A stretch of 64,000 nucleotides of DNA, taken from assembly GCA_965223545.1 (NCBI GenBank), contig OZ245006.1, positions 4,320,001 to 4,384,000 on the forward strand, in the 5' to 3' direction. The notes beneath the pieces are model-generated. The model was given only the letters and a program-made list of their open reading frames with translations. It was not told the origin of the DNA and searched no databases. The translations under genes were made by a program, and so were the position numbers. Shown in pieces: positions 1 to 64,000 of the stretch. Source of the DNA: Planctomycetota bacterium. GTDB lineage: Bacteria > Planctomycetota > UBA1135 > UBA2386. Every line of letters begins with the position of its first letter. Position 1 is the stretch's first letter.

Positions 1-1387
1 AAGGCGCCGGCCTTGTACTTCTTCTCTTCGCGCCGCGCTTCGGTGACGACGCGGCGCAACTGGTGCCCCTGGTAGGGGCGGCGTTGGGTGACCTCGGTGG
101 CGTACAGCGCGTCGACTTCGGCTTTCAGTTTGTCGTCGAGGCGGATGACGCTGATCTCGTGGTCGAGCAGTGCGTCGACCACGCCGGTGAGCTTGGCGGG
201 AAGCAGGTATCCCCACGGGCGGGTGATCGTCATCGTCGGATCGAACCGCGTCATCACCTGGCCGCGGACCTTGCGGTAGCCGGCCTCGCCGTCCGCATCG
301 CGCACCCAGAAATCGTCCTCGAACTTCGCCACCTGCTCGTAGTCGATCACGAGTGTGTCGTCGTCCGACACCGATGCGCCGTTCTCGGTGGCGCGCTGCA
401 TTGCGGCGGCGATCGCCGCCATCGTCTCCTTCGGCTGCGCCGCGGTGTGCTCGACGATCGCCAGCTGGCCGAGATACTGGCCCATCACCTGGTGCCGATA
501 GCGCTCGTCGTTGGGGATCTCGACCACGCGCTCGCCACCATCGACGATGCGGTGTGTGCCCGAGGGGGTCTCGAACAAGAACCCGATCATGTTGGCCATG
601 GTCGAGTAGACGTGCTGCTTGCGCGGTTCGACCGACGTGGGGACCCACCGCCAGTCTTCGCCTTCGCGGCGCGGCCCGGAGTACCAATAGCCGTCGTAGT
701 CCGCGGCGCGCAGCCTGCGCTGCACCGCGGGTAGGAACTGCTCGTTGCGATGCGAATCAGCTCGGCATCCCCCGCCGGGTTCATGCACGTTTGGTAGACC
801 AGGGTGTAGGGCGCCGAGCCCCCGTTGTGGGTGTCGACGTGGACGTGCGGTTGCCACGGGTTGATGACGCGAGTGACGAGCCCGCGGATCTCCGGGGACT
901 CGAGCTTGAGGTAGTCGCGGTTGAGGTCGAGGCCTTGCGTGTTCGTGCGCTGTCGCCGCTCGGCGCCGTCGGGGTTGACGTTGGGCACGATGAGTACCAC
1001 GACCTCTCGCAAGAGACCGCGGTGCTCGCCGATGGCGAGGTCGCGCAGCAGCATCAGCGTCGCGTCTTTGCCGGCGACTTCGCCGCCGTGCACGTTGCTG
1101 ACGATCAACACGATGGGCTTGCCCGCGTTGGCGGCGTCGGCGGGCCGGCGCACCGGTGGATCGGAGAGTGCGCACAGGATGACTCGATGGTCATCGGGAG
1201 TCTCGGCCACGTCGCTGACACTGAGCAGCGGAGACTGGGCCTGGAGTGCGGCGATGAACTCCATCATCGGCTCGTACATCGTCGGCCCGCGGCGAAACTC
1301 GGTGGCCTCCGCCGGCGTCGGCAGAGTCTGGGCCGAGAGGGGAGCGAAGCCGGCGATGACGCCGACGGCGAGACAAGTGCGGCGCAT
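1..1387 (-). pseudogene. M14 zinc carboxypeptidase family protein with a 1-bp frameshift near 746-748; runs off the window edge
   Basis: Signal peptide plus M14 motifs HGGEVAGK, PNVNPDG, DLNRDY and DTHNGG. After ...AELIRIA the protein-like reading continues in another frame (NEQFLPAVQRRLRAADYDGYWYSG...EPRKQHVYSTMANMIGFLFETPSG...), open to position 1. Could be a sequencing error rather than a pseudogene. Confidence 0.75.
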
Positions 1388-1450
1388 GCCGGCAGGCTAA
1401 CCGATGTCGGGGCGCGGAGCGCTGCCACGCTCCCGCCGCCGAGCCCGCTG

Positions 1451-2488
1451 TCAGGTGTCGCCGCGCACCGAGAAGTGCTTGAGGTCGCCGGTGCCGTAGA
1501 GCACGTGCGCGCGCCGGGAGCGCCGGGCGCCGCTGCCGGAGGCGTAGTACCACTCGCAGTCGTAGAGGCGAACGCGGAACGACGTGCGCCAGGTGCCGAG
1601 CTTCTTGTAGCGGAACTCGAACTCGTAGGTGCCGCTGACGCACGCCGTGACCGCCCACATCCACAAGCAGTATCGTTGGACGTACGGGTTGCCGGTGAGA
1701 TTGGTCCAGCAGTAGGAGAAGTCGGGGTTGCCGGTGCAGTGGTTGTTGATGAACCACGACGAGCTCATGCAGCCGCCGCGCAGCATCGGTGCCCGCGGCG
1801 GGTCTACCGACACGTCGGTCGCGGCGTCGACCGCTGCGAGGGGACTCTGTCGCGCGGCGTCGTCGGCGCGCGCTTGCGCCGCGCGCAGCGTCGCCGGTGC
1901 GGGCAGACCGCTGGTCGTCTCGTACAAGGTCACCGCATCGAGCTGGCCGGTGCGGTGGGCCTCGAGCCACGGCGGCTTCGGGCCGCTGCCGCCGGCGGCG
2001 ACCAGCAGCTCGCCTGGCTCGACTTCGATGAACAAGACCCGATTGCCGTCGCCGAGGTCGACCTGGGCCAGCAGCTCGCCCTCGTGCTGCAAGCGCGGGG
2101 CCGGCTCCACAGCGATCGGCGGCGACAGCCGCAGCGCCGCGCCAGCTTGTGCCGCCTGTGCGAAGAGTCCGGGAGGCACGCTCGCCGGATCCAACGCGAG
2201 GGTGGCGGCACCGGCTCCGTCGCGGTGGAGCGGCACGATCAACGGGTTGTCGAGGGCCAGCCGGCAGCCGCTGACCGCCAGCGGGCTCTCGCCCGAGTCG
2301 GTGCCGAGCAAGATCGCGATCGGTTGCCGGGCTGCTCCGTTGTCGACACGCAGCGCGATCTTGCCGGCGGCGGCGGCGTTCTCGATTCGGAGATCGCAGG
2401 CCCGATTCTGCGCGGACGTTTGCGCAGCTGCCGCGGCGGCCAACAGCGCGCCGGAGGTGAGGGAGATCACAGAGTGGGTCGTGGCCAT
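1451..2488 (-). CDS. Secreted hypothetical protein with a Cys/aromatic-rich C-terminal domain
   Basis: ATG at 2488 followed by a signal peptide ending ...LLAAAAAAQ; C-terminal ~105 aa has 6 Cys and many W/Y/F. Confidence 0.7.
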   Translation of the reverse strand: MATTHSVISLTSGALLAAAAAAQTSAQNRACDLRIENAAAAGKIALRVDNGAARQPIAILLGTDSGESPLAVSGCRLALDNPLIVPLHRDGAGAATLALDPASVPPGLFAQAAQAGAALRLSPPIAVEPAPRLQHEGELLAQVDLGDGNRVLFIEVEPGELLVAAGGSGPKPPWLEAHRTGQLDAVTLYETTSGLPAPATLRAAQARADDAARQSPLAAVDAATDVSVDPPRAPMLRGGCMSSSWFINNHCTGNPDFSYCWTNLTGNPYVQRYCLWMWAVTACVSGTYEFEFRYKKLGTWRTSFRVRLYDCEWYYASGSGARRSRRAHVLYGTGDLKHFSVRGDT

Positions 2489-2607
2489 GGTCGTGTCCTG
2501 GTCGTTGGGCGCCGCGGGGCGGCGCGGCTCACCGTCCGGAACGCCTTCGTTCCAGCAGTCCCAAGGTCCAATCCGCACCGGTGGGCAGATATCTTCTCCG
2601 GGCCGGC

Positions 2608-5058
2608 ATGAAGGTCATCGTCGCTGAGAAGCCGTCCGTCGCGCGTGACCTCGCACGCCACCTCGGGGCGCGCAACCGGCGCGAGGGCGCGATCGAGGGC
2701 AACGGCTGGATCGTGAGCTGGGCGCTCGGTCACTTGGCGGAGCTGAAGACGCCGGACGAGTACGACCCCGCGCTCAAGCGATGGACGCTGGAGGCGCTGC
2801 CGTTCGTGCCCGCCAAGTTCGAGCTGCGTCCGGCGGGCGACGCGGCGGCGCGCCGCCAGCTGGAGATCGTCGCGGCGCATTGTCGAGACGCGGACGAGCT
2901 GGTGTGCGCTACCGATGCCGGCCGCGAAGGCGAGTTGATCTTTCGTTACCTGCTCGAGATCGCCGGTTGTCCGGGGCGCGCGTTCCAGAGACTTTGGCTG
3001 AGCGCGCTCACCGACGAGGCGATCCGCGGCGCGTTCGCCAACTTGCGGCCGGGCGGCGACTACGAGCCGCTGCACGATGCGGCGCGCAGCCGTAGTGAAG
3101 CCGATTGGATCGTCGGTCTCAACGCGACGCGGGCGTTCACCGTGTGCTATGGCGGCGGCCGCGTGCTGTGGAGTGTCGGCCGGGTGCAGACGCCAGTGCT
3201 GGCGTTGATCGCGGCGCGGGACGACGAGATTCGGGTGTTCGTCGCGGCGCGCTTCTGGGAGCTGCGGACTCGCTATCGCGACGTGCGCTTCAAGCACAAG
3301 GGCGAGCGCTTCTTCGACCGCGAAGCGGCAGACGCGATGCTGCAGCGCGTGCGCGGGACCGAGCTGGAGGTGACCGCCGTCCAGTGCAAGCGGGAGAGCC
3401 AGCCGCCGCCGCTGCTGTACGACCTGACCCAGCTACAGCGCGATCTCAATCTTCGGCACGGCATGCCCGCCGCCAGAACACTGCAGCTGGCACAAGAGCT
3501 CTACGAGCGCAAGCTGCTGACCTATCCGCGCACCGACTGCCGGCACTTGCCGGCGAGCATGCTGGAGCCGGTGCGGGGCACCTTGAAGTCGTTGGCGCGG
3601 TGGCGTCCGGCGATCGCCGAGCGCGTCGATGCCGACGCGATCGAAGCCCGGCGCCGCGTGTTCGACGACGGCAAGGTCAGCGACCACCACGCCATCGTGC
3701 CGACCGGCAAGCTGCCCGCGGACCTGGCGCCGGACGCGGCTTCGGTCTTCGAGGCCGTCGCCCGCCGGCTGGTGCAGGTGTTCATGGCCGACAAGGACCA
3801 GGAGGTCACCACCGTCGAGGCGCAGTGTGCGGGGGTGCCGTTCCGCGCCCGCGGCGTGCGCGTTCTCGAACCGGGTTGGACGGCGCTCGAGCCGGCGGTC
3901 GCGACCCGCCGCAAGGTCGGCAAGAAGCAGGCCGAGGACGAGGATGACCAGCAGGTTCTGCCCGAGTTCGAGGCGGGGGAGCGCGGCCCGCACGCGCCGG
4001 AGCTGCATCAGGGCGACACCAAGCCGCCGCGGCCGTACACCGAGAACACGCTGCTCGGGGCGATGGAAACCGCGGGCAAGCTGGTCGACGACGAGGCGTT
4101 GCGCGAAGCGCTCAAGGAGCGGGGGCTCGGCACCCCGGCGACGCGGGCGGCGATCGTGGAGACCCTGTTGAGTCGGGGTTACATCACGCGCGAGAAGAAG
4201 GCGCTGCGGGTCACCGATCTCGGCCGCTACCTGGTCGCCATCGTGCGCGATCCGCTGTTGAAGTCGCCCGAGCTGACCGGTGGTTGGGAGCAGAAGCTCA
4301 AGCAGATCGAGGCGGGTGCCGCCGCGCGCGCCGACTTCATGCGGGACATCGTCGGCTATATCGAGCAGCTGATCGGCGAGGGCGTGACGCCGCAAAGGAT
4401 CGACGGCTTGGGCCGGTGCCCGCGCTGCAGCCGGCCGATGGTCGAAGGCCGCGAGGCGTTCGGTTGCTCGGGCTGGAGCGAGGGCTGCGAGTACAAGCTG
4501 TCGAAGACCTACCGCGGCGCGACGTTGACCGCGCGGATCGTGGGTGAGCTGATGCAGCGGCGCGTCTGCCTGGCACCGGTGCGGCTGGAAGAGGACGGCG
4601 CCCGCGTGCTGTGTCTCACTGCGAGTGGGGCCGTGATCGACGTGGCGCAGCCCAGCCGCGACGCCCAGGCGCGTGGCCGAGGTGCGGCCCAGCGTGCCGG
4701 CCGCCGGCAGCGGGCGGCCAAGAGCACCGCGCGCCGCGCGCCGGCTGCCAAGAGCGCCGGCACCAAACGGAAACGACGGGCAACCGCGGTCGAGCTTCCG
4801 CCATGCCCAGCGTGCCGGCGTCCCTTGGTCGAGGGGCAGCGGGGCTACGGCTGCTCGGGTTGGCAGCAGGGCTGCAAGTTCGTGGTGTGGAAGGCGATCG
4901 CCGGAAAGTCGATCGGTGCGGCGCTGGTCCGCACGCTGGTGAGCAAGGGCAAGACCCGGCTGCTGACCGGTTTCGTCGATGACGCAGGGGCGGAGTTCCG
5001 TGCGCGGTTGCGCATCGAGGGCAACGCGGTCCGGCTCGAGCGCGAGGCCGAGAGTTGA
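2608..5058 (+). CDS. topB: DNA topoisomerase III (type IA) with two C-terminal zinc-ribbon repeats
   Basis: TOPRIM motifs IVAEKPSVA and ATDAGREGELIF; SVGRVQTP; catalytic LTYPRTD; GLGTPATRAAI; two CPxC...GCSGW..GC repeats. Confidence 0.93.
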   Translation: MKVIVAEKPSVARDLARHLGARNRREGAIEGNGWIVSWALGHLAELKTPDEYDPALKRWTLEALPFVPAKFELRPAGDAAARRQLEIVAAHCRDADELVCATDAGREGELIFRYLLEIAGCPGRAFQRLWLSALTDEAIRGAFANLRPGGDYEPLHDAARSRSEADWIVGLNATRAFTVCYGGGRVLWSVGRVQTPVLALIAARDDEIRVFVAARFWELRTRYRDVRFKHKGERFFDREAADAMLQRVRGTELEVTAVQCKRESQPPPLLYDLTQLQRDLNLRHGMPAARTLQLAQELYERKLLTYPRTDCRHLPASMLEPVRGTLKSLARWRPAIAERVDADAIEARRRVFDDGKVSDHHAIVPTGKLPADLAPDAASVFEAVARRLVQVFMADKDQEVTTVEAQCAGVPFRARGVRVLEPGWTALEPAVATRRKVGKKQAEDEDDQQVLPEFEAGERGPHAPELHQGDTKPPRPYTENTLLGAMETAGKLVDDEALREALKERGLGTPATRAAIVETLLSRGYITREKKALRVTDLGRYLVAIVRDPLLKSPELTGGWEQKLKQIEAGAAARADFMRDIVGYIEQLIGEGVTPQRIDGLGRCPRCSRPMVEGREAFGCSGWSEGCEYKLSKTYRGATLTARIVGELMQRRVCLAPVRLEEDGARVLCLTASGAVIDVAQPSRDAQARGRGAAQRAGRRQRAAKSTARRAPAAKSAGTKRKRRATAVELPPCPACRRPLVEGQRGYGCSGWQQGCKFVVWKAIAGKSIGAALVRTLVSKGKTRLLTGFVDDAGAEFRARLRIEGNAVRLEREAES

Positions 5059-5061
5059 TCG

Positions 5062-6237
5062 CTACGACTCGGCCGGCCTGCAGCCCGGATCGACCTCGGA
5101 GTAGCCGGGAAACGGCGCGCCTTCCGCGCAGCAGCGGCAGTTCGGGTCGGGGCGCTGCCCGACTTCCATGAACGCCGCCCGCAGGGCGTCGTACACCAAC
5201 AGGCGGCCGACCAGCGGATCGCCGCGACCGAGCAAGATCTTGATGGTCTCGACGGCTTGCAACGTGCCGATCACGCCGGGTAACACGCCCAGCACTCCGG
5301 CTTCGGCGCAGGACGGGGCGAGTTCCGGCGGAGGGGGCTCTGGATACAAGCAGCGATAGCACGGGCCGCGCGCCGCACCCAAGCGCGCCGGCCAGAGCAC
5401 GGTGACCTGGCCTTCGAAACGATAGATCGAGCCGTGCACGTTGGGCAGGCCGAGCTTGACGCACGCGTCGTTGATCAAGTAGCGCGTGGCGAAGTTGTCC
5501 GCGCCGTCGACGACCACGTCGTAGCCGGCGAAGACCTCCTCGACGCATTCCGCGGTGAGCCGGCGCTGGATCGCACGAATCTCGACGTCCGGGTTCAGTC
5601 GTTCGAGCGTGCGCCGGGCGGACTCTGTCTTCGGCTGCCCGATGGTGTCCTCGCCGTGCAGGATCTGGCGCTGCAGGTTGCTCCGGTCGACGACGTCGTC
5701 GTCGACGATGCCGAGTGTGCCGACGCCGGCTGCGGCGAGATACAAGGCCGCCGGTGAGCCGAGGCCGCCCGCGCCGATCAGCAGCACGCGGGCGCGGCGC
5801 AGCCGCAGCTGGCCCGCCTCGCCGACCTCTGGAATCGCCAGATGGCGCGCGTAGCGCTGCCGCGCTAGGGCGTCGAGCTGCTCGGGAACCTCGCATGGCA
5901 GGCCGGCAGCTTGCCAGTCGCGATAGCCGCCGTCGACCGACACAACGTTGGTGTACCCCAACCGCTGGAGGTCGTCGGCGGCGAACAAAGAGCGCACTCC
6001 GCCGCCGCAGAGCACCAACAGCTCTGCATCGCTCGTCGAGGCGTGGCGCTCGATGGACAGCTCGAGGAAGCCGCGCCCGAGGCGCAGCGCTCCCGATGGG
6101 CTGCCGGCGGCGACCTCGTCGGCTTCGCGCACGTCGATCAACAACGCACCGTCGCGTTGGCGGCGGTGTGCCTCTGCTGGGGAGCACTGGCGAACGCGTT
6201 GGCGGAGCTCGGCCAGCCGCTGGTCCTTGAGGTTCAC
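5062..6237 (-). CDS. moeB: Rhodanese + ThiF/MoeB E1-like adenylyltransferase (MoeZ/MoeB type)
   Basis: N-terminal rhodanese (LIDVRE, LCGGGVRS); RYARHL; GAGGLGSP; SNLQRQILH; PCYRCLYP; CAEAGVLG; C-terminal CxxC. GTG start overlaps the upstream stop. Confidence 0.9.
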   Translation of the reverse strand: MNLKDQRLAELRQRVRQCSPAEAHRRQRDGALLIDVREADEVAAGSPSGALRLGRGFLELSIERHASTSDAELLVLCGGGVRSLFAADDLQRLGYTNVVSVDGGYRDWQAAGLPCEVPEQLDALARQRYARHLAIPEVGEAGQLRLRRARVLLIGAGGLGSPAALYLAAAGVGTLGIVDDDVVDRSNLQRQILHGEDTIGQPKTESARRTLERLNPDVEIRAIQRRLTAECVEEVFAGYDVVVDGADNFATRYLINDACVKLGLPNVHGSIYRFEGQVTVLWPARLGAARGPCYRCLYPEPPPPELAPSCAEAGVLGVLPGVIGTLQAVETIKILLGRGDPLVGRLLVYDALRAAFMEVGQRPDPNCRCCAEGAPFPGYSEVDPGCRPAES

Positions 6238-6761
6238 CCTCGCCCTCCCGCGCCGGGGTTCGATGGCTCGTGCATGACGACCGACAACGTAGCGCGGCCG
6301 ACGCCGGCATGCGGGCGACGACCGGCGAGCGTGACGCCGAGCTCGGTGCAGTGCCCCGCGCCACCGTGCCACCACGCGCGCAACCGGCGGCGGCATCGGC
6401 CCGCCGCGGTGGCCGTGGGGACGGTGATCAGGACGATGCTCGCCGGCCAGGCCGCCCGTTTGTCGGCGACCGAGGGCTGAATGGAGCCGTTCGGGTGGCT
6501 GTGCCAGGTGCCGAGCACCTGCCAACCCCGACGCGCGGCGCGGTCCGCCAGCCGTAGCCACGCGACGCCGTCCACGCGAAATCCGCGTTCCGGGTCCGCG
6601 GCCGTATTGGTGGTGACGACCGCGGCGTGCAGCCGAGCCCGCGGCGTCGCGACCGCGCCGAACAGCACGCCGCAGCTCTCTTCGGGCATCGCGCGGTCGG
6701 TCCATCGCGCCAGTGCGGCACGGGCCCGCGCACCGACCCAGAGTTCTCGCGGTGCACTCAC
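6234..6761 (-). CDS. JAB/MPN+ (M67) metallopeptidase, Mec-like
   Basis: PEESCGVL and WHSHPNGSIQPSVAD JAMM motif; adjacent to moeB; GTGA overlap with the upstream gene. Confidence 0.85.
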   Translation of the reverse strand: MSAPRELWVGARARAALARWTDRAMPEESCGVLFGAVATPRARLHAAVVTTNTAADPERGFRVDGVAWLRLADRAARRGWQVLGTWHSHPNGSIQPSVADKRAAWPASIVLITVPTATAAGRCRRRLRAWWHGGAGHCTELGVTLAGRRPHAGVGRATLSVVMHEPSNPGAGGRG

Positions 6762-7234
6762 CGGCCGTTGTCCTCGACGCGGCGAAGATACACCTGACAG
6801 CGCGCCGTCGCGCAGCACTCGCCGCTGGCGTCGATCGCGTGCGCACTGTGCGCCTGCACCGCCTTGCCGTCGCGCTCGATCGCCGCCGCAGCCCTCTCGA
6901 TCGCGTCGTCGTCGAGCTGGTAGTCGATGGTCAGGTGGGACTTGGCCGGCTTGAGGTAGTCCACTTCGGCGGCCTTGAGCCAGACCTGGAGATCCTGTCC
7001 CCGGCGGGCGAACACCTGCCAGTAGAGCAACGCGTAGATCGGATCGAAGCCGGTGAAGATGGCTCCGCCAAAGGTGGTGCCGTTGAGGTTGCGCGTCAAG
7101 AGACTGCGGCGCACCTGCACCTGGCAGCTGCGGAACCCGGCGCCGAACTCGACGATGCGCACGCGGTGGAACAGCATCGGGGGGTACAGGTTCAGCAGCC
7201 AGCGGAAGCTGCGCTCGGACATGATGCGGGCCAT
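6758..7234 (-). CDS. Hotdog-fold thioesterase (PaaI/DUF4442-like)
   Basis: LNLYPP, RNLNGTTFGGAIF..DPIY, VWLKAAEVDYLKPA. Confidence 0.8.
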   Translation of the reverse strand: MARIMSERSFRWLLNLYPPMLFHRVRIVEFGAGFRSCQVQVRRSLLTRNLNGTTFGGAIFTGFDPIYALLYWQVFARRGQDLQVWLKAAEVDYLKPAKSHLTIDYQLDDDAIERAAAAIERDGKAVQAHSAHAIDASGECCATARCQVYLRRVEDNGR

Positions 7235-7247
7235 CGCGCTGCGCAGC

Positions 7248-8198
7248 CTAACCCAACCGGCGGGGGACGCGATGGTCGGCCAGGGCGTGAAACGCCCACA
7301 CCGTGCTCACCACCGCCAGCGCCGGAAACACCCACACGTGCCAAACTCCGTGCAGAGCGGGTTCTTTGCTGCGGGCGAGGATCGTCCCCCACGACTCGTT
7401 GCCGCCCAGGCCCAAGAATGCGAGTGTGGCCTCGATGACGATGGCGCCGGCGAACAAGAACGCGGCGTTGACGCGGATCGGTCCCGCGGCGTTGGGCAGG
7501 ATGTGGTGGCTGAGGATGCGCCACGAGCTGACCCCGAGCCCGCGCGCCGCCAGGACGAATTCGCGCTCGCGAAGCCCGAGCACCTCGCCGCGGACCAGCC
7601 TGGCGAACGTTGTCCAGAACACGCCGCCGAGAATGATCATCACCGCCAGCGGCGAGTTGCCGAACAGGGCGGCCGCGATGAGCACGGCGAACAGGCCGGG
7701 GAAGCAGAGAAAGATCTCGATCAACAGCGAGATCACCGCGTCGATCCAGCCGCCGTGATACCCCGCCAGCGCTCCGAGCGGCACGCCGATCAGGGCGCTG
7801 AGCAGGACGGTCCCCGCGGCGATGTAGAAAGCGGTCTGCGTTCCCCACAGGATCCGCGACAGCAGGTCTCGCCCGACGTCGTCGATGCCGAACGGGTGTT
7901 CCAGGCTGGGTGGCTCGTTGCGGCGTTCGATGGCGCGGTCCATCAGCGGGCCGTATGGCCACGGCGGCATCACTGCCCAGTCATCGCTGTCGGTCGGCAG
8001 CGCCGCCCACCATTCGTTCCAGGTCTCGATCCGGTCCCGATAGGGGCCGATCGCGGCTTGCCCGGTGTAGGACGCGAACGCCGGGAAGCGCAGCGCGCCG
8101 TCGATCCGGGCGACGATCGGCACGTCGTTGGCGATCAAGGGGGCGAGCAGGGCGATGGCGAACAGCAGGCCGACCCACGCTGCAGCGATCCGCTTCAT
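7248..8198 (-). CDS. Peptide/nickel ABC transporter permease (OppC/DppC-like)
   Basis: HPFGIDDVGRDLLSRILWG; EAA-type loop EFVLAARGLG...HILPN; ATGA overlap. Confidence 0.88.
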   Translation of the reverse strand: MKRIAAAWVGLLFAIALLAPLIANDVPIVARIDGALRFPAFASYTGQAAIGPYRDRIETWNEWWAALPTDSDDWAVMPPWPYGPLMDRAIERRNEPPSLEHPFGIDDVGRDLLSRILWGTQTAFYIAAGTVLLSALIGVPLGALAGYHGGWIDAVISLLIEIFLCFPGLFAVLIAAALFGNSPLAVMIILGGVFWTTFARLVRGEVLGLREREFVLAARGLGVSSWRILSHHILPNAAGPIRVNAAFLFAGAIVIEATLAFLGLGGNESWGTILARSKEPALHGVWHVWVFPALAVVSTVWAFHALADHRVPRRLG

Positions 8199-9208
8199 CG
8201 GAGCCGGATCCTCGGGTCGACGACGCGGTGCAGCACGTCGGACAAGACCAAGCTCACCAGGGTGACGATCGCGACCAGCACCGTCATCGCCATCACCATG
8301 GGATACTCTTGCGCCATCGCGGCTTCGAACGCGAGCCGGCCGAGCCCAGGGAGCGAGAACACGTTCTCGACGACCACGGATCCGCTGATCATCGCCGGCA
8401 GCAAGACGCCGAGGAGGGTGACCAGTGGCGACAGGCCGTTGTGCAGGGCGCTGCGTCGCACGGTGCGCTCCGGCAGCCCCCAACCGCGCATCGCGCTTGC
8501 GAACTCCTGGGTCGCTGCCCGCGCGACCGAATCGCGCACGAACCGAGTCACGTAGACGCACGGACCGATCGCGAGGGCGGTCACCGGCAGGACCAAGTGG
8601 CAGCCCATGTCGAGGGCGCGCTCCCAGAGCGGCCACTGCTCGGCACCGATCGACATCAGGCCACGGCCCGGCAGCAGGGCGGGCCCCCAGCCGCCGGCGA
8701 ACGCGAGCAGGAGGAGCGTGGCGGCGAGGAACTCCGGTACGCCGTAGGCGATGAACAAGAGGGCGGCCGCGCCCCGGTCGAGCCAGCCGCCGGCGATCAT
8801 GCCGAGGCGGGCGCCGAGCGGGATGGCGATGCCCAGGCCCAACAGCAGCGCCAGCCCGTTGACCAGCAGGGTCACCGGCAAGGCCTCGGCGATGCGCTCG
8901 CGAAAGCGCGCCCGGTTCTCGCCCGGTCCCGCGAAATCGAGGCGGCAGGCGCGCGTCAGCCAGCCCCAATAGCGCACCCACACCGAGTAGGGTTGCTTGG
9001 TCTCCGGGTCGGCCATGCCCCAGTGAACGCGCAGGGCATCGAGCGCCTCGCGGGAAGTCCTGGCACCCGACTCGAGGTTGTGGCCGGTGGCGAGCTCGGC
9101 GCGATCGGAGGGCGCCAGGTCCATCAACAAGAACGTCAACAGCGTGATGCCGATCAACGCCGGCACCATGCGCAAGAGGCGCTTCGTCAGGTAGACGACC
9201 AGCGGCAC
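8195..9208 (-). CDS. Peptide/nickel ABC transporter permease (OppB/DppB-like)
   Basis: YLTKRLLRMVPALIGITLLTF; HLVLPV; GSVVVENVFSLPGLG; C-terminal DPRIR. Confidence 0.88.
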   Translation of the reverse strand: MPLVVYLTKRLLRMVPALIGITLLTFLLMDLAPSDRAELATGHNLESGARTSREALDALRVHWGMADPETKQPYSVWVRYWGWLTRACRLDFAGPGENRARFRERIAEALPVTLLVNGLALLLGLGIAIPLGARLGMIAGGWLDRGAAALLFIAYGVPEFLAATLLLLAFAGGWGPALLPGRGLMSIGAEQWPLWERALDMGCHLVLPVTALAIGPCVYVTRFVRDSVARAATQEFASAMRGWGLPERTVRRSALHNGLSPLVTLLGVLLPAMISGSVVVENVFSLPGLGRLAFEAAMAQEYPMVMAMTVLVAIVTLVSLVLSDVLHRVVDPRIRLR

Positions 9209-9216
9209 CGCTCCGG

Positions 9217-10005
9217 TCAGCGTCCCTCGATCGCCTGCAGAATGGCGTCGCGCGTGTCGACCCAGCCGTCCTCGGGGCGCTCGCCGTTGCGGAACTCGAG
9301 CGTCAGGATGCCGACGCCGCGGTCGCGGCCGAGCCACGAGCCGAGCGAGCCCGGCGTGCCGTGCAGCTGTTCCGAGGCGACGAGTGGAAAGCCGCTGGCC
9401 TCGGCGAAACGACGCGCATCCGCCTCGGCGGCCCCATCCCAGTTGATGAAGCGCCCGCGGCGGGCCGAGTGCGCGACGATGACCAAGTCGGGCGCGAGGT
9501 CGAGGATCAGTTGGTGCAGCGCCTTGGCCTCGGGTTGGTCCAGCGGCTGCCGACCGGTGGTGCGACTGGAGCGGAAGTTGCTCGCCGGGAAGTTGCGGTT
9601 GAGGTCGACGCCGTTGGCATTGCCGCGAGTGCCGGCGGCGGAGCCGTCCGGGTTGACGTCTTCGACGATCGACAGCGTCACCCGGTCGCCGAGCCCTTGG
9701 GCGGCGAACGCCCCCGGCAGCGCATCAGTGGCGACGCTGCCTTCGCGCTCATTGCCGTGGATGCCACCGACCCACAGCACGCGCCGCGGTCCGCCGCCGA
9801 TGTGCCTCACCAGCAAGGGCCGGCCTTCGACCGAAAAGCCGAACGTCTGCCATGCACTGGGCCGGGTGGCGCGGCCGGTGGCTCGTTCCGAGCTGCGCGT
9901 CGCCACCGGTTCTTCCTCCGGACGCAGTGGCTCGTGCTGGATCGGGCGCGGCAGGACGCAACCCCCCACGCCAAGGAGAAGAACGCAGGCGGCGAGCCGG
10001 AGCAT
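9217..10005 (-). CDS. M14 peptidase, murein tripeptide amidase MpaA-like lipoprotein
   Basis: Lipobox-like LGVGGC; GFSVEGRPL; GGIHGNE; NPDG...RGNANGVDLNRNFP; TPGSLGSW; TLEF. Confidence 0.78.
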   Translation of the reverse strand: MLRLAACVLLLGVGGCVLPRPIQHEPLRPEEEPVATRSSERATGRATRPSAWQTFGFSVEGRPLLVRHIGGGPRRVLWVGGIHGNEREGSVATDALPGAFAAQGLGDRVTLSIVEDVNPDGSAAGTRGNANGVDLNRNFPASNFRSSRTTGRQPLDQPEAKALHQLILDLAPDLVIVAHSARRGRFINWDGAAEADARRFAEASGFPLVASEQLHGTPGSLGSWLGRDRGVGILTLEFRNGERPEDGWVDTRDAILQAIEGR

Positions 10006-10153
10006 GGTGGCAACCATAGCGAAGGGTCGGCCGCGTGTCCGTGTTCTGAATGAGCGCTTCGGCCCGCGATGCCGATACATCGCGCATGAACACGTGGCGG
10101 CGGGTGCACGAGCAGGCGTGGGGCGAGTGCCGACCCTGACTCCGCGACCCCTG

Positions 10154-10699
10154 ATGCTGGTTCCCCGGCGCCGTTGCGCGGCGTGCGGTGCCGCACAGGA
10201 CGTCGTCCGCATGGCGTTGGTGCGGCGCCAGTGGCTGTGCACGGGGTGTTTGCACGAGCCGCCGGTGGGGGGTCGCTCGAACCGGGAAGAAGTCGTCTCC
10301 GCTCTCCGCGCCGGCGAGGCCGAGCGCGTCGCCTGCCCTTTGCGTCGTGCAGCGCGCGCCGCGCGGCACGCGACGGTGGTCGCGCGCGCGGTCGGCTACG
10401 GCTTGTTGGCTGCGTGGGCGGCCCATTCCCCGGCCGGCATGGCGGTCCTCACCGGAGTGCTGATCGGCGACGCGCTGACCTGGGTGCTGACGTCGTGGGT
10501 CGCGCTGGTGCGCGGCCACGGCCACTTCTGGATCGAACTGGCCCTGTTTCTCGCCATCGGCGCCTGGTGGACGCACCACGGTGGCCTCGAGCTACCGGCC
10601 GACACCGAGGGCCGCGCGACGGTCATGTTCGTCGGCATGGCGCTGTTCTCGGGCAAGGCAATCGCATTCGCGCTGAAGCTCCTGCACCGCGAAACGTGA
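10154..10699 (+). CDS. Hypothetical membrane protein with an N-terminal CxxC...CxxC motif
   Basis: CAAC...CTGC followed by about four hydrophobic segments; stop codon abuts the REP-like repeats. Confidence 0.55.
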   Translation: MLVPRRRCAACGAAQDVVRMALVRRQWLCTGCLHEPPVGGRSNREEVVSALRAGEAERVACPLRRAARAARHATVVARAVGYGLLAAWAAHSPAGMAVLTGVLIGDALTWVLTSWVALVRGHGHFWIELALFLAIGAWWTHHGGLELPADTEGRATVMFVGMALFSGKAIAFALKLLHRET

Positions 10700-10731
10700 T
10701 GAAGGTACGGAGCCTGAAGGTACGGAGCCAG
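10700..10731. repeat. Left half of a REP-like palindrome: tandem TGAAGGTACGGAGCC x2, ending in the CAG core
   Basis: Identical 15-mers at 10700-10714 and 10715-10729; inverted relative to 12376-12406 with one mismatch per unit. Confidence 0.9.
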
Positions 10732-10975
10732 TCCTGCCCCGGCAGATTTGTCGGCCCTTCAGGGCAGGAAACTAGCCGCTGAGGAAGGGGGAGGGGAACG
10801 TGTGAGGGGCCCGGCAGCTACGCCCCCAATAGCCACTGGAGCACGTTTGCCCCAGAGCCAGTCTGGGTCCGAGTTGGCCATCCTTCACTGGTGAGGGGCA
10901 CGTCGCCGTGCCCACTCCCGCAGGTCAGATTCGTTTGATCGCCGCCTCGGGCCGGGCCCACCACAACAATGAGGA
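10732..10975 (+). ncRNA. Putative IS110 bridge RNA region (ends unknown)
   Basis: ~250 nt non-coding end containing GAGCCAG (10855-10861, equal to target left flank plus core) and CAGGTCAG (10921-10928, equal to IS right end plus core); hairpin arms TCCTGCCC/GGGCAGGA at the 5' end. Confidence 0.7.
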
Positions 10976-10981
10976 TGAAGT

Positions 10982-12364
10982 ATGGCTGGGAAGAGCAGAA
11001 CGAGGAAGGGCAAGAAGCCCGCAGCGGAAGTATTGCCAGTCGTGAAGCCCAACGCCGCCGGAATCGACATCGGCAGCCGCGAGCACTGGGTGTGCGCAGC
11101 AGCACCCGACGGCAGTCGTCCGATCAAGCGATTCGGAACGACGACGCCCCAGCTAGAGGCGCTCGCGGACTGGCTGGAGGAGCTCGGAGTGCGATCCGTC
11201 GCGATGGAGAGCACCTATGTCTACTGGATTCCCGTCTACGAGCTACTCGAGTCGAGAGGCTTCGAGGTCATCCTCGCGAATGCCCGCGAGGTGAAGAACG
11301 TGCCGGGCCGCTCCAAGTCCGATGCCAGCGATTGCAGTTGGCTGCAGAAGCTACACACCTATGGCCTCATTCGCGCTTCGTTCCGGCCTCCGAAGGACAT
11401 CTGTGCGTTGCGGACCCTGCAACGCCATGCCGCGTCTTTGATCGCGCAGCGCACGCGCCACACGCAGTTGATGCAGCGGTCACTGGATCAGATGAACGTG
11501 GCGATCCATCGCGCGGTAACGGACATCACCGGCAAGACCGGCCTCGCGATCATCCGCGCGATTCTCGCTGGTGAACGCGACCCTCGAGCGCTCGCCAGAC
11601 TGCGTGATCCGCGCTGCAAGATCTCCGAGAAGGAGCTCGCGGATCACTTGCAAGGGACCTGGATCGAGGAGCACATCTTCACTCTCGCTTCGGGCTTGCG
11701 GATGCTCGAGCACACCGACCACGAGATCGAGTCGGTCGAGAAGCGATTGATGGCGATGATCGAGGACCTGCAACCGGAGGAAGCCAAGACGGCCGACGTC
11801 CCCGAGCATCCAGACCCCCGCAAGGAGAGGAGCATCCGAACGAAGGGCGGCCGGGAGCTTCGCGATGCCCTCTGCCGGCTCGTCGGGTGTGATCTCACGC
11901 GAATCGACGGTATCAGCCCGAGCACGGCCATGATCGTGCTCACCGAGGTCGGCTACGACCTCGATGCTTTCCCGACCGAGAAGCACTTCGTCTCCTGGCT
12001 ACGCCTGTGCCCACGTCAAGCCGTCTCGGGTGGAAAGCGCATCAAGAAGCACCGCAACAACATCGCGGTCAGCAGGATCGCCACGGTCCTCCGGATGGCC
12101 GCCCTGTCCCTCCAACGTACTCAGACAGCTCTCGGCGCACACTTCCGCAAGATCGCCCGCGCGAAGGACGGCAACGTCGCCATCTTTGCCATCGCCCGCA
12201 AACTGGCCCTGCTCATCTACCGCATGCTGAAGTTCGGCCAGGACTACGTAGACGAAGGCGCCAAGGCCTACGAGGAGCGCTTCACCCAGCGACGCATCGT
12301 CGGACTCCGACAGAACGCTAAATCCCTCGGGTACAAGCTCGTACCGATCGCCGAGGCTGGGTGA
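10982..12364 (+). CDS. IS110-family transposase/recombinase (DEDD RuvC-like + C-terminal Tnp domain)
   Basis: AAGIDIG, VAMESTYVYW, KSDASD (DEDD); IDGISPSTA...FPTEKHFVSWLRLCP..VSGGK (conserved Ser); AIARKLA. Confidence 0.95.
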   Translation: MAGKSRTRKGKKPAAEVLPVVKPNAAGIDIGSREHWVCAAAPDGSRPIKRFGTTTPQLEALADWLEELGVRSVAMESTYVYWIPVYELLESRGFEVILANAREVKNVPGRSKSDASDCSWLQKLHTYGLIRASFRPPKDICALRTLQRHAASLIAQRTRHTQLMQRSLDQMNVAIHRAVTDITGKTGLAIIRAILAGERDPRALARLRDPRCKISEKELADHLQGTWIEEHIFTLASGLRMLEHTDHEIESVEKRLMAMIEDLQPEEAKTADVPEHPDPRKERSIRTKGGRELRDALCRLVGCDLTRIDGISPSTAMIVLTEVGYDLDAFPTEKHFVSWLRLCPRQAVSGGKRIKKHRNNIAVSRIATVLRMAALSLQRTQTALGAHFRKIARAKDGNVAIFAIARKLALLIYRMLKFGQDYVDEGAKAYEERFTQRRIVGLRQNAKSLGYKLVPIAEAG

Positions 12365-12373
12365 GTTTCAGGT

Positions 12374-12406
12374 CAGGCTCCGTACCGTCAAGGCTCCGTA
12401 CCGTCA
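12374..12406. repeat. Right half of the REP-like palindrome: tandem AGGCTCCGTACCGTCA x2
   Basis: Identical 16-mers at 12375-12390 and 12391-12406; the last TCA is the stop codon of the convergent gene. Confidence 0.9.
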
Positions 12407-13249
12407 GTGGATCTTGTCGACGCGGCGGACTGCGAGCTGGTAGATGTCGACGCAGTAGTCGTCCTCGATGGTCGCGCGCACGGTGAAGCGGCCGGTGACG
12501 AGGACTGGGTCGAAGTCGTAGTCGATGGTTTCGCCCTCGGGCATCACGCAGCGGACGACGCCGTTGATGTTCGGCGGTTGGCCGTAGCAGCAGGACCACA
12601 ACGAGTCGACGAGGAGGAACTCTCTCATGTTCTCGACGGCGTCGAGGGGCAGCATGAAGCCGAGCAAGCTCACGTCCTGTCCCGACAACGAGAGGACGCT
12701 CGGTGGCGCGCCGATCAGTCCTTCGGTGTACTCCCAGTCGGCCAACCGATCGAAGTGCAACAGCTCTTCGCTCGAGTCGAGCTCGCCGGCCGCGAGCCGT
12801 GCGGCGAGCCGGCGCTCGGCTTCGAGCATCGCCTCCGCGCTCCGCATCGCCGCGAGGTCGGCGGGATCGGTGCCCTTGGGGTGCTGCGCGTCCTCGGGGT
12901 TCTGTGCCCCATCGCTCGCTGCCGGTGCGTCCGCCGTGCGCGGCGTGACGTGCGGCGAAACGGCGATGACCGGTGCTGCGCGCTCCGGGCCCATCGACGC
13001 TGGCGCGGGCGCGCGCTCGCGTTCCATCAACGCGACGCTGACCGTGGTCAAGAGTCCCAAGGGAATGACCGCGGCCGCCAGCTGGGTGCGACTCCAGCGC
13101 GAACGCCGCGCGCGCGCGGCGCCGCTGCCGCGCCGCACCCGCGCGAGGATCGCCTGCGACTGGTCGGGCGGCGTGCTCTTTCCCGTGGCCTCGTCGAACA
13201 GCTGCTGTAGGTGTTGGTGCTCGACGTCTGGTCGAAGGTCTTCCGTCAT
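12404..13249 (-). CDS. Putative anti-sigma factor with one TM helix and a C-terminal DUF3299-like domain
   Basis: Coupled (ATGA) to an ECF sigma gene; short N-terminus, TM segment LAAAVIPLGLLTTVSVALM, then LSGQDVSLLGFMLPL...FLLV...SCCYGQPP. Confidence 0.7.
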   Translation of the reverse strand: MTEDLRPDVEHQHLQQLFDEATGKSTPPDQSQAILARVRRGSGAARARRSRWSRTQLAAAVIPLGLLTTVSVALMERERAPAPASMGPERAAPVIAVSPHVTPRTADAPAASDGAQNPEDAQHPKGTDPADLAAMRSAEAMLEAERRLAARLAAGELDSSEELLHFDRLADWEYTEGLIGAPPSVLSLSGQDVSLLGFMLPLDAVENMREFLLVDSLWSCCYGQPPNINGVVRCVMPEGETIDYDFDPVLVTGRFTVRATIEDDYCVDIYQLAVRRVDKIH

Positions 13250-13749
13250 GATTCGTCTCCGTGCATCTGTTGCTCGATGCATGCGCGCAGCGCGGTGCGC
13301 GCGCGGGCCAGCATCGATTTGAATCCCTGAGCGCCGATCCCTAGACGGGCGGCGGCATCGCGATACTTGATCCCCTCGACGTGGTGCCACTCGAGCGCCT
13401 GTCTGGCGCGGGGACCGAGCCGCGTGAGGCAGTGCCGCAGCGCATCGATCCGGTCGTCGTCGAGCGCGGTCGGGCTGTGGGCAACGAAACCGTCGACGGC
13501 GTCGGCCCAGTCGAGGTCGAGCGGTTGGCGGCGCCGGCGGCGGCCGATCAGCGCGTTGCGGGCGACACTGCGCAGGTAGGCCTTTGGATGGCGCAACTCC
13601 TCGCCGTCGCGCAGTGCCTCGGCGGCGCGCACGAACGCGTCTTGGGTGAGGTCGTCGGCTTCCTCGGGTGTGCCCCCCAACAGGCGCAAGTAGCGCCACA
13701 CCATGGCCTGATGCGCGCGCACCAAGTCGGCCAGCGCATCGGTGTCCAT
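13246..13749 (-). CDS. ECF-type sigma-70 factor (start may be 13824)
   Basis: Region 2 VWRYLRLLG...ADDLTQDAF; region 4 CLTRLGPRARQAL...YRDAAARLG...KSMLARARTALRACIE. Confidence 0.88.
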   Translation of the reverse strand: MDTDALADLVRAHQAMVWRYLRLLGGTPEEADDLTQDAFVRAAEALRDGEELRHPKAYLRSVARNALIGRRRRRQPLDLDWADAVDGFVAHSPTALDDDRIDALRHCLTRLGPRARQALEWHHVEGIKYRDAAARLGIGAQGFKSMLARARTALRACIEQQMHGDES

Positions 13750-14005
13750 CGGCCTCGCCCGGCGCCGCCCCTGATCGTCGGTCGGCGCGCGGCGGCGCGC
13801 GCGCGGTCGCTGCGCGATCGTCATGCTGACACAGTGCGCCAACCGGTCGAATGGGGTGCAGGACTTCGCGGTTTTTGCCCGTGCGGCCCGGCGCAGGCGT
13901 TGTGGACGGCGGTTGCGGTGCCAACGCGCTCGTCCGCAAATCGTTATGATCGAGCCGAGTTCGTTCCCGGCTCCAGGAGGTCGAGCGGTGCGAGAGTTCA
14001 GGTCG

Positions 14006-17000
14006 ATGACGTTGGCTACGGTTCCCGCGGTGCTCGTAGCTGCTGTCTGCGGGCAGCCGAGTCTGCTGCTCGACCTCAACCAGAAGTCGATGGGCGGCGT
14101 GACGTCATCGAGTCCGGCGGCGTTCGTGACTCAGGGGGCCTGGGCGTTCTTCGCGGCCGGGTCCGGCGATTACGGCACGGAGCTGTACCGAACGCTGGGT
14201 GTGCCCGGATCGACGCAGCTGGTCGCGGACATCCGGCCCGGGATCAACGGCTCGACGCCGATCGACCTCGTGGTCCTGGGTACCGCGGTCTTGTTTACCG
14301 CGGACGACGGCAGCTCGGGGCGCGAGCTGTGGCGGTCGGATGGCACCGCTGCGGGCACCACGCTGCTGCTGGATGTGCGGCCCGGGTTGCAGAGCTCGGT
14401 CCCCACTTGGCTGACCGTGGTGGGCAACCACGCGTACTTCGCGGCCGATGATGGGGTGAGCGGCAAGGAGCTGTGGAAAACGGACGGCACGACCGCCGGC
14501 ACCGTCTTGCTGCGGGATATCGGTCGAGGGTCGGCCTCGGGGCGGGTCACTTGGCTCACCGCGTTCGGTGCGAGCATCCTGTTCGTGGCCGATGACGGCG
14601 TCACCGGCGACGAGCTGTGGATCTCGGATGGAACCGCTGCAGGCACCCGTCTGGTGGCAGACATCAACCCCGGCCCGGGTTCGTCGTCGATCGCAGGTGT
14701 GGAAGTCGCGGGTCCCCTCGCGTTCTTCTCGGCGTCCGATGGTGCTTCCGGCCAGGAGCTATGGATCACGGATGGCACTGCCGCCGGCACGCGCCTCGTC
14801 CGGGATGTCAACCCAGGCTCCGGCTCGTCCTCTCCGACCGGGATGACGGCGTTCGGCAACCAGCTCTGCTTCGTCGCCCTTGACGCGGCGACCGGCGCGG
14901 AGCTTTGGATCACGGATGGCACGACGCCGGGGACGCGTTTGGTTGCGGATCTCGCGCCTGGCTCTGCGCGCTCCGATCCAAACGGGCTCACCGCCGTAGG
15001 CGCGCGGCTGTTCTTCGCCGCGCACACGCCGGCCAACGGCCGCGAGCTTTGGAGCACCGACGGCACCGGTGCCGGAACTGCGTTGGTCCGCGACATCGTG
15101 CCGGGAGTCGGTAGCTCGACACCCGCCAATCTCATCGAGCACGGCGGCCAGCTGTTCTTCACGGCTTCCGATGGGGTCACCGGCACCGAACCCTGGTTCA
15201 GCGACGGAACCACCGCCGGGACGGTGTTGTTGAGGGACATCTGGCCTGGCAGTCGCTCGAGTGGTCCGACCATGCCGTTCTCGCACGGCAGCCATGTGCT
15301 GTTTTCTGCTGACGACGGGGTGACCGGTGCGGAGCCGTGGACCAGTGATGGCACGGGGCCTGGAACAAGGCTGCTCGACGACATCGCGGCCCCGCCGACG
15401 GAGTCCGCGGCGATTCGAGATGCCGTCGATCTCGATGGGATTGCCTACTTCAGCGCGGATGACGGGTCTGTCGGTCGCGAGCTGTGGCGCTCCGACGGTA
15501 CGGCCTCAGGAACGCGGTTGGTTGTCGACGTGTTGTCCGGCGGCCGAGGGTCGGGCCCGAGAGAGCTGGCGGTGGTGGGCGCGCGCATCTTCTTCGCGGC
15601 GTACGAAAGAACCGTGGGCGAAGAGCTGTGGGTCAGCGATGGGACTGCGGCAGGCACGCGCTTGGTCGTCGACTTGAACTCGGGTACCGCGGACTCGTCG
15701 CCCTCGCTGTTGGTGCCGCTGGGCGACAGGGTCGTGTTCACCGCGGACGACGGAACGCGTGGTCGCGAGTTGTGGATCAGCGACGGCACCGCCGCCGGCA
15801 CGGTCCTGCTCGGCGACTTGAATCCCGGCGCTGGCAGCAGTCGGCCGAGCGATCTCGTCGCCGTCGGGTCGCGGGTCTACTTCGCTGCCGACTCCGGCGC
15901 GACCGGGGGCGAACCCTGGGTTACCGATGGCACTCCCGCGGGCACGATGCTCTTGGCCGACATCGCCTTGGGCTCACCGTCTTCGCAGCCGCGCGATTTC
16001 GCCTTCGTGGGTCCGTGGGTGCTGTTCGCTGCCACGGACGCCGTGGCTGGGCGTGAGCTGTGGCGCACCGATGGAACGCCCGCCGGAACGGCGCTGTTCT
16101 CGGACACCTTTCCGGGGTTGTTCAGCAGTGGGCCCAAGGACTTGGTGCGGGTCGGCGATCGCGTGTTCTTTGGCGCGCTGGATCCGGCGTCGGGGTTCGA
16201 GCTCTGGACCTCGGATGGCACCGTCGCGGGCACCCGCCTCGTCCGCGATTTGCGCCCCGGGATCGCGGGGAGCTTCCCCAGCAGCTTGGTGGCACTCGGC
16301 ACCGAGGTCGTGTTCACCGCGGATGACGGAGTCAACGGGCTCGAGCTCTGGCGCTCGGATGGCACCGCCGCCGGGACGCAGCGCATCAGCGATTTGATCC
16401 CCGGGACCGCGGACCCTCGGATCGCGCACCTGACACCGGTCGGTAACCGTTGGCTTTGTTTCTCGGCCGAGGATGCCAACGGCGACCGCGAGCTGTGGAT
16501 CAGTGATGGCACGGCGGCGGGAACCGTCCGCTTTGACCTGCACCCCACTGCGTCGTCGACGCCGCGGGACTTCCGGGTAGTGGGGCCATGGTTGTTGTTC
16601 AGCGCGGTGGACGAGCTCTTCGGTGAGGAGCCGTGGGTGATGCCGCTGGGCGCCACTGCGCATGGGGTCGGCGCCAGCTGCGCTGCCGGTGGCCGCGTGC
16701 CGTCCCTGGTGGCGGCACCGCCGCTGCTCGGTGCCGCGGCGCTGGTCCAGGGCTTCGACGCTCCGCCCGGTGGTGCCGGCGCGCTCTTGCTCGCCGCTCC
16801 GCGGCTGCCGCTCTCGCTCGGCTCGGGCTGCCATTTCCATCTCGACCCTGGCACGATGATCGTCGTGGCGGCCCCAGTGGTCGACGCTGCCGGCCGCTGG
16901 ACCGCGACCATCCCCGTGCCTCCTACTCCCGCCTTGCTGGGGCTTGCCACCATGTTGCAGGCAGTGCTGCAGCCGAGTGCACTGCCGCTCGGTGCCGACG

Positions 17001-17035
17001 TGACCGCCGCGGTCCGCTGGACGCTCGGGCGCTGA
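14006..17035 (+). CDS. Secreted ELWxxDGT-repeat protein with the shared C-terminal domain
   Basis: About 17-18 repeats of ~48 aa carrying ELW/EPWxxDGT; signal peptide; C-terminal ...IPVPPTPALLG..LQA domain. Confidence 0.9.
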   Translation: MTLATVPAVLVAAVCGQPSLLLDLNQKSMGGVTSSSPAAFVTQGAWAFFAAGSGDYGTELYRTLGVPGSTQLVADIRPGINGSTPIDLVVLGTAVLFTADDGSSGRELWRSDGTAAGTTLLLDVRPGLQSSVPTWLTVVGNHAYFAADDGVSGKELWKTDGTTAGTVLLRDIGRGSASGRVTWLTAFGASILFVADDGVTGDELWISDGTAAGTRLVADINPGPGSSSIAGVEVAGPLAFFSASDGASGQELWITDGTAAGTRLVRDVNPGSGSSSPTGMTAFGNQLCFVALDAATGAELWITDGTTPGTRLVADLAPGSARSDPNGLTAVGARLFFAAHTPANGRELWSTDGTGAGTALVRDIVPGVGSSTPANLIEHGGQLFFTASDGVTGTEPWFSDGTTAGTVLLRDIWPGSRSSGPTMPFSHGSHVLFSADDGVTGAEPWTSDGTGPGTRLLDDIAAPPTESAAIRDAVDLDGIAYFSADDGSVGRELWRSDGTASGTRLVVDVLSGGRGSGPRELAVVGARIFFAAYERTVGEELWVSDGTAAGTRLVVDLNSGTADSSPSLLVPLGDRVVFTADDGTRGRELWISDGTAAGTVLLGDLNPGAGSSRPSDLVAVGSRVYFAADSGATGGEPWVTDGTPAGTMLLADIALGSPSSQPRDFAFVGPWVLFAATDAVAGRELWRTDGTPAGTALFSDTFPGLFSSGPKDLVRVGDRVFFGALDPASGFELWTSDGTVAGTRLVRDLRPGIAGSFPSSLVALGTEVVFTADDGVNGLELWRSDGTAAGTQRISDLIPGTADPRIAHLTPVGNRWLCFSAEDANGDRELWISDGTAAGTVRFDLHPTASSTPRDFRVVGPWLLFSAVDELFGEEPWVMPLGATAHGVGASCAAGGRVPSLVAAPPLLGAAALVQGFDAPPGGAGALLLAAPRLPLSLGSGCHFHLDPGTMIVVAAPVVDAAGRWTATIPVPPTPALLGLATMLQAVLQPSALPLGADVTAAVRWTLGR

Positions 17036-17908
17036 CTACAGTCCGCGCAACCAGTCCGGCCGCAGCGGCACTTCGCCAGCCAGCGCCGCATCGATCGCGC
17101 CGACGATCTTGGCCCGGTCGCGGGGTAGGCGGCCGCCGAGCGGCAGGTAGTTGGAGGCGTGGTTGGTGCGGAACAGCGCGTCCGACGGGGTGGCGCGGGC
17201 GACGAACTCCCGCAGCTCGCGCAGGAGCTGGTCGGCGGGCGGCACCGAGAAGCGGCCGCGCTGCTCCAGCGTCGCGATCGGGGTGCCGGGCACCACGGTC
17301 AGCGTCAGGGCGGCGAGAAACTCGGGGTCCATCGCCGTCGCCAGCGTCGCGGAGGCCATGGCGTGTTCCTCGGAGCGCTCGAGCCCGCCCGCGCCGAGCA
17401 GGAAGATCGCCGAGAGTCGCATTCCCGCCGCGTGCGCGGCATGCGCCGCGTCGATGTGCTGTTGCGGCGAGCTGCCCTTGGCGATCCGGCGCATGACCTC
17501 GGCGTCGCCGGTCTCCGGCCCGATGTAGAGCAGGCTGAGGCCGGCCGCTCGCAGCTGCTCGAGCTCAACGGCGGTCTTGCCGGTGATGTTGGTGGCCATC
17601 GCGTAGCAGCTCACCTGGCGCAACGCCGGAAACACGGCGTGGCAGCGTTCGAGCAGGCGCAGCCAGAGATCGGCACTCATGACCAGCGCATCGCCATCGG
17701 CGACGAACACCTTGGTCACCGACGGGCCGAGCTCTTCTCGCGCCATCTCCAAGTCCTGCTCGATCTCCTCCCAAGGCCGCACCGCGAACTCCTTGTCGCG
17801 GTACATGTCGCAGTAGGTGCACTTGTTCCAGGAGCAGCCCAGCGTGGCCTGCAGGATGTACGAGTGCGCCTCGCTCGGCGGCCGGTAGAGGCGACCCTGA
17901 TAGCGCAT
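17036..17908 (-). CDS. Radical SAM protein of unknown function
   Basis: YRPPSEA, GCSWNKCTYCDMY (CxxxCxxC), FRTNHASNYLPLGG. Confidence 0.88.
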   Translation of the reverse strand: MRYQGRLYRPPSEAHSYILQATLGCSWNKCTYCDMYRDKEFAVRPWEEIEQDLEMAREELGPSVTKVFVADGDALVMSADLWLRLLERCHAVFPALRQVSCYAMATNITGKTAVELEQLRAAGLSLLYIGPETGDAEVMRRIAKGSSPQQHIDAAHAAHAAGMRLSAIFLLGAGGLERSEEHAMASATLATAMDPEFLAALTLTVVPGTPIATLEQRGRFSVPPADQLLRELREFVARATPSDALFRTNHASNYLPLGGRLPRDRAKIVGAIDAALAGEVPLRPDWLRGL

Positions 17909-17913
17909 GCCGG

Positions 17914-18993
17914 TCAGTCGCCGAAGCTGATGCCGAGGTCGCGCGCCGTCAGCACGGCGTCGCTGTCGAGGGGAACCGCCTTGCGGTTGGCGATCGCGTC
18001 CTCGAGCGGCACCGCGCGGATCACCGGCGGGGTGAGGGCGACCATCGTGCCGAACCTCTCCTCCGCGATCAGGCGCACGGCGGCCGCACCGAAGCGCAGG
18101 GCCAAGATCCGGTCGAAGGCGGTGGGCCGGCCGCCGCGCTGCAGATGGCCGAGGACCAGCGATCGCGTCTCCTTGCCGGTGCGTTGTTGGATCTGCGCGG
18201 CGACCAGCTCGGCGATGCCGCCCAGCCGGACCTCGCGCCCGACCTGAGCGGGACCGCGCACGGTCTCGGTGCCGCCGACCGGAATGGCACCCTCGGCGGC
18301 GACCACCAGCGCGAAGCGACGCCCGCGCGACTCGCGCAGTCGGATCTTGTCGCAAACCCGGTCGATGTCGAACGGGATCTCGGGCAGCAGGATCGCGTCG
18401 GCGCTGCCCGCGACGCCGGCGTGCAGGGCGATCCAGCCGGCGTGCCGGCCCATGACCTCGACGACGAACACGCGCTCGTGGGCTTCGGCGGTGCTGTGCA
18501 GCCGGTCGAGTGCATCGGTGGCGACCGAGACCGCGGTGTCGAAGCCGAAGGTGATCACCGTCGAGGCCAGGTCGTTGTCGATGGTCTTGGGCACGCCGAC
18601 CACGCGCATGCCCTTGCGCGCCAAGTCGTGCGCGATGCGCATCGAACCATCGCCACCGATGGCGATCATCGCGTCGATCTCCAGCTCACGCAGGCTCTGG
18701 ATGACCTCGTCCGAGCGGTCGCGCGTGGTCTCGGTGCCGTCGGCCTGCACGTGGGGGTAGCGGAACGGGTCGCCGCGATTGGTCGTGCCGAGGATCGTGC
18801 CGCCGAGGTGCGTGATGCCGCGCACCGACTCGCGGTCGAGGTCGAGCAGGTCGCGGGGGTGCAGTAGGCCGGTGTAGCTGCGCCGCACCCCGACCACCTC
18901 GTAGCCGCGCTCGAGCGCGGCGAGTACCGCGGCGCGCACCACGGCGTTCAGGCCGGGTGCGTCGCCACCGCCGGTGTTGATCGCGATCCGCAT
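17914..18993 (-). CDS. pfkA: 6-phosphofructokinase
   Basis: TGGGDAPGLN, GGTILGTT, IGGDGS, PKTIDND, VEVMGRHAGW, LGHLQRGG. Confidence 0.95.
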   Translation of the reverse strand: MRIAINTGGGDAPGLNAVVRAAVLAALERGYEVVGVRRSYTGLLHPRDLLDLDRESVRGITHLGGTILGTTNRGDPFRYPHVQADGTETTRDRSDEVIQSLRELEIDAMIAIGGDGSMRIAHDLARKGMRVVGVPKTIDNDLASTVITFGFDTAVSVATDALDRLHSTAEAHERVFVVEVMGRHAGWIALHAGVAGSADAILLPEIPFDIDRVCDKIRLRESRGRRFALVVAAEGAIPVGGTETVRGPAQVGREVRLGGIAELVAAQIQQRTGKETRSLVLGHLQRGGRPTAFDRILALRFGAAAVRLIAEERFGTMVALTPPVIRAVPLEDAIANRKAVPLDSDAVLTARDLGISFGD

Positions 18994-19043
18994 GCCGAGC
19001 AGTAGACCGCGGCTCCGAGCGCGGGGCGAGCCGCCAGCGGTCG

Positions 19044-21809
19044 TTATTGGCGAATCGCGATCGCCAGCCCGTTGGAGGCGGCGATGCCGAGCGGGCTGCA
19101 CGCGGCGCCGGTCGCCGACTGCGCGTACAGCGTCGCGCCGATCAGCGCCGGCTGGGCGGGAATCGGCAACTCGGTGAGCGCGAGACCGCTGGAGTCGGCT
19201 TGCCAGGGCAGGCTGGCGGCGCCGGTGGGCGAAACCAAGACGGTGATGCCGGCGACGGGCACCGCGGCCTGCTGATTGCCGAGCAACAACAGACCGGCTG
19301 CTCCTGGTGTCGCGTTGCTGGTGCGGAGCGCGAACAGCGCGTTGCCGACCGAAGGCTCCGAGTTGGCGTCCAGCGCGAGCGCGGGCGCGCAGGCAGGGGT
19401 CGCACTGCCGTACGGCGTCGCGGCCTCGTCTCCGTCGCCGTTGCCGTCGAGGTCGCGGTCGATGCCGATGCGCCGTCCCGAGCCGACCGGCACGCCGGTG
19501 AAGGTCATCGTGCCGCTGTTGCTGACCAGGTCGGCGAGCAGCTCGGCGCGCGTGCGGTTGCCGATCGCGGCGAGGTCGGGCTGATACGCACCGTTGTCGT
19601 ACCAGAAGCCGCGGGCGGCGCCGCCGTACTCTCCCTTGGCGACGAGATCGCAGTTGGCTTGGTCGGCCTGTTGCTCCAGCAAGTTGATCGTCGCCAGCAC
19701 GCTCGGCGCCCCGGCCGTCGCGGCATCCACGGTCACCGAGAAGCCGACGATGGGAGCGATGCCGGTGTCCAGCTCGACCATCAGGTTCTCGAGCATCTGC
19801 TTGTTGTTGGCCTGCTGTGACAAGCTTTGGAACACCGGCTTGCTCAGCAAGTCGAATACGTCGTTGACCGAGCCGTCGTGCAGCAAGCCGAAGCCCGATG
19901 TGCTGACGCCTCCCACCGGCGTCCGGCCCTGTCGCTTGTAGATATTGCGGAGCTGCGGGACCTTGAAGTGCTGCGGCTCCTGTAGCACGAAGGCGGGGAT
20001 GATGATGCCGTTGGTGCCGGTCGGCAGCGAGTGGCAGAACACGCAGGTGAAGTTGTTGGCAAAGACCGTGTTCTGGAAGAACAGCAGTCCTTCCGCTGCG
20101 CTCGTGCCGGCAGGTGTCGTGCTGTAGGTCCGATCGATGTTCTGGTTCGGGTTTGGCGGGAACGCCAAGGTCTCCATGAACGCGGCGTAGTCGTCCATGT
20201 CCGCGCCGCTGATCTCGGCTCCGCCCATGGTTTCGTCGAAGGCCGAGTTGAAGTCGACGAGGGTGGCTTTGTCACCGCGCCAGTGGAACGGCTGCGTGTC
20301 GGATGTGAGACCGCGCAGGGTCTGGGTGGTCATCGGCCCCTTCATCGGGTGCATGCGCAGCGTCAGCAGGCCGCCGGTGGTCACGCTCACCATCTGGCCA
20401 CCGGGGTCGCCGAGGTCCCAGGCGAGACCGTCGATCTCGCCGTCGACGTGGCATGCCGCGCAAGAGGCCGTGCCGTTGCCGGACAGCTTGGCGTCGTAGA
20501 GGAAACCGCGGCCGTTCCGCACCACCGCCGGCGTCGGGTCGTAGCCGATGGGCATTTCGCCCAGCACCGCATCACTCGTGGTGTCGATCACTGCCAAGCT
20601 CATCGCGAGTCGGTTGAGCACGTACAGACGCGGCTGGCTGGGATGCAGGGCGAGGCCACGCGGCCCGCGCTTGTTGCGCGGATCGGCGGTCGCGCCGGCG
20701 GCGCCGAGCTCGATCATCGCGCTGCGGTTGCCGGCGGTGTCGAGAACCGCGACTCGGTCGGTGCCGAAGGCCGCGACGTAGAGCCGGTTGCCATCGGCCG
20801 ACCACACCAGGTCGGTGGGCTGCGCGAGTGCGGTCGCGGTCGCGCCCGGGTTTGGTAGCACCGAGTAGTCGATGCCCGGGTTCAGGTCGAAGTGGGTCGT
20901 TTGCCCGCTGCCGGGGACGATCTTGGTCACGCGGTGATCGACGACGTGGCCGCGCAGGTTGGGCGCGAACCGCACCATGTTGAGCGACTCGTTGTTGGCG
21001 ACCCAGAGCTCGCCGGTGGTCGGGTGCGGGGCGATGCCGAACAGGTGCGTGCCGACCGAGGTGTAGCGCGAGGTCACCGCGAGCCCGGCGACATCGATCT
21101 CGAAGACGTCGTAGTCGGGGAGGGTGATGCCGTGCGCAGCGGTCCACTGCGGGTCGTTGGCGTCGACGATCAAGCCCTGCGCCGGGGCGGAGGGCAGCGA
21201 CGGGTTGGTCGGCAGCGGTGGGGGCGGCGCCTGGTCTTCCGGCACGATCGTCGTCCGATTGCCCGAGCGGTGGACGGCGACCCACACCGTGCTGCCGTCC
21301 GCGCTGCGCGCCAGAGCTCGCGGCTCCTCGCCGAAGATCGGGATCTCGGCCAGTTGGGTGTGGGTGATGGGGTCGAACACGCGCACCACGCGCGAACCGG
21401 AGATGCTGACCATCGCGACTTGCGGAGAACCGGCAAACACGACATCGGCTGGTTCGTCCTTGGCGAACACGGTCGCGATCACCGCGCCGCGGCTCAGCGA
21501 GACCACGCTGATCGAGTCCGACAGCCGATTGGTCACCCACACTTCGTCGCTGGTGCGCGGCGTCACCGAAACCGGTTCCAAGCCGACCGGGATCTCGTCG
21601 ATCAGCACGGGCCGCGAAACGTTCTGCAGCGAGAACACTGCCAGCCGGTTGTCCGGTGTGTTCACGGCGAACAGTCGCGTGCCGTCCGCCGACACCGCCA
21701 CCGGTCGCGTCTGCGGGCTCTCGAAGTTGACGAAGGGCGTCGGTTGGAGTTGGGCGGATGCCAGGGGTGTCAGCCCGATGAGGGCCGCGGTCGCGAGCGT
21801 CTTTTGCAT
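19044..21809 (-). CDS. Secreted YncE/YVTN beta-propeller + di-heme c cytochrome protein with the shared C-terminal domain
   Basis: Signal peptide; FVNFESP, IPVGLEPVSV propeller repeats; CAACH and CVFCH; HPMKGPMTTQTLRG, FKVPQLRNIY, GFGLLHDG. Confidence 0.85.
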   Translation of the reverse strand: MQKTLATAALIGLTPLASAQLQPTPFVNFESPQTRPVAVSADGTRLFAVNTPDNRLAVFSLQNVSRPVLIDEIPVGLEPVSVTPRTSDEVWVTNRLSDSISVVSLSRGAVIATVFAKDEPADVVFAGSPQVAMVSISGSRVVRVFDPITHTQLAEIPIFGEEPRALARSADGSTVWVAVHRSGNRTTIVPEDQAPPPPLPTNPSLPSAPAQGLIVDANDPQWTAAHGITLPDYDVFEIDVAGLAVTSRYTSVGTHLFGIAPHPTTGELWVANNESLNMVRFAPNLRGHVVDHRVTKIVPGSGQTTHFDLNPGIDYSVLPNPGATATALAQPTDLVWSADGNRLYVAAFGTDRVAVLDTAGNRSAMIELGAAGATADPRNKRGPRGLALHPSQPRLYVLNRLAMSLAVIDTTSDAVLGEMPIGYDPTPAVVRNGRGFLYDAKLSGNGTASCAACHVDGEIDGLAWDLGDPGGQMVSVTTGGLLTLRMHPMKGPMTTQTLRGLTSDTQPFHWRGDKATLVDFNSAFDETMGGAEISGADMDDYAAFMETLAFPPNPNQNIDRTYSTTPAGTSAAEGLLFFQNTVFANNFTCVFCHSLPTGTNGIIIPAFVLQEPQHFKVPQLRNIYKRQGRTPVGGVSTSGFGLLHDGSVNDVFDLLSKPVFQSLSQQANNKQMLENLMVELDTGIAPIVGFSVTVDAATAGAPSVLATINLLEQQADQANCDLVAKGEYGGAARGFWYDNGAYQPDLAAIGNRTRAELLADLVSNSGTMTFTGVPVGSGRRIGIDRDLDGNGDGDEAATPYGSATPACAPALALDANSEPSVGNALFALRTSNATPGAAGLLLLGNQQAAVPVAGITVLVSPTGAASLPWQADSSGLALTELPIPAQPALIGATLYAQSATGAACSPLGIAASNGLAIAIRQ

Positions 21810-21887
21810 GGCTGCTCTCTCGGGTGCGAAAGCGTGGCCCGCGGATGCAGGGCCGCGCTGATCATAGCCCGCATCCGCCGCCGCGGG

Positions 21888-23612
21888 TCACATGCGGTTG
21901 CGCAGCAGCAGCTCGAGGGCGCGTGCGCTGTTGCGCGAGATCGGACCACCCACTTCCGGGTCGTTCGGCGGTCGGTCCAGCGACAGCAGGTGCTGGATCA
22001 CGTGCGAGGCCGCCTGACGGCCGCGCTCTGGAAACTCCGGTTCCGACAGAGTGGACACCAGGGCGTTGGCGACGGTCAGGCTCTTGGTGCGCAAAAGTGC
22101 CTTGACCAGATCGTCGGCGACGGGCTCCCGGCGCAGCTCGCGCAGGATCTCGGCGACCGCTTCGCGTTCGACCATGTCCAGGTAGCGCGTGTCGACCTTG
22201 CCGCGCATCGCCCGCACGATGTCCGAGACCTGGTCGAGATTGCGGCGGTACTCGGTGCCGAACGCCAGCGACAACACCTGCTGCAGGATCTTGTGTTCGT
22301 CCTCGAACCCCAGGCACCGCCCCTGGCCTGCTCCGGCGATGTCCTCGAACGAGCGCCGGGCCTCGGCATTGAGATGCTGCCGGCCGCGCACCGAGGTGAC
22401 GATCGCGTGCACTTGGCTCCGGCCGTCGGAGGAGAACGTGCGCAGCAGCCGATCGAGCTTGTCTTTGTCGTGCTCGTGCGCGGGCGCGTCGCCGATCAAA
22501 ACGACGACGCGGCGCGCGCGGACTTGCCACGGCTGTTGCATCGCGGCGCGAATGCCCTGCAATACCGCCTCGGGTTGATCGCCACCGCCGTCGGCCTCGA
22601 TGACCTGCATGAAGTTGATCGTCCGGTAGACGTCGTCACTGAGCGGTACGGCCCGCGTCAAGTACTCCTCCTCGGGATCGACGTCGCGGTAGGTGACCGC
22701 CCCCATGCGCGCGGCGGGCACCAGCGCGTGCAGGACCTCGACCATGTGCGCGATGCGGTCCTTGGTCGCCCGCAGCACGCTGCTCATGGAGCCGGTGCTG
22801 TCGAACACGAACATGATCTCCAGTCCCGAGCGCCGCATCTCGGTGACCTTGCTCTTGAAGCCGCCGCCGCCGACGCCGGCGCGGCCGAGGATCCCGTTCG
22901 CAGAGCCGGTGACGCGCTCGCCCCAGTGGGCTCCGCCGTTCTCCGTCACCGGGCGTTGTTCGGCAGTCGGCCCGGTGTCGGCGGCCGGCTCCGGCTCATC
23001 GATCTGGTTCTCGCCGAGATCGTCGCGCAGCTCGATCTCCGGCGGATGCTCCTCGCGCAGCTGCAGGTCGTTGGGGGCGAAGTCTTCCTCGGGCAGATCG
23101 GTGTCGGGCAGCTCGTCGGCGCGGCCGATCGGGATCACGTCGGCGACCTTCTCTACTGGCGTCACCAGCAGGTGATGCAGCAAGAAGAGGAGAACGGCGT
23201 GGATCAGCAGAGAGAGGGAGAACCAGGGCGCCCGGCGGAGCTCCTCCGCCATGATGTCGGTGAACGGCGCGTGCTGGCGGTGCCGGAGGGCGTGGCCGCC
23301 GCGGCGCAGACCCAGCGCGGGCGCTCCCCGGGCCAGGGTGAACTCGAGGTCGCCGATCTGCAGCGTGCTGCCGACGCGGAGTGTGTGCTGTTCGACGCGG
23401 GCACCGTCGACCAGAGTGCCGGCTTCGGTCTGCAGGTCGGTCAGCTCGACGCCGTCGTCGACGACGCGCAGCTCGCAGTGCCGGTCGCCGACCGAGGGGT
23501 GGCTGACCCGCAGCGCGCACGCCGGGTCGCGGCCAACCGTATAGGTGACCCCGCGGCGCAGCCCGAACCGCGTGTCGCCCAGCACCAGCACGAACGTCGA
23601 GGCGGGATTCAT
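21888..23612 (-). CDS. FHA domain + TM + von Willebrand factor A domain protein
   Basis: FHA-like TVGRDPAC...HPSVGDRHC...GTLVDG; TM SLSLLIHAVLLFLL; acidic linker; MIDAS FDSTGSM, GGGDQPEAV, LIGDAPAH. Confidence 0.8.
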   Translation of the reverse strand: MNPASTFVLVLGDTRFGLRRGVTYTVGRDPACALRVSHPSVGDRHCELRVVDDGVELTDLQTEAGTLVDGARVEQHTLRVGSTLQIGDLEFTLARGAPALGLRRGGHALRHRQHAPFTDIMAEELRRAPWFSLSLLIHAVLLFLLHHLLVTPVEKVADVIPIGRADELPDTDLPEEDFAPNDLQLREEHPPEIELRDDLGENQIDEPEPAADTGPTAEQRPVTENGGAHWGERVTGSANGILGRAGVGGGGFKSKVTEMRRSGLEIMFVFDSTGSMSSVLRATKDRIAHMVEVLHALVPAARMGAVTYRDVDPEEEYLTRAVPLSDDVYRTINFMQVIEADGGGDQPEAVLQGIRAAMQQPWQVRARRVVVLIGDAPAHEHDKDKLDRLLRTFSSDGRSQVHAIVTSVRGRQHLNAEARRSFEDIAGAGQGRCLGFEDEHKILQQVLSLAFGTEYRRNLDQVSDIVRAMRGKVDTRYLDMVEREAVAEILRELRREPVADDLVKALLRTKSLTVANALVSTLSEPEFPERGRQAASHVIQHLLSLDRPPNDPEVGGPISRNSARALELLLRNRM

Positions 23613-23876
23613 GCGGAGTCGGGCTTCCTGCGGAGGGGCCAGGTGAGCCCGAGCGAGGATCGGATCGCGGCGCGCACGGCCAGCCAGTCTAGTGGGTTCT
23701 GCCGATCGGGTAACCGTGCTCCGGCCCGGCTTCTGTCGCGTGGGCTGTTTTCCGGGCCGCGGGGTCCGCGTCGTCTGTTGCGCTCGGCCGAGCCGCTGGC
23801 CAACATGAGCGCGCGCCCCAACCGCGTGTCCCGGGGCGCGTTGCTTCGTTTGGCTCCACGGCTCGAGGGCGGCGTC

Positions 23877-24452
23877 TTGCTCAAGGTGATCGCAGGTGAT
23901 TTTGGTGGTCGGGTGCTCAAGACGGCGCGCGGCCGGCTGACCCGACCGCTGCGCGCCCCGGTGCGCGAGGCGTTGTTCAACGTGCTGGGCGATGCCGTGG
24001 TCGATGCCGAGGTCTGGGATCTCTTCGCCGGCACCGGGGGCTCGGGCATCGAGGCCCTGTCGCGGGGGGCGCGGCGCGTCAGTTTCCTCGAGAAGAGCAA
24101 CCAGGCGCTGGTGGTGCTGCGCGACAACCTCGAGCAACTGGCCCTCGACGACGGCGACCGCGCGCGGGTGTTCAAGGCGGACGCTTGGCTGGCCGACGTC
24201 CCAGAGCTCGTCGAGCCGCCCGATTTGATCCTGTTCGACCCGCCCTACGCCGCCGTTGCCGAGGACCCCTCGCTCGCAGTGCACCGCGCCACCGCACTCG
24301 CCGAGCGGATGACCGATGACGGGCTCTTGTGCTTCCACTTCGAGGAGGGCCTCCTCGATGTCGACGATTTCGACGAGGACTTGGACGTCGACCTCCGCCG
24401 CTGGGGGCGGACCGCGATGGCGATCCTCAGGCGGCCCGTAGCCGGCTCCTAG
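23877..24452 (+). CDS. rsmD: 16S rRNA m2G966 methyltransferase RsmD
   Basis: KVIAGDFGGR, TRP..VREALFN, DLFAGTG, EALSRGA, LFDPPY. Confidence 0.9.
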   Translation: MLKVIAGDFGGRVLKTARGRLTRPLRAPVREALFNVLGDAVVDAEVWDLFAGTGGSGIEALSRGARRVSFLEKSNQALVVLRDNLEQLALDDGDRARVFKADAWLADVPELVEPPDLILFDPPYAAVAEDPSLAVHRATALAERMTDDGLLCFHFEEGLLDVDDFDEDLDVDLRRWGRTAMAILRRPVAGS

Positions 24453-24578
24453 GGCGTTCCGCGGCGCTTTGCCGCGCGAGGTCAAGCCGGCCGACGCCGA
24501 CTGCCGATATCCAGCACGGGAGTGGGGAGCGCTTTGCGTGAGCCCCGCTCTCGAGCCACGCAACAGGGAAGAAGCACC

Positions 24579-24752
24579 ATGACCACCTCAGATTCTCGGG
24601 TGGATCGGATCGTCGACGAGTTGATGGAAAGATCTCTCAGCAAGGAAGAGCGCATCGCTCTTCTGCGCGAGCTGGTCGAACACGGAGACGATGTACCCGA
24701 CGAGATCCTCGAAGTGGCGCTGCGGCGGCTGATGCAACGTCTGACCGACTAG
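24579..24752 (+). CDS. Small helical hypothetical protein (57 aa), weakly FlgM-C-like
   Basis: Purine-rich upstream sequence and protein-like composition; EERIALLRELVEHG...LEVALRRLM. Confidence 0.5.
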   Translation: MTTSDSRVDRIVDELMERSLSKEERIALLRELVEHGDDVPDEILEVALRRLMQRLTD

Positions 24753-24796
24753 GGCTGAGGCGAACACGAGGCCTCGGAGCAAGGGGTAAAGCAGTC

Positions 24797-25618
24797 ATGA
24801 ACAACCTGGCGACCAAGGTGGCGATGCTCGCGGTGTTGGGCACGCCGTGCTGGGCGAACGGCGACGACGAGAAGCTCGCGCCGGTCGTCAAAACCACACT
24901 CACGGAGATTCGGCAAGCGCCCGAGTCGTTCAAGGGTGTCCACGTCGAGCTGGTTCTGCAGTTCGCCTCCATCGGGCGCATCCAGAACCCGTTCTTCACG
25001 CGGTTCATCGCCAGCGACTTCACCAACTTCCACGCTTGGGCCGACGAGCAGCCGATCTGGCAGCGCGAGAACTACGACGACGTGTTCGGCCTGCTGTTCA
25101 TCTCGAAGGACAACGCCGAGCTGCAGGACGTGTTCCAGCTGCGCACCTACGACCGGCTGCAAGTGCGCGCCGTGGTGCGCAACACGTTCCAGGGCCAGCC
25201 GTGGATCGAGGTGATGAGCTTGGCGTCGTTGGACGGCAAGGTCGACAGCGCGACTCTGTCGCACATGTATCGCGGCGAGGAGCACATGAAGCGGCGGCAG
25301 TGGAGCCGGGCGATCTCCGAGCTGTCGTTGGCCCCGCTGGGAGAGGCGCCGAACCACGTCCGCGCCAACGTGCACAAGAGCATCGGCGTGTGCTACCTGC
25401 GCATGGGCGAAGCCGCGCCGGCGGCGGACCACCTGGCGCAGGCCAACACCCTGCAGCAGGGCGCGGATGACGAAGTGCAGCGGCTGCTGCAGACCGCGGT
25501 GGTCTCGCCCGAGCTCGGGCTGGACCGCGCCGTCGACGCGCAGAAGGTGCCGGACTACGCCCGGCCGATGTGGGAGGCGTTCGAGGACGCCAGCGCGGCG
25601 CCGCCGACCGCGCGGTAG
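24797..25618 (+). CDS. Exported hypothetical protein, OB-fold-like N-terminus plus TPR-like helices
   Basis: Good RBS (AAGGGG), signal peptide, strong GC3 bias; helical AISELS...SIGVCYLRMGE...A..HLAQA. Confidence 0.7.
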   Translation: MNNLATKVAMLAVLGTPCWANGDDEKLAPVVKTTLTEIRQAPESFKGVHVELVLQFASIGRIQNPFFTRFIASDFTNFHAWADEQPIWQRENYDDVFGLLFISKDNAELQDVFQLRTYDRLQVRAVVRNTFQGQPWIEVMSLASLDGKVDSATLSHMYRGEEHMKRRQWSRAISELSLAPLGEAPNHVRANVHKSIGVCYLRMGEAAPAADHLAQANTLQQGADDEVQRLLQTAVVSPELGLDRAVDAQKVPDYARPMWEAFEDASAAPPTAR

Positions 25619-25765
25619 CGGAAGCACCCCAGGCGCGCGCGGGGACGCGCGCCAGCGGCCGGAGCGGCGGGTTTTGCCGGCCGCTTCGAAACTCGGGGCT
25701 CGCCCCGGGGTTGCGAGGCTCTATTTTGCGCGGTGCCGCCCACCGGCCCGACCGCGCGCCCCGCA

Positions 25766-26689
25766 ATGAACCTCCCCACCAGCGCCATCGCCGATCCAGC
25801 CCCGACGTCCAGCCACGCCGTCGCCGGGGTTGGGCTCTACCGCTACGCCGTCGGCGTGGTGGTCGCGGTGTTCCTGCTGATCAAGGTGGGGGCGATGGTG
25901 ACCAGCACCGGATCGGGGTTGGCGTTCGAGGACTGGCCCCTGTCGGACGGCTCGTGGTGGCCGCCCGACATGCGTCTCGATCAGCTGCTCGAGCACGGGC
26001 ACCGTGCCGTCGGCATGGCGATCGGCCTGCTGACGCTGGTGCTGACCATTTGGATCGGCGTCGTCGAGCGCCGCCAGTGGTTGCGTTCCCTCTCGATCGG
26101 GTTGCTCGGGTTGGTGTGCCTGCAGGGCTACATTGGCGGCAAGGGCGTGCTCTTGGGGCTGCCGGCCGTCACCTCGGTGACGCACGGTGTTCTGGCGCAG
26201 GTCATTCTCTGTCTGCTGGCGCTGGTTGCGTTCGCGCTGTCGCCGGCCTGGGCGTCCCGGCACCCGGCCGCTGCGCACGAAGTCGCGACCGCGCGCAACC
26301 TGTCCGCATTCGCGCTGATGCTGGTGTTCGTGCAGCTGGTCGCCGGCGCGATCCTGCGCCACACCAACGCGCAGGGCATGTTGTGGTTGCACATCTTCAA
26401 CGCGGTCGTGGTCGCTCTGACGATCGCCATTGCGGCGATGTACTGCGGCACGCGGTTCGGTGACCGCGGCTTTCGGGGCACGACGCGATGGGTGCTCGTG
26501 CTGCTGTTGGTGCAGCTGGTGTTGGGGTTCGTGGCGTTGCTCGTGCGTCGGGTGAAGGACCCCTCCAACATCGAGTACTTGGGCCGCAGTGTCCTGGTGA
26601 CGGCGCACGTCGTGGTCGGCGCGCTGTTGTTCTTGAGCGCGGCGCTGCTTCTGTATCGGACGTGTCGCAACCTGAAGCCGATACCTTGA
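25766..26689 (+). CDS. ctaA: Heme A synthase (COX15/CtaA)
   Basis: GAMVTSTGSGLA..DWP, LEHGHR, conserved His in TM helices; directly upstream of ctaB. Confidence 0.88.
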   Translation: MNLPTSAIADPAPTSSHAVAGVGLYRYAVGVVVAVFLLIKVGAMVTSTGSGLAFEDWPLSDGSWWPPDMRLDQLLEHGHRAVGMAIGLLTLVLTIWIGVVERRQWLRSLSIGLLGLVCLQGYIGGKGVLLGLPAVTSVTHGVLAQVILCLLALVAFALSPAWASRHPAAAHEVATARNLSAFALMLVFVQLVAGAILRHTNAQGMLWLHIFNAVVVALTIAIAAMYCGTRFGDRGFRGTTRWVLVLLLVQLVLGFVALLVRRVKDPSNIEYLGRSVLVTAHVVVGALLFLSAALLLYRTCRNLKPIP

Positions 26690-27573
26690 GTGGGCGCGCG
26701 CCGGCCGGCGCTGCGGGGCCACGCCTCGTCGCCTACGTCGAGCTCGCCAAGCCGCGGTTGTCGGCGTTGGCGGTGTTCGCGGTGTTGGCCGGTCTCTATC
26801 TGGGCACCGAAGCGCCGGCCGTCGAGATCGTCTTGACCTGCGTGGCGGCGACCTTCTTGGTCGCCGCCGGTGGCAACGCCCTCAACATGTGGATCGAGCG
26901 CGAGTCCGACCGGCGTATGCCGCGCACGGAGGGGCGTCCGCTGCCGAGTGGCCGACTGTCGCCCGCGGCGGTGCTCGGCTTCGGTCTGATCAGCGCGGCG
27001 GTCGGTTTGGCGGCGCTGGCCCTGGTGACCAACTGGCTGGCGACCGGCGTCTGTGCCCTGATCTTTGCCACCTACGTCGGGATCTACACTCCGCTCAAGC
27101 GGGTGACCACGCTCAACACGCTGGTCGGCGCGGTGCCCGGAGCGCTGCCACCGCTGGTCGGCTACGCCGCGGCGCGTGGAATGCTCGACCTGCGCGCGGG
27201 GATCCTGTTCCTGCTCCTGTTTCTGTGGCAGATCCCGCACTTCTTGGCGATCGCCTTTCGCTACCGCGAGGACTACCGCGCCGGCGGCATGGTGATGCTG
27301 CCGGTCGTCGATGCCGACGGACGTTTCACCGGCGCGCAGATGGTGGCCTACACCTTCGCGCTGGTCCTGGTCAGCCTCTACGCCTACCTCATCGGTCTCG
27401 CCGGTCCGCTCTACTTGGTGGCCGCGATGTTCTTAGGCGTGCTGTTCTTCGTGCCGGTGGTGCTGGCCGCGGTGTTTCGGCGCGAGAGCGCCATGCTGCT
27501 CACCTTCTGGGTATCGATTGCCTACTTGCCAGCCCTGCTCTCGGTGATGGTCATCGATCGGAGAATGGGATGA
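26686..27573 (+). CDS. ctaB: Protoheme IX farnesyltransferase (heme O synthase)
   Basis: ELAKPRL, NMWIERESDRRMPRT..RPLPSG, YTPLKR, GAVPGALPPL, WQIPHF, REDY. Confidence 0.93.
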   Translation: MSGRAPAGAAGPRLVAYVELAKPRLSALAVFAVLAGLYLGTEAPAVEIVLTCVAATFLVAAGGNALNMWIERESDRRMPRTEGRPLPSGRLSPAAVLGFGLISAAVGLAALALVTNWLATGVCALIFATYVGIYTPLKRVTTLNTLVGAVPGALPPLVGYAAARGMLDLRAGILFLLLFLWQIPHFLAIAFRYREDYRAGGMVMLPVVDADGRFTGAQMVAYTFALVLVSLYAYLIGLAGPLYLVAAMFLGVLFFVPVVLAAVFRRESAMLLTFWVSIAYLPALLSVMVIDRRMG

Positions 27574-28502
27574 CTGGCGCGCTCGCGGTGCACGCTGCCG
27601 GCGTCGGCTTCCGCTACGGCGATCGGGTCGCGTGCGACGACATCGGGCTCGAGGTCGAGCCCGGCGCGGTGCACGGCGTGCTCGGTCCCAACGGGTCCGG
27701 CAAGTCGACGTTGTTCAAGGTGCTGTGCACGGCATACCCGATCCAGCGCGGCACGGTTTCGGTGTTCGGCGAGGATCTGGCGACCCGGGTCGACGCGATT
27801 CGCTCGATGCTCGGGGTCGTGTTCCAGAGCGCCGCGCTGGACGGTCAGCTCACGGTCGAGGAGAACCTGATCTGCGCCGGCAACCTGTTCGGCCTGCGCG
27901 GTGGTCCGCTGCGGGCGCGGGTCGCCGAGGTCGCGGAGTGGGCGGGCGTGCGCGACCGGGCTGCGGACCGGGTGGCGGCGCTGAGCGGCGGGCTGCGACG
28001 CCGGGTCGAGATCGCCAAGGCGCTGCTCCCCGCGCCGCGTCTGCTGCTGCTGGACGAGCCGAGCACAGGCCTGGACCCCGGCGCGCGCATCGACTTGTGG
28101 CGGCTGCTGCGGGCCTCCGCAGGACTCACCGTCCTGTTCACCACGCACTTGATGGACGAAGCCGAGCAGGCCGACGGCATCACCATCCTGACCGAGGGGC
28201 GGGTGGTCGCGGCGGGGCGTCCGGCCGACCTCGTGCAGGAGGTCGGTGGCGTGGTGCTCGAGGCGTCGTGCGAGGAGCCCGAGGCGGTCGCGGCACGCGT
28301 CGAGGAGGTGCTGGGCGTCGCGCCGGTGATCGTCGGCCGCGCGCTGCGGGTCGAGAGTCCGGACGCCCACCGCATGGTCGGTCCCCTGGTCGACGCGCTC
28401 GGATCGCGGCTGGCGCGGGTCTCGGTGAGCCACGCTTCGCTCGAGGACGTCTACATCCGCAAGACCGGTCATCGGTTCTGGACCGCGGAGGACGCGCGAT
28501 GA
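27570..28502 (+). CDS. ABC-2 type transporter ATP-binding protein
   Basis: GPNGSGKST, LSGG, LLLDEPSTGLDP, TTHLMDEA. Confidence 0.92.
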   Translation: MTGALAVHAAGVGFRYGDRVACDDIGLEVEPGAVHGVLGPNGSGKSTLFKVLCTAYPIQRGTVSVFGEDLATRVDAIRSMLGVVFQSAALDGQLTVEENLICAGNLFGLRGGPLRARVAEVAEWAGVRDRAADRVAALSGGLRRRVEIAKALLPAPRLLLLDEPSTGLDPGARIDLWRLLRASAGLTVLFTTHLMDEAEQADGITILTEGRVVAAGRPADLVQEVGGVVLEASCEEPEAVAARVEEVLGVAPVIVGRALRVESPDAHRMVGPLVDALGSRLARVSVSHASLEDVYIRKTGHRFWTAEDAR

Positions 28503-29299
28503 CGACCAGCGGTGGCCTGGCGGTGTCGGCGTTGTGGTGGCGCGAGATCCGGCGGTTCTTGCGCAGTCGCGCGCGGGTGTTCAGCTCGCTGGGCCAGCCG
28601 ATCCTGTTCTGGATCCTGCTCGCTGCGGCGCTGGGCAATGCCGAGTTCCGCGCCGGAGACCTCGACTTCTCGCAGACCAGCTACGGCGAGTTCTTCTTCG
28701 TCGGCGCGCTGACGATGATCGTGCTGTTCACCTCGATCTTCGCCACGATCACCGTCATCGAGGACCGTCTCACCGGGTTCCTGCAGGGAGTGTTGGTAGC
28801 GCCGGTGGCGCGCTGGGCGATCGCGCTCGGCAAAATCGGCGGTGGTGCCACGCTGGCGTTCGGCCAGGCATTGCTGTTCTTGTGCTTGGCGCCGATGGCC
28901 GGGGTTCCGCTGACCTTCGAAGGCGCGCTGCTGGCGGCGCTGGCGTTGGCGCTGTTGTCGTTCGCGCTCACCGGGCTCGGCTTCACGATCGCCTGGCTGA
29001 TGCAGAGCACTGCGGGTTATCACGGCATCATGATGGTCCTGCTGATGCCGATGTGGCTGCTGTCGGGATCGCTGTTCCCCGCGCAGGGCGCGCATCCCGT
29101 GCTGGCCGCGGTCATGACGCTCAACCCCATGAGCTACGGCCTGGCGGCCCTGCGCTACGCCCTGTACGGAGCGGAGGCAGGCGCCGCGCAGGGCTTGCCG
29201 CAGCCGGCGCTGGCCTGGGGGATCACCGCGGCGTTCGCGTTGATCATGTTTCTCGCCGGCGTCGCCGTCGTCCATCGCCGCTCCGTCCGAGACGCCTGA
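28499..29299 (+). CDS. ABC-2 type transporter permease
   Basis: WWREIRRF, IEDR..GFLQGVLVAP, LSGSLFP, LNPMSY. Confidence 0.9.
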   Translation: MTTSGGLAVSALWWREIRRFLRSRARVFSSLGQPILFWILLAAALGNAEFRAGDLDFSQTSYGEFFFVGALTMIVLFTSIFATITVIEDRLTGFLQGVLVAPVARWAIALGKIGGGATLAFGQALLFLCLAPMAGVPLTFEGALLAALALALLSFALTGLGFTIAWLMQSTAGYHGIMMVLLMPMWLLSGSLFPAQGAHPVLAAVMTLNPMSYGLAALRYALYGAEAGAAQGLPQPALAWGITAAFALIMFLAGVAVVHRRSVRDA

Positions 29300-29301
29300 C
29301 C

Positions 29302-29721
29302 GTGACCTACGCCAATCTCGCCGACCTCAACGCCATCCTCAACGGGATCGCCTTCACCCTGATCTGCGCCGGTTTGATCGCCATCAAGCGCGGCGACGAG
29401 CGCCGCCACGTGCGGCTGATGCTCGCCGCGGTCGGGGTCTCGACGTTGTTCTTGATCAGCTACCTGATCTACCACGCCGAGGTCGGGTCGGTGGCGTTCG
29501 AGGGGCAGGGAGCAGTGCGCTGGTTCTACTTCGCCCTGCTGATCTCGCACATCGTGCTGGCGGCGCTGCAGGTGCCGCTGATCATCGGCACCGTGATCCT
29601 CGGCCTGCGCGATCGGCGCGCCGCACACCGGCGTTGGGCGGTGATCACAGCTCCGGTTTGGCTCTACGTCTCGCTGACCGGCGTCATCGTCTACCTGATG
29701 CTGTACTGGCTGCCGGTGTAG
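29302..29721 (+). CDS. DUF420 family membrane protein
   Basis: LNAILN, FLISYLIYH, LISHIVLA, HRRWA..WLYVSLTGVIVYLMLY; in a cytochrome oxidase assembly cluster. Confidence 0.88.
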   Translation: MTYANLADLNAILNGIAFTLICAGLIAIKRGDERRHVRLMLAAVGVSTLFLISYLIYHAEVGSVAFEGQGAVRWFYFALLISHIVLAALQVPLIIGTVILGLRDRRAAHRRWAVITAPVWLYVSLTGVIVYLMLYWLPV

Positions 29722-29739
29722 CGCGGCGGTCGAAGCCGC

Positions 29740-31509
29740 CTACGGCTGCAGGCGGAGCTGCACGCTGCTGCTGGCGCAGGCGTGGCCCGCGCCGCCGTCG
29801 AGGGCCACCGCTTGCAGGTAGTAGCGGGCGTAGCGCAGAGCCGCGACGTTGGGGACGCGCAGCGGAAGGGCGATGGGTGCCGCCACGAACGGACCACTCA
29901 AGAGCGCGGCCAGCGAAGTCGGATCGAGCAACAAGCGGTTGCACAGTGGGTCCGGGTTGCCGAGCGGCAGCGGCAGGTTGGCTGGCAGCGCGGCGCCGGC
30001 CAGGACCCACGCATCGGCGGCCGTGGCGGCAAACGGCGGGGTGATCTCGACGGTCACGGTTTGGCCGAGCACCGGCGGCTGGAGCAGGCGCAGGCCGCGC
30101 TGGAGGCGCAGCGCCGCCAGCAGCTGCGCGGCGTCGGGCCGCAGGCCGATCGCCTGGCCCGGGCTCAGTGGGGTGCCCCAGCTGCGCAGTGCCGTCCGCA
30201 TCGCGCGGGGGTCGAGGGTCGCCGCGACGGCCGGCGGGAGCTGGGCCCGCGCGGCTGCGACCAGGCCGGTGGCCACCCCGGCCACCATCGCGCTGGCGGC
30301 CGATGTGCCGCCAAACGTCGCGGTGTAGGCCTGGCGCGGATCGTTGCCGGCGAGCAGCAGATCGCCGTAGCCCGTGGTGACCACCGAGAGGCCCCAGCCG
30401 TTGGTATCGACGCGCGCGCCGTGGCACGAGGTCGGTGCTCGGGTCGATGATCCCGCGTTCGTGCTGCCGACCAAAATGGCGCCCGAATCGCGGATGCTCG
30501 GATCGAAGCGACCGCCCAGCTGCGGGTCGCCGAGGTCGAAGCCGCCGTTGCCGGCCGGCTCGACCACGATGACACCGAGCGCCGTGGCGTTTTGGATCGC
30601 ATCGAACTCGGCCTGCTCCCACTCCACCGGCCCGAAGCCCAACGGCGTGTTGGTCTGTGCCTCGATCAACAGCACGTCCTGCGCGGACATCGCCGCCAGC
30701 GCGGTGACGATCGCGCCCGCCACGCTGTAGCCGCCCGGCAGGGCGGTCACCAGGCCGAGGTTGGCGTCGGGCACCAGACCGCTGACGCCGAACTCGTCGT
30801 TGTCCGCGGCGAGGATGCCCCCGACCGCGGTGCCGTGGTCTTCGCCGACCGCCGCGGCCGGCGGTGGACCGATCAGCGCACCGGGCCGCAGGGTGGCGCA
30901 GTCTTCGTGGTCGAGGCGCCAGCTGACCTCGATATCGACCACGCGCGCACCCCGCCCCATGCCGCCGGTCACCTGCTGCAGCGCGAACGCGTCGACCCCG
31001 GTCGGCGCGACCCCGCGCCAGCTCTGCTGGCCGACCAGGCTTGGCGTCACCGGCGCGAGGTCACCGGGTGATGGTGCGCGCCGCGCGGGCGCATACGCGG
31101 TCGCGACGCCGGGCGCATCGCGCAAGTCTGCCAGCAGCGCGACGACGTCGTTGGCGCCGCGGGTCGGCACCCGGAAGTACTGGCGCAAGTCCGCCGGCAT
31201 CGGCGCGCCCGCGGGCAGCGCCCGGCGGACCCGGTCGCGCAGGGTGGTCAGCGCATCCCGCAGGTTGGCGAAGTGGGGCTCGATGACCCGCCCGTGCAGG
31301 GCGGCGCGCGCGCGCACCAGCGCGTGGTCCGGGCTGGCCAGCGCGCCGTCGGGCGCGCGCCGGATCCGGATGCCGTCGTCGAACTTGACCAGCACGAAGT
31401 CCGTGCGCTGCCGTGCCGGATCGAGCCCCGACCCCGGCGCGTCCTGCGCCGACACACTCGCCGCCAACAGGGTGGTGGCGAGGGGTCCGAGCGCTGCGTT
31501 ACGGGTCAT
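29740..31509 (-). CDS. Secreted S8 (subtilisin-like) serine peptidase with the shared C-terminal domain
   Basis: Catalytic motifs VVDIE, HGTAVGG, GTSAAS; oxyanion PAGNG; signal peptide. Confidence 0.88.
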   Translation of the reverse strand: MTRNAALGPLATTLLAASVSAQDAPGSGLDPARQRTDFVLVKFDDGIRIRRAPDGALASPDHALVRARAALHGRVIEPHFANLRDALTTLRDRVRRALPAGAPMPADLRQYFRVPTRGANDVVALLADLRDAPGVATAYAPARRAPSPGDLAPVTPSLVGQQSWRGVAPTGVDAFALQQVTGGMGRGARVVDIEVSWRLDHEDCATLRPGALIGPPPAAAVGEDHGTAVGGILAADNDEFGVSGLVPDANLGLVTALPGGYSVAGAIVTALAAMSAQDVLLIEAQTNTPLGFGPVEWEQAEFDAIQNATALGVIVVEPAGNGGFDLGDPQLGGRFDPSIRDSGAILVGSTNAGSSTRAPTSCHGARVDTNGWGLSVVTTGYGDLLLAGNDPRQAYTATFGGTSAASAMVAGVATGLVAAARAQLPPAVAATLDPRAMRTALRSWGTPLSPGQAIGLRPDAAQLLAALRLQRGLRLLQPPVLGQTVTVEITPPFAATAADAWVLAGAALPANLPLPLGNPDPLCNRLLLDPTSLAALLSGPFVAAPIALPLRVPNVAALRYARYYLQAVALDGGAGHACASSSVQLRLQP

Positions 31510-31571
31510 GGCGGCGCGCCAGCGAGCATCCGGCGCTTCTAGGACATTGTATCCCCGGCGCGGACGGACGG

Positions 31572-32204
31572 TCACTCGCCCGCTTCTCGGCGCGGCGGCA
31601 GGGGCTGACGGCTGCTGCGCATGCCGAGTCCGCGGATGCGGTGGCGGCCGGGAGTGGCGGCGTGGCCGCGCATCCAGAGCGCCATCTCGCCGGTCTCGGT
31701 CGGGATCTCGAGATCGAACTCCGCGATCCCGCCGCCGGGTACTACGACGTCCACCTCCCGGACGGAGAACACCCCCTCGGTCTCGTAGCGCGCCTCGCGG
31801 AGCTGCAGCGGTGTGGCGCAGCGCGAGCGCAACTGGACGACGCACCGATCTCTGCCTGCAGCGCTCGGCGCCCGGTTCCGCACCTCGACCTCGAGCGGCG
31901 CGACCGCGGGCAGCTCCGGGTGCGCGTTGATCTCGATGGCGGACCACTCCCGCACGTCGATCGGTGCACTGTCCTCGGGGTTCAACACGACGCTGCAGCC
32001 GCCATCGGATTCGTTGGCGCGCTCGGCGGTCTCGAGCAGGAGCTGCGCCAAGAACCGGAGCGCCGAAGGCGTGCCCTCGATGCAGGCGTACGAGCGCTGC
32101 TGGGCTTCGATGCTTCGATCGACGCGCACCATCGCGGTGGCGGTGCGGAAGCGCAGGCTCGAGGGCGGCAGCTCTTTGAGAAGTGCGTTGGCGGACGTGG
32201 ACAT
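31572..32204 (-). CDS. Hypothetical protein
   Basis: 210-aa ATG ORF filling the gap between the S8 gene and rapA, protein-like composition. Confidence 0.55.
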   Translation of the reverse strand: MSTSANALLKELPPSSLRFRTATAMVRVDRSIEAQQRSYACIEGTPSALRFLAQLLLETAERANESDGGCSVVLNPEDSAPIDVREWSAIEINAHPELPAVAPLEVEVRNRAPSAAGRDRCVVQLRSRCATPLQLREARYETEGVFSVREVDVVVPGGGIAEFDLEIPTETGEMALWMRGHAATPGRHRIRGLGMRSSRQPLPPRREAGE

Positions 32205-32307
32205 GGGGGCACCGTGGCGAGGGAAATGCGAGGTCCCGGGAACGGACAGATACTAGGATGAGTCGCCTTGCATCGTCGCCCGCGATCGCGGCGACCGCCG
32301 CGACCTC

Positions 32308-35067
32308 GTGCACATCAAGAAGGGCCAACGCTGGCACAGTCTCACCGAGCCGGAGCTGGGTCTCGGCTTGGTGCTTGCCGCCGACCACCGCGAGGCCGTA
32401 GTGCGATACCCGGCGCGCGACGTCGAGCGGCGCTACGCGATCCCGGATGCGCCGCTGGCCCGCGCGCGGCTCAGCGTCGGCCAGCGCGTGCGGCGCGACG
32501 GCGGCGAGGGCTTCGTGATCGAAACGGTGGTCGAGGAGGGCGACCTGCTCTACTACGAGGGCGAGGGCCAGCGGCTGGCGGAGACCGACATCGACGCGGC
32601 GTTGGACGTGGCCACGCCCGAGAACCGGCTGCGCACCGGCCAGCTGGACGAACCGGCGCTGTTCGATCTGCGCGGCGCCGCGCTCGCGCTGCGGCACGCG
32701 ATGCTGAGCTCGCCCGCGCGCGGCTTCATCGGCGGCCGCATCCAGCTCTTCGAGCACCAGCTCTCGATCGCCCGCGATGTCTGTGACCGCCACCGCGTGC
32801 GGGTTCTGCTCGCCGACGAGGTCGGCCTGGGCAAGACCATCGAGGCCCTGCTGATCCTGCACCGGATGCTGCTCACCGGGCGCGTCGAGCGGGCTCTGGT
32901 ACTGGTGCCGCCGGCCCTCGTGCACCAGTGGCTGGCCGAGGCGTACCTGCGCTTCAACCTGATCCTGCGCGTCGTCGGGCGCGATACCTGGGCCGACACC
33001 GCGCCCGAGGCCGGCGCGACCGGCGAGGGACTCGACGTCTTGGCGACCGGCCAGCTGTTCGTGTGCCCTCTGGCCGGCGACATCGACGCGGCGCTGCGCG
33101 CGTCGGAATGGGATCTGGTGATCGTCGACGAGGCCCACCACCTCGAGCTCGACAGCGCCGAGTTCAGCCTGGTCGCCGAGCTCGCCGCGCGCGTCGATCA
33201 CTTGGTGATGCTGAGCGCGACCCCCGATCGCGACGGCGAAGAGGCCCACTTTCGGCGCTTGGCGTTGTTGGACCCGGTGCGCTTTACCGACCTCGAGCGG
33301 CAGCGGGCGGAGACGCGGGACTTCAGCGCGCTGGCGGACACCGCCGAGCGCTTGGCCGGCGATGCGCCGTTGACCGAAGCCGATCACGAGCTCCTGCGCG
33401 CGCGGTTGACCGGCGCCGATCGCGCGCCGCTGCTCGCGTCGGCGGCGACCGACGCGGCCGCGCGGCGCACGCTGCTCCGCCGTTTGCTCGACCTGCACGG
33501 TTTGGGGCGGGTCATGTTTCGCAACGTGCGCGCGCGCATTCCGGGCTTTCCGCAGCGAACCGTGCAGCCTGCGGTCCTGGAGGGGGATGTCGCGCGGATG
33601 CGGCGCGAGTTCTCGGCCGATCGCGGCTACGACACGCGCTACCGGTTGACCAAGATCGAGGCCGACCCCCGCGCGCGCTGGCTGCTGTCCTTCGTCGACG
33701 CGCATCCCGGCGAGAAGGTGCTGGTGCTGTGCACCGGCGTCGCCAAGGTGGAGGCCTTTGCCGGGGCGCTCGAGTCTCGCCAGCGGCCGATTGCCCGCTT
33801 CCACGAGAAGATGAGCGGCATCGAGCGCGATCGGCAGGCGGCGTGGTTCCTGGCCAATGACGGGCCGGTGCTGTTGATCAGTTCGGCGATTGGCGCCGAG
33901 GGCCGCAACTTCCAGGTCGCGCGGCACCTCGTGTTCCTGGATCTGCCCGAGCCCGCCGACCGCCTGGAGCAGTGGATTGGGCGCATCGATCGCATCGGCC
34001 AGGGCGACGAAGTGCGCCTCCACCCTCTGGTCGTGCGCGGCTCACCGCAGCACCGGTTGTGTCGGTGGCACGACGAGGCACTGTCGGTCTTCACACGACC
34101 TTGGCACGGTTCGCCGACCATCGACCGCGAGTTCGGCGACGACCTCACCGCGGCGTTGCTGGCCGACGACGACGCAGCCATCGACGCCTTGATCGAACGG
34201 GGGGCGGCGCGCAATCGCCAGATCCTGGCCGAGCTCGAAGCCGGCCGCGACCGGCTGTTGGAGCTGACTTCGTTCGACGCGGACGCGGCGCGGGCGCTGG
34301 CCGCGGCGATCGATCACGCCGAGGACAGCCGCCAGCTGCAGGAGTTCATGCTGGGGGCGTTCGAGGCCGGCGGCCTCGACCTCGAGCGCATCGGTCCGCG
34401 CAGCTACGCCGCGCGCGCCGGCGATGACTACCTGCGACCGTTCCCCGGCTTCATCGGCCAGGAGATGGCGTTCACCTTCGACCGCGCGGTCGGGCTGGAG
34501 CACCCCGAGCGCGTGCTCCTGACTTGGGATCACCCCATGGTGCGCGACACGGTCGACGAGATCCTCAGCCGCGAATCGGGCAATGCCAGCACGGGCGCGA
34601 TCGCCGGCGAGGCGCAGGGACTGTGGCTGGAGGCCCTGTTCGTGGTCGAGCCCACCGCCGCCCGCGAGCTGCGCGCCGACCGCTTCCTGCCACCGACTCC
34701 GGTGCGCGCCGCCGCCGACGCCACCGGTGCGCCTGTTGACCCGATCGCCGCCGGCACCACGCTGCGACCGATCGCGGCGGAGCTGCTCGAGAACGACGCC
34801 ATCCAGGAGCGCATCGCCGACATGGTGGCGGCCGCCCGCGCCCGCGCCGAGGCCGAGGTGCCGGCGATCACGCGCGAGGCGGTGGCGCGCATGCGCGCCG
34901 AGCTCGATCCGGTCGTCGCGCGCCTCGAGCAGCTGGCAGCGCACGAGTCGGAGGTCGCCCGCACCGAGCTGGCCGCCGCCCAGGCCGAGCGCGAGACCCT
35001 GACGGCGGCGCTGGCGACGGCACGCGTGCGGCTCGACGCGCTGCGGCTGGTGGTGTGCAGTGGCTGA
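32308..35067 (+). CDS. rapA: RNA polymerase-associated SNF2 helicase RapA/HepA
   Basis: GQRW.S.TEPELGLG N-terminus; LLADEVGLGKTIEA; VDEAHH; LSATP; GRVMFRN; IGAEGRNFQ; IGRIDRIGQ; LTWDHPMV. Confidence 0.92.
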   Translation: MHIKKGQRWHSLTEPELGLGLVLAADHREAVVRYPARDVERRYAIPDAPLARARLSVGQRVRRDGGEGFVIETVVEEGDLLYYEGEGQRLAETDIDAALDVATPENRLRTGQLDEPALFDLRGAALALRHAMLSSPARGFIGGRIQLFEHQLSIARDVCDRHRVRVLLADEVGLGKTIEALLILHRMLLTGRVERALVLVPPALVHQWLAEAYLRFNLILRVVGRDTWADTAPEAGATGEGLDVLATGQLFVCPLAGDIDAALRASEWDLVIVDEAHHLELDSAEFSLVAELAARVDHLVMLSATPDRDGEEAHFRRLALLDPVRFTDLERQRAETRDFSALADTAERLAGDAPLTEADHELLRARLTGADRAPLLASAATDAAARRTLLRRLLDLHGLGRVMFRNVRARIPGFPQRTVQPAVLEGDVARMRREFSADRGYDTRYRLTKIEADPRARWLLSFVDAHPGEKVLVLCTGVAKVEAFAGALESRQRPIARFHEKMSGIERDRQAAWFLANDGPVLLISSAIGAEGRNFQVARHLVFLDLPEPADRLEQWIGRIDRIGQGDEVRLHPLVVRGSPQHRLCRWHDEALSVFTRPWHGSPTIDREFGDDLTAALLADDDAAIDALIERGAARNRQILAELEAGRDRLLELTSFDADAARALAAAIDHAEDSRQLQEFMLGAFEAGGLDLERIGPRSYAARAGDDYLRPFPGFIGQEMAFTFDRAVGLEHPERVLLTWDHPMVRDTVDEILSRESGNASTGAIAGEAQGLWLEALFVVEPTAARELRADRFLPPTPVRAAADATGAPVDPIAAGTTLRPIAAELLENDAIQERIADMVAAARARAEAEVPAITREAVARMRAELDPVVARLEQLAAHESEVARTELAAAQAERETLTAALATARVRLDALRLVVCSG

Positions 35068-35070
35068 TCG

Positions 35071-35871
35071 GTGAGTGGTTCTCCAATGAGCCGCGGGAGG
35101 TTCCCGAAGTGTGCCGGTTCTCCGCTCGTCTATATCGGTAGCGGAGTGGTTGTCGCGGCCTGCGGTCTAGTCGCGCTCGTGCTGTTCGGGGTTGGAGACA
35201 GCGAAGGACTGGTGGACTGGGAGGCAGCGGTTGCTGCGGTGCCGCAAGAGACGGCGCTGCGCACCCAGCCAGGCGGCCATGTCTATGCCGAGCGGGTGCC
35301 GGTGCATGCGCGGAGCGCGAGGGCTTCGCCGGAGTCGGATCCGGCCACTGCAGACAGCACCTTCCCTTTCAAGATAGACCTCATGGGAAGAGTTGCGGGT
35401 CCTGAGGACTATCCGCGGTTCCACGTGTTCCAACACGGGAAGCATCCGAACGATCCGGGAATGGAACGTTCTGTCCGGCTGGGAGAGGTCACCCTGCTCC
35501 CGAGGGGAGACTACGTCGTTGTGTGCCGAAACCGGCGCGTTGCTACCGCGCTCGGCTGGGAGTCGCCGTCGCGGAAGGTGGTCGTCGACGGGCCAACCGA
35601 GTTGACGCTGCGTTCTTCCGAAGGAATGACGTATCTGGCGATCAGGGTAAAGGCTGGCTCGGGGGTGTATGAGGGGCCAGCGAGCTTCCGTTTCACGGAC
35701 GGTGTTGAACGCTGGAGGGTCGAGCACAAGGGTCTTCGAGAAGGCCACTTCGGCGCATGGCTCGCAAGGGATAGCCGGACGACCATAGTTGTTGAGATTC
35801 CGGGCCTTGGCCGCGCCGAAACAGCAGTTGAGCCAAGTAGGGTGCGTGCCGTCGAGGTCGTCGTGGAGTGA
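35071..35871 (+). CDS. Hypothetical membrane-anchored protein with atypical codon usage
   Basis: N-terminal TM segment, beta-rich remainder; more A/T-ending codons than its neighbours; start uncertain. Confidence 0.55.
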   Translation: MSGSPMSRGRFPKCAGSPLVYIGSGVVVAACGLVALVLFGVGDSEGLVDWEAAVAAVPQETALRTQPGGHVYAERVPVHARSARASPESDPATADSTFPFKIDLMGRVAGPEDYPRFHVFQHGKHPNDPGMERSVRLGEVTLLPRGDYVVVCRNRRVATALGWESPSRKVVVDGPTELTLRSSEGMTYLAIRVKAGSGVYEGPASFRFTDGVERWRVEHKGLREGHFGAWLARDSRTTIVVEIPGLGRAETAVEPSRVRAVEVVVE

Positions 35872-35886
35872 CCTGGCACGGGTGCG

Positions 35887-36717
35887 TCACCGCGTCGCTT
35901 CGAGGTGCACGATGTCGCGGCGCCGGTAGGAGCCCGCCTCGCCTCTGCGCGTCGAGATCTCGAGCACCAACGAACCCGGTGGTAGCACGCCGATGGCGAT
36001 CCTCAGCGGCGTGTCGGTGATCACCTGGGCGACCATCCCATCGGGCGCGATCTCGGTCACCCACGCGCGGATGCGGCCGTCGGGGTCGGCAGCCGTGACC
36101 CGATCCACGCGCAGGGTCCAGCCCGGAGTCGGCATCGGCACCGTGGTGTTGACGGCGAACTGCAGCGGGTGCGACTCCATCACTTCGATCGAGAGCGGTC
36201 CGACCCAATTGGCGGCGGCGCGCAGCGCAGTCGCCGCCTCGTCCGCGGCGGGAGCGCGCGGTTCTGGTGCTGTCGCGCCGGCCAAGAGAACGGTGAGCGG
36301 AACCTCCCACAGGACCCAGGCGTCCGTCAGGGTGTTGCCGGGCACTGCACCCTGCGTCAAGACGCGGCTGTGGAACGCGCGGCGCAGAGGCACTTTGGCG
36401 CGGTCCACCGCGTCGGCCACCGCCACGAGCTCCCGGCTGTCGGCCGGCACGGCCAAGCGGTCGGCAAGCAGCCGTACCAGCTGGTGTCTGGAGGGTTGTG
36501 CCGCTTGGGTCTGTGCGATCGGGGCACCGTTGGAGCGGCCGGTGGTGCAAAAACGCAAGAAGCCGGCGCGCTGCGGTGGATCGGCGCACCAGGCCGGCGC
36601 GTCGGCGACGGTCTCCCAGGGTGGCGGTTCCTGTGCACCGAGGTCGGCGGGCGGTTGCATCATCAAGGAGGCGGCGATGAGGAGGGTTGGCGTGGGGCCG
36701 GCGGACGAGATCGTCAT
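35887..36717 (-). CDS. Exported hypothetical protein with a PrcB C-terminal-like motif
   Basis: MPTPGWTLRVDRV...PDGMVAQVIT resembles the PrcB_C pattern; start uncertain. Confidence 0.55.
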   Translation of the reverse strand: MTISSAGPTPTLLIAASLMMQPPADLGAQEPPPWETVADAPAWCADPPQRAGFLRFCTTGRSNGAPIAQTQAAQPSRHQLVRLLADRLAVPADSRELVAVADAVDRAKVPLRRAFHSRVLTQGAVPGNTLTDAWVLWEVPLTVLLAGATAPEPRAPAADEAATALRAAANWVGPLSIEVMESHPLQFAVNTTVPMPTPGWTLRVDRVTAADPDGRIRAWVTEIAPDGMVAQVITDTPLRIAIGVLPPGSLVLEISTRRGEAGSYRRRDIVHLEATR

Positions 36718-36776
36718 CGAAGGGGGAACGAAAGGTGAGGGGCCGGGTTCCGGATTGGTGCGGCTGCGGCGCTACG

Positions 36777-38504
36777 ATGCGGCCAATGTTGCAGACCCTC
36801 AGCGTGCGGGACCTGGCGTTGGTGCGCGAGGCGGAAATCGAGCTCGGCGAGGGGCTCAACGTCATTTCCGGTGAGACCGGTGGTGGCAAGTCGCTGGTGA
36901 TCACCGCGCTCAAGCTGCTGCGCGGCGGCAAGGCGGCGCCGGGTCTGGTCCGCCATGGTGCCGACACGCTGCGCGTCGATGCCGAGTTCGCGCTCGGCAC
37001 CGGCGAGCGTTCGCTGGCCGTCGGGCGGCTTCTCGACGAGGAGTGCGGGTTGCCCGTCTCGCTCGACGACGACGGCATGCTGTTGGTGACCCGGATCGTC
37101 GACGCGCGGGGCCGCAGCAAGGTGCGCGTCAACGACCGGCCGACGACCCTCGCCACGCTGCGCACTCTGGGGGCGTGGCTGCTCGAGATCCACGGGCAAG
37201 GCGATGCGCGCGCGCTGATGCGCCCCGAGATCCAGGCCGAGACCCTGGACGCCTTTCTGGGGACCGGGGCATTGCGGCAGCGCTTTGCTCGAGCGCTGCG
37301 TGAAGCCCGGCGCTTGCGCGCGCAGTTGGCCGAGGCGACCAGCGGCCAGCGCGACCGTCTCGCCCGGGTCGAGTACCTGCGCTATCAGCTGGCCGAACTC
37401 GACGAGCTTGCGCTGCAACCGGGCGAGCTCGCCGCGATCGAGCAGGAGCAGCGAGTGCTGGGCAACCTCGACCATCTGCGGTCGCTGTTGGAGGGTGCTC
37501 TCGGCGCCCTGGACGAGGCCGAACCCAGCGCCGGCGATCAGTTGGCGAGCGCGCGGCGAGCCGTCGACGAAGCCGCGTCGATCGACGCGGATCTGAATGT
37601 CGCGGTCGAGGCGCTGGCCGACGCCGAGGTGCAAATCGCCGAGGCGGTGCGCGCGGTGCAATCGCGGATGGGCCGGCTCGAGTTGGATCCCGGTCGGCTG
37701 GCGGAGGTCGAAGAGCGGCTGGCCGCGTTGCGGCGGGGGCTGCAGCGCTTCGGCCCGACCGAGGCCGACTTGCTCGACAACGCGGAGCGCGCGCGCGATG
37801 AGCTCGGCGAGCTCGAGCGCGGCGAGCTCGCGCCCGAGGAGATGGCGGCGGAGGTGGCGCGTGCGACCGACAGCGCGGTGCGCCTCGCGCGCCAGCTGGT
37901 GCGCGCTCGAGCCAAAGGCGCGCCGCGGCTGGCCCGCGCCGTGGAAGCCGAGCTCGCCGATCTGGCGATGCCGAAGACCGAGTTCCGCGTCGCGATGTCG
38001 ACCGACGTCGATGCGGACGCACTGCTCGACCAGGCGACCGCGCACGGGCCGGGGCCGATCGATTTCGAGGTGCGGCTCAATCCCGGCGAGCCGTTTCACT
38101 CGATGCAGAAGACCGCCTCCGGCGGCGAGATGGCGCGCATCGTGCTGGCGATGAAGAAGTGCCTCGCCGATCAGGATCGGGTGCCGTTCTTGGTCTTCGA
38201 CGAGATCGACGCCGAGATCGGCGGCCGGCTGGGGCTGGCCGTCGGCGGCAAACTGCGCGACGTGGCGCGCCACCACCAGGTGCTGATCGTCACCCATCTG
38301 CCGCAGGTCGCCGCGTTCGCGCAGCGCCACTTTGCGGTGACCAAGATCGAGCGCGCCGGCCGCACGCTGTCGCAGATTCAGCCGCTCGACGGCGATGGGG
38401 TGGAGCGCGAGCTGGCGGCGATGGCGGTCGGCGAGGGTGCCGATGCCGCTGCCATCGCCGAGGCCCGGCGCTTGGTCGCGCGGACGCAAGAGGGCGGGGC
38501 GTAG
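36777..38504 (+). CDS. recN: DNA repair protein RecN
   Basis: GLNVISGETGGGKS, IHGQ, coiled coil, ASGGEMARI, FDEIDA, VTHLPQVAA. Confidence 0.95.
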   Translation: MRPMLQTLSVRDLALVREAEIELGEGLNVISGETGGGKSLVITALKLLRGGKAAPGLVRHGADTLRVDAEFALGTGERSLAVGRLLDEECGLPVSLDDDGMLLVTRIVDARGRSKVRVNDRPTTLATLRTLGAWLLEIHGQGDARALMRPEIQAETLDAFLGTGALRQRFARALREARRLRAQLAEATSGQRDRLARVEYLRYQLAELDELALQPGELAAIEQEQRVLGNLDHLRSLLEGALGALDEAEPSAGDQLASARRAVDEAASIDADLNVAVEALADAEVQIAEAVRAVQSRMGRLELDPGRLAEVEERLAALRRGLQRFGPTEADLLDNAERARDELGELERGELAPEEMAAEVARATDSAVRLARQLVRARAKGAPRLARAVEAELADLAMPKTEFRVAMSTDVDADALLDQATAHGPGPIDFEVRLNPGEPFHSMQKTASGGEMARIVLAMKKCLADQDRVPFLVFDEIDAEIGGRLGLAVGGKLRDVARHHQVLIVTHLPQVAAFAQRHFAVTKIERAGRTLSQIQPLDGDGVERELAAMAVGEGADAAAIAEARRLVARTQEGGA

Positions 38505-38600
38505 GGCTGGAAGGTCGGCGGCACGCCGGCGCAGTTCTGCACACGCCTGGCACGTTGTTTTGTCGATCGCTACAACGTGACTCTGACTCCGCCGAACACC

Positions 38601-39551
38601 ATGCGCGACCTCGCCCCCTGTCTCTTCGTGCGCAAGACCGTGCCGAAGGTGTGGGGCGGAGGAGGGTTGGCCGAGGAGTTCGGTTTCACCGCGCAGGCAG
38701 ACCTGCCGATCGGCGAGACCTGGGAAGTCTACGACCGGCCGGACGGGTCCAGCCCGGTGCGCGGCTCGTCTTCGACTCTGGCAGACCTCGTCGCCGAGCA
38801 CGGCGCGGCGTTGCTCGGCGACGGCGTCGCGCCGGCCTGGGGTGGGCGGTTTCCGCTGGCGGTCAAGTTCGTCGATGCCGGCCAGGCGCTGTCGGTGCAG
38901 GTCCATCCGGACGATCCCATGGCGGCGGCCGAGGGCGACTCGGGCAAGGCCGAAGCGTGGGTCGTGCTGCGGGTCGCGCCAGGTGGGACGATCCGTTGTG
39001 GCGTGCGCGCGCCGGTGACCGCGGCCGCGTTCCGCGCGGCCGTCGACAACGGCGAGGTCGTGGCCTTGTTGGACGAGTTCACGCCGGCAGTGGGTGACGT
39101 CGTGCACGTCCCGGCCGGCACCGTGCACGCGATCGGTCCGGGGGTCCTCGTCTACGAGGTTCAGCAGAACTCGGACATCACCTACCGACTGTTCGACTAC
39201 GGCCGTGACCGGCCGCTGCACGTGGAGCGCGGGCTGCGCGCCGCGCGCTTGGCGCCGGGCGCGCACCGGCGCAGCGGGTTGGCCACCGAAGGACGCGCGC
39301 TGTTGGTCGACGATCCCGCGTTTGCCCTTTGGCGAATGCCGGTCCGCGGGGCGACGCCGTTCGACAGCGGCGGGGTCTGCGCGCTGATGACCGCGATTCG
39401 GGGCGGCGGCCGAGTGCGTTGGGGCGGAAGTGCTGCGCACGACCTGAGCTTCGCCGCGGGCGACACGGTCTTGGTGCCGGCCGGCCTTGGTACAATCGAG
39501 GTCGATGCCGCCGCCGACCTTCTCGTCGCCCAGCCGCGGCGCGGAAAGTAG
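38601..39551 (+). CDS. manA: Type I mannose-6-phosphate isomerase
   Basis: KVWGG, IGETWE, FPLAVKFVDA, LSVQVHP, GKAEAW, GTVHAIG, EVQQNSDITYRLFDY. Confidence 0.9.
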   Translation: MRDLAPCLFVRKTVPKVWGGGGLAEEFGFTAQADLPIGETWEVYDRPDGSSPVRGSSSTLADLVAEHGAALLGDGVAPAWGGRFPLAVKFVDAGQALSVQVHPDDPMAAAEGDSGKAEAWVVLRVAPGGTIRCGVRAPVTAAAFRAAVDNGEVVALLDEFTPAVGDVVHVPAGTVHAIGPGVLVYEVQQNSDITYRLFDYGRDRPLHVERGLRAARLAPGAHRRSGLATEGRALLVDDPAFALWRMPVRGATPFDSGGVCALMTAIRGGGRVRWGGSAAHDLSFAAGDTVLVPAGLGTIEVDAAADLLVAQPRRGK

Positions 39552-39570
39552 GAGCCGCGCGCCGCAGTCG

Positions 39571-41295
39571 GTGCGGCGGGCCTACGTTTGGAGCGCGGTC
39601 GCCATCGCGCTGGTGCTGGGCACGCTGCTCGCCGAGTTCGGTGGCTACGCCCGCAACACCCTGCGCAATCACCCGGCCTGGGCGTCGGGCAAGCTGCTGC
39701 TGGCGGACGCGGTGATGGGCGCCGGTCAGGCGTTCGAGACGCGCAACCTCCTGCACGGCAACCGTCTCAATCTCGGCGAGTGGCACGGTTTCAATCAGAT
39801 CCTGCTCAACCGAGTGTTTGCCCTCGGCGAACTCGAGGCCGACGTCCGGCTGGCCCAGGGGGCGTACGTGCACCTCTTGGTCGGCGGCACGGCCGAGGGT
39901 GCGCGCGCGCTGCGGCTGAGCCGGTCGGGCAAGCGCCCTCCGGCGATCATGCACCTCACCGTCCGCGGTGAATTGCGCGATGTGCGCCCGGTGTCCGGTG
40001 CGCGCTCCGGCGACGACTGGCATCGGGTCCGCGTGCGCGCGACCGAGGACCGGGTCCTGTTCGAGCTCGACGGCGCGCCGGTGGCCGAGATCGCGGGCGG
40101 GCTGCCGGACCGACAGGTCGTCGGCTTCTGGTCGGGGCTTCACCCGGTGACGGTCGACAACGTGCGCGTCACCGACGCGGCGGGCGCGGTGGTGATCGAC
40201 GAGGGGTTCTCGCTGGAGGCCAACGCCGGCGTCCGCCGGCTGGCTTGCATCGCGGGGGTGCTCCTGCTCGTGGGGGCCTACGTCGGCACCGGGCACTGGC
40301 TCGGCGCCGATCCGCGGCGAAACCTGTTCCGGCTCGTGGGATTCGCCTTCGTCGGGGCGCTGGTGTTGCTCTCCCTGTTCGCCTTCGATCGCTACTGGTG
40401 GTCGGCGCGCTATCCGTACGAAGGCCTGATCCCGTGGCGTGCCGAGCACGACGCGCGGGGTGGGCTCGAGAGCTTCCGGCGCGGTGTGTTCGCTCCGTTC
40501 TCGGTGTTCGATGCAGCCGACGCGGTCGGCCCCGAGGCGCGGGTTGCGCACCGGCGGTTCGCCGACCTGCGCTCCTTCTTGGGGTTGCGGTCTCGCGAGA
40601 GCGCCGCGGAAGTGCAGACCTTGACCTGGGACCCGGCTGCGCCTCCGGCGACTGCGGTCGGGGTCGCGAACCCGACCCTGGAGGAGTTTTCCAGCGTCGT
40701 CGCCGCCCGCGACGCGAGTGGCAGCTACGACGTCGCCTGGCTCGGCACGTCGCAGACCTGGGGTTCCGGCGCGGCGCACGGACTCGAGCGGCTCGCCAGT
40801 CGCGCGACCGAGCAGCTCTACTACCGAAGCGGTGGGCGGATCCCGATGGGCAGCTTCAACTTCAGCCGTTGCGGCAGCTACATCGATCAGCTCGTGCAAG
40901 AACGCTGGCCGTCGATCGTCGACCTCGGGCCGGACGTGATCGTGCTCAACCTCGGCAACAACGACCATCCCGACACCTTCGAGGCCGACCTGCGCGACCT
41001 CGTGGTCCGCGCCAAGCGCGTCACCGATGCGGTGCTCGTCGTGCTGGAGGCGAAGAACAACGAGCGCGTCTACGGCAATATCCGCCGCAACCACGCAGCG
41101 GCGCGCCGGGTAGCAGGGGAACTCGCGGTTCCGGTCTTCGACCTGCACGCCCATCTGCTCACCGTCCAGCAAGAGGACCGCGGCCTGCTGTTCTGGGATC
41201 CGGTGCACCTGACGAGCTTCGGCCAGAAGCTGGCCGGGGAAGCGCTGGCCGCGGCCATCGTGCGGCACTTCGGTGCTCCGCGGCTCGGCTCCTGA
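39571..41295 (+). CDS. Membrane protein with a lectin-like region and C-terminal SGNH/GDSL hydrolase domain
   Basis: Block I LGTSQTWG, block III LNLGNND, block V DPVHLT; TM segments; start uncertain. Confidence 0.72.
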   Translation: MRRAYVWSAVAIALVLGTLLAEFGGYARNTLRNHPAWASGKLLLADAVMGAGQAFETRNLLHGNRLNLGEWHGFNQILLNRVFALGELEADVRLAQGAYVHLLVGGTAEGARALRLSRSGKRPPAIMHLTVRGELRDVRPVSGARSGDDWHRVRVRATEDRVLFELDGAPVAEIAGGLPDRQVVGFWSGLHPVTVDNVRVTDAAGAVVIDEGFSLEANAGVRRLACIAGVLLLVGAYVGTGHWLGADPRRNLFRLVGFAFVGALVLLSLFAFDRYWWSARYPYEGLIPWRAEHDARGGLESFRRGVFAPFSVFDAADAVGPEARVAHRRFADLRSFLGLRSRESAAEVQTLTWDPAAPPATAVGVANPTLEEFSSVVAARDASGSYDVAWLGTSQTWGSGAAHGLERLASRATEQLYYRSGGRIPMGSFNFSRCGSYIDQLVQERWPSIVDLGPDVIVLNLGNNDHPDTFEADLRDLVVRAKRVTDAVLVVLEAKNNERVYGNIRRNHAAARRVAGELAVPVFDLHAHLLTVQQEDRGLLFWDPVHLTSFGQKLAGEALAAAIVRHFGAPRLGS

Positions 41296-41407
41296 AGCGC
41301 GGCTGGGGCGCGGTCCGGGCGGCCGAGCCTTTGGATGTATCGAGAATGGCATCCCACCGCCGGCGCGGATGCGGTACATGTTGCTCCGCTCCGTGCCCAC
41401 CGCTGCC

Positions 41408-42241
41408 ATGGCTGCCCGCAAGCCCCCCAAATCCACCGGCCGCGGCCCGCGCCGCCGGCCCTCGCCGCGTCGTCTGCTCAAGGTCACCCCGACCGAGAGT
41501 CGGGTCGTCGGCGACGGCAAGATTCGCCTGAACCGCTTTCTGTCCCAGGCGGGGATCTGCAGCCGACGGGCCGCCGACGAGCTGATCGCCCAGGGCCGCG
41601 TCACCGTCAACGGCGGGCAGATCAGAGAGCTCGGGGCACGCGTCGACCCGCTGCACGACCAAGTCTGCTTCGACGGCGAGCGGATCGCGGCCGAGAAGCC
41701 GGTCTACGTGCTGTTCAACAAACCAAAGGACGTGGTCTGCACGAACGCGCGCCACGAGGTGCGGCGGCGGGTGATCGACTTCTTGCCCGACGTCCGCGGT
41801 CGGATCTACACCGTCGGCCGGCTCGACGCGGACTCGCAGGGGCTGATCCTGCTGACCAACGACGGCGAGTTCGCGCAGGCCGTTGCGCATCCGCGGCACG
41901 GCGTGCCGAAGACCTATGCGGTGCTGGTGCGCGGCCGGGTCGAGCGCGGCGCGCTGGACAAGGCGCGCGGCGGCGTCTGGTTGTCCGAGGGCCGGACGGC
42001 GGGTGCGGGCGTGCGGATCGAACGGGTGACGCGAGAGCGGACCTACCTGCGCGTCGTGCTGCGCGAGGGCAAGAACCGCGAGATCCGCCGGGTCTTCGCG
42101 CGCCTCGGCCATCCCGTGGTGTCGCTCAAACGCATCCGCATCGGTGACCTCAATCTGCATGGCATGCGCCCGGGCGGCTACCGCTTTCTGACCGCGGCGG
42201 AAGTGCAGGGGCTGTTGGCGCTCGCGCGGGGCGCATCGTGA
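41408..42241 (+). CDS. rluB: rRNA pseudouridine synthase (RluB/RsuA family)
   Basis: S4 domain RLNRFLSQAGICSRRAAD; FNKP; VGRLD; EGKNREIRR. Confidence 0.85.
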   Translation: MAARKPPKSTGRGPRRRPSPRRLLKVTPTESRVVGDGKIRLNRFLSQAGICSRRAADELIAQGRVTVNGGQIRELGARVDPLHDQVCFDGERIAAEKPVYVLFNKPKDVVCTNARHEVRRRVIDFLPDVRGRIYTVGRLDADSQGLILLTNDGEFAQAVAHPRHGVPKTYAVLVRGRVERGALDKARGGVWLSEGRTAGAGVRIERVTRERTYLRVVLREGKNREIRRVFARLGHPVVSLKRIRIGDLNLHGMRPGGYRFLTAAEVQGLLALARGAS

Positions 42242-43548
42242 GCCGGACTCGAATCCACCGCGCGGTGCTGGACAACGGCATGCGGGTCCTCGTGGTGCCG
42301 CGTCGCGGGCTGCCGGTCGTCGCGACCACGATGGGATACACGGTTGGATCGCGCGACGAGCGCACCGGCGAGACCGGCCTGTCGCACTTCCTCGAGCACA
42401 TGATGTTCAAAGGAACCGCGCGCTACGCGAAGGGCGAGATCGATCGCCTCACCAGCGTGCTCGGCGGCAGCAACAACGCGTCGACCAGCCAAGACGTGAC
42501 TCTGTACTACTTCGCTCTGGCCGCCGACCGCTGGCAGTGTGCTCTCGAGATCGAGGCGAGCCGGATGACCGGCTGCACTCTGGATCCCGACGAGTTCGCC
42601 GCCGAGAAGAATGTCGTGCTCGAGGAGATGGCGATGGGCGAGGACGACCCGTGGAGCCGGCTGTACCACGCGGTGGAGGCCGAGGCCTATCGGGTCCACA
42701 CCTACCGCCACCCGATCATCGGCTGGCGGCAGGACGTCGAGGGCGTGTCGGTGGACGCGATGCGCGCGTTCTACGAGCGTCACTACGGTCCGAACCGCGC
42801 GTTCTTGGTGGTGGTGGGCGACGTCGCGGCGAAGGAGACCATTGGCCAGGTCGAGCGGCTGTTCGGCGCGCTGCCGCCGTCGGCGGCGCCGCGCGATGAG
42901 GTCAACGCCGAGCCCGCGCCCGGCGGGCCGCGGTTGTGCATCGAGCACTTCTTCGCGCAGACCGACGTGGTGCGGATCGCCATCTGCATGCCGACGTGCC
43001 GCATGGACGAGGACGACGACTACGCCTTGGAGGTCGCCGGCCACGTGCTGGGCGGCGCCAAGTCGAGCCGGCTCTACCGGCGCCTCGTGCTCGAGGACCA
43101 GCTGGCGACCATGGTGTCGGTGTTCAACGAGACGCGGCTCGATCCCGGCTTGTTCTCGGTCGCCATCGAGCTGCGCAGTGGCGTCGATCCGGCCGCGGCG
43201 GAACGCGTCGTCGAAGAGGAGTTCGACCGACTGCGGCGCCGCGGGCCGACGGTGGGCGAGCTGCGGCAGGCGCACACCCAGCTGCGGGCGGCGCATCTGT
43301 TCGAAGCAGAGACCGTGCTCGATCTGGCACAGCGCATCGCGCGCTACGAAGCCGCCGCGGTGGGCGGCAGTGCTGCGATGGACCGCGCCGCCGAGCGTTG
43401 TGCCCTGGTCGGCAAGGCCGAGGTCAAAGCGGTGTTGGCGCGCTATGCCGAACGTCGGCGGTGGACGGTGGCGCGCCTGTTGCCCGAGCCGCCGTCGAGG
43501 TCGGGGCGAACCGGCGGCCGCGGCGCGCGGGAGGTGGCACGGCAATGA
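42238..43548 (+). CDS. M16 (pitrilysin/PqqL-like) zinc peptidase, catalytic subunit
   Basis: GLSHFLEHMMFKGT (HxxEH), NAST, YRHPIIGW. Confidence 0.92.
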   Translation: MSRTRIHRAVLDNGMRVLVVPRRGLPVVATTMGYTVGSRDERTGETGLSHFLEHMMFKGTARYAKGEIDRLTSVLGGSNNASTSQDVTLYYFALAADRWQCALEIEASRMTGCTLDPDEFAAEKNVVLEEMAMGEDDPWSRLYHAVEAEAYRVHTYRHPIIGWRQDVEGVSVDAMRAFYERHYGPNRAFLVVVGDVAAKETIGQVERLFGALPPSAAPRDEVNAEPAPGGPRLCIEHFFAQTDVVRIAICMPTCRMDEDDDYALEVAGHVLGGAKSSRLYRRLVLEDQLATMVSVFNETRLDPGLFSVAIELRSGVDPAAAERVVEEEFDRLRRRGPTVGELRQAHTQLRAAHLFEAETVLDLAQRIARYEAAAVGGSAAMDRAAERCALVGKAEVKAVLARYAERRRWTVARLLPEPPSRSGRTGGRGAREVARQ

Positions 43549-44825
43549 CGAAGACCGGAGCGCGGACGGTGCGGCGCGCGGCGCGCGATGTGCGGCTGCG
43601 AATCGGCGAGCGGCGGCTGGCCAACGGCCTCACCCTGTTGGCGGTGCGCAATCCGCACGTCGCGACGTTTGCGGCGGGTTTGTTCCTCGACGTCGATCGC
43701 CGCGACGAAGGGCCGGGGCAGCACGGCCTCGCCAATCTGGTCGGCGATTGCCTGGACGAGGGCACGGTCAAGCGCGATGACCTGCAGCTGGCGGCGCAGC
43801 TCGACAAGATCGGTGCGACGCTCGACGGGCATTCTTCGGGTGGCACGGTGCAGTGCCCGGCGGAGAGCGCCCGCCGCGGTCTCGGCTTGTTGGTCGAGGT
43901 GGTGAACCAACCGGCCTTTCCGGCCGCCAAGGTGCGCCGCGTCAAGGACGAGATCGTGCAGGAGTTGTTGACCGATGCCGACGACCCGCGCACGGTGGCG
44001 GCCGACCGATTCCGCCAACGGGTGTACGGCCGGCACCCCTACGGTCGTTCGGTGCGGGGGACCGCGCGCGCGGTGCGCGGCTTCTCGCCCGCCGACCTGC
44101 GCCGATTCCACGCGGCGCAGTTTCGGCCCACGCGGGGCTACTTCGCCGCGGCCGGGCCAGCCGCGGTCGACGCGATGCTGGACGAGCTCGAGCGCGCCAG
44201 CCGGGGGATGCGCGGCAGCAAGCCGGAGCGGGCCCCACTGCGCGCTCCAGGTCTGCCGGACGGTGTGCGGGAGGAGCACATCGCGATGCCGCGCGAGCAG
44301 GTGCACGTCTACCTCGGCCACGTTGGCGTCGCGCGCACGCATCCCGATTTCTACGCGTTGTCGGTGATGGACCACATCCTCGGCACGGGCCCGGGCTTCA
44401 CCTCACGCATCGCGCGCAGTCTCCGCGACGAGCAGGGGCTCTGTTATTCGGTGGACGCGAGCATCACTCGGGATGCGCGCGACGAGCCCGGCGTCTTCGC
44501 CGCGTACATCGGGACATCGCCGCAGCACCGGGGCCGCGCGATCGCCGGCTTTCGCGACGAGATGCGGCGGATGCGGGAGACGTTGCCGAGCGAGGACGAG
44601 CTGCGCGATGTGCAGGCATATCTCACCGGCAGCTTTGTCTGGCAGCTGGAGCGCAACGCGAGCCTCGTCCGCTATGCGGTCCGCGCAGCGCACTTTCAGC
44701 TGGGCATGGACTACGTGCGGCGCTACCCGGACCTGATCGGCGCCGTCACGCGGGAAGAGGTGCAGCGCGTGGCAGCTGCGCACCTGCACCCCGAGCAGGT
44801 GGCCATCGTCAGCTGCGGCGGTTAG
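43545..44825 (+). CDS. M16 family peptidase, non-catalytic partner subunit
   Basis: M16 features (YGRHPYG, SRIARSLRDEQGLCYSV) without HxxEH; ATGA-coupled to the catalytic subunit. Confidence 0.88.
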   Translation: MTKTGARTVRRAARDVRLRIGERRLANGLTLLAVRNPHVATFAAGLFLDVDRRDEGPGQHGLANLVGDCLDEGTVKRDDLQLAAQLDKIGATLDGHSSGGTVQCPAESARRGLGLLVEVVNQPAFPAAKVRRVKDEIVQELLTDADDPRTVAADRFRQRVYGRHPYGRSVRGTARAVRGFSPADLRRFHAAQFRPTRGYFAAAGPAAVDAMLDELERASRGMRGSKPERAPLRAPGLPDGVREEHIAMPREQVHVYLGHVGVARTHPDFYALSVMDHILGTGPGFTSRIARSLRDEQGLCYSVDASITRDARDEPGVFAAYIGTSPQHRGRAIAGFRDEMRRMRETLPSEDELRDVQAYLTGSFVWQLERNASLVRYAVRAAHFQLGMDYVRRYPDLIGAVTREEVQRVAAAHLHPEQVAIVSCGG

Positions 44826-44861
44826 CGTTCGACGACTCACCCGAACCGTTCTCGACGAGCC

Positions 44862-45386
44862 ATGCGCATCTCCCTGTTTTGTCTGGCGGCGCTCGCCATG
44901 CCGCTGATCCAGGATCCACAGCCGCAGGCCGACTCCGTCGCCATCGCAGTCGGCAAGCCAGCGCCGGCGTTTCGCCTCAACGACAGCCAGGGCAAGGCGG
45001 TCGCGATCGGCGGCGCGGCCGGGCACTGGACCGTCCTGGCGTTCTACCCCAAGGCGGCGACCCCGGGTTGAACGAAGGAAGTCTGCTCGCTGCGGGACGC
45101 AGCGGCGAACTTCGAGGAGATCAACACCGTGGTCTACGGCGTCAGCACCGACGACGTCAAAAGCCAGGCCGCGTTCCGCAAGGCGCAGAACCTCGCCTTC
45201 GAGCTGCTGAGCGATGTCGACGCCAGCGTCGCCGCCAAGTACCAGGTGATGATGAACGGGCGCCCCTTTGCCCGCCGCGTCACCTTCGTGCTGGACCCCA
45301 AGGGCATCATTCGGCTGATCGACGACAAGGTGGACGTCAACGCCCACGGCACCCAACTCGCCACCCGCATCCGCGCCCTGCAGTAA
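44862..45386 (+). CDS. Exported Bcp/PrxQ peroxiredoxin, probable selenoprotein (UGA at 45069-45071), 174 aa
   Basis: Two track ORFs join in one frame across TGA: FYPKAATPG-U-TKEVCSLRD...VYGVSTD...FELLSD...RRVTFVLDPKGII; TGA occupies the peroxidatic Cys site. Confidence 0.88.
45072..45113 (+). promoter_or_regulatory. Putative bacterial SECIS hairpin
   Basis: Stem CGCTGC (45088-45093)/GCAGCG (45099-45104), loop GGGAC starting 22 nt after UGA; outer stem GAAGT/ACTTC. Confidence 0.65.
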
Positions 45387-45413
45387 GTACGGAGTCCGGC
45401 TCGATTTTCTCGC
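45383..45413 (+). repeat. 31-bp direct repeat copy 1 (GTAAGTACGGAGTCCGGCTCGATTTTCTCGC), REP-family variant
   Basis: Identical to 45769-45799; contains the TAA stop of the peroxiredoxin gene. Confidence 0.92.
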
Positions 45414-45460
45414 GTGATGGACGTCCGGTTGCCCGTCGCTCTGTCGCCGAGAAGGTTGTC

Positions 45461-45772
45461 ATGCGACGACTCCCGCTCTTCCTCTTGTTCGCGTTCCTCG
45501 TCGGTGTCAGCGGCCAGTCGGCAGCGGCGCAAACTGTGTTGGTCAACGGCGCGCGGCAGGCGCCCGGCACCGTGCAGATGCAGCCCGGCGACACCGTCAC
45601 CGTAATCAACGACACCGGCGACGACGTGACGATCACCTTCCCGGGTCGCCCCCCGCTCGTGAAGATCCTGAAACCCGGCGACCGCTGCACGTTCACCGTC
45701 ACCGGCGGCGGCAGCGGACCCATCACCATCAACGGCGCCGCCGGCACCTGGAAGCTCGTCATCGACCCGTAA
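45461..45772 (+). CDS. Small secreted beta-sandwich protein (103 aa), cupredoxin-like topology without obvious Cu ligands
   Basis: RBS GAAGG; signal peptide ending AAAQ; VQMQPGDTVTVIND...LKPGDRCTFTV. Confidence 0.75.
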   Translation: MRRLPLFLLFAFLVGVSGQSAAAQTVLVNGARQAPGTVQMQPGDTVTVINDTGDDVTITFPGRPPLVKILKPGDRCTFTVTGGGSGPITINGAAGTWKLVIDP

Positions 45773-45799
45773 GTACGGAGTCCGGCTCGATTTTCTCGC
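45769..45799 (+). repeat. 31-bp direct repeat copy 2
   Basis: Identical to 45383-45413; contains the TAA stop of the small gene and abuts the stop of the convergent gene. Confidence 0.92.
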
Positions 45800-46791
45800 T
45801 ACAGCTCTCGCGCGAGGCGTCGGGCGCGATCGTTGGACCAACCATGACTGACGATCGCGGCTTCGAGTCCGCAGTCGGGGTGTAGATCGAACGCGCGCCG
45901 GAGTGCCTCGAAGATCCAGTCGGGCTCGTTACCGAAGGCGCCGCCGCCCAAGAGAGTGAGGAACAGCCGCCGGCTCGCGCCGCGGCTGGCATTCAGCATG
46001 GCCGCGCAGATGGTTGCCTCGTAGGCGGCCTCGAGGATCAGCTTCGCGAGCGGTGCCCAAAGCTCCCGTGCGTGAGGCGTGTAGGCGACCGGCATGGCGG
46101 AGCAGTACGCCTGCGACACGACGTGAGAGGCGTCGCCGAGGGTGACTTGGGTGTCCCATTGGATGCCGATCTGCAGCGACTGACGCAGTGCATCGGTCCC
46201 GATCTCGCCGAGGGATGCCAGCTTCCAGTTGATCTCCTGGAGTCCGTTCTCGGTAGGCAGGGCGTAGCCGTTGACCATCTCCCACAGGGCCCCTCCGGAA
46301 TTGCCGAGCAGCTCGCCAATCGCCGCGAGGCAGTCGATTTGTCGGTTGGCGGACTGGCCCGGTTTGCCGTCCACTTCGACGAAGTAGTTCCGATAGATCG
46401 TTCCCGCTCCCGCGGCGATGGCGCAGGACGGCCCTTGTGTGAAGTCTTCCTCGTAGACACCCACCCCGCTCTCCGGCGTCACCATCGGCGACGCCATCTC
46501 CAGCAGGTTGAACTGCGAGGCGACCTGGAACAGTGCACCGCGGTTGCTCGGGTCTTCGTGCAGAGCCCGAACGTCAGCGACGACCTCCTCCGCGGACAAT
46601 GAGACGTCGGGGGGGCGCAAAGCCCGCGCTCGCGCCCTTAGCTCGCGAAGGCTGACCAGCTCCAGCTGTCCGCAGCGCCACTCCCCTCCGTTGGTCGATG
46701 AGCGCAACACTCCACTATCCACCGAGAGCAGCGCGCGCACCTGCTCCGGCGAGTCTTCGCGACACCCGGTCAGCTCTTCGAACCAGGTCAT
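45799..46791 (-). CDS. Conserved hypothetical protein, possible macrodomain/PARG-like fold
   Basis: FQVASQFNLLEM, TQGPSCAIAAGAGTIYRNYF, SQAYCSA, LTLLGGGAFGN. Confidence 0.65.
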   Translation of the reverse strand: MTWFEELTGCREDSPEQVRALLSVDSGVLRSSTNGGEWRCGQLELVSLRELRARARALRPPDVSLSAEEVVADVRALHEDPSNRGALFQVASQFNLLEMASPMVTPESGVGVYEEDFTQGPSCAIAAGAGTIYRNYFVEVDGKPGQSANRQIDCLAAIGELLGNSGGALWEMVNGYALPTENGLQEINWKLASLGEIGTDALRQSLQIGIQWDTQVTLGDASHVVSQAYCSAMPVAYTPHARELWAPLAKLILEAAYEATICAAMLNASRGASRRLFLTLLGGGAFGNEPDWIFEALRRAFDLHPDCGLEAAIVSHGWSNDRARRLAREL

Positions 46792-46810
46792 GAATCGGGA
46801 GCCCGGAGGC

Positions 46811-47872
46811 TCATTCCGCCAGCAGCTGCACGATCAGAGACTCGAGCTCCGCATCGATCTGTTCAAGGCCGCGCAGCTTTGCCCGGATGCGCCCTCTGCG
46901 ATCGATGACGAAGACCGAGGGCCAGCCGACCGCTCCCACTGCCCACGTTGAAGCGATCGGGCCATCGGTCCCGTCGGGACCATCCCAGAAGTTGCGCCAA
47001 GGCATGCCCACGCGGCGAGCCGTCGCGCGTCCCTGCGCCCGGTCCGGGTCGCCGCACACGCCGATGTAGACCAGTGCTGGATCGGCCAGCGATTGCACCA
47101 GGCGGCGCGCCGTCGGCACGAGCGCCAAGCACGGTTGGCAGAAGGATGTCCAGAAGTCCAAGACGACGACCTTGCCGCGGTGGCTGGCAAGATCGAGCGG
47201 TTCCCCCGCCAGATCCTGCCCCATGGTCGGAGGAGCTTCTGCGCCGAACGCCAGGTCCACGAGCTCACGCCGTTGCGCCCGCGCTCTCGCGCCGACGGTG
47301 TCTCCCTCGCGTCCCCCGGGCACGCGAAGCGCGCCGTACTCGTGCTCGAGCGCGTCGTAGAGCTGTGTCGCGGCATCCCGCTGGGCTGCCGGTAGGGTGT
47401 CCCATCTCCGGTCGATGGCGAGCCGACCGAACGCGCGCGCCGACAAGAGCTCGGCCCGCACGCGATCTTCGGTGGCTGCCGACTGCAGCGTCGCGAGTGC
47501 TCCGTCGTAGTGCATCAGCTCGGCAGCCAAGGCGTCGCCCGCGAGCCCGCGGAAGTCGGGCACGAACTGCCTCGTCAACAGCGAGGACCAGCGCTGCGTG
47601 TCGGAGGCTCGCTCGGCGAGAAGCTCGAGGGCTCGAGTGCGCACCGAACGCGTTGCTCGCCGCGGCCCTTGCTCGCAGAGCCGCGCAACCTCGGTCATCG
47701 CTCGCCAGAATGTCCCCCGCGACCCCTCGATCGCGGACGCGCGCGTGAGCGCGGCGTCCGCGAGAGTGGCGAAGTGCTGGCTCGCGTCGCGTTGTGGCTC
47801 TTGTGCGTGGCCTTGACCGGTCCATGCGATGAAGGCCGCCATGGACCACGTGGAGACCGAGGCTCGCGTCAT
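46811..47872 (-). CDS. TlpA/ResA-like thiol-disulfide oxidoreductase with an N-terminal helical extension
   Basis: GKVVVLDFWTSFCQPC, WPSVFVIDRRG; signal-like N-terminus; ATGA overlap. Confidence 0.85.
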   Translation of the reverse strand: MTRASVSTWSMAAFIAWTGQGHAQEPQRDASQHFATLADAALTRASAIEGSRGTFWRAMTEVARLCEQGPRRATRSVRTRALELLAERASDTQRWSSLLTRQFVPDFRGLAGDALAAELMHYDGALATLQSAATEDRVRAELLSARAFGRLAIDRRWDTLPAAQRDAATQLYDALEHEYGALRVPGGREGDTVGARARAQRRELVDLAFGAEAPPTMGQDLAGEPLDLASHRGKVVVLDFWTSFCQPCLALVPTARRLVQSLADPALVYIGVCGDPDRAQGRATARRVGMPWRNFWDGPDGTDGPIASTWAVGAVGWPSVFVIDRRGRIRAKLRGLEQIDAELESLIVQLLAE

Positions 47873-49494
47873 CGACGGCCTCCGAAGTCTCGGTCCAGGT
47901 GTCGGACGGTCAGTGGGCATGCCGGGTCGATGCCGTGCTTGCACAGGTCGTTCTTCACGAACAAGGAGAGCTCCAGGATGCGCGACTCTTCGTCGAGTGC
48001 GACCCCGAAGTAGCCGGGCGTGCCGTTCTCGAGGTGGAACACGGCAAGACGGATGGCGCGCTTGGCTCCGCCGACCCGCAGCGGGTCGCTCAGCGCGTGG
48101 AACGCGGTGATCGCACCCCGCGACGGTAGCACGTCCTGCGCCATGAAGTCGAACATGCTGTCGCGGCCGGCTCGCCGGTCGTCATTGGCGAACAGGGCGT
48201 GGTACGCGTCGCGGTCTTCGTCGTTGAAGGCATGCGCCAGCTGGCCGACGACCTGCCAGAGGCGGTCGTCGTCCTCATCGGTTGCGATGCCTTGCTCGAT
48301 CGACTGCGGTCGGCTCTTCGTGGTGAAGTCGGATGTCGGTACCAAGTAGCGATGGCGGAACGCGCGGTCGACGCGAGTGGCGAGCGGCGCGCCGAGGTGA
48401 CCCGGCACGGTCATCAGCACGACGACTGCAGCGTCGTCGTCGGGATACAAGGAAACCTCCGCGTAGCTGCCACCCGCGGAGCCCGCATGCTTGTGCACGC
48501 GCCGGCTGGCCACGTGCTGCCGTTGCCAGCCACAGACCATCGAGTCGTCGTCATCGCCGGGCGCGTGCAGCCGCTGCATCGTCGTGGCGCGCAGCACTCC
48601 ATCGCGGCCGGCCAAGCCGGTCAAGTGCGCCTGTGCGTAGTGCACCATGTCTTCGAGAGAGGCGTGGAGGTTGCCTGCGGGTGCGACGAGTTCGAGATCG
48701 GAGTAGGCCTCGCGCGGCAGCGACGCGAACGCCCCATCACGCTCGACGTGCCCACGCGGCACATCCGGGATGCCCGTGCCCGCGTGCTGCATGCGCAAGG
48801 GCTCGAGCACCAGATCGCGGACCAGATCCTCCCACGCCAGGTCGGTGACGCACTCTGCCATGTGGCCTACAACGGTGTAACTGGCGTTCGAGTAGAGCGT
48901 CGCTGTTCCGGGTGGGACGGCGGGTTGTGTGCCCAGCACATCGCGGACGAACGCCCGCCGCTTCTCCCGTGCCCTGCCCTCGTAGGTGGTGCGCGGATGA
49001 TCGTCCGGACGACTGGTGGTGTACGAGCTCAAGCCGCCGCGATGGCGCAACAACTGCTCGACGGTGACGGGATGGTATTCGGGCCGGATCCCGTCGGAAC
49101 CGAGCACGGCGGCCACGGTCGTTTTCCAATCGAGCTCTCCCCGCTCCACCAGTCGGCCGATGACCAGGGCGGTGAACGACTTCGTCACCGAACCCAGGTG
49201 GACCGGGTCGCGGGTGTCGAAGGTGGTGTCGGAGCCTACGGAGTGCAGGCCGGTCGCTGCCATGTCGAGGACTTCATCTCCGCGCACGTAGGCGGCGGCA
49301 ATCGCCGGAACACCGGCACGTTCGTGGATTGCCGTGAGGAGGTCGTTGAGGGAGGCGTGTGCGCCGATGGCGCCCACCGCGGAAACTCGGTCGGCCACGC
49401 TGCGCGGGGCCTCGGCCTGTGGTGTGCTGGCGTAGGCGGGAGGCAGCGGGCATCCGAGCGGCAGCAAACAAGCAATGAGTGTGCGTCGATTCAT
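47869..49494 (-). CDS. Beta-lactamase-family (class C/AmpH-like) serine hydrolase with an extra C-terminal domain
   Basis: GSVTK (SxxK), LLRHRGG, YSN, PAGNL, HAGS; signal peptide. Confidence 0.88.
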   Translation of the reverse strand: MNRRTLIACLLPLGCPLPPAYASTPQAEAPRSVADRVSAVGAIGAHASLNDLLTAIHERAGVPAIAAAYVRGDEVLDMAATGLHSVGSDTTFDTRDPVHLGSVTKSFTALVIGRLVERGELDWKTTVAAVLGSDGIRPEYHPVTVEQLLRHRGGLSSYTTSRPDDHPRTTYEGRAREKRRAFVRDVLGTQPAVPPGTATLYSNASYTVVGHMAECVTDLAWEDLVRDLVLEPLRMQHAGTGIPDVPRGHVERDGAFASLPREAYSDLELVAPAGNLHASLEDMVHYAQAHLTGLAGRDGVLRATTMQRLHAPGDDDDSMVCGWQRQHVASRRVHKHAGSAGGSYAEVSLYPDDDAAVVVLMTVPGHLGAPLATRVDRAFRHRYLVPTSDFTTKSRPQSIEQGIATDEDDDRLWQVVGQLAHAFNDEDRDAYHALFANDDRRAGRDSMFDFMAQDVLPSRGAITAFHALSDPLRVGGAKRAIRLAVFHLENGTPGYFGVALDEESRILELSLFVKNDLCKHGIDPACPLTVRHLDRDFGGRR

Positions 49495-49541
49495 GCTGCG
49501 CACCCTACGAAAGGCTGCGTTGCTGCCTTGTCAAGCCGAGG

Positions 49542-50249
49542 TTAAGTCCGCCAATCCGGTACCCCTTCGAGGACGAACTTGTACCCCACTCCGCGGATCG
49601 TGCGCAGGTACGTGGGGCGCTTGCGATCGGGTTCGAGCTTCTCGCGCAGCCAAGCGACGTGGACGTCGACGGTTCTCGTGCGCGGTGTCATCGGATAGCC
49701 CCACACGTCACGCAGGATGCGATCGCGCGACAGCGCGACGCCGGCGTGATCCAGAAAGTACAAGAGGAGCTGGAGCTCCATCGCCGCGAGCTCGACTTCG
49801 CGGCCGCGACGCAAAACGACCAGGCCACGGCGATCGACTTCCACGTCGCCAAAGCGCACGGTTGGTGTCGGGTCCGAGGGTGTCGTGCGGCGGAGCAGTG
49901 CTTCGATGCGCGCCAGGAGTTCGCCCGGATCGAACGGCTTGACGAGGTAGTCGTCGGCGCCCAAGTGCAGGCCGGCGATGCGGTCCTCGACCGTGCCGCG
50001 CGCGGTGAGCATGAGGATCGGGGCGCGCACGCCACGCGCACGCAACCGCCGACAGACTTCGAACCCGTCCATCTGTGGCAGCATCACGTCGAGCAGGATC
50101 AGGGCATGGGTACCGTCGAGCGCGTGGTTCAAACCGGTTTCCCCGGTGGTCGCCGCCTCGACGATGAAGCCTTCGCGCTGTAGGCGGTCTTCGAGTGTGA
50201 GCACCAGGCCGGGCTCGTCCTCGACCAAGAGGATCTTGCCACGGCTCAC
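49542..50249 (-). CDS. OmpR/PhoB-family response regulator
   Basis: ILLVEDE, LLDVMLP, MLTA, GADDYLVKPF, RTVDVHVAWLREKLE, TIRGVGYKF. Confidence 0.95.
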   Translation of the reverse strand: MSRGKILLVEDEPGLVLTLEDRLQREGFIVEAATTGETGLNHALDGTHALILLDVMLPQMDGFEVCRRLRARGVRAPILMLTARGTVEDRIAGLHLGADDYLVKPFDPGELLARIEALLRRTTPSDPTPTVRFGDVEVDRRGLVVLRRGREVELAAMELQLLLYFLDHAGVALSRDRILRDVWGYPMTPRTRTVDVHVAWLREKLEPDRKRPTYLRTIRGVGYKFVLEGVPDWRT

Positions 50250-51736
50250 GCCGGCTCCCGGAGTGGCAGGCTAAGTACGAAGGCGATGCGCCGCTGTTCG
50301 GGATCTTGCTCGAGCCGTAGCGTGCCACCATGCGCCATTGCGATGCGCGCTGCCACGGTCAGCCCGATCCCGTGGCCGCCGGTGCCGCTGGCCCGCGCGC
50401 GGGATGCGCGGAAGAACGGATCGAACACCCGTGCGGCGTCGCGCGGAGAGATCGGCTCTCCCTGGTTGGCGACGACGACGGCGACCTGTCCGGCTTCCTG
50501 GCGCGTGTGGATTCGGATCGTCGCACCGTCGTCGCCGTACTTCACCGCGTTCTCGATCAGGTTGTGGAGGGCCGACACCAGAGCGGCGGCGTCGCCGATC
50601 ACGGTTCTCGGCGGGGCCTCGACCTGCGACTCGATGATGAACGACCGTTGCTCGCGCCAGGGCTCGCATTGCCGTGTCGCTTCGGCCAGGCATGCCGCGA
50701 GGTCGACCGGAGCGTAGTCGGCGCGGGCCGACTCGGGACCCGACAGACGGAGCGCGCGGTCGACGAGGGTGTTCAGCCGCGCGACGGCGCCTTCGATCAG
50801 CCTGCCGTACTCGCCGATGCGCGCTGACCCGGTGATGGCGCCACACGCCAGGTTGGACGCTGCCATCCGGGCCACTGCCAATGGCGTGCGCAGCTCGTGC
50901 GAGATCCCGGCGAGGAACTGCAGCTGGTTCTCCGCCAGGCGCCGGGCTCGGTGCTCGGCGATCCAGAACAACGCCAACCCGACGAGCAGCAGCAGGAGGA
51001 GGCTGCCCCACAGCAGCATGTTGCGCGTCCGCGCAGCTGCCCACGCGTCGTCCAACGACGTGCCCCGTCGGTGCACGGCAACCCGAAGGACGTCGCCGGC
51101 CGGCATCGGCGCTGACGAGCTGGCCCTGGGTGTGCCGACGAACAACGGCTGCCCTTCGCCGACCCAGGTCCCTCCGCCCAGGTCGCCGACCACGTGCAGC
51201 GGCAACAAAGCGATGTCGTGGGCTGCCGCCGGAGGCGGCGAGGGTGGGGAGTCTCGTGGATGAGAATCGAACCATGGCGCTGCGCCGTCTGCGAGCGAAG
51301 TGACGCGTACCCGGTACTCCGTTTCCCCACCGCTCCCCAGCACGACGCTCACTTCTGGACCGAGGTCCGCGCGGAGGCGGTCCGGATCGATCACCACCCT
51401 CCACCGCTGTTGGCCGACCGTGAACGACGGTGTGTCGAGCCGCGCCGCTGCACCATCGCGCCAGATCCCTCGCACCCACGGGATCGTCGTGACGTCGCAC
51501 TCGTCGCCGTTCTCCAGAACCGCGCGGGCGATCGTCGCGAGGACGGAGGTCATCTCTGCGCCCAAGCTGCGCGCGGCGAGCTCGAGCGTTCGACGTTCGT
51601 CGTCGCGCTGCGCGCGCGCCAGCTCATCGAGCCAATGCGTCTGCAACACCAACAGCCCGGCCGCGGCCGTCGGGAGCAGCGCGCCCAAGAGCCAAGTCCA
51701 CCACCTGCCGATCCACCGACGTCGCGGTGTGTGCAC
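50246..51736 (-). CDS. Membrane sensor histidine kinase
   Basis: Two TM helices; ISHELRTPL; NLIENAVKY; FDPFFR; GHGIGL. Confidence 0.92.
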   Translation of the reverse strand: MHTPRRRWIGRWWTWLLGALLPTAAAGLLVLQTHWLDELARAQRDDERRTLELAARSLGAEMTSVLATIARAVLENGDECDVTTIPWVRGIWRDGAAARLDTPSFTVGQQRWRVVIDPDRLRADLGPEVSVVLGSGGETEYRVRVTSLADGAAPWFDSHPRDSPPSPPPAAAHDIALLPLHVVGDLGGGTWVGEGQPLFVGTPRASSSAPMPAGDVLRVAVHRRGTSLDDAWAAARTRNMLLWGSLLLLLLVGLALFWIAEHRARRLAENQLQFLAGISHELRTPLAVARMAASNLACGAITGSARIGEYGRLIEGAVARLNTLVDRALRLSGPESARADYAPVDLAACLAEATRQCEPWREQRSFIIESQVEAPPRTVIGDAAALVSALHNLIENAVKYGDDGATIRIHTRQEAGQVAVVVANQGEPISPRDAARVFDPFFRASRARASGTGGHGIGLTVAARIAMAHGGTLRLEQDPEQRRIAFVLSLPLREPA

Positions 51737-51820
51737 AGCCCGAAAATAGCGCCGGCGCCGCCGCCAACTGGCTCGGTGGGAGACCTTACCGCGATTTAAC
51801 ACAACGACGCGACTGCTGAG

Positions 51821-51882
51821 AGTACGGAGCCAGGCTCCGAACCTTCACCTCGTGGTGACGAATAGGAGCCTGGCTCCGTACT
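51821..51882. repeat. REPIN-like element: two inverted 18-bp REP-like units (AGTACGGAGCCAGGCTCC) around a 26-bp spacer
   Basis: 51821-51838 is the exact reverse complement of 51865-51882; each unit is itself palindromic (GGAGCC-N-GGCTCC); the spacer holds TCACC/GGTGA. Confidence 0.88.
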
Positions 51883-53221
51883 ATCGCAGGGCGTGCCAGA
51901 GGGTGCGGAGGGGGGCGCCGGTGGCGCCGTAGCCGCAGCCGGGTGCTTCGGCCCAGTTCCATCCCGACGCGAAGATGTCGAAGTGGATCAGGGGTGTGTC
52001 GGTGAAATGGCGGAAGAAGTGCGCGGCGTTGCGCGAGCCTGCGGCGCGGGCGGCGTGGCCGCCGAGTCCGGCCGTGTTGCGCAGGTCGGCTTCCTTGTCG
52101 CGGTTGGCTTCGTAGTGCCAGACCCGCGGTTCGAAGAAGTGCAGGTCCTCGCCGGTCGCCGCCGAGGCGTCGCGCAGGCGTGCTTGCCACGCGGCGTCGG
52201 CGAAGTGCACCGGGGTGGCGTAGGGGCCGTAGGACACGAGCGCGGACGTCGTCAGGGTCGCGAAGCAGAGCACGGTGTGCGGTGCGTGCTGATCGACGGC
52301 GTAGGCCAGGCCGTCGGCCAGCACCAAGCGGCCTTCGGCGTCGGTGTGGTCGACGCGCACGGTCTTGCCGCGGTAGCTGGTCACGACCTCGCCAGGACGC
52401 ATCGACTGCGCGTCGACTGCGTTCTCGCAGGTCGGCAGCACGACGAGCAATGGCTCGGGGTGGTCGTTCTCCACCAGGCCCCGAAACAAGCTCCACGCCA
52501 GGGCCGCGCCTGCCATGTCGTTCTTCATCATCGAGACGAACGACTCGTAGGGCTTGATGTTGATGCCGCCGGTGTCGAAGGTGATGCCCTTGCCGAGCAG
52601 CATCAGCGGCGGTCGTTCGTCGGGCGTGTACTCGACGATGACGAGCCGCGGCGGAGATGCGGTCGCCGCGCGGCCCACGGCCAGCAGGAGATTGAGCCCG
52701 CGTTCGCGGAGAAGCGCCTCGTCCAGTACGCGCGCCGTGCAGTTCGGTCGGTTTGCCGCCCACGCCAGCACCTCGTCGGCAATCGCCACCGAAGTGCGCT
52801 CCGATGGGTCTTCGTTGACCCAGCTGCGGTAGAGGTCCTCGAGACCCCCGATCTGCTCGAGCTCCGCGCCCAGCGCGCGCGGCGTCGCCAGCTGCACGTG
52901 GCCGCGGGTGGCGTTGTGCAGATCCAGCGCGATGCTCAGCAAGGCGTCATCGTCGACGGTGTCGCTGGCGTGGAGCGCGACGCGGTCGAAGGCCAACAGG
53001 CCCGCGGTCTTGCGCCGCAGCTGGTCGGTGATCCAGCGCTGTTCGGCCAACGACACGGCCGGCAACGTCAGGTGGACGGCTGGCTCGCCCGTGGCGGTGT
53101 GCAGGGTCGCGCGGGCGCCCTCGATCGCGCGCAGTGGCTGGCCGGGACCCAGCTCTGCCGGCGCGGGCTCGACGCTGCCGGCGGCGCCGACGTGCAAGTG
53201 GAGGGAGAGCGTAGTGGGCAT
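51881..53221 (-). CDS. M17 leucyl aminopeptidase family protein
   Basis: GKGITFDTGG, MKNDMAGAA, CEN, HTDAEGRLVLAD, ATLT. Confidence 0.9.
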   Translation of the reverse strand: MPTTLSLHLHVGAAGSVEPAPAELGPGQPLRAIEGARATLHTATGEPAVHLTLPAVSLAEQRWITDQLRRKTAGLLAFDRVALHASDTVDDDALLSIALDLHNATRGHVQLATPRALGAELEQIGGLEDLYRSWVNEDPSERTSVAIADEVLAWAANRPNCTARVLDEALLRERGLNLLLAVGRAATASPPRLVIVEYTPDERPPLMLLGKGITFDTGGINIKPYESFVSMMKNDMAGAALAWSLFRGLVENDHPEPLLVVLPTCENAVDAQSMRPGEVVTSYRGKTVRVDHTDAEGRLVLADGLAYAVDQHAPHTVLCFATLTTSALVSYGPYATPVHFADAAWQARLRDASAATGEDLHFFEPRVWHYEANRDKEADLRNTAGLGGHAARAAGSRNAAHFFRHFTDTPLIHFDIFASGWNWAEAPGCGYGATGAPLRTLWHALR

Positions 53222-53248
53222 GGGCTGGTGCCGGCACGCGGACGCCGG

Positions 53249-55234
53249 CTACTCCTTCGGGATGCGCAGCAGGGTGTAGAACGCCTCTTTCGTGATCGGC
53301 TTCCGCCCAGTCGCCGACCGGACCGTGCCGAGGAACGTGATGTGGAAGACCTTGCCGGTCTCCCGCTCCCCGGTGTGCAGTTCGACGGTGCGCCGGTCGT
53401 CGCCGACGACGACGCGTTCGATCTCGATGGTGCGACTGTCGAACTCGTCGGAACCATACGTGCTCCAGTACCGATAGCCGTACTCGCGGACGCGCACCGC
53501 GGCGGGCGACAGCGGGACGTCGGCGGCGAGCGGCTCGGTGAAGTGCACGCTGAAGCCCTCCGCCGTCGCGCGCACCTCGTGCAGGTCGAACGGCGCGCCG
53601 CCGGTATAGCGCAGCCGCTGCAAACCGTGTGGCTGGCTGGCGACGCTGCCCCAGCCGCGGTTGGTGAAGCCGACGTAGAGCACGCCGTCGGAGTCGAACG
53701 CCAGTCGGTTGACGCCGCCGGCGAACCCCTGCCAAAACGGGTAGCAGGCGCCCTGGTAGACGCCGTCGACGACCTGCAGCGTGGTGCGCACCAGCAGCGA
53801 GTTGTTCTGGTCGCCGACGAAGATCTGACCGGAATACGGGCCGAAGGCACCCCCGGTGTCGTCGACGACCGGCTCCGACACGGAGCGGACCAGATGGTAG
53901 GGGTACCACACCGCCGGCAGCGTGCGCTCGGTCTCCCAGCCGAAGTCCGTCATCTTCTCGGCCCACTGCACCGGGACGACGTGGCCGTAGAACTTGTTGG
54001 GCTGCAAGTGCGCCAGCCGGCACACGTCCATCCACTCGCCCTGATTGTCGGTGTAGAACACGTCGCCCGCGTACGTCATCACCCCGTTGGGCGAGCGCAG
54101 GCCGTAGGACGTGATGTGGAACCCGCCGTCCGCCGTCCATCGATACGCCGAGCCCCGGTACAAGCGGTCGTCGCCATCGCCGGACGGAAAGCCGATGTTG
54201 AGCGTGCCCCACAGATCGCCGTTGCCGTCGCGCACCGGTCCGAAGTGGTACTCGTGGTAGTTGCCGGACATCCCCCACGGCGCCGTCAATGTCGAATACT
54301 CATCGGCCCGCCCGTCGCCGTCGGTGTCGCGCAGGCGCGTGAGCTCGGGCTTCTGCGCCACCAGCAGGCTGCCGTCCTCGTCGAACAGCATGCCCAGCGG
54401 CTCGTGCAGGCCCTCGGCGAACGTCGTGATGCGCAGCGCCTCGGCGGTCTCCGCGCCCGGGTTGTGGATCTCGTAGATCTGACCGCGCCGGCAGCACACC
54501 AGCAGGCTGCCGCGTTCGGTGAAGAGCAGGCCGCCGACCTCGAGCCGGAGCGCATCGGGCACTGGCACGTCTTCCAGTGAGTAGGCCGTCTGGTCGTCGT
54601 CCGGCGTGCCGGCGCCCCAGCGGTTGCCGGCATCGAGCTGATCGGAGATCTCGAAGGCGAAGCCCATTGCGCCGCGTCGGTTGACGACCTTGAACAGCAC
54701 CAGGTTGTCGCCCTTCTTCAGCTTGGCGGTGACGCGGTGTTGCCCGACGCTGACCGCTTGGTCGGCGGCGACCCGCAGCAGCTCTTCGCCGTTGACCCAC
54801 AGCGCGGCGGAGTCGTCGAAACCGACTGCCAACACCGCTTCGTGGTCGGCCGTCGCGGTGATGGTGCGCGCGAGGTAGACCGTGTCCCAATTGCCGGCGC
54901 CGGTCCAGCCCAGCAGATTGACCTTGCCGTCCGGCATCGGCTCGTCTTCCGGCGCACTGCGCCACCCGGCACCATCCTCGTCACCGGCAGCACCGCCGGT
55001 CGGCTGCAATGCGTCGAGACTGCGCGCGCCTTCGGCGACGAAGGCGTGGGCCAGGCCGGTCAGGACCTCGCCGTCGCCACCGCCGGCAAACGGGCCCCGC
55101 ACCAACCAGGGCGACAGGCGGTTGGCGGCGAGGATCTCGAAGATCTCGGGGTCTTGGCCGCGCGGTGCGCCGGCGACCGTCGCCGCCAGCGCGGCGGTGA
55201 GTGCGACTCGAAGGGAGCGATGGGGATGATGCAT
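53249..55234 (-). CDS. Secreted PA14-like domain + beta-propeller (sorbosone dehydrogenase-like, PVC type) protein
   Basis: GFDDSAALWVNG...LKKGDNLVLFKV; FAEGLHEPLG, LRDTDGDGRAD, GNYHEYHFG, GLRSPNG, TDNQGEW; TGATG coupling to the cytochrome gene. Confidence 0.78.
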   Translation of the reverse strand: MHHPHRSLRVALTAALAATVAGAPRGQDPEIFEILAANRLSPWLVRGPFAGGGDGEVLTGLAHAFVAEGARSLDALQPTGGAAGDEDGAGWRSAPEDEPMPDGKVNLLGWTGAGNWDTVYLARTITATADHEAVLAVGFDDSAALWVNGEELLRVAADQAVSVGQHRVTAKLKKGDNLVLFKVVNRRGAMGFAFEISDQLDAGNRWGAGTPDDDQTAYSLEDVPVPDALRLEVGGLLFTERGSLLVCCRRGQIYEIHNPGAETAEALRITTFAEGLHEPLGMLFDEDGSLLVAQKPELTRLRDTDGDGRADEYSTLTAPWGMSGNYHEYHFGPVRDGNGDLWGTLNIGFPSGDGDDRLYRGSAYRWTADGGFHITSYGLRSPNGVMTYAGDVFYTDNQGEWMDVCRLAHLQPNKFYGHVVPVQWAEKMTDFGWETERTLPAVWYPYHLVRSVSEPVVDDTGGAFGPYSGQIFVGDQNNSLLVRTTLQVVDGVYQGACYPFWQGFAGGVNRLAFDSDGVLYVGFTNRGWGSVASQPHGLQRLRYTGGAPFDLHEVRATAEGFSVHFTEPLAADVPLSPAAVRVREYGYRYWSTYGSDEFDSRTIEIERVVVGDDRRTVELHTGERETGKVFHITFLGTVRSATGRKPITKEAFYTLLRIPKE

Positions 55235-57441
55235 CAGGGGCGCCAGTCGAGACAGTGCTGCAAAGCGTCCGCACTGCCCGCCGTGGGAAACCACAGCACC
55301 GCGGCAGCAGTGCCGCGCGCGTCCACCGGCAGGGTGACGGTTGGCTCGGTGGTCAGGGTGGCGGCGCTGGCGTAGCCAAGGGTGTCGTCGCTCGCCCCCC
55401 GAAGGCGCACCAGGACACGCTCGGCGGAACGATGCACCTGCGCTCCTGGATGCGCATCGGCGAGGGCCACGGCCAGCGGCTGCGGCCCCGACCAGCTCAC
55501 CTGCAAGTGGAGGCCGTTGGCACTCGCGCACTGCACGGCATCGACCCGCAGGCTGAGCTCGCCGCCGTCGACGCCGAAGCGCAGCACGGCGTGGTCGTCG
55601 GCGAGCCGATAGCCGGCGAACCGCGCGTCGAGCACCGCGCCATCGCGCCGCAGCATTCCGTCCGCAGCGCCGCGCAGCAGGATCTCCCCGACCAGGGCGG
55701 CGGGGCCGTTGCCGCGGCCGGTCCACTTGGCTCGCATGTCGAGGAAGCCGCCTTCCCACGCATAGCCCAGCCGCGGCGTGGCGACGTCGATCGCCACCGA
55801 CAGGCCGGCCGGGAAGCCGAGCGCCAGCGATCGCGGCGGCAGATCCGGCAGGATCGTGCGCCACAGGAGCAGGCGATCGGCGGGCTCGAGGACGACGTCC
55901 GCCGGTGGTGCGAGGCCCAGCGGCGGCCGCATGCGGTCCCCCTGCGAGAGGTAGGCGACCAGCGCGTTCAGCTGCGCGTCGACGTTGCCGTCGAGCACGT
56001 GTGGCGCCGCGCTGCGACCACCGGCGAAGTAGCTCGGCATGCGCGTGCCGGGTTGCACCTCCATCGGACTCGTCAGCCACTGCCGCAGCCACTCCGGTTG
56101 CAGTCGACGATGCACCAGGGTGAGGTCGGGGGCTCGCGTCCCGTTCGCCGGGCGGCCGGCGAAGTCGTGGCAGATGATGCAGGCGAACCCACCGGTGCCG
56201 ACCAGCGTGCGGCCGTGCTCGAGGTCCTCGACCCGGTCGTCGCGCGCGGATGGCGGCGGCGCCCCTGGCACCAGCAGTTCCGCCAGGTCGCGCGTCAACT
56301 CCGGGCTGTAGTGCGGCATGCGCAGCGCCATGTAGGGGCGCGCGCGGGCGCGGTCGGTGAGCACGGCGTCGACCCATCCGAGTCGTAGCCGCTGGTCGAT
56401 CGCGGTCAATGCCGGTGGGTCGATGTGATCGCGGGCGTCGGCGTCGACCGCTGCGTGGTACTCCCCCAACACGCCGGCGGGCATCCCGCCGATGTCGTCC
56501 TTGGCATGGCACGACAGGCAGCGGAGCTGGGTCATGCGCCGCTCCAGCACGGCGGCGCGGGCCTCGCGCGCGAGGGGCGCCGCCAAGAAGGTCGAGAGCG
56601 CGGTCCGGTCGCCGGCCGACAGCCGATAGCGCGGCAGGCCGGGAGCCGGCGATTCGTCGAGGCAGCCACCGCTGCGCCCGGCGAGCTCACCGAGCGGGGG
56701 CGGCGGAGCCGGAGTCGGGCCGGGACCCTCCCCGTCGTCATCGGCCTCGGCCGCCGGCAGCTCGTGGCACGCGGCGCAGCGGTAGCTGCGCGCCAGCTGG
56801 CGCCCGCGCTCGGCGTCCCCGTTGGCCTCCGCCGGCGCCCGCGGCTCGGTGCACAGCATCGCGGCGAGCGCTTCGGCGTCGGAGCGCGACAGCGCCATGT
56901 CCGGCATCAGTCCGCGTGGATGCACCGCCAGCGGATTGGTCAGATAGTCGGCCAGCGCGTGCGGGGACGTCTTGGCCGCCAGGTCACCGAGGAGGTGACG
57001 ATCGTCGGTTGCGTCTCCGGGCCGGCGGTGGCAGGCGATGCAACCGCGCGTGGCGAACAGCGCGGTGCCGGAATCGTTGTGCGACGGCACGCGCCGGTAC
57101 TCGAACGCGCCGCCGAGGGTGGCCAAGTAGGCGGCGAGATCGCGCGCCTCGGTCTCGCCGGCATCGCCGGCCGGCAACAGCGCGGGCATGCGCGCTTGCG
57201 CGTGCACGCCCTCGGGGTCGCGCAACCACTGCTCGGTCCAGCCCGGGTGCAGGCGGGTGCCGGCGCGGCGCAGGTCGGGGCCGCGCGGGCTCTGCAGCGT
57301 CAGCGGGCCCTCGTACCCCTCGCTGTGGCAGTGCGCGCAACCGTGATTGATGAACAAGGTGCGGCCGCGCACCAGATCGTCCTGCGCCGGCAGCCCCGCC
57401 GCCGCGGCGGCGAGCGCGGCGATGCGTCCGAGGCGCCGCAT
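55234..57441 (-). CDS. Secreted pentaheme c-type cytochrome
   Basis: Five CxxCH motifs (CAHCH, CIACH, CAACH, CLSCH, CIICH) and several distal MP motifs; signal peptide. Confidence 0.88.
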   Translation of the reverse strand: MRRLGRIAALAAAAAGLPAQDDLVRGRTLFINHGCAHCHSEGYEGPLTLQSPRGPDLRRAGTRLHPGWTEQWLRDPEGVHAQARMPALLPAGDAGETEARDLAAYLATLGGAFEYRRVPSHNDSGTALFATRGCIACHRRPGDATDDRHLLGDLAAKTSPHALADYLTNPLAVHPRGLMPDMALSRSDAEALAAMLCTEPRAPAEANGDAERGRQLARSYRCAACHELPAAEADDDGEGPGPTPAPPPPLGELAGRSGGCLDESPAPGLPRYRLSAGDRTALSTFLAAPLAREARAAVLERRMTQLRCLSCHAKDDIGGMPAGVLGEYHAAVDADARDHIDPPALTAIDQRLRLGWVDAVLTDRARARPYMALRMPHYSPELTRDLAELLVPGAPPPSARDDRVEDLEHGRTLVGTGGFACIICHDFAGRPANGTRAPDLTLVHRRLQPEWLRQWLTSPMEVQPGTRMPSYFAGGRSAAPHVLDGNVDAQLNALVAYLSQGDRMRPPLGLAPPADVVLEPADRLLLWRTILPDLPPRSLALGFPAGLSVAIDVATPRLGYAWEGGFLDMRAKWTGRGNGPAALVGEILLRGAADGMLRRDGAVLDARFAGYRLADDHAVLRFGVDGGELSLRVDAVQCASANGLHLQVSWSGPQPLAVALADAHPGAQVHRSAERVLVRLRGASDDTLGYASAATLTTEPTVTLPVDARGTAAAVLWFPTAGSADALQHCLDWRP

Positions 57442-58568
57442 CAGGCCGACTCGGCAGCCTGGGCGGCCACTTCGGTGCGGGTCGGCCGGAAGCGGATCGC
57501 GTGGCTGAACACGTAGCTCAGCACCGGGATGCCGAGGATCAGGCCCCACGGTCCGAACAGTTTGCCGCACACGGTCAGGATGATCAGCGTCAGTACCGGG
57601 TTCATGCGCAGGTGGTGGCCGTAGATGCGCGGGTTCAAGAAGTAGGCCTCGACGAAGTGCACGGCGAGGATCATGGCGATCGCCAACAGCGCCAGCGGGA
57701 AGCCGCCGTCGTTGAGCGCGACGACGCAGATCGGCGTCGAGCTGACGAAGACGCCCGCCACCGGGATGAAGCTGCAGAAGAACACCACGGTCGACAAGAA
57801 CACGAGATTGCCCTCGCCGATGCCGATCGCCCACATGCCGATCGCGGTGAGGATGGTGTTGCAGATCGCGATGAACAGCTGCGCCTCCATCGCCCGCCCC
57901 AGGACCTTGCAGAAGTTGTAGATGTTGCCGGCCACCTCGGCGTAGATGAAGCCGATCTTGGTGTTGGCCAGGCCGCGCACGCCGCGCGACAGCTTGGGCA
58001 GGTCGAGCACGATCAAGAACGAGAACAGCAGTGACAACAGGAACGCCGAGCCGACGCCCGTCAGCCAGTAGGCGGCGTTGCCCATCACCTTCAGCGTTTG
58101 GTCGACGTTCTCCTCGCCCACTTCGGTGTCGCCCAGACCGATCAGCAGCTCGATCTGTTTCTGCAGGCTGAACTCCTCGCCGAGGTCGTGCCCGAACCGT
58201 TCCAGGGCGAACTTCTTGATGTCCTCGTTGGCGTCTGCCACCCAGGTGCCGAAGTTGTTGCCCACCGCGGTGACCTGGTCGCGGATGTGCGGCGCCAGGA
58301 AGATTCCGACCGCCACCAGCGTGCCGAAGAACACCAAGAACACCAGCACCGCGCGCAGCCAGCGGGGCTTGATCCGGTGCGCCAAGCCGTCGACGCCGTG
58401 CGACTGGATGTAGGCGAAGACGAAGGTCAGAAAGACCAGCAGGAAGAACGGCCGCAGCAGGTAGATCAGGCTCGCCAGCAGGCCCCAGACGAAGATCCGC
58501 GAGCCCAGGCTGAAGATGCGATCCCAGGGCGGGGGGAGCGGATTCTGCATCGGCGGAGTCTCGACCAT
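57441..58568 (-). CDS. AI-2E (PerM/UPF0118) family transporter
   Basis: Multi-TM; SFIPVAG, EAYFLNPRIYG, FGPWGLILGIP. Confidence 0.88.
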   Translation of the reverse strand: MVETPPMQNPLPPPWDRIFSLGSRIFVWGLLASLIYLLRPFFLLVFLTFVFAYIQSHGVDGLAHRIKPRWLRAVLVFLVFFGTLVAVGIFLAPHIRDQVTAVGNNFGTWVADANEDIKKFALERFGHDLGEEFSLQKQIELLIGLGDTEVGEENVDQTLKVMGNAAYWLTGVGSAFLLSLLFSFLIVLDLPKLSRGVRGLANTKIGFIYAEVAGNIYNFCKVLGRAMEAQLFIAICNTILTAIGMWAIGIGEGNLVFLSTVVFFCSFIPVAGVFVSSTPICVVALNDGGFPLALLAIAMILAVHFVEAYFLNPRIYGHHLRMNPVLTLIILTVCGKLFGPWGLILGIPVLSYVFSHAIRFRPTRTEVAAQAAESA

Positions 58569-58645
58569 GGCCCGGCCTGTTCTAGCGGATTGGCCGAGCC
58601 GGCACAGCACTCGCCCGCGGTTCTCCGCCCGGCCGCGGCGCGATC

Positions 58646-59800
58646 TCAGCAGCAGCCGTCGGGCGCGCAGGCAGAGGCCTGGTCGGCGGTGCGGTCGTAG
58701 TCCGCGCCCTTGCTGGCGCGTGGGTGGCGGCGCTGGCCGCTGTCACACGCAAACGGCTGCGCTTCGTCCAGTGGGATCGGCGTGTGCGGTGACACCGGCG
58801 CGAACATCCCCTCGTACGGCGCGCGCTGCAGCAGGTGGAAGGTCTTGTCGCACACCGCCATGCGTTCGCCGCGGTGGAACACGTGGCCGTCGTCGTCGAA
58901 GACGCGAGAGAACGGTCCCCGGTAGATCAACGCCTGATTGCGCTCGAGACAGGGGCCGGCCTTTCCCTTGAACGCCTGCACCGTCACCGTGCGGAACTCG
59001 ATGCCCTCCACCGTGTGCCAGGGCTCGGCGCCGCGGTCGACGATCTCCATGCCGTGGAAGCCGGCGCGGGCGAATGCGGCGAGGAAGGCGTCCTCGCGGA
59101 ACGCGCCCGAGATGCACCCCGACCACAGCTTGGGATCGCGCTGCAGGTGCTCGGGCACGTCTTCGTCGCAGACGATGTCGGCGACCGCGACCCGGCCGCC
59201 GGTGCGCAGCACCCGGTACATCTCGTCGAACATCTTCTGCTTGTCGCGCGGGCGCACCAGGTTGAGCACGCAGTTCGACAGGATCACGTCGATCGAATCG
59301 TCGGCGACCAACGGTTGCTCGGCGCGCAGCCGCTCCTCCAGGTCGCGCAGCTCGAGCCAGCGGTCGGCGCCGTCGATCGGCCGGGCGGCGATCTCGCGAT
59401 CGAGCCGGTCGAGGTCCAGCGCCAGATCCTGGATTATGCCGCGGCGGAACTCCACGGTGTCGTGGCCGACGCGCTCGGCGATCTCCGCGTGGTGCTTCGC
59501 CGCCAGGGCCAGCATCTCGCGGTTCATGTCGACGCCGATCACCCGGCCGGTCGGGCCGGCGATCTGGGCGGCGATCCAGCACGCCTTGCCGGCGCCGGAG
59601 CCGAGGTCGAGCACGACGTCACCGGTGCGGACATAGGGCGTCGGATCGCCGCAGCCGTAGTCGCGCTCGATGATCTCGTCGGGCAGCACCCGCAGGTAGC
59701 GCGGATCGTAGGACACCGGGCAGCACAGCTCCTGTTCGCAGGAGCCGGCGCCCTGGGAGTAGCGGTCGCGGACCGCCGCCTCGGGGGTGGTCGTCGTCAT
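58646..59800 (-). CDS. ArsM-like SAM-dependent methyltransferase
   Basis: LCCPVSYD, DYGCGDP, LDLGSGAG, SNCVLNL, WSGCISGA, C-terminal CC. Confidence 0.8.
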   Translation of the reverse strand: MTTTTPEAAVRDRYSQGAGSCEQELCCPVSYDPRYLRVLPDEIIERDYGCGDPTPYVRTGDVVLDLGSGAGKACWIAAQIAGPTGRVIGVDMNREMLALAAKHHAEIAERVGHDTVEFRRGIIQDLALDLDRLDREIAARPIDGADRWLELRDLEERLRAEQPLVADDSIDVILSNCVLNLVRPRDKQKMFDEMYRVLRTGGRVAVADIVCDEDVPEHLQRDPKLWSGCISGAFREDAFLAAFARAGFHGMEIVDRGAEPWHTVEGIEFRTVTVQAFKGKAGPCLERNQALIYRGPFSRVFDDDGHVFHRGERMAVCDKTFHLLQRAPYEGMFAPVSPHTPIPLDEAQPFACDSGQRRHPRASKGADYDRTADQASACAPDGCC

Positions 59801-59909
59801 GGCGGATTCGTAGGCGCGGCGTGGCCGGGGCGCGGTGCGCCGCCGGCTGGCCGCAGGCTTGCATGCTACGGTGCGCGAGGCGCGGCGTAGCGCGAATCCG
59901 CCCTCGACC

Positions 59910-60485
59910 TCAGCCGCCGCGCCGGTCGGGTCCGCCCTTCTTGCCGCGCTCGCCGCCGCCGCGTCGGTCGGGCCCGCCCTTCTTGCCGCGCTCGCCGCCA
60001 CCGCGCCGGTCGGGTCCGCCCTTCTTGGCATCGCCGCCGCCGTCGCGTCGCTTGCTCTTCGGCCCCTTCTCGCCCTTGCCGTCGCGCTTGGCCTTGTCGC
60101 CGTCGCGCCGCTTGCCCTTGCCGCCCTTCTTGCCGTCGCCGTCACCGGCGAGCTCGGGGCGGTCTCGCAGCATCCGGGCCAGAGCCTTGCGCTCGTCGCC
60201 GTTGAGCTTGCCGTCGCCGTCCGCGTCGACCTTGGCGCGCAGCTCGGCTGCGGCCTTCGGGTGGTCCTTCTGGAACTTCTGCCAACGCTGCATGGCGTGG
60301 TCGCGTCCGCGGCCCTCCGCCTCGTCGCGCGCCTTCTTACCGTCGCGTGCCTTCTCTTTGGCCTCCTTGACGTCGACCTTGACCTTCTCGGACTTGCCCT
60401 TGACGTCGGGCTTGGCCTTCTCTTGAGCGGCCAGAGGAAGAGCCAGGGCGGCCGCGGCCACCACGATGGAGCTGATGATCTTCAT
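59910..60485 (-). CDS. Secreted low-complexity K/G/D/R-rich protein with one EF-hand-like loop and 14-aa tandem repeats
   Basis: RBS AAGGA; signal peptide; DADGDGKLNGDE; KKGGPDRRGGGERG repeats. Confidence 0.75.
   Translation of the reverse strand: MKIISSIVVAAAALALPLAAQEKAKPDVKGKSEKVKVDVKEAKEKARDGKKARDEAEGRGRDHAMQRWQKFQKDHPKAAAELRAKVDADGDGKLNGDERKALARMLRDRPELAGDGDGKKGGKGKRRDGDKAKRDGKGEKGPKSKRRDGGGDAKKGGPDRRGGGERGKKGGPDRRGGGERGKKGGPDRRGG
59913..60026. repeat. 42-bp coding tandem repeat, about 2.7 copies
   Basis: Unit encodes KKGGPDRRGGGERG on the minus strand, with synonymous differences between copies. Confidence 0.8.
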
Positions 60486-60654
60486 GACGAATTCCTTTCC
60501 GGATCGCGTTCCCGACCCGAGATCGAGATCGGGCCAGCATAGCCCTGTCTTGAGGCTAGTGTCTCGATTGCGGACCACCGTCCCGTGTTAGCCGTCGAAT
60601 TGGTGGATTGCCCGACAGTGGTCTACGGAGATCCGCCTCGCTATACCGGCGCCC

Positions 60655-62061
60655 TTGAAGCTGGTCGTCGTCATCGTCGTCGGGATGCGCCAAGCGGATC
60701 TCCAGCGCGCGCCCGCCATGGCGGCGCTCGCGGACCGGGGTTTCGGCGCCCGGCTCCGGCCCGTGTTCCCCGCCGTCACCTGCAGCGTGCAGGCGAGCTT
60801 CCTGACCGGTGCCCCGCCGCGCGACCACGGCATCGTCGCCAACGGCTGGTACTTTCGCGACCTCGCGCAGGTGTGGCTCTGGCGGCAGTCGAACCACCTC
60901 GTCCAGGGCATCAAGCTGTACGAGGAGGCGCGCCGCGCGGACCCTGCCTTCACCTGCGCCAAGCTGTTCTGGTGGTGGAACATGTATGCGGACGTGGACT
61001 GGAGCGTGACGCCGCGCCCCGAGTACCACGCCGACGGACTGAAGCGCCCCGGGATCTACACGCATCCGGCGGAGCTCGGTCCACGGCTGCAGGCGCAGCT
61101 CGGTGACTTTCCGCTGTTCGAGTTCTGGGGTCCGGCGGCTGGCATCGCGTCGACGCGGTGGATCGTCGACAGCGCGCTCGCGGTGCAGGCCGAGCACGAC
61201 CCGGCGCTGACCCTGGTGTATCTGCCACACCTCGACTACGACCACCAGCGCTACGGACCCGACGACCCGCGCAGCCACGCGCAGGTGCCGGTCGTCGATC
61301 GCGAGGTACAGCGGCTGATCGACGCGGCCGGCGCCCGCGGCGCCGAGATCGCGGTGTTGTCCGAGTACGGGATCGAGGCGGCGCACACACCGGTGATGAT
61401 CAACCGTCACCTGGCCGGTTCCGGCTGGCTGGCGGTGCAGCGGACCGGCCACGGGCAGCTGTTGGACGCGGGCGCGAGCCGCGCGTTTGCCGTCGCCGAC
61501 CATCAGGTGGCGCACGTCTACGTGCGCGATCCGTCGGATCTCGGCGCGGTCGCCGCGTCGTTGCGGCGGCTGGACGGGGTCGAGCACGTGCTGGACCGAG
61601 AGGCACAGGCCGCTTGGCAGATCGATCACCCGCGCAGCGGCGAGCTGGTGTGCGTCGCCGCGCCGGGCTGCTGGTTCGCCTACCACTACTGGCTCGATGA
61701 CCGCGAGGCGCCGGACTTCGCCCGCACGGTCGACATCCACCGCAAGCCGGGCTACGACCCCACCGAGCTGTTCTTGGATCCCGGGCTGCGGCTACCCAAG
61801 GCCCGCATCGCCAAGACACTGCTGAAGAAGAAGCTCGGGTTTCGCTACCTGATGGACGTGATCGGCCTCGACCCGACGCTGGTGCGCGGTACGCACGGCC
61901 GGCTCTATGAGGACCCCGCCGCCGGCCCGGTGTTCCTGTCGTCGACCAAGGCGGGCGCCGCCGACGAGATCGACGCCGTCGACGTCCGGCAGTGGATTCT
62001 CGATGCGTTGCGCTCCCCTGGGCGCGCAACCAGCGCCGCCCGCCCGCCGCCGCCGAGCTGA
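60655..62061 (+). CDS. Alkaline phosphatase superfamily nucleotide pyrophosphatase/phosphodiesterase (EboF-like)
   Basis: FPAVTCSVQ, HGIVANGWY, YLPHLDY, LSEYGI, VDIHRKPGYDP, GTHG. Confidence 0.85.
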   Translation: MKLVVVIVVGMRQADLQRAPAMAALADRGFGARLRPVFPAVTCSVQASFLTGAPPRDHGIVANGWYFRDLAQVWLWRQSNHLVQGIKLYEEARRADPAFTCAKLFWWWNMYADVDWSVTPRPEYHADGLKRPGIYTHPAELGPRLQAQLGDFPLFEFWGPAAGIASTRWIVDSALAVQAEHDPALTLVYLPHLDYDHQRYGPDDPRSHAQVPVVDREVQRLIDAAGARGAEIAVLSEYGIEAAHTPVMINRHLAGSGWLAVQRTGHGQLLDAGASRAFAVADHQVAHVYVRDPSDLGAVAASLRRLDGVEHVLDREAQAAWQIDHPRSGELVCVAAPGCWFAYHYWLDDREAPDFARTVDIHRKPGYDPTELFLDPGLRLPKARIAKTLLKKKLGFRYLMDVIGLDPTLVRGTHGRLYEDPAAGPVFLSSTKAGAADEIDAVDVRQWILDALRSPGRATSAARPPPPS

Positions 62062-62104
62062 GCGGCAGTTTGGCGGGTTTGCGCCGGCATGCGAAGATAC
62101 CGGT

Positions 62105-63058
62105 GTGCGTGGCTTCTCTTCCTGGTGGTCGGCGGTCGGGCCGGTGTTCGCGGTGCTCGCGGTTTCTTCCTGTGCGGACGCAGCTGCCGAGGCCGAGGCT
62201 GCGCGCGCCGCGGCGGCCGCCGCGCGAGCGGCGCAAGTCGAAGCGGAGGCCTCCGAGGGGCAAGAGCCGTCGGTGTTCACCCGGCACTCGGTCGACGGTG
62301 AGAACGGCAAGTTCGAGACCGCGATCACGACCTACGAGAACGACGACGGCGTCGAGGTGTCGCTGATCGCCGCCGTGCACATCGCCGACGGCGCGCACTA
62401 CCGCGAGCTGCAGAAGGAGTTCGAGGGCTACGACGCGTTGTTGTACGAGCTCGTTGCCGAAGCCGAAGATCGTCCCAAGCCCGGGGACGAGGTGCGTGGC
62501 GGCCCGATCGGCATGCTGCAGACGATGCTGAAGAACGGGCTCGAGCTCGAGTTCCAGCTCGACGCGATCGACTACTCGCCCGCCAACTTCGTGCACGCCG
62601 ATCTCACGCCGGAGGGCTTCTTGGAGGCGATGGACGAGCGCGGCGAGTCGTTCTTGACGATGTTCGCCAAGCTGGTGTTGCAGCAAATGGGCAGCATGCA
62701 GACCTCGTCCGAGGAGGCGGGAGTGGATCTGGCTGCGGCGTTTCGCGCTGGCTATGGCCGGCATGCGATGCGCATGGCGTTCGCCAGTCAGCTGGACGGG
62801 CTGGAAGCGATGGCGGCGGGCGGTGGCGTCGCCGGTGGCACGACGCTGCTCGAAGGGCGCAACGAGCGCGCGCTCGAGGTGCTGCGCGAGCAGATCGAGG
62901 CCGGCCGGCGCAAGCTGGGCATCTACTACGGCGCCGCCCACATGACCGGGATCGAGCAGGAGCTGGTCGAGTCGCTCGGCTTCCGCAAGGTCGGCGAGCG
63001 CTGGCTCTTGGCGTGGGACATCACCAAGCGGCCCGACCCCAAGCGCGGCAAGCGCTGA
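62105..63058 (+). CDS. Conserved hypothetical lipoprotein, possibly TraB/GumN-like
   Basis: Lipobox-like VLAVSSC; AAVHIAD, LYELV, FVHADL, RNERAL, YYGAAHM. Confidence 0.6.
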   Translation: MRGFSSWWSAVGPVFAVLAVSSCADAAAEAEAARAAAAAARAAQVEAEASEGQEPSVFTRHSVDGENGKFETAITTYENDDGVEVSLIAAVHIADGAHYRELQKEFEGYDALLYELVAEAEDRPKPGDEVRGGPIGMLQTMLKNGLELEFQLDAIDYSPANFVHADLTPEGFLEAMDERGESFLTMFAKLVLQQMGSMQTSSEEAGVDLAAAFRAGYGRHAMRMAFASQLDGLEAMAAGGGVAGGTTLLEGRNERALEVLREQIEAGRRKLGIYYGAAHMTGIEQELVESLGFRKVGERWLLAWDITKRPDPKRGKR

Positions 63059-63137
63059 TCCAACGTCGGGCTCGCTGCGTTCCACGGCGGGCAAGAGCGT
63101 TCCAGACTCAGGCCCTGATCGCCGCTCCACTGGTGGC

Positions 63138-63956
63138 ATGAGATCTGTCGAGTTCCGGCCCGCGCGGGCGGGCGCTGCCCACGAGGTGTCGGACTTGGTG
63201 CGCGCGTGTGGTCTGCCGTGGGGCGTGCCGCCGGCCTCCGTCGAGGGGTTCGTCACCGCATGGAGCGACGGAGCCCTGATCGGAGCCGCGGGTGTCGAAG
63301 ACCACGGCGCCGAGGGTCTGCTGCGATCGGTGGCCGTGGCGCCGGGGCACCGGGGTCGCGGCATCGCCGCGGCGCTCTGCGATCGAGCCGAGGCCATGGC
63401 GCGCGGCCGCGGCATCGGTCGGCTTTGGTTGCTGACCGCCACCGCGGGCGAGTTCTTCGCGCGCCGCGGCTACGCGGAGGTCGACCGGGAGGCAGCCCCC
63501 GCGGCATTGCGTGCGCACGAGCAGTGGCGCGGTGCCTGCCCCGCCGACGCGCGGTGCCTGCGCAAATCGCTGCGGCAAGCGGCGACGGTCTGGCCAGCCG
63601 ACCTGCTGCCGCTGCGGGCCGACGTCGACGGCGCCCGCTGCTGGCACCTCGCGCTCGAGCGCAGCAAGCTCTCCTACTACGAGGTCGAACCCCACACGCG
63701 ATTCGAGCGCCACGCCCACGATGGCGAGCAGATCACCACCGTGTTGAGCGGCACGCTGTACTTCGAGATCGAGCAGCGCGTGGTCGCCGTCGGCACGGGT
63801 GGCGCGATCGCGCTGCCGCCGGCGGTCGAGCACGCGGTGTTCACGCGCGCGTCGGCGGTGATCGCCTGCGATGCCTGGTCGATTCCCATTGCGGTGGAGG
63901 CCGCGTCGGATCCAGCGCGTAGAGGCGCCGAAACGCCGCCGGCGTCCGGCCCGTGA
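63138..63956 (+). CDS. ArsN2-like GNAT acetyltransferase fused to a C-terminal cupin domain
   Basis: GLLRSVAV..HRGRGIA, LWLLTATAGEFF..RGY, CPADA; cupin HAHDGEQ...SG...PPAVEH. Confidence 0.78.
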   Translation: MRSVEFRPARAGAAHEVSDLVRACGLPWGVPPASVEGFVTAWSDGALIGAAGVEDHGAEGLLRSVAVAPGHRGRGIAAALCDRAEAMARGRGIGRLWLLTATAGEFFARRGYAEVDREAAPAALRAHEQWRGACPADARCLRKSLRQAATVWPADLLPLRADVDGARCWHLALERSKLSYYEVEPHTRFERHAHDGEQITTVLSGTLYFEIEQRVVAVGTGGAIALPPAVEHAVFTRASAVIACDAWSIPIAVEAASDPARRGAETPPASGP

Positions 63957-64000
63957 CCCGCTTGAAGACGCGCCCGAAGTGACTCTGGTCGGCGAACCCG
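63841..64000 (-). CDS. AraC-family transcriptional regulator, 3' end only (not in the ORF track)
   Basis: Minus strand from 63999 reads GFADQSHFGRVFKRVTGRTPAAFRR..., the AraC HTH signature; stop at 63841-63843. Confidence 0.85.
   Translation of the reverse strand, partial: GFADQSHFGRVFKRVTGRTPAAFRRLYALDPTRPPPQWESTRHRRRSPPTRA

Follow-up and report, generated by a model that had tools for sequence, protein, structure and literature searches.

A bridge RNA in an IS110-family element whose second donor strand matches a displaced, inverted site, and a possible folded donor

Introduction

Does the noncoding left end of an IS110-family element in a planctomycete genome encode a bridge RNA and, if so, how would such an RNA recognize the two DNAs that are to be joined? 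The question is raised by a locus within the 64,000-nt stretch of DNA analyzed here (the window), in which an initial annotation saw an IS110-family bridge RNA with a target loop followed by a donor loop, on account of one match to the flanking target and another to the right end of the element. Both matches are exact: positions 10855-10861 repeat 10725-10731, positions 10921-10928 repeat 12369-12376, and the two segments start 66 nt apart. Among 20,000 dinucleotide shuffles of 10750-10981, the 7-mer match arises in 1,409 and the 8-mer match in 342 (7% and 1.7%), both arise in 21, and both in the right order in 10. Either match alone is unremarkable; the pair is not.

The element and its target

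Comparison of the 23 near-identical copies in the genome, which are 1,642-1,643 bp long, delimits the element to 10732..12376 of the plus strand, comprising the left end, the transposase gene, the right end, and one copy of an AG core, with 250 nt of noncoding DNA upstream of the transposase and 12 nt downstream of it. The insertion point is the center of a REP-like palindrome, of which 85 empty copies are present in the genome; copy comparison places its left half at 10700..10731 and its right half at 12377..12406, both on the plus strand. The same 7-nt left half-site (positions -7..-1) precedes all 23 copies, insertion is in one orientation, and positions +1..+4 to the right of the insertion are conserved in 22 of the 23. 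The element thus displays the IS110 trait of site-specific insertion about a short core, without terminal inverted repeats. This core had been taken as 3 nt in the initial annotation; since the preceding base differs between left and right junctions, both in homologues and at an off-target joint in this genome, it is 2 nt, AG (CT on the other strand), found at 10730-10731 on the left and at 12375-12376 in the right end. The right end as a whole (12364..12376, plus strand) further contains one copy of a sub-terminal inverted repeat (12364-12369) and a donor arm (12370-12374). The 7-mer target by itself occurs 1,959 times in the genome, so a 7-nt target guide cannot act alone; the 10-mer composed of the 7-nt site and 3 further nt occurs 104 times, 85 of them inside the repeat.

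Several copies of the repeat and the element are individually distinctive. At three positions of the contig C1 (6469830, 6715175, and 7558360), the last 5 bp of the element are left between the two target halves in the repeat, and these remnants look like scars of imprecise excision between the left core and an inner AG of the right end; two other repeat copies show a single C-to-T change beside the core. At C1:4826231-4829690, two tandem copies have a duplicated 176-bp left flank in common, and the right end of the first is joined to an off-target site with partial likeness to the target, resembling a half-match event. In the window, both palindrome arms are tandemly doubled (15-nt and 16-nt repeats at 10700-10729 and 12375-12406), unlike in most other copies. 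Close relatives are scarce, being found in 2/61 and 4/401 genomes, own genome included, and at 2 viral loci, and the plasmid annotations contain no ISfinder-type name for the subfamily. No joint of two element ends was found in the contigs of four sequencing runs, a kind of assembly from which rare forms are dropped.

The recombinase and its homologues

The gene at 10982..12364 (plus strand) codes for a 460-aa DEDD recombinase with the DEDD_Tnp_IS110 and Transposase_20 domains (PF01548 and PF02371), in which domain search, alignment, and a predicted model point to D29, E76, D114, D117, and S349 as the DEDD residues and catalytic serine. Across 36 aligned homologues, E76, D114, D117, and S349 are invariant and D29 is nearly so, and S349 aligns to the catalytic serine of IS621. 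The profile NF033542, which denotes the broad IS110 family, is matched with 248 bits (cutoff 140), and the predicted structure (mean pLDDT 86.6) finds its best matches in IS621 and ISCro4 (Foldseek E 9e-14).

Homologues were gathered from 71 genome loci and 80 metagenome loci, yielding 94 loci at at least 50% identity, window included, of which 87 were parsed and 81 had enough of the left end. These 81 were reduced to 41 representatives, no two of them 90% or more alike, and in two cases a sister copy whose left junction is intact took the place of the representative; four loci lacking a left end were added for the right-end tests only. The pattern used to set right ends did not depend on the RNA, and left ends were set according to spacing. 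Eight of 37 homologues lie directly behind the right end of a related element and in 6 of 36 a left end follows directly; some target guides are programmed for the ends of related elements, and matches number 46 in one genome, where many form tandem arrays. Five homologues have as their left flank a nearly perfect 14-nt palindrome whose last bases are the guide match.

A bridge RNA with reversed wiring

The left end almost certainly encodes a bridge RNA of about 150-165 nt, which, to judge by comparison of these sequences, would bind the recombinase and steer insertion into the center of the host palindrome. On this point the protein domains, the consensus fold, and the covariation of the guides agree with the initial annotation, as does the order of a target loop and then a donor loop. 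The predicted core fold occupies 10808..10958 (plus strand), where the outer stem P1 (10808-10815 with 10951-10958) closes the junction of the target and donor domains; in the consensus, a long outer stem closes two similar domains, in each of which a stem and a 5' strand precede a hairpin and finally the 7-nt guide. Two-sided changes are seen in 21 of 34 consensus pairs, a level reached in 0 of 500 shuffles and above all slid controls, and the fold is upheld by 41 distinct sequences that were not used in training, in an alignment that was itself fitted to the model. A search with the consensus model gives 43 matches among 72 additional loci and a single one in the window, at 10792-10971. The overlap of the target guide with a CCCAGA/TCTGGG stem, which had been a caveat of the initial annotation, is a feature of the single-sequence fold only; in the consensus of the 41 homologues these bases pair elsewhere and the target guide is unpaired. 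The region has no Rfam family match (one chance-level match falls outside it), and a scan of the region in its unjoined form found no consensus promoter or terminator; a -10-like motif is present in 11 of 41 homologues versus 9.6 expected. A CT preceding the closing stem was considered as a core guide and ruled out, as it pairs within the RNA with compensatory changes.

The target guide is the 7-nt segment at 10855..10861 (plus strand), on the 3' side of the target loop. Over the homologues it agrees with the left flank at 178/195 bases versus 69.9 in permutations, which here and below ignore kinship, and it is perfect in 28/39, with one of the misses being a wrong boundary call. The base that follows it (10862) is handshake-like, in that it equals the first base of the left end (+1, 10732) in 32/39 homologues versus 18.9, with 6 of the 7 misses being U.G-compatible. 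The 5' strand of the same loop (10830..10835, plus strand) can form four contiguous pairs with the core G and right-flank positions +1..+3. Its complementarity to the right flank over three positions is 45/129 versus 30.0, matched in 18 of 20,000 permutations for what was one of five registers tried, suggesting a short, weakly programmed guide; in one multi-copy homologue, eight right flanks vary and do not fit this strand. In another homologue, 7 nt of the right flank are complementary to the strand, one base out of the usual register. The target would be specified chiefly by the 7-nt guide, together with about 3 nt contributed by the other strand.

The donor guide (10922..10928, plus strand), on the 3' side of the donor loop, reads the right end through the core. 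It agrees with the right end at 219/220 noncore bases versus 157.6 permuted and is perfect in 43/44 homologues. It is 7 nt long, not the 8 nt of the originally noted match, for the eighth base agrees in only 23/44. The base after it is nearly always A and equals the right-flank +1 in 8/43; no handshake is apparent in the donor loop, so the symmetry of the two loops is incomplete. Both segments thus covary with the target and donor of each element, the behavior by which the initial annotation had proposed to recognize guides, and they are far from invariant, with 30 distinct target guides and 14 distinct donor guides among the 41 representatives. The wiring is another matter: that of IS621 had been assumed, but both segments lie on the 3' sides of their loops, in reversed order. 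The right guides could not be placed at that time because nothing 3' of either segment complements the right target or right donor (128 vs. 130.3 expected and 117 vs. 118.9 expected, respectively). The guide does match the target repeat, but the novelty of the specificity does not amount to much: thousands of bridge RNAs have been predicted (in the published texts of PMC11208160; 10.64898/2026.10.21.760802), so a new target specificity alone is unremarkable, and this one, at 7 nt with about 3 more, is short and has no particular value.

A second donor strand matched to an internal site

What is unusual, and was missed by the initial annotation, is a probable second donor guide, S2 (10880..10887, plus strand), formed by the 5' strand of the donor loop. 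S2 does not read the junction, its complementarity to the canonical right donor being 67 versus 71.3 expected. Rather, it has the same sequence as an internal site of the left end, S1 (10754..10761), so that it could pair with the minus strand there. Over the homologues S2 and S1 agree at 266/287 bases versus 208.0 permuted (maximum 228), the best of three offsets being taken in both the observed and the null comparison. When nearest neighbors on the transposase tree are compared in 20 disjoint pairs, the cognate S1/S2 combination is better in 9, worse in 0, and tied in 11, and 10 of 21 S1 differences are mirrored exactly in S2 versus 0.8 expected; per-position tests on independent pairs, of which there are too few, give no significance among the positions listed. 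Out-of-sample scoring, which used S1/S2 and left out the donor-guide column, covered 36 of the 43 model matches (3 without the repeat motif and 4 duplicate or too short being set aside) and gave 87/96 versus 73.4 in 12 close elements and 125/192 versus 91.2 in 24 distant ones of roughly 42-47% identity. S2 has 16 variants among the 41 representatives, and S1/S2 mismatches show no bias toward wobble-tolerated types (6 vs. 6 among 21). In the window copy the two segments agree at 6/8 over the above coordinates, and the S1/S2 identity is only 5/7.

A common RNA partner of S1 and S2, suggested by pairings in a few members, proved not to be general, and no partner common to both is found on the plus strand of the noncoding region (233 vs. 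233.8; 239 vs. 237.9). Since no such plus-strand partner exists there, the partner of S2 is most simply the minus strand at S1, and on the strength of the covariation we regard it as very likely that S2 reads the minus strand of this internal site, 22-30 nt into the left end. Covariation searches confined to a donor window could miss S2 because its partner lies that far away and on the other strand. Inversion products between the right end and S1 were also sought; a single pattern match was found in 212 loci, and not at an element end.

A sister subgroup of 43-46% identity differs in its RNA and in having a shorter left end; its insertions fall within other transposase genes, at an A-rich run that we take to resemble an IS3 frameshift site. 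The consensus model has no matches in this subgroup, and S1/S2 agreement is 38/72 versus 33.8 in the 9 of 73 distant loci that could be parsed, which is no clear match.

A possible folded donor

S1 sits in a structured context. The first 8 nt of the left end (10732..10739, plus strand), of a length conserved in the homologues, lead from the core to a DNA hairpin (10740..10753), which we propose to be the U-turn of a fold-back; S1 follows, and then the left copy of the sub-terminal inverted repeat (10768..10773, plus strand), 36 nt inside the left end. Exactly 8 nt separate the DNA stem from the core in 34/40 homologues; the stem abuts S1 in 38/40, and its arms covary (202 vs. 148.9), with hairpin energies modestly below those of shuffles (median z -0.9). 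The inverted repeat, of about 7-8 bp, covaries in its outer positions with the right-end copy (38/39 vs. 20.0 and 28/39 vs. 10.4), the repeats are scored as paired in the predicted minus-strand fold in 32/39, and the spacing sets 5 nt opposite the 5-nt donor arm in 31/41. The window copy is among the weakest examples of the proposed fold-back: its stem, with one G.T, has two Watson-Crick pairs, its spacer exceeds the usual length by 1 nt, and in its predicted fold a competing 8-bp stem of 10732-10739 with 10762-10769 is preferred. One change found in six type-B copies brings the stem to four Watson-Crick pairs.

Were a single loop to pair twice with one strand, in the usual antiparallel fashion, the strand would have to turn back; and since S1 abuts a conserved DNA hairpin within covarying inverted repeats, one donor strand can present both guide partners. 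From these covariations and spacings we infer a scheme of pairing, folding, strand order, and single-strand exchange, in which the minus strand of the end-to-end junction would fold on itself, either as a single-stranded circle or as a cruciform arm. The inverted repeats would close one side and the left-end hairpin the other, leaving a bubble between them that would show both partners of the donor guides in register, one per side. The minus strand would be exchanged first, and would be the only strand exchanged, with replication then fixing the product. Weighing against the scheme are the weakness of the window copy, the lack of a wobble bias among S1/S2 mismatches, the per-position tests, the modest hairpin energies, the incomplete symmetry of the two loops, the multi-copy homologue with varied right flanks, and the sister subgroup. 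A donor of this kind, a folded minus strand used in single-strand exchange much as is the attC site of integrons, has in our estimate a slightly better than even chance of being correct.

Alternative explanations

One alternative, that the matches are chance or DNA-level repeats and that no guide RNA exists, could draw on the frequency of either match alone in shuffles and on the lack of an Rfam family match or a consensus promoter in the region, but it is very improbable given that the guides covary with flanks and ends and that the stems show compensatory changes. More serious is a one-armed bridge RNA in which only the two 7-nt guides pair, and S1 and S2 are a protein-binding motif, with one copy acting as DNA and the other as RNA, that changes together with the recombinase or by local copying of sequence. 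The absence of a wobble bias among S1/S2 mismatches and the conservation of S2 in many members suit such a motif, as does a protein about 130 aa longer than that of IS621, which could read extra motifs; moreover, half-match recombination, as described in the text of 10.64898/2026.08.31.748434, indicates that one guide can suffice. Yet S1 and S2 change in step even where the transposases are almost the same (branch lengths 0.05-0.15), distant members have unrelated sequences at both, and S2 occupies the position that in the target loop is held by the second guide, which complements the right flank. We therefore consider this reading decidedly unlikely.

It is also conceivable, if fairly unlikely, that the pairing of S2 with the minus strand at S1 is real but takes place at the integrated left junction, either during excision or in a complex held there to regulate transcription. 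All of the S1/S2 covariation fits this equally; the order of the target guide, the handshake base, and S2 is collinear with that of the left junction; and excision complexes, according to the text of PMC13626964, bind each junction across both loops. By itself, however, pairing at the integrated junction leaves unexplained the fixed 8-nt offset, the stem abutting S1, and the register of the inverted repeat with the donor arm, and the repeats meet only after the ends are joined; nor is there a promoter signal at or after S1. The whole explanation that we prefer, namely, a bridge RNA whose S2 reads S1 in a folded donor, we hold to be somewhat on the probable side. In its broadest form it would describe a widespread IS110 subfamily in which half of the donor site has moved inward and become inverted, the donor loop recognizes a fold-back of one strand, and the recombinase is dedicated to single-strand, attC-like insertion from a pre-opened donor; the chances of this broad form we put at about even. 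The family provides a sequence-level argument, naming the exact bases, that some IS110 elements evolved a donor that makes sense only if one strand folds, and, if true, a recombinase accepting hairpin or single-stranded donors would be a different engineering tool.

Relationship to known systems

The comparisons that follow are with the texts of the published papers; the same RNA fold may be present in Extended Data Fig. 10c of PMC11208160, in Fig. S12 of the language-model preprint, or in subscription papers. Within the literature searched in this way, including PMC13604230 and 10.64898/2026.08.14.744561, neither a folded donor nor a donor guide directed at an internal inverted site is described, and the covariation that points to a displaced, inverted second donor site is, relative to these papers, new and well supported.

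As in IS621 and ISCro4/IS622 as their texts describe them (PMC11208160; PMC11208158; 10.1101/2025.05.14.653916), a recombinase with the DEDD and serine fold is preceded by the RNA upstream of its gene, the target loop comes before the donor loop, the core is 2 nt long (here CT when the minus strand is read), the target is REP-like, and a 7-nt guide runs through the core and is followed, here in the target loop, by a handshake-like base. In particular, IS621 has a CT core and a 3'-side donor guide that covers seven positions through it, the next base pairing with the other DNA after exchange (text of PMC11208158). Against this, the protein is only about 20% identical to that of IS621 and has 460 aa rather than 326 aa; the loops here are multi-branched and place a hairpin before each guide, unlike in the accounts of IS621 and ISCro4; and relative to the account of IS621, target and donor are read opposite to the gene orientation, fitting it only when read on the minus strand. 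The second target guide is also shorter than that described for IS621, at about 3-4 nt, and the second donor guide would read an internal inverted site rather than a contiguous junction. The family also suggests that the reversed guide order is partly a matter of strand orientation, the handshake falling on the minus strand.

This reversed wiring has precedent in the order reported for IS1111 elements (text of PMC11187229). As described there for the IS1111-type ISEc11, ISKpn4, and ISPa11, a top-strand match or complement lies 5' of a bottom-strand match, and covarying sub-terminal inverted repeats lie with 7 nt outside them at one end; donor guides in a multi-loop are likewise mentioned for IS1111-type elements in the text of PMC11208160. 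The comparison covers ends, repeats, and RNA wiring; sub-terminal repeats of the IS1111 group span 7-17 bp and lie near both ends, and the covarying repeat here is within that range in length. Differences from the IS1111-type account of PMC11187229 are that the noncoding region is upstream rather than downstream, the repeat is about 7-8 bp rather than 11-13, and the other end has 36 nt outside the repeat rather than 3.

A DNA stem-loop that adds to RNA-DNA pairing in an IS110 system is reported, as far as the text goes, for ISPpu10 (10.64898/2026.03.19.712850); there it belongs to the target, whereas here it lies in the element's own end and would reposition a guide partner. The question of single-stranded versus double-stranded IS110 circles is disputed in texts of 2025-2026 (10.1101/2025.10.25.684509; 10.64898/2026.08.31.748434; PMC13626964). 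IS621 and CazIS110-1 are described as excising one strand, and a single-stranded donor can integrate (texts of 10.1101/2025.10.25.684509; 10.64898/2026.08.31.748434); the preference of CazIS110-1 for a double-stranded donor at one junction (10.1101/2025.10.25.684509, as given in its text) counts against the single-strand reading. The IS621 complexes described in the text of PMC11208158 needed an engineered 6-nt mismatch bubble at positions 2-7, the same positions as those of the bubble proposed here.

The element would thus join bridge-RNA guidance to a donor that opens by folding. For this last feature the closest parallel is offered by the integrons, as an analogy only. There, a folded single strand of attC is the recombination partner and one strand is exchanged, by the tyrosine recombinase IntI and with no guide RNA.
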